From a candidate division WOR-3 bacterium (GTDB taxonomy: Bacteria; Hydrothermota; Hydrothermia; LBFQ01), in assembly GCA_027050205.1 (NCBI GenBank), contig JALUCS010000047.1, positions 1 to 15,528 on the forward strand: 15,528 nucleotides of DNA, given 5' to 3'. The notes beneath the pieces are model-generated. The model made no database searches, had not been told where the DNA came from, and worked only from the letters and a program-made list of their open reading frames with translations. Positions 1-15,528 of this stretch are shown here, one piece after another. The position numbers and the translations under genes were made by a program. Numbering within the stretch: position 1 is the stretch's first letter; each line of letters opens with the position of its first letter.

Positions 1-689
1 TCCAAGTTAATCGTTATGGAACATAAAATCCGGTATTTTCCTGATAGAAGGATAGACCGCCACCCGTACCTTACAAGGGTTCGGAGGCTTCCTCGTCATC
101 CTCGGTGTGAATTTTGGCGTTGCACCTAAAATAATAAGTTATCAGCTGTATCAACTTTTTAGTTGAATATTGCCATATAAATCACAACACCACAAAAATT
201 TGAAACTTTCATAAAATAAGCCGAATATTACAATGTCTGGCTTTGCGGTACATCCTAAATCAGGTATGGCATCCCCCACTCTAGGGATTTGGAATCCGGG
301 TATTACAACGATAGAACGCACATTCAAAAGTCGCAATTGAACTTCAAAGAATCGGCAATCCGAGGTCATATTTTGACACTGGTAATGGGGAGAATTTCAC
401 CCTAACGGCTCCTCGGAGGTTGTATCGCTCCGTCCGCGGAATACCTAAAATTTCCATCATTTTTGTGTAAAAATTATAAAAACACGAGTTTGCGTCCAGT
501 CCCGCTTGGGGTTTCCAAAAGCCAACATTCGGTGGAGATTGAGGCGGTACTCACCCCATCGGTGTAGAACCTCCATCTCCCTTTCTTCCTTAGAATAGGA
601 TTCTGGTAGGGATCTTAGAGGTCTCGCACTACTTCTACGACAACTACGGATGGACGGACATCCTCCTACAGAGCCGGGACTTCTACGTT

Positions 690-2024
690 ATGGCCCAAGA
701 TTACACCTCCTCATCCATCGGGAAGCACACCCAAAAGCTCTCCTACTCCTACACGTGGAGGAAGTTTGAACTTTACGGTGAGAACATTCGCTCCTCCTCG
801 GCCGGGGAGTACTCGTCGGGCCTTAGGTACTCCCGCGGTGGCCTATCGGTGGGAGGGGACATCCGGGCCTTGGTCGGAGGAGACAGGCTCATCAACAACT
901 CCGGTATTACCTTCAACTACCGGGGGGGAATCTTCGGTTTTGACGGCGAGTTGAGGCCTCTACTTCGGTACGCCACCCTCCGTTTCAATCCCTCTGTGGA
1001 GGTAGGAGGACACAAGATCGGGGCCGTTTCGTCCTATACGAGGGCGCACTACCGCCTCCCATCCTACTCGGAGGATCTAACGGCCTACGAGGTCAGACCC
1101 TACGTTAAGGGGAAGGTTTCCGTACCCCTACCCGTGGAGTACAACACCCACATCGGATACTCTGGCAAGGAGTACCCCCTGAACCCCATGAAGAGCTACA
1201 CGACCTACACCCTCGGAGGTTCGGCTGCGGCGGAGTACTCCTCGCCCTTCCTCCTGCACCGTTTTAAGGTTGAGGGGAGGCTCGGTAGGTACAACTACAT
1301 AGGCCTGAAGGCCACCGGTAGAGTCCCCATAGGGATTGAGGAGCGGAGCCTCTTTGAGTACAACCCTACGGTTTTGGAGGTCTTCAATCTGACTTTCAGG
1401 GTAAGCCGTACCCTCAACCTCTACTCCGGAATCCTGACGGATAGGTCCAAGGTGTATAGGGATATACTCGTCGGGGGGGAGATGGAAGTCAAGGGTCTCA
1501 ACCTATACCTAAGGAGGAGGAGGGAGGACAACGTCTTCCTCCACAGGAGTAGGTCCTCCGATACCCGTACGCTCGTACGGTACGTCTTGGGGGCCTACCG
1601 ACCTGCGGAACCTTTTACCCTGTCCGGTGAGATTTCCGCCATCTACACCCTCTACCGCTTTAAGCCGGAGGACAACTCCCTCTACAGGTACCTTGACGGT
1701 GAGGTTGTCTATAGGGGGAGGAGCGAACTGACGGTTAGGGTGAGGATGTGGGATAGGGGTAGGTACGTGGAGGACAGTTCCGTATACTACCGCCTTGAGA
1801 GGGGGATAGACTTCTACTCTTCCGGTTGGGTACCCGTGGTGGAGGTGTGGGACGTACGCGTCGGGATGGCGTACGACATCAAGCCGGAAGGGGAGGCCGT
1901 GGGTGTGAGGGCGACGTTTCAGGGAGGGGAACTGGTGGCTATGAGGAGATACGAGAATGATCGCCTGTTTTGGCAAATTTCCGTCAGGTTTTCACAAAGT
2001 TTCGCTTCAATCCCTCATAAATAG
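690..2024 (+). CDS. Hypothetical Tyr/Gly-rich protein, probable outer-membrane beta-barrel; true start may lie upstream (600-606)
   Basis: 444-aa ORF with host-like codon usage. Many alternating-hydrophobic, Tyr-rich strands and a barrel-like C-terminal strand FWQISVRFSQSF. The frame stays open upstream to the TAG at 591-593 and encodes ILVGILEVSHYFYDNYGW. Confidence 0.7.
   Translation: MAQDYTSSSIGKHTQKLSYSYTWRKFELYGENIRSSSAGEYSSGLRYSRGGLSVGGDIRALVGGDRLINNSGITFNYRGGIFGFDGELRPLLRYATLRFNPSVEVGGHKIGAVSSYTRAHYRLPSYSEDLTAYEVRPYVKGKVSVPLPVEYNTHIGYSGKEYPLNPMKSYTTYTLGGSAAAEYSSPFLLHRFKVEGRLGRYNYIGLKATGRVPIGIEERSLFEYNPTVLEVFNLTFRVSRTLNLYSGILTDRSKVYRDILVGGEMEVKGLNLYLRRRREDNVFLHRSRSSDTRTLVRYVLGAYRPAEPFTLSGEISAIYTLYRFKPEDNSLYRYLDGEVVYRGRSELTVRVRMWDRGRYVEDSSVYYRLERGIDFYSSGWVPVVEVWDVRVGMAYDIKPEGEAVGVRATFQGGELVAMRRYENDRLFWQISVRFSQSFASIPHK
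2004..2024 (-). repeat. Truncated degenerate CRISPR repeat overlapping the 3' end of the upstream CDS
   Basis: GCTTCAATCCCTCATAAATAG matches the first 21 nt of the + strand repeat (GTTTCAATCCCTCATAGGTAG) at 18/21 positions and lies 2 nt before the repeat at 2027. Confidence 0.75.
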
Positions 2025-2026
2025 TC

Positions 2027-2191
2027 GTTTCAATCCCTTGTAGGTAGGCTACGAACACTTTGGGCAGAACGCTTTTACGAGTGGCTTAGCAGGTTTTAAT
2101 CTCTCATAGGTAGGCTGCAAACAAGGGGTGTGGGGTCGCTCGGTTCGTATGCGACGATATAGTTTCAATCCCTCATAGGTAGGCTGCAAAC
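2027..2191 (-). CRISPR. Orphan mini CRISPR array: three 30-bp repeats, two spacers (36 and 39 nt)
   Basis: Repeats at 2027-2056, 2093-2122 and 2162-2191. Minus-strand consensus GTTTGCAGCCTACCTATGAGGGATTGAAAC ends in ATTGAAAC, typical of type I-B/III-associated repeats. Spacers at 2057-2092 and 2123-2161. Mismatches to the 2162 repeat are 0, 2 and 4 moving leftwards, the expected trailer-end decay. Confidence 0.9.
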
Positions 2192-2420
2192 CCGTCTCCC
2201 ATCCCTCGCCACAGACTCAATTCTCATGCAAATCTACCGGGTATTATAAGAGCGGGAAAATGAAGGTGGAAGAGCGGCAAACCTCCAATCCTGCGCGAAG
2301 GCCGGGGGGTTTGCAAAGGAGGTGTAGATGCCCATCAGTATTGAGGAAACGGCCTTTCAATATGTTTGAACGATTGTTCAAAGACCTCGTGTAAGTTGAA
2401 ATTTTCCGGAGGTTTGCGAA
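2192..2420 (-). promoter_or_regulatory. Putative CRISPR leader with -10 box and repeated GCAAACCTCC motif
   Basis: Non-coding, lower-GC stretch beside the intact repeat. ATTATA at 2243-2248 (TATAAT on minus) points into the array. GCAAACCTCC at 2277-2286 has inverted copies at 2305-2314 and 2408-2417. Confidence 0.6.
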
Positions 2421-2659
2421 GTTGCTTCTTGGTACAAAGTAGTCTTCGGTGAGGTTCAACACTCACAGCCACATAGTGTCCCATACGGAAGGCAAATCCC
2501 CCTCTGTTTGCCTATGCCCAAGTGCATTATGGTGGTGGTCATATTGTCCCCTACGGTGCCGTTGGGTTTATCCGTACTTCGGGACTTTCCCGTTCTCCAC
2601 CGGTCGTGCGAGGGGTCCCCCGCAGATAATCGTAAGATTTCAGGTATCACCTTCCCCGG

Positions 2660-2665
2660 TATAAT
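2660..2665 (+). promoter_or_regulatory. -10 box (TATAAT) upstream of gyrB
   Basis: Perfect TATAAT 8 nt before the ATG at 2674, with no Shine-Dalgarno in between. Confidence 0.55.
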
Positions 2666-2673
2666 TGCCGCTT

Positions 2674-4575
2674 ATGGCCGAAGTGAAGAACGATTACAGG
2701 GCGGAGGCGATACGGGTACTGAAGGGCCTTGAGGGAGTCAGGCGTCGCCCCGCCATGTACATAGGGGACACGGGACGGAGAGGCTTCCATCACCTCCTTT
2801 TAGAGATCTTAGACAACGCCGTAGATGAGGCCCTCGCCGGATACGCCAAGAACATAACAGTCACCCTCCACACCGATGGCTCCGTCTCCGTTGAGGACGA
2901 TGGCCGCGGCATCCCCACCGACCCCCACCCGGAACTGGGGATAAGCGGCGTTGAGGTGGTCTTTACGGTACTGCATGCCGGAGGGAAGTTTGACAGGAAA
3001 GCCTACCAGGTGTCCGGAGGTCTCCACGGCGTAGGGGCCTCCGTCGTGAACGCCCTCTCCGAGTGGACGGAGGTGGTGGTAAAGCGGGACGGGAAGGTCT
3101 GGAAGGCCCGCTTCAGTAGGGGGGAGGTAGTGGAACCCCTCCACGTTATAGGTGAGGCGGAGGGGACGGGAACCTTCGTCAGGTTCAAGCCCGACCCAGA
3201 GATCTTCGGAAAACAGGAGTGGGACAAAGACTTCATAAGGAACAGGCTCCGGGAACTCTCCTACCTCGTCTCCGGCGTCAGGTTCGTCTTCAGGGACGAG
3301 GCCACTGGCGAAGAGGAGACGTACGAGAGCGGGGGTCTGGTGGACTTCCTCCTGTACGTGGATGAGGGGAACCAGCCCCTCTTCTCCCCACCCTTCTACG
3401 TCAAGAGGCGGGAGGGGGATTACGAGCTGGAGTTGGCCCTACACTACACGGAGAGCGATGACGAGAGGATACTGTCCTTCGTCAACACCATCCAGACTAC
3501 GGAGGGAGGTACCCACGTCACGGGGCTTAGGGCCGCCCTCACCAAGACCATAAACGAGTACGCCCAGGCCCACAACATGCTGAAGGACCTGAAGGGAAAG
3601 ACCCTGTCCGGTGAGGACGTGAGGGAGGGGATTACGGCTATACTCCACGTGAAGCTCCCGGAGCCGCAGTTTGAGGGGCAGACCAAGACCAAGCTCGGAA
3701 CGGCGGCGGCCCGTACCTTCGTTGAGAGCATCGTAGCCAAGGAGTTCAGGAGGTTCCTTGAGGAGAACCCCAAGGCCGCCCAGGCCATAATCCAGAAGGC
3801 CATCCTCGCCGCCAAGTCAAGGGCGGCCGCCCGCAAGGCGAGGGAACTGGTCAAACGGAAGAGTTTCCTTGAGTCGGATACCCTCCCCGGAAAGCTGGCC
3901 GACTGCATAACCAAGGACCCGAAGGAGGCGGAACTCTTCATCGTTGAGGGTGATTCGGCCGGAGGCTCCGCCAAGCAGGCGAGGGACCGCCGGACCCAGG
4001 CCATACTACCCATAAGGGGTAAGATAAGGAACGTTGAGAAGGCGGAGACGGTTAAGGTCCTGTCCAACGCCGAGGTGAGAGCCATAATCAGTGCCATAGG
4101 CTGCGGGATAAAGGACGAGTGCGACCCCTCCAAGTCCCGCTACGGCAAGATAATCATAATGAGCGACGCCGACGTAGACGGCGCCCACATCCGGACCCTC
4201 CTCCTCACCCTCTTCTGGCGGTTTATGAAGCCCCTTGTGGAGCAGGGATACATATACATCGCTATGCCGCCCCTCTACCGGGTTCAGAAGGGCAAGCAGG
4301 TCCGGTACCTATACTCCGACGAGGAGTTGGAGGAGGTCAGGCGGGAGTGGGGGGACAACATCACCGTCCAGAGGTACAAGGGACTGGGTGAGATGAACCC
4401 GGAGCAGCTCTGGGAGACCACTATGAACCCCAAGACCCGTACCCTCAAGAAGGTCACCGTTGAGGACGCCGTAGAGGCCGACCACCTCTTCTCCGTCCTG
4501 ATGGGTAAGGTCGTGGAGCGTCGCAGGGAGTTCATAGAGAGGAACGCCCAGTTCGTCAAGAACCTGGACGTCTGA
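2674..4575 (+). CDS. gyrB: DNA gyrase subunit B (type IIA topoisomerase B subunit)
   Basis: GHKL ATPase motifs (VRRRPAMYIG, EILDNAVDE, DDGRGIP, LHAGGKF, SGGLHGVGASVVNALS) and TOPRIM motifs (VEGDSAGG, PIRGK, DADVDG, QRYKGLGEMNPEQLWETTM). GyrB-type C-terminus RREFIERNA..NLDV. ATG 2674 is preferred over the TTG at 2665, which overlaps the -10 box. Confidence 0.93.
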   Translation: MAEVKNDYRAEAIRVLKGLEGVRRRPAMYIGDTGRRGFHHLLLEILDNAVDEALAGYAKNITVTLHTDGSVSVEDDGRGIPTDPHPELGISGVEVVFTVLHAGGKFDRKAYQVSGGLHGVGASVVNALSEWTEVVVKRDGKVWKARFSRGEVVEPLHVIGEAEGTGTFVRFKPDPEIFGKQEWDKDFIRNRLRELSYLVSGVRFVFRDEATGEEETYESGGLVDFLLYVDEGNQPLFSPPFYVKRREGDYELELALHYTESDDERILSFVNTIQTTEGGTHVTGLRAALTKTINEYAQAHNMLKDLKGKTLSGEDVREGITAILHVKLPEPQFEGQTKTKLGTAAARTFVESIVAKEFRRFLEENPKAAQAIIQKAILAAKSRAAARKARELVKRKSFLESDTLPGKLADCITKDPKEAELFIVEGDSAGGSAKQARDRRTQAILPIRGKIRNVEKAETVKVLSNAEVRAIISAIGCGIKDECDPSKSRYGKIIIMSDADVDGAHIRTLLLTLFWRFMKPLVEQGYIYIAMPPLYRVQKGKQVRYLYSDEELEEVRREWGDNITVQRYKGLGEMNPEQLWETTMNPKTRTLKKVTVEDAVEADHLFSVLMGKVVERRREFIERNAQFVKNLDV

Positions 4576-4576
4576 C

Positions 4577-5656
4577 GTGTTAGCAGACCTCCTCGTAGGT
4601 TTAAGAGACGTACATATCGCCTTCAACCTCTTCTCCTACATCACCTTCCGCTCCGCCGTCGCCTTCGTCCTATCCTTCCTCCTCTCCTACCTCCTCCTCG
4701 GCTGGTACATAAGGCGGTTCGGAGATAGCCTGTACGAGCGTATATCCGAGGACGTCCCGGAGAGGCACCGCAAGAAGGAGGGTACCCCCTCCTCCGGTGG
4801 CCTTATATTCGTACCCGTCGCCCTCATCACTACGCTGGCGATGGCCTCCCCCGTCCCCGCCGTCCTCATGGCCGTCTTCACGACGGCCGTTATGGGGGCG
4901 ATGGGCTTTATAGACGACCTCTCTAAGCTCCGGCGGAGGGACAAGAAGGGGGGCCTCTCCAAGAGGGTGAAGCTCCTCTTTCAGCTCGGTCTCGGCCTCA
5001 TCTTCGCCTTCGTCGCCCTCCGCATCTTTGGGGAGAAGGCCTTCACGACCCAGGTCCTCTTCCTGAAGAACTACTTCATCTATATGGGGTGGTTGTACGT
5101 CCTCTTCGTCGCCCTCGTCCTCGCCGGCACGGCCAACGGCGTCAACCTAACCGACGGACTGGACGGCCTGGCTGCGGGCGTCGTCCTCTTCCCCCTCGTT
5201 ATCTTCGGCATCATAGCATACGTTGAGGGGAACGTAAAGTTCGCCACCTACCTGAACCTCCTCTACATCAAGGACGCCGGGCAGCTCGTAATCTTTGCCT
5301 CCTCCCTCGCCGGTTCCCTCGTGGCCTTCCTCTGGTACAACACTCACCCCGCCGAGGTCTTCATGGGAGACACCGGTTCGCAGGCCATAGGTGGGGCGTT
5401 GGCCTCCCTCGCCATCCTGACGAAGCAGGAGCTTCTTTTGGCCATCGCCGGCGGTGTCCTCGTCCTTGAGACCCTGTCCGTCGCCCTCCAGATATGGTAC
5501 TTCCGCATCACCGGAGGAAAGAGGCTCTTCCTGATGGCTCCCCTCCACCACCACTTTGAGAAGCTCGGCTGGGATGAGAACAAGATAGTGGTGCGCTTCT
5601 GGATAATGTCCCTCCTCTTCTCCCTACTCGCTCTGGCCACGCTGAAGATAAGATGA
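4577..5656 (+). CDS. mraY: Phospho-N-acetylmuramoyl-pentapeptide transferase
   Basis: About 10 hydrophobic segments with motifs KKEGTPSSGG, GFIDD, NGVNLTDGLDGL, FLWYNTHPAEVFMGDTGS and MAPLHHHFE. GTG start 1 nt after the gyrB stop. Confidence 0.96.
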   Translation: MLADLLVGLRDVHIAFNLFSYITFRSAVAFVLSFLLSYLLLGWYIRRFGDSLYERISEDVPERHRKKEGTPSSGGLIFVPVALITTLAMASPVPAVLMAVFTTAVMGAMGFIDDLSKLRRRDKKGGLSKRVKLLFQLGLGLIFAFVALRIFGEKAFTTQVLFLKNYFIYMGWLYVLFVALVLAGTANGVNLTDGLDGLAAGVVLFPLVIFGIIAYVEGNVKFATYLNLLYIKDAGQLVIFASSLAGSLVAFLWYNTHPAEVFMGDTGSQAIGGALASLAILTKQELLLAIAGGVLVLETLSVALQIWYFRITGGKRLFLMAPLHHHFEKLGWDENKIVVRFWIMSLLFSLLALATLKIR

Positions 5657-5671
5657 GAGGGGTTTCAACGG

Positions 5672-5699
5672 TATAATCCACGACCGTGTTAAAGGAGGG
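5672..5699 (+). promoter_or_regulatory. -10 box and Shine-Dalgarno upstream of the RmlB-like gene
   Basis: TATAAT at 5672-5677 and AAGGAGG at 5692-5698, upstream of the TTG at 5706. Confidence 0.5.
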
Positions 5700-5705
5700 G
5701 TATCG

Positions 5706-6818
5706 TTGAAGGAAAGGTCGCTCCTTATAACCGGCGGTTTGGGGTTCCTCGGAAGCTGGACGGTTGAGGAGGCGGTCAGGAGGGGCTACAAGGTGATTGT
5801 GGTGGACGCCTTAACCTACGCCGCCAACCCCGAAAACCTGTCCTCCCTTAAGGTAAAGTTCGTCGTCCCCTCCGTAAGGCACCTGTGGGGCGTTTTAAGG
5901 GTGGAGGACAGGAGGGCCTTCCCCGTATCGGACCCACCCAACTACGACGGCTACGGGAGGGTGGAGGACGTGGAGAGGGAGGTTGAGGAGTTCCTAAGCT
6001 CTCCCCTTGACGCCCTCGTGATACTGGCGTCGGTTGAGGACTACGAGCTGATGAAGAGGTTGATGCCCTACGTTGAGGGGGTGATACACCTCGCAGCAGA
6101 GACCCACGTGGACCGCTCAATTGAGGACGCCTGGGACTTCGTCAGGGCCGAGATACTGGGCTTCTACAGTACGGTGGACGCCTTCCGGAGGGTGAAGGGG
6201 AGGGAGGGGAGGTTCCTCCTCGTCTCCACGGACGAGGTCTTGGGGGAGGTTATGGAGGGGGCCTTGGACGAGACCGCCCCCCTGATGCCCCGCAACCCCT
6301 ACGCCGCCGCTAAGTCCTCCCAGGAGCATTTCGCCCAGAGCTACATAAACACCTACGGCCTCCCGATAACCATCGTAAGGCCCACCAACGCCTACGGACC
6401 GAGGCAGCACCCGGAGAAGTTCGTACCGAAGATAATCATAAACGCCCTAAGGGGTCTCCCAATACCGGTGTACGGGGACGGGAGGCAGCGGAGGGTCTGG
6501 ATATACGCCCCGGACGTGGCCCGCGGCATAATGGACATATACGAGAGGGGAAACTTCCCCGACATCTACCACATAGGGAGCATGGACGAACTGGAGAACC
6601 TCGCCCTCGTCAGGAAGATACTCCGGATGATGGGGAAGGGGGAGGACCTGATAACCTTCGTGGAGGACAGGCCGGGCCACGACAGGAGGTACTCCCTGAA
6701 CTGGGAGAAGATGCGGAGGTTGGGGTGGTACCCGAAGGTGGGGCTTGACGAGGGGCTATTGAGGACGATAGAGTACTACGCCGAACGTTATGCTAACCGA
6801 CCTTCTGTTCGCAGATAA
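5706..6818 (+). CDS. rfbB: dTDP-glucose 4,6-dehydratase-like (RmlB/RfbB) extended SDR with an internal insertion
   Basis: TGGLGFLG NAD-binding motif, DALTYA, HLAAETHVDRSI, STDEV, PYAAAK (YxxxK), NAYGPRQHPEK and DRPGHDRRY. Confidence 0.85.
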   Translation: MKERSLLITGGLGFLGSWTVEEAVRRGYKVIVVDALTYAANPENLSSLKVKFVVPSVRHLWGVLRVEDRRAFPVSDPPNYDGYGRVEDVEREVEEFLSSPLDALVILASVEDYELMKRLMPYVEGVIHLAAETHVDRSIEDAWDFVRAEILGFYSTVDAFRRVKGREGRFLLVSTDEVLGEVMEGALDETAPLMPRNPYAAAKSSQEHFAQSYINTYGLPITIVRPTNAYGPRQHPEKFVPKIIINALRGLPIPVYGDGRQRRVWIYAPDVARGIMDIYERGNFPDIYHIGSMDELENLALVRKILRMMGKGEDLITFVEDRPGHDRRYSLNWEKMRRLGWYPKVGLDEGLLRTIEYYAERYANRPSVRR

Positions 6819-7875
6819 CCCGTGGTGGCTGGGGAAGGAGGTCCCGCCGCCGAGCCGCCTTCTTCCCCTGTCCGAAGGTCCGGGGGTTCAGAGGTTATGG
6901 ATCCCCGCCGGTGGGGTATCTCCCTCGGACCTGAAGGGGATGGCGTACGGATGGACGAAGAGGTGGGGACAGTACTCCGCCCTCCTGTTGGACCTATCGC
7001 GGGTGGAGGTCTCCCCGGAGATAGTGGAGGAGGCTCTGGACTTCTACGGAAGCAGGCTTTACGCCTCCAGCGAGAGGCACCTACTGATAGTGAATGCGGC
7101 TCACTGGACCCAAGAGAGCCTTATAGACGAGTTCGTGGATGGCACATATACCGTTCTGTTGGTGTATAACGTAATTCCGGACCGCCCCCACAGGGTCATC
7201 CTCCCCTACTACCCCGACTCCCCTTCCCCCGGAGACGTCCGGGAGGCCTTCTGGTCGGGGGATCTGGAAAGGGCCAAGGCCCTCTTCTCCGGGTACGGTA
7301 AGGCCCTAAAGCGGAAGGTAAGGGCCTACTTCTGGAGGTACGTCGTTGGCTTCCCACCGGACGAGGGGGCGTACTTTATGGTGCGCAGTATGTACTCCCT
7401 CATACACCAGTACTACGACATCCGGGACAAGGACCTGTTCCGGCGGGTCTTCTCCCACCTCGTCGGGGTCGCCGGTGGGAGGTTGAAGTTTCGTGAGACC
7501 TCGGAGGCCCTCAACGTCAGGTTTGAGACCTTGAGGGCTTTCCTTGACCAGATAATAAGCGTCGGACTCCTCTACGAGCTGAAGCACGTCAACAGGGACA
7601 GCCCCCGCTCCCCGCGGATGCTCTTCAACGCCAACGGCCAGTTTCACCACCTCCTCAAGCACACCGACCCCAAGGACGTCCTCCTGTTGGACGAGAACTC
7701 CCCCGACGTCCTCCCCTTCCTCATCCCCTACATCCTCGGTAAGGCTATGGAGAGGGGGGTAGAGGTGGCGTTTGAGGACGATGGGGGGAGGCACCTCCGC
7801 TTCCAGACGGATAGACCCTTCACCGTGCGCCTCGGTGAGGACGTCCCCTTCTTAGATATCGTTGGCCTGCTATGA
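6790..7875 (+). CDS. Hypothetical protein; degenerate AAA_14/DUF4143-like ATP-binding-protein homolog lacking Walker motifs
   Basis: 361-aa ORF coupled to its neighbours (29-nt overlap upstream, ATGA overlap with purM). N-terminal NPWW, YVVGFP (compare YxxxGGFP) and a winged-helix-like segment (IRDKDLFRRVF...LKFRETSEALNVRFETLRAFL) resemble that family. No GxxxxGK[ST]. Confidence 0.6.
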   Translation: MLTDLLFADNPWWLGKEVPPPSRLLPLSEGPGVQRLWIPAGGVSPSDLKGMAYGWTKRWGQYSALLLDLSRVEVSPEIVEEALDFYGSRLYASSERHLLIVNAAHWTQESLIDEFVDGTYTVLLVYNVIPDRPHRVILPYYPDSPSPGDVREAFWSGDLERAKALFSGYGKALKRKVRAYFWRYVVGFPPDEGAYFMVRSMYSLIHQYYDIRDKDLFRRVFSHLVGVAGGRLKFRETSEALNVRFETLRAFLDQIISVGLLYELKHVNRDSPRSPRMLFNANGQFHHLLKHTDPKDVLLLDENSPDVLPFLIPYILGKAMERGVEVAFEDDGGRHLRFQTDRPFTVRLGEDVPFLDIVGLL

Positions 7876-8843
7876 GGTACGAGGACGCCGGCGTATCCCT
7901 TGAGAGGGCGAACGCCCTCGTTGAGTGGTTGAAGGGGAAGTTGAAGGGCGGGGTTGGTGGCTTCGCCGCAAAGGTGAAGGTGGGGAGGGAGACCCTCCTC
8001 CTATCAACGGACGGGGTCGGCACCAAGATACTCCTCGCCCTTGACTACTACCGGAGGACGGGGAAGACGGAAGTTCTTAGGTGGATAGGGCAGGACCTGG
8101 TCGCCATGGTGGCTAACGATATACTGGCGGACGGAGGTCGGACCCTGTACCTTCTGGACTACTACGCTACCCCTCGGTTGGAAGGGGACATAGCCAGGGC
8201 CGTACTGGAGGGGGTTATGGGGGCCTGCAGGAGGATAGGGGCCAAACTGGTGGGCGGGGAGACGGCGGAGCTTCCGGGGATGCTGACCGGGGGGACGTTT
8301 GACGTAGCCGCCTTCGGTGTCGGGGTACCCTTACTCCGTCGCAGGAGGAAGGTAAAGGCGGGAGACGTCTTAGTGGCCTTCCCATCCTCCGGCTTTCACT
8401 CCAACGGCTTCTCCCTCGTTAGGAAGGTCGTAGCAGACGGGGGCTTACACATCCTCAAGGTGTATCCAGAGGTGGGTAGGAGACCCCTCGGTGAGATTCT
8501 CCTCCGCCCTACCCGGCTCTACTACCGCATAGGTAGGGAGATGTTCCTGAAGTACGGGGCCAGGAGGGGCGCCCACATAACCGGTGGGGGACTGCCGGAG
8601 AACCTGCCCCGCGCCCTTGACGGCTACGGGTTCCGGATAGACCCGGAGAGGCTCCCGGTCCCCAAGGTGATGCGTTTCATCATCAAGGTGGGGGATATAC
8701 CGGAGGAGGAAGCTTTGAGGACGTTCAACATGGGTGTGGGTTTCGTCTTCGTGGTACCCCGGCGGAGGGTGCCGGCCGTCCTGCAGAGGTTCAGGGAGGC
8801 CTTCGTCCTCGGAGAGGTCGTAGATGGGAGAGTCCTCCCTTAA
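7872..8843 (+). CDS. purM: Phosphoribosylformylglycinamidine cyclo-ligase (AIR synthetase)
   Basis: YEDAGV, GGFAA, STDGVGTK, GQDLVAMVAND, LDYYA, GGETAELPG, SSGFHSNGFSLVRK, AHITGGGLPENLPR and RTFNMGVG. Confidence 0.96.
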   Translation: MRYEDAGVSLERANALVEWLKGKLKGGVGGFAAKVKVGRETLLLSTDGVGTKILLALDYYRRTGKTEVLRWIGQDLVAMVANDILADGGRTLYLLDYYATPRLEGDIARAVLEGVMGACRRIGAKLVGGETAELPGMLTGGTFDVAAFGVGVPLLRRRRKVKAGDVLVAFPSSGFHSNGFSLVRKVVADGGLHILKVYPEVGRRPLGEILLRPTRLYYRIGREMFLKYGARRGAHITGGGLPENLPRALDGYGFRIDPERLPVPKVMRFIIKVGDIPEEEALRTFNMGVGFVFVVPRRRVPAVLQRFREAFVLGEVVDGRVLP

Positions 8844-8855
8844 AATATTGGCACT

Positions 8856-9914
8856 ATGAGGAAAATTGGGGGTTTAATTTCGGTTTTGACACCGGCCCTA
8901 CTCTTAGGTCAGACGGTGGTGGAATACAAGGCTCCACAGAAGCCGGAGTACTACAGACCCTACAAGCTCTTCATAGGACCGACGGCCGACGTCCTTCCGG
9001 GTGGGACCTTCTGGCTGTACGGCGGGGCCTTCTTCATGAACTGGTCGGAGTACGGAATAGGGCAGGGAGTTTTCAACGTGGGAATAGCAGATCTGGTGGA
9101 GGTGAAGGTCTCCATAGGTAGGCTCCTCTCCAATCTCTCCACCGGTGGTGCGAACGAGTTTGCGACGGCGATGCGGGTAAAGGTGGTGGATACCCGCCTC
9201 TTCAAAACCGGCGTTGAGCTTCGCCTCGCCCCGGTGATAGGGCAGATAGAGATAGACACCCTCGTTGTAGAGGATACCGTCAACGACAGGTACGACTACT
9301 ACACCTTCACGCGGGACTTCAGGAGCAGGTCCGCAACCCTCTTCGTCCCCGCCACCTTCTACATCGGCAACTTCACCCTCGCCTTCGGCGGATCCATAAC
9401 CCAGTACGGCACCACCATAAAGATCTCCGGCGCCCTCCCCGACACGGCCAACAACTGCAGCGAGCATCCCAACTACAACTGCGACCTCCTCAAGAAGTAC
9501 TACAAGAGTCCGGCCTTCAGGGCCTCCGTGGAGGAGGAGAGAAGTACCTTCTACGGTGGGTACGGGGGGATCTCCTACCGCTGGAAGGGCAACACGGAGC
9601 TGATCGGCGAGGTCCATATGCTTCCGAGGGTACTGTACCGCACCCGCCTGAAGAACACCAGCGACACCCTCCCCGCCTACAAGAAGTGGGCTTTAGAGAA
9701 CCGCTACACCGAGAACTCCTTCTCTCCCGTCGTCCTCACCTTCGCTGGTATGAGGTACTCTATGAACAGGTACCTCTCCGTGGATGCGGGTATAGTCCTG
9801 CCCTACGACCCCACCCTGGGGAGCCAGCCCATAGACCTACTGAACGCCATGATCCACGCCAACCTGAACCTCATATTCAGCCTTAGCGACGTAGGTAGGT
9901 GGCTCTCCTTATGA
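8856..9914 (+). CDS. Secreted/outer-membrane beta-barrel-like hypothetical protein (possibly YjbH-like)
   Basis: Signal-peptide-like N-terminus (MRKIGGLISVLTPALLLG), PTADVL motif near the N-terminus, and amphipathic aromatic strands (YGGYGGISYRW, FAGMRYSM, LSVDAGI). Confidence 0.65.
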   Translation: MRKIGGLISVLTPALLLGQTVVEYKAPQKPEYYRPYKLFIGPTADVLPGGTFWLYGGAFFMNWSEYGIGQGVFNVGIADLVEVKVSIGRLLSNLSTGGANEFATAMRVKVVDTRLFKTGVELRLAPVIGQIEIDTLVVEDTVNDRYDYYTFTRDFRSRSATLFVPATFYIGNFTLAFGGSITQYGTTIKISGALPDTANNCSEHPNYNCDLLKKYYKSPAFRASVEEERSTFYGGYGGISYRWKGNTELIGEVHMLPRVLYRTRLKNTSDTLPAYKKWALENRYTENSFSPVVLTFAGMRYSMNRYLSVDAGIVLPYDPTLGSQPIDLLNAMIHANLNLIFSLSDVGRWLSL

Positions 9915-9924
9915 GGAGGCCGGT

Positions 9925-10815
9925 ATGTTAGTCGCACTGCTGTCCTCGGAGGTGGTATCCCTCGGCTTTGATACGCCGGAGAACGTCAAGAGGTACGAGG
10001 AGGTGGTGGATAGTCTGACGGCCAGTATGGCGTGGGGGGTAGTCATCGTGGGGGAGGGGGATACGGTCCTCTTGGGGGACTTCCTCCTCGGTACGGCCCC
10101 CCTGACCTTCCAGCCGGACACCTTCCCCGTCCTCATAACCGTCAAGGGGAGAGGGGGTAGCCGCGTCTTCTCCATAGACGCCGATACGGAGACCGTGGTC
10201 GTCATATACGCCACTCCCCCGTCGGAGGAGAAAGCCGAGGAGGTGAAACTCCCACCCTACGAGGAGGTGAGGGACGGGTACGCCTTCAACCTGTACGGCA
10301 AACGGGTGATAGTGGTAAAGAGCATGAGGAGGGGATGGAACCGGATAGAGACCTTCACGGACACGGCGACCCTCAAGTACTACTGGCCTCGGATAGACAG
10401 CCTGGTGAAGCTCGTAGAGGGCAAGGGGATGGTCTTCATCGGGGCAATGAGCCTCAAGATAGACGGCGTTAAGTACCCTCCGTTGACCGAGGTCGTTAAG
10501 GGTGTCCCCGGAGGGATACACAAGGTCCAGGCCAGGGGGGTGATAGGTAAGGTGAGGGCCTACGTATCCCTGGACAGCGCAGACGTGGTGGTCTTCGTTC
10601 TGGAACCTTCTCCCCCACACTTCTCCCTCTACGCCTCCCGTATGAACCCCCTCCAACAGGAGTCTCCGTACTCGTACGGCTACATAGGGGCTGCGGTGGG
10701 TGGAGGTGTGGGATGTTGCGTCGGCATCTCCGCCAACGCCCCGTTCGTCGGGTGTTTGGTTGGCAGCGTAGTGGGTTGGGTGTTGGGAACCCTACTCGGC
10801 TCCTCGTGTATGTAG
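9925..10815 (+). CDS. Hypothetical membrane-anchored protein with two PEGA-like segments and a C-terminal Gly-zipper
   Basis: GAGGAGG SD at 9913-9919. PEGA-like segments GDTVLLGDFLLGTAPL and LKIDGVKYPP...GVPGGIHKVQARG. C-terminal hydrophobic GxxxG-rich helices. Confidence 0.65.
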   Translation: MLVALLSSEVVSLGFDTPENVKRYEEVVDSLTASMAWGVVIVGEGDTVLLGDFLLGTAPLTFQPDTFPVLITVKGRGGSRVFSIDADTETVVVIYATPPSEEKAEEVKLPPYEEVRDGYAFNLYGKRVIVVKSMRRGWNRIETFTDTATLKYYWPRIDSLVKLVEGKGMVFIGAMSLKIDGVKYPPLTEVVKGVPGGIHKVQARGVIGKVRAYVSLDSADVVVFVLEPSPPHFSLYASRMNPLQQESPYSYGYIGAAVGGGVGCCVGISANAPFVGCLVGSVVGWVLGTLLGSSCM

Positions 10816-10838
10816 CGACCTTACAATCGCCGTCTTAG

Positions 10839-11597
10839 ATGCCCAAAGTTAAGATAGCCGTAAGGGATCTGAAGTTTTACTACGGCAGCAAGAGGGTCCT
10901 TCACGGCATCACGATGGACATATACGAGAAGAAGGTCACCGCCATAATCGGACCCTCCGGGTGCGGAAAGACCACCTTCGTACGGGTCCTGAACCGCATA
11001 TACGAGACCATAGAGGGGGCGAGGGCGGAGGGGGAGGTCCTCCTTGACGGCGAGAACATCCTAAGTAAGGACTACGACGTCATAGCCCTCCGCAGTAAGG
11101 TGGGGATGGTCTTCCAGAAGCCCAACCCCTTCCCCAAGTCCATTTACGAGAACGTTGCCTTCGGCCTCAAGATCAGGGGGATAAAGAAGAAGTCCATCTT
11201 AGACGAGAAGGTGGAGGACGCCCTGCGGAAGGCCGCCCTCTGGGACGAGGTGAAGGACAGGCTCCACGACCACGCCTACTCCCTCTCCGGGGGACAGCAG
11301 CAGCGACTCTGTATAGCACGGGCCTTGGCCGTTGAGCCGGAGGTCCTACTCTTTGACGAGCCTACGAGTGCCATAGACCCGGTGGGGACGGCCCGCATAG
11401 AGGCCCTGATGAAGGAGCTCTCCAAGAGCATAACCGTCGTCTTGGTCACCCACAGTATGCACCAGGCCGCCCGCATATCCGACTACACGGCCTTCTTCCA
11501 CAGCGGCAACCTCATAGAGTTCGCTCCCACGGCCGAACTCTTCACACGTCCAAAGAACAAGCTGACGGAGGATTACATCACCGGAAGGTTCGGTTGA
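10839..11597 (+). CDS. pstB: Phosphate ABC transporter ATP-binding protein
   Basis: Walker [65 protein letters not shown] and C-terminal [10 protein letters not shown]. Confidence 0.96.
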
Positions 11598-12724
11598 TGC
11601 GGGTCCTCCTCTTCGGGTACTTCACCAAGGAGATGGGGGGGAAGGGGACGGGGGGTGTAGCCACCTACATCCGAGACCTGGCCTTGGGCCTCAAGGATGC
11701 GGGCCACGAGGTGGCCGTATGGGGGGAGAACGCCCGGTTCTGGAGGAGAAAGTGGAAAGGGATAACCCTCTACGGCGCCCCGAACAAGTACCTCCTACCC
11801 CTATACTGGCTCCGCAATCCGACTCTACGCATAGATAGGGAGTGGTTCTGGAAGACTGGGGGGGATAGTGTCCTAAGAGATTTCAAACCCTATGTGGTAC
11901 ATTCCCATTCTCCCCATCACGTTATGACCCCACATCTGAAGAGCGACGAGGTCCCCCTCGTCATAACCTTCCCGTCTATCCACTTCTACAAGTTCGCACC
12001 GAACGAGAGGCTCAAAAGGAGGGCCTACGAGACCTACAGGGCTTCAATAGATAGGGCCGATTACGTACTCTTCTTGAGCGATAAGATTAGGGAAGAGGTT
12101 CAAACCCTGTTCCATATCCCAAAACCCACGAAGGTCATATACCCGCTTATAGATACCTCCCGGTTTCATCCGATGCCGAGGGAGGAGGCGCGGGAGGCTC
12201 TGGGTCTCCCTAAGGGGGAGGTGTTGGTGGGATTTGCGGGACTCCTCACCGGAAGGAAGGGGGAGGACCTACTGATTGAGGCCTCCCGTGGGAAGGAATG
12301 GGTGGTGGTTTTTGCGGGTGGGGGGCCGGGTATAGATAAGGCCAAGGAGATGTGCGAAGAGGTGGGGTGCAGGGCCGTATTCCTTGGTGATCTTGATAGC
12401 GAAGGGATGCTCCGCTTCTACAACGCTATAGACGTATTCGTCCTGCCCTCCCGTAGCGAGACCTTCGGTATAGTGGTGATAGAGGCCATGGCTTGCGGTA
12501 GGACGGTCGTCGTATCCCGCGAGGTGCCGGAGGAGGCCGCCCCGGAGGGCCTATCTTACAGGGTAGGTCTAACGCCGGAGGAGGTCAGGGAGGGCGTGGA
12601 GAAAGCCCTTTCATCTCCATTCCCACCTGATAGGCTCATCGCTTATGCGAAGCGGTTCTCCGACCCCCATCGCTTCGTTGGTGAGCATCTGAAGGTGTAT
12701 TCGGAGGTCCTGCGTAGAAGGTAA
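11597..12724 (+). CDS. Glycosyltransferase family 4 (GT-B fold)
   Basis: N-terminal GGVATY..DLA..L...GHEV, RKG, and FVLPSRSETFGIVVIEAMACG (Ex7E motif). ATG 11597 overlaps the pstB stop (TGATG); alternative TTG start at 11594. Confidence 0.92.
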   Translation: MRVLLFGYFTKEMGGKGTGGVATYIRDLALGLKDAGHEVAVWGENARFWRRKWKGITLYGAPNKYLLPLYWLRNPTLRIDREWFWKTGGDSVLRDFKPYVVHSHSPHHVMTPHLKSDEVPLVITFPSIHFYKFAPNERLKRRAYETYRASIDRADYVLFLSDKIREEVQTLFHIPKPTKVIYPLIDTSRFHPMPREEAREALGLPKGEVLVGFAGLLTGRKGEDLLIEASRGKEWVVVFAGGGPGIDKAKEMCEEVGCRAVFLGDLDSEGMLRFYNAIDVFVLPSRSETFGIVVIEAMACGRTVVVSREVPEEAAPEGLSYRVGLTPEEVREGVEKALSSPFPPDRLIAYAKRFSDPHRFVGEHLKVYSEVLRRR

Positions 12725-12748
12725 ATCGGCCTTAAAATAAGGGGTGGT

Positions 12749-13360
12749 ATGGGGGTAGCCGTAGCCGAAAAGTCCGGAGCCGTTGAAAATAGAGATGAGG
12801 AGGGACGAAGGGAGAAGCTCTTGAGACTCCTGACCTACGAGGTGGTTGATGGAAAGCCCATCTATTACCGTGGCTATAGAGACGTCCTTGAGGGGAAAAA
12901 ACAACCGGAGGAGGTCATGGGAGCGAGCTTTCTGCACGGCAGGCTGGTGATACTTCTGGGAGCCTTTCTAAGGGAGAAACTGAAGGGGAGGTACGTCGTT
13001 TCGGGTGGGGAGTTAGGCTATCTGATAGAGGGAGGATGGAGGAACTTGGACATCGCTGTCTTCAGGTACGAGGACGTAAAGGACAAGTTAAGGAGCAGGA
13101 GGTACATAGACATACCGCCCGTGTTGGTAGTTGAGGTTGATACGCACGGCGATGTTGAGAACGAGATGGCCTACATAAGCGGGAAGGTTGAGGATCTGTT
13201 GAGGAGTGGGGTTGAGAAGGTGGTTTGGATATTCACGGATTCGGAGAAGGTTCTGATAGCGGAGAGGGGTAAGGATTGGGTGATAGTCGGATGGGACAGG
13301 GATATAGACCTGTCAGAGGGTCTGAAGTTGAACTTGGAAGACCTTTTGAAGCAGCCATAG
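12749..13360 (+). CDS. Uma2 family (DUF820) putative endonuclease, copy 1
   Basis: YEVVDG...MG.S..H, LDIAVF, PPVLVVEVD, K..DLL..GVEKVVWI pattern of Uma2/PD-(D/E)XK-fold proteins. Confidence 0.85.
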   Translation: MGVAVAEKSGAVENRDEEGRREKLLRLLTYEVVDGKPIYYRGYRDVLEGKKQPEEVMGASFLHGRLVILLGAFLREKLKGRYVVSGGELGYLIEGGWRNLDIAVFRYEDVKDKLRSRRYIDIPPVLVVEVDTHGDVENEMAYISGKVEDLLRSGVEKVVWIFTDSEKVLIAERGKDWVIVGWDRDIDLSEGLKLNLEDLLKQP

Positions 13361-13553
13361 AATGGGGGTTGGTATGGGTGTAGCGTTAGCAGAGAAGCCG
13401 GAGGTCGCCAAGGAGAAGGGAAGGGACGAGCGAAAGGAAAAACTCCTGAAGCTCCTGACCTACGAGGTGGTTGATGGGAAGCCTATCTACTACCGCGGCT
13501 ATAAGGACATCCTTGAAGGCAAAAAACAACCGGAGGAGGTTATGGGAAGCAGT
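13061..13553 (+). repeat. 493-bp direct repeat, copy A (3' half of Uma2 copy 1, junction, 5' part of copy 2)
   Basis: Matches 14933-15425 (offset 1872) with 7 mismatches counted by eye and no indels. Confidence 0.9.
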
Positions 13554-13985
13554 ACCCTACAGGCCTTCATAGTAAAGCGTCTCCTGATCTTCCTCGTCCA
13601 AGCCCTTGAAGGGAAAGGCTACGAGGTACTCCCCCACGAGGTCGGATTGGTCGGTAAAGGTTTCGTAAGGGCTTTGGACATAGGCATATTCAAGGGTGAT
13701 GCTGTGGAAATAACCGACACCTACACCGACGTACCCCCCGTTGTGGCGATAGAGGTAGATACGAAGGCAGATTTGGAGGGGGAGGGTTTTATGGAGTATA
13801 TGAAGCGAAAGATAGAGGACCTGTTGGGGTTTGGGGTTAAGAGGGTGATATGGATATTGACGAAGGGGAAGGTAGTGGTGATAGCAGAGGATCCGAAGAG
13901 GTGGGAGGTGCTTGACTGGAAGGACGAGGTTGAGATATGGGAAGGGGTTAGGTTGAGGCTATCAGACCTTCTAAAACGGCCATAG
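13374..13985 (+). CDS. Uma2 family putative endonuclease, copy 2 (most divergent)
   Basis: Same N-terminal block, then LDIGIF, PPVVAIEVDTKAD and KIEDLLGFGVKRVIWI. Start chosen by homology to copy 1; an in-frame ATG also exists at 13362. Confidence 0.85.
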   Translation: MGVALAEKPEVAKEKGRDERKEKLLKLLTYEVVDGKPIYYRGYKDILEGKKQPEEVMGSSTLQAFIVKRLLIFLVQALEGKGYEVLPHEVGLVGKGFVRALDIGIFKGDAVEITDTYTDVPPVVAIEVDTKADLEGEGFMEYMKRKIEDLLGFGVKRVIWILTKGKVVVIAEDPKRWEVLDWKDEVEIWEGVRLRLSDLLKRP

Positions 13986-13998
13986 AATGGGGGTTGGT

Positions 13999-14607
13999 AT
14001 GGGTGTAGCGTTAGCAGAGAAGCCGGAGGTTGCCAAGGAAAAAAGGGACGGGCGAAAGGAAAAACTCCTGAAGCTCCTAACTTACGAGGTGGTTGATGGG
14101 AAGCCCATCTACTACCGAGGCTATAAGGACGTACTTGAGGGTAAAAAACAACCGGAGGAAGTCATGGGAAGCAGCGCCTATCACGGCAGTCTCGTTGCTA
14201 TGCTTAGCTACTGGTTGATCAAAAATCTCGGTGGAAAGTACGCTGTTATGTCGGGGGAGTTGGGCTATCTGATAGAGGGAGGATGGAGGAACTTGGACGT
14301 AGCCGTCTTCAGGTACGAGGACGTAAAGGACAAGCTTGAAAGCGAGAACTACATAGACGTACCGCCCGTGCTGGTGGTTGAGATAAACGTCAGGGCAGAG
14401 GTTGAGAGTGAGATGGAGTACGTCCTAAAGAAGAGCGAAGACCTTCTCAATAGTGGAGTTGAGAGGGTGGTATGGATATTCACGAGGCCGAGGAAGGTTA
14501 TGGTGTTTGAGAGGGGCAAGGGTGGAGTCATTCTTGACTGGGAGGACGAGATTCCGCTCGTTGAGGGGCTTAGGTTGAAGCTACCGGACCTCTTAAAACG
14601 GCCATAG
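13999..14607 (+). CDS. Uma2 family putative endonuclease, copy 3
   Basis: LDVAVF, PPVLVVEIN and KSEDLLNSGVERVVWI. Alternative ATG at 13987. Confidence 0.85.
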   Translation: MGVALAEKPEVAKEKRDGRKEKLLKLLTYEVVDGKPIYYRGYKDVLEGKKQPEEVMGSSAYHGSLVAMLSYWLIKNLGGKYAVMSGELGYLIEGGWRNLDVAVFRYEDVKDKLESENYIDVPPVLVVEINVRAEVESEMEYVLKKSEDLLNSGVERVVWIFTRPRKVMVFERGKGGVILDWEDEIPLVEGLRLKLPDLLKRP

Positions 14608-14620
14608 AATGGAGGTTGGT

Positions 14621-15232
14621 ATGGGCGTAGCGTTAGCAGAGAAGCCAGAGGTTGCCAAGGAGAAAGGGAAGGATGAGCGCAGGGAAAGGCTCTTGAGACT
14701 TCTAACCTACGAGGTCGTTGATGGGAAGCCTATCTACTACCGAGGCTATAAAGACGTACTTGAGGGTAAAAAACAACCGGAGGAGGTTATGGGAGCGAGT
14801 TTCCTTCATGCGAGATTGGTCGCCAAGATAACATCCTGGTTGGATAGGATGTTGGGAGATAGATATGTGGTTTCCAGTGGAGAGTTAGGCTACTTTGTGG
14901 AAAAGGGTTGGAGGAGTTTGGACGTGGCCCTATTCAGGTACGAGGACGTAAAGGACAAGTTAAGGAGCAGGAGGTACATAGACATACCGCCCGTGTTGGT
15001 AGTTGAGGTTGATACGCACGGCGATGTTGAGAACGAGATGGCCTACATAAGCGGGAAGGTTGAGGATCTGTTGAGGAGTGGGGTTGAGAAGGTGGTTTGG
15101 ATATTCACGGATTCGGAGAAGGTTCTGATAGCGGAGAGGGGTAGGGATTGGGTGATAGTCGGATGGGACAGGGATATAGACCTGTTAGAGGGTCTGAAGT
15201 TGAACTTGGAAGACCTTTTGAAGCAGCCATAG
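14621..15232 (+). CDS. Uma2 family putative endonuclease, copy 4
   Basis: LDVALF and PPVLVVEVD; C-terminal half nearly identical to copy 1. Alternative ATG at 14609. Confidence 0.85.
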   Translation: MGVALAEKPEVAKEKGKDERRERLLRLLTYEVVDGKPIYYRGYKDVLEGKKQPEEVMGASFLHARLVAKITSWLDRMLGDRYVVSSGELGYFVEKGWRSLDVALFRYEDVKDKLRSRRYIDIPPVLVVEVDTHGDVENEMAYISGKVEDLLRSGVEKVVWIFTDSEKVLIAERGRDWVIVGWDRDIDLLEGLKLNLEDLLKQP

Positions 15233-15425
15233 AATGGGGGTTGGTATGGGTGTAGCGTTAGTGGAGAAGCCGGAGGTCGCCAAGGAGAAGGGAAGGGACG
15301 AGCGAAAGGAAAAACTCCTGAAGCTCCTGACCTACGAGGTGGTTGATGGGAAGCCTATCTACTACCGAGGCTATAAGGATGTCCTTGAAGGCAAAAAACA
15401 ACCGGAGGAGGTTATGGGAAGCAGT
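14933..15425 (+). repeat. 493-bp direct repeat, copy B (3' half of Uma2 copy 4, junction, 5' part of copy 5)
   Basis: Matches 13061-13553 at about 98.6% identity. Confidence 0.9.
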
Positions 15426-15528
15426 TATCTTCAGGGTAAGCTTATAGCAGCCCTCGTCGGGGAGCTTTACTCCAAGCTTGGGAGGAAATACGCCGTAGTA
15501 ACGAACGAATTGACACTTGTCCTCAAGA
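15246..15528 (+). CDS. Uma2 family putative endonuclease, copy 5 (truncated by window end; absent from the ORF track)
   Basis: Translates MGVALVEKPEVAKEKGRDERKEKLLKLLTYEVVDGKPIYYRGYKDVLEGKKQPEEVMGSSYLQGKLIAALVGELYSKLGRKYAVVTNELTLVLK and is open to the window edge. Confidence 0.85.
   Translation, partial: MGVALVEKPEVAKEKGRDERKEKLLKLLTYEVVDGKPIYYRGYKDVLEGKKQPEEVMGSSYLQGKLIAALVGELYSKLGRKYAVVTNELTLVLK

Follow-up and report, generated by a model that had tools for sequence, protein, structure and literature searches.

The window analysed here is an entire contig (G000:C47; 15,528 nt), which ends in five head-to-tail Uma2 genes (Table 1). The copies follow one another at intervals of 625, 625, 622 and 625 bp, and the open reading frame coordinates match the five starts and the spacing given in an earlier, sequence-only reading of this DNA. 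Four of the five copies are complete (202-203 aa) and free of stop codons, and the fifth is truncated by the contig end. The genome of origin, that of a vent bacterium, holds about 40 Uma2 genes across ten contigs, in tandem throughout except for two copies at contig edges. Upstream of the array lies a gene for a GT4 glycosyltransferase, which in all five congeners is followed by other genes and no array.

Table 1. Coordinates of the array, its upstream neighbour and the features within the copies
Feature	Position	Strand	Remark
GT4 glycosyltransferase gene	11594..12724	+	upstream of array, context only
TAAAAT, likely -10 box of copy 1	12733..12738	+	10 nt upstream of ATG
Uma2 copy 1, 203 aa	12749..13360	+	helix allele FLHGRLVILL, C-terminal module R (EVDTH)
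Internal GGAGG-N5-ATG, copy 1	12907..12919	+	Met57, predicted second start
Hypervariable helix segment, copy 1	12926..13009	+	98% identical to the helix segment of copy 2 on contig G000:C93, which has module E
C-terminal module R, copy 1	13060..13360	+	differs from copy 4 at 2 positions in ~300 nt; left edge approximate
TAGAAT, likely -10 box of copy 2	13358..13363	+	overlaps copy 1 stop codon
Uma2 copy 2, 203 aa	13374..13985	+	helix allele TLQAFIVKRL, module K (EVDTK)
Internal GGAGG-N5-ATG, copy 2	13532..13544	+	Met57
Hypervariable helix segment, copy 2	13551..13637	+	-
TAGAAT, likely -10 box of copy 3	13983..13988	+	TANAAT motif
Uma2 copy 3, 202 aa	13999..14607	+	helix allele AYHGSLVAML, module E (EINVR); modelled copy
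Internal GGAGG-N5-ATG, copy 3	14154..14166	+	Met56; short form would be 147 aa
Hypervariable helix segment, copy 3	14173..14256	+	residues 56-75, core of predicted homodimer interface
TAGAAT, likely -10 box of copy 4	14605..14610	+	TANAAT motif
Uma2 copy 4, 203 aa	14621..15232	+	helix allele FLHARLVAKI, module R
Internal GGAGG-N5-ATG, copy 4	14779..14791	+	Met57
Hypervariable helix segment, copy 4	14798..14881	+	-
TAGAAT, likely -10 box of copy 5	15230..15235	+	TANAAT motif
Uma2 copy 5, cut by contig end	15246..15528	+	helix allele YLQGKLIAAL
Internal GGAGG-N5-ATG, copy 5	15404..15416	+	Met57
Hypervariable helix segment, copy 5	15423..15506	+	-

The array proteins are, by profile and structure model, Uma2 proteins of the PD-(D/E)XK nuclease fold, with putative nuclease activity. 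Pfam assigns Uma2 (PF05685) alone and no Rpn-family nuclease domain. Three of the four complete copies pass with 32-34 bits against a cut-off of 27, in agreement with the first assignment of these genes, and copy 2 falls under the threshold, yet is 50-57% identical to the other copies. An NCBIfam search with the four complete copies gave no match. The D, E and K first recognized in these stop-free copies are found, together with H/Q, in all 37 complete family copies, and the active-site Asp is preceded by Leu or Ile in place of Pro (LD for PD). The model of copy 3 (pLDDT 91.6) has a TT1808-like PD-(D/E)XK fold with an N-terminal subdomain, and H62, D100, E128 and K145 form its putative active site. 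The fold search succeeded where sequence searches of the PDB, started from copy 3 or alignment A2, yielded nothing meaningful: the best Foldseek and VIA matches are 1wdj (in VIA, Z 17.7, rmsd 3.2, 158 residues aligned), 3ot2, 9y1l and 6okh. The N-terminal arm, which has a 20-residue insert in this subfamily, carries six of the 12 residues invariant in the subfamily (L27, Y29, E30, G34, P36 and Y39), and also E53.

Two features of every copy are absent from the sequence-only reading, namely a likely -10 box and an in-frame GGAGG-N5-ATG at the boundary between constant and variable sequence. The TANAAT motif taken as the -10 box occurs 5-12 nt before 43% of the 806 non-operonic gene starts of the genome, compared to 0.4% of 9,191 internal ATGs. 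It is found only five times in positions 12600-15528, once per copy. A search for promoters of the TANAAT type found none within Uma2 genes, and searches for terminators and tRNA targets found neither.

Mosaic copies

The copies are mosaics, in which a hypervariable first helix is joined to one of a few shared C-terminal modules. Mean identity among nine complete copies of the genome is 87% in the N-terminal block and falls to 44% over the next 28 codons. The abrupt switch from conserved to variable sequence that had been noticed at this point is thus real, but the "constant" block is, at 81-94% identity, less homogeneous than the C-terminal modules (97-99%). The sequence after the block had been thought unique to each copy, which it is not: copies 1 and 4 share their C-terminal ends, the helix of copy 1 recurs on contig C93 (Table 1), and the C-terminal module of copy 3 is 97% identical to that of two C93 copies.

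Among the 37 copies, 15 helix alleles and eight C-terminal modules occur in 21 combinations, and for five helices and two modules all ten pairings are present in the family (PHI p=0.002). The residues next to the catalytic Glu vary by module (EVDTH, EINVR, EVDTK, EVDVK). Helix and module alleles are common to several species, with dN/dS of 0.12-0.19, and the constant block has a dN/dS of 0.07-0.08. Crossovers are located within coding linkers, at several positions. Congeners differ in the copy number, order and location of their arrays, divergence is strongly non-uniform, and module swaps can be traced base by base. The proposal of an expandable, recombining array is therefore well founded, and the contrary case, an old and static duplication, is not what the congeners show. 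The conserved block had also been proposed as a dedicated recombination handle. This is not upheld: as judged from the sequences, the block is kept by purifying selection on the protein, by the promoter box and by the internal ribosome-binding site.

Selection on a putative internal ribosome-binding site

The in-frame GGAGG-N5-ATG stands exactly at the boundary between constant and variable sequence. That selection acts on this GGAGG is shown at the level of codon choice. The synonymous codons that form it are retained in 109 of 114 homologues from taxa that use Shine-Dalgarno (SD) sequences. In the x-E-[E/A]-V-M motif, GAG encodes the first Glu in 45/47 genes of the host's order and in 64/67 genes of other SD-using taxa, and the preceding codon has G as its last base in 47/47 and 63/67, respectively. 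By comparison, other conserved Glu columns of the same 67 genes have GAG in 29/67, 20/65 and 32/66, and of the 44 genes with less than 40% GAG elsewhere (mean 26%), 40 use GAG for the motif Glu. The codon of this Glu changes five times on a protein tree of 118 genes, compared to 26-32 changes at each of three further invariant Glu residues.

Bacteroidia, which do not use SD sequences (PMC6847099), offer a natural control. Among 19 genes from this class, 16 have the motif Glu, and three of these encode it by GAG. Pairing with the anti-SD stands at -2.1 in Bacteroidia against a synonymous null of -2.3, and elsewhere at -9.2 against -5.5 and -8.9 against -3.4. As Bacteroidia form one clade on the tree, this loss counts as one event. 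A Kozak-like A at -3 (Bacteroidia 9/19, elsewhere 8/108) is tied to a change from Val to Ile or Leu and hence was not counted as a signal.

Two further Uma2 subfamilies of the host use other residues to place GGAGG ahead of the homologous Met, namely G-R-L-x-x-M in 19 of the 21 genes found and K-E-V-R-K-M in all five found. Among 7,184 internal ATGs, just 5.4% and 1.2% attain such pairing energies. Canonical Uma2 genes surpass the null in 23/25 cases in Chloroflexota, 13/17 in Aquificota, 4/4 in Brocadia and 8/13 in Bacteroidia (p=0.32), all counts that include paralogues, which are not independent. The motif is absent from some canonical lineages (the G-I/T-P-Y-A-M type in G053 and G054, and a Thermoanaerobacterium plasmid gene), and the start codon is lost in 3/67 genes of other SD-using taxa. 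In the host itself, CCG GAG accounts for 1,204 of the 1,867 Pro-Glu pairs, and GGAGG stands in register at 75 of the 416 internal Met codons that have Glu at -3. Since this codon-pair bias predicts the motif in the host alone, the case for an internal start is built on conservation across taxa. The internal Met, conserved family-wide, may be kept for protein reasons. The 52 hits include no stand-alone short gene, except for two records labelled "partial". From the codon evidence, we consider it quite probable that the internal start is used and yields a second, shorter protein.

The part that would be shared by both products contains the whole interface of a predicted homodimer. The copy 3 dimer model scores 0.61, compared to 0.29 for the best of three controls, although one of three runs gave 0.00. 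The mark was reached by 20/30 same-chain solved pairs and 1/23 single-chain proteins, counts that are only rough with the own alignment, and the predictor may have memorized solved structures of Uma2 relatives. At least 74% of contacts agree between runs, with a partner pLDDT of at least 75. Predicted contacts involve residues 56-75, 79-89, 96-119 and 131-132, and none in 1-55. Interface columns vary more than other core columns (entropy 1.56 versus 1.15, p=0.005), and the most variable residues (68, 71, 74 and 75) face the partner chain. The sequence-only reading had left a choice between a nucleic-acid-binding and a dimer surface for the variable helix. In the prediction it lines the dimer surface, and partner specificity is therefore favoured: the model points to a helix that sets the choice of partner more than that of the DNA target.

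Crystal structures contain chains of both lengths. PDB entry 9y1l has a 188-residue sequence with the conserved Met at position 34 and ordered chains of 151 and 153 residues, and residues 36-188 of its chain B align to residues 56-201 of the model. In 1wdj, chain B has 152 residues and chain A 186. The chains of 3ot2 and 6okh are full-length. Short crystal chains can be due to disorder or proteolysis.

A proposed nuclease with its own inhibitor, and the alternatives

The best explanation that we can offer, tentatively and at somewhat less than even odds, is a row of at least five intact Uma2 genes with recombining modules, in which the internal start would give rise to a shorter protein that would inhibit the full-length nuclease by pairing through the hypervariable helix. 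Its established part comprises the array, the mosaicism, the purifying selection, the fold, the -10-like box of each copy and the selection on the internal GGAGG. Each copy would be a self-contained unit with its own promoter, making two products, one of ~203 aa (the long form) and one of ~147 aa that lacks the conserved N-terminal arm (the short form). Long/short dimers are proposed to be inactive because the arm would be required for cutting. The helix alleles would act as a pairing code that separates each long/short pair from the ~40 paralogues, and unequal crossing-over and gene conversion in conserved stretches would add, drop and re-pair helices and C-terminal modules. Stress, such as phage infection, would shift the long:short ratio and free the nuclease, a stress-driven release that has been demonstrated for Rpn (PMC10400941). 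If the internal start is used, the short form is on balance likely to be inhibitory. An anti-phage role of the array appears rather doubtful. The flanks inspected carry mostly housekeeping genes and do not look like defence islands, and a single weak PADLOC match (PDC-S03 to copy 3, E=0.005) was not counted.

Alternatively, as in the sequence-only reading but with homologous recombination, each gene of an expanding family may encode a single nuclease, selfish or defensive, that owes its substrate specificity to its helix and C-terminal alleles, with GGAGG incidental or serving as a pausing site or DNA hot spot. Such nucleases would fit the mosaicism, the long-lived alleles shared across species at dN/dS 0.12-0.19 and the module-specific residues beside the catalytic Glu. 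Selfish proliferation has been proposed (PMC551604), and the host's codon pairs favour CCG GAG. We nevertheless think this account unlikely, as it does not explain why three subfamilies place the motif 5-9 nt before an in-frame start using different residues, or why Bacteroidia have lost it. The position of residues 68, 71, 74 and 75, opposite the partner chain in the model, also speaks against it.

The internal start could also be real and the roles different: the short core may be active and, within the long form, restrained by the N-terminal arm, or else the heterodimer may be the working enzyme, as in the precedent of Cas10d with Cas11d (cited in PMC10400941). The codon conservation would support this equally. 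The short form could be active because, unlike RpnS, it retains D, E and K, and it comprises all putative catalytic residues and the entire predicted interface. The 9y1l core folds without the arm, and 1wdj contains both chain lengths. On the other hand, the many invariant aromatic and charged residues of the arm would exceed the needs of a simple lid, and a strong constitutive internal SD would be hazardous for an active form. We judge such roles to be distinctly unlikely.

A site-specific cassette system that recombines at the CGGCC(A/T)TA(A/G)AAT junction is very unlikely, whether it resembles an integron or shufflon or consists of self-mobile cassettes that insert at a short core. The first copies of several arrays do start with the tail of this junction, array loci differ by species, and G002 and G004 show both filled and empty sites. 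However, the junction motif is the genome-wide -10 box, the crossovers lie at several positions inside coding linkers, and gene order is scrambled genus-wide, which is why we do not deduce array mobility from non-synteny. No site-specific recombinase was detected in the window by Pfam, and none was recognized by eye or by own-genome match among the flanking ORFs listed for the fetched loci. The junctions contain no palindromic or inverted repeats, and the 13-nt gaps hold the -10 box and SD only. Three filled-versus-empty comparisons in G002 and G004 revealed no target-site duplication or fixed ends. As neither a recombinase nor defined ends were found, shuffling is likely to be homologous.

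That dispersed paralogues were collapsed or mis-joined is extremely improbable, even though the short-read assembly breaks within the array and no listed piece crosses it: separately assembled congeners have the identical head-to-tail layout, and near-identical modules on helices of 47-48% identity need recombination whatever the pairing. In run X1, which may be the source sample, a 472-nt contig links the GT4 gene to the variable segment of copy 1 with zero differences, and a 309-nt contig, matching a congener's homologue, runs on from copy 5 beyond the window end. The high-depth X1 joints inspected match copies on C93 or C129, and no listed X1 piece spans the array, which limits the certainty of the copy order. 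Synteny could not connect C47 with the final copy on C129, which lies at that contig's end, since across five congeners four different genes are found downstream of the GT4 gene.

Relation to known systems

The array genes share with Uma2/DUF820/COG4636 proteins (PF05685; PMC551604, PMC2701414, PMC3424549) the fold and the H/Q-D-E-K layout with the Lys shifted onto a helix, described as H-PD-EXX-K (PMC551604). They also share lineage-specific expansion and tandem paralogue cassettes without a partner gene, and tandem Uma2 cassettes are already in print (PMC2701414, PMC551604). In contrast to the canonical family, they form a divergent subfamily, in which LD replaces PD and the N-terminal arm has its insert, with 5-8 genes per array, combinatorial module exchange and the conserved internal start. 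Literature searches found no description of any of these features. Nine pattern matches in viral contigs included no relative.

In the shuffling of Type I restriction hsdS genes (hsd shufflons, domain movement), two variable modules lie between conserved stretches, across which recombination re-pairs them, and in this respect the Uma2 arrays are alike. They differ in that no methyltransferase, HsdR or invertase adjoins them, and in that the predicted binding partner of the variable helix is another protein chain and not DNA.

The arrays also resemble Rpn (COG5464; PMC10400941, with commentary in PMC10400984). Rpn proteins are also PD-(D/E)XK nucleases, with a patchy multi-copy distribution, tandem-duplication arrays without target-site duplications, and an internal SD and start. 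The short Rpn product has a hypervariable first helix at its dimer interface, for which the Uma2 counterpart comes from the model only. The two belong to different families of one superfamily. The Uma2 short form would have ~147 aa and retain D, E and K; RpnS, by contrast, is a non-catalytic tail of ~5 kDa. Uma2 genes vary by whole-helix alleles and Rpn genes by four-residue repeats, and no tetrad repeats are present in the Uma2 family alignment. Neither an internal promoter nor a stand-alone short gene was found in Uma2. The conserved in-frame internal SD and start that characterize Rpn are found here at sequence level only. By analogy, the array is best read as an Rpn-like gene-within-gene toxin-antitoxin system with a helix pairing code, yet not as a member of Rpn.

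Uma2/DUF820 is among the most expanded unexplained families of bacterial nucleases. Its members have been regarded as likely solo toxins in paralogue cassettes (PMC2701414), and it has been asked how they spare the host when no partner gene was ever found (PMC551604), and whether systems beyond Rpn make a dominant-negative regulator from an internal start (PMC10400984). The conserved internal start, if true, would answer both questions, and would account for the growth of the family to tens of copies per genome and for the hypervariable helix, which would serve as a pairing code. Two protein forms may then have been present in earlier Uma2 expression constructs and crystals. It is possible, though we would not count on it, that gene-within-gene toxin-antitoxin systems have in Uma2/DUF820 a second class, larger than the first. 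Each nuclease gene would then supply its own truncated inhibitor from the conserved internal start, the hypervariable dimer helix would keep every pair private, and recombination of helix and catalytic modules in the tandem arrays would build up a combinatorial defence repertoire.

Uma2 arrays in the window and beyond

The array at the end of the window, which is the entire contig C47 of the 2.05 Mb host genome (G000; best-matching run recorded as hydrothermal vent metagenome), is real, and the five head-to-tail genes of the sequence-only reading start where it placed them (table). Pfam assigns three of the four complete copies to Uma2. The AlphaFold2 model of copy 3 (pLDDT 91.6) has Uma2 structures as its closest matches (PDB 1wdj, 3ot2, 9y1l and 6okh), with everything else scoring far lower. 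The reported retention of D, E and K in the complete copies holds more widely, these putative catalytic residues being kept in all 37 complete copies from seven genomes of the host family.

Coordinates of Uma2 arrays and other features in the host (G000) and related genomes
Feature	Contig (locus)	Position	Remarks
Uma2 copies 1-5	G000:C47	ORF starts 12749, 13374, 13999, 14621, 15246	head-to-tail; 4 complete, fifth truncated by contig end
Second array, window's subfamily	G000:C93	7603-10717	5 copies
Array, other subfamilies	G000:C97	77365-80640	6 copies
Array, other subfamilies	G000:C122	15802-19086	6 copies
Array, other subfamilies	G000:C104	63705-66433	5 copies
Array, other subfamilies	G000:C49	10873-13629	5 copies
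Array, other subfamilies	G000:C73	24476-26146	3 copies
Array, other subfamilies	G000:C132	61562-63142	3 copies
Single gene, other subfamilies	G000:C110	contig start	
Three genes, 296-444 aa	G000:C47	690-2024, 8856-9914, 9925-10815	no informative Pfam or NCBIfam match
Degenerate CRISPR-like 30-nt repeats	G000:C47	2027-2191	at 2027, 2093, 2162; spacers 36 and 39 nt
260-278-aa gene	G005:C41 (L021)	7858-8694	unrelated gene
260-278-aa gene	G002:C39 (L025)	1191-1973	unrelated gene
Alanine dehydrogenase-like gene	G000:C7	1-1250	
Alanine dehydrogenase-like gene	G005:C98 (L022)	4313-5483	

The host carries about 40 Uma2 genes, 11 from the window's divergent subfamily (the last at the end of contig C129) and 29 from two others; the family search gave 36 PF05685 matches and missed four divergent copies. 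In the six further arrays both other subfamilies are mixed within rows, and the constant arm, variable helix and mosaic C-termini recur. The window's subfamily is present in 13 of the 41 genomes searched, including 9 of the 11 others in the host family and 3 of 7 in the sister family, and in none of the 22 from the rest of the class. A set of 75 outside loci from Aquificota, Bacteroidota, Chloroflexota and others (78 were returned, 3 from host relatives) has rows of at least two copies in 17 loci, three copies in two and five in none, many contigs being short. Broken copies were seen in related genomes G007 and G009. The available text of PMC551604, which defined the family, notes rare tandem duplications.

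Sister-family arrays (L036 and L037 in G014, L038 in G017) have overlapping stop/start junctions. They lie among what we take to be ribosomal-protein-like genes, L30-like upstream and L15- and SecY-like downstream. Two related genomes have a 260-278-aa gene inside or beside a Uma2 array, without PADLOC or NCBIfam match; in G005 it has its own TAAAAT box. The CRISPR-like repeats of the window sit between the unassigned 444-aa gene and gyrB, and the window contains no cas genes.

Mosaic copies and the junction

The copies share one layout, in which a conserved N-terminal arm leads into a hypervariable helix, followed by a linker and a C-terminal module. In nine host copies, mean identity is 87% in the arm and 44% in the helix, and the modules can be grouped into classes with 97-99% identity inside a class and 55-66% from one class to another. 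The 37 copies hold 15 helix alleles and 8 modules in 21 combinations, and five helices occur with both modules R and E (10/10 pairings). PHI gave p=0.002 for the nine host copies, 0.003 for 13 copies of G005 and 0.001 for 22 canonical host copies, each value being the permutation floor of its test. Base-by-base profiles switch sharply at several linker positions. G002 and G004, a close pair, both have a module R copy ahead of one shared neighbour, but with different helices; the next gene upstream is unrelated in G002 and is a further Uma2 copy in G004. Also in this pair, a shared upstream gene is followed by a canonical Uma2 gene in G004 (L255, contig C58) and the start of an array of the window's subfamily in G002 (L027, contig C115).

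Alleles are maintained, because dN/dS within them is 0.07-0.19. The earlier idea of recombining cassettes is partly right: the mosaicism supports recombination, but the loci examined yielded no recombinase, inverted repeat or target-site duplication, so that unequal crossing-over and gene conversion would most simply account for the shuffling. The array is absent behind the glycosyltransferase (GT4) gene in all five congeners, which is no proof of mobility because gene order is scrambled across the genus. G000 and G005 share an alanine dehydrogenase-like gene at 98.6% identity, most neighbouring orthologues being 73-89% identical; behind it lies a CRISPR array in G000 and a five-copy Uma2 array in G005.

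The conserved junction contains TA(A/G)AAT ten bases upstream of the ATG of each copy. Of 806 non-operonic starts in the host, 43% have TANAAT at a distance of 5-12 nt upstream, compared with 0.4% of 9,191 internal ATGs. The stretch 12600-15528 contains exactly five such hexamers, one for each copy. Since one such genome-typical box precedes each ATG, the junction resembles a promoter and each copy is likely a separate transcription unit. The frequency of the box also suggests that leaderless or very short-leader transcripts are widespread in the host lineage.

Selection on an internal Shine-Dalgarno sequence

More surprising than the cassettes is a selected candidate translation start within the genes. 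The constant block ends in P-E-E-V-M, encoded CCG GAG GAG GTT ATG, with GGAGG five bases upstream of the in-frame ATG. Seen in the host only, the motif would not stand out, because Pro-Glu is mostly encoded CCG GAG there (1,204 of 1,867 cases). Codon choice across genomes argues for selection on the Shine-Dalgarno (SD) sequence. The first Glu is GAG in 45/47 genes of the host order and 64/67 of other SD-using taxa; the codon before it has G in third position in 47/47 and 63/67, respectively. Other conserved Glu columns of the 67-gene set have 31-48% GAG, and where GAG is otherwise scarce (mean 26%), 40 of 44 genes have it in the motif. Relatedness does not explain this, because on a tree of 118 genes the motif column changes 5 times, versus 26-32 times for three other invariant Glu. 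The signal is gone in Bacteroidia (19 genes; GAG in 3/16, pairing energy equal to the null), which lack SD use according to the available text of PMC6847099; these genes form one clade, so the loss counts as a single event. Kapaibacterium, scored separately, keeps the motif in 4 genes.

At the sequence level, the two other host subfamilies encode GGAGG ahead of the homologous Met with different residues, one through G-R-L-x-x-M, 9 nt upstream (19 of the 21 found among 22), the other through K-E-V-R-K-M, 8 nt upstream (5/5 found among 6). Of 92 canonical ORFs from other genomes, 74 were anchored by pattern and those with a start codon scored; they beat the synonymous null in 23/25 Chloroflexota, 13/17 Aquificota, 4/4 Brocadia and 8/13 Bacteroidia genes. 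The signal is not universal, as some lineages lack the motif, and the start codon is lost in 3/67 subfamily genes. An array with one product per gene, whether diversifying, as the sequence-only reading proposed, or selfish, would accommodate the mosaicism but would not explain why the motif precedes an in-frame start codon; we consider it rather unlikely.

Predicted dimers and comparison with Rpn

Of the 188 residues of 9y1l, the conserved Met is number 34, and just 151-153 are ordered in either chain; the alignment of chain B begins at its residue 36, opposite residue 56 of the model. Structure 1wdj has one 152-residue and one 186-residue chain, and 3ot2 and 6okh have full-length chains. The short chains fit a short form, and also disorder or proteolysis. 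The copy 3 homodimer model scores 0.61 (runs 0.61, 0.00, 0.64) versus 0.29 for the best control, with contact agreement between runs of at least 74% and partner pLDDT of at least 75; the mark was reached by 20/30 proteins solved as one-chain pairs and 1/23 solved as single chains, counts that are approximate with the alignment used here, and solved relatives may have helped the pass. Predicted contacts centre on residues 56-75. As no named contact falls in residues 1-55, a short form would retain all of the predicted pairing surface and lack just the arm. The most variable helix positions (68, 71, 74 and 75) are among the closest predicted pairs. The helix is likely a pairing code.

In Rpn, according to the available text of PMC10400941 and PMC10400984, an internal-start product inhibits the long nuclease, with specificity determined by a variable helix. 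At the sequence level, the window genes resemble Rpn in the internal SD and start codon, and they may do so in a variable helix at the dimer interface, as the model predicts. They are nevertheless not Rpn members: Pfam places them in another family, the predicted short form retains the catalytic residues, tetrad repeats are absent, no TANAAT box lies inside the genes to serve as an internal promoter, and 52 hits include no stand-alone short gene besides two records marked partial. The retained residues would suit a reversed polarity of long and short forms, or an obligate long/short enzyme, readings that we consider slightly less likely than the single-product array.

A search largely outside subscription papers and supplements found no literature joining Uma2, DUF820 or COG4636 with an internal start. 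As far as the available texts go, PMC2701414 regards Uma2 proteins as likely solo toxins in paralogue cassettes, PMC3424549, PMC9403480, PMC11855584, PMC10052474 and PMC4963859 add nothing on function, and PMC551604 left the restraint of Uma2 nucleases as a question. We favour the view that each gene of the array may be a gene-within-gene toxin-antitoxin working like Rpn, in which the internal start would yield a short form that inhibits the long nuclease, the helices would pair privately, and phage or stress would act as the trigger.
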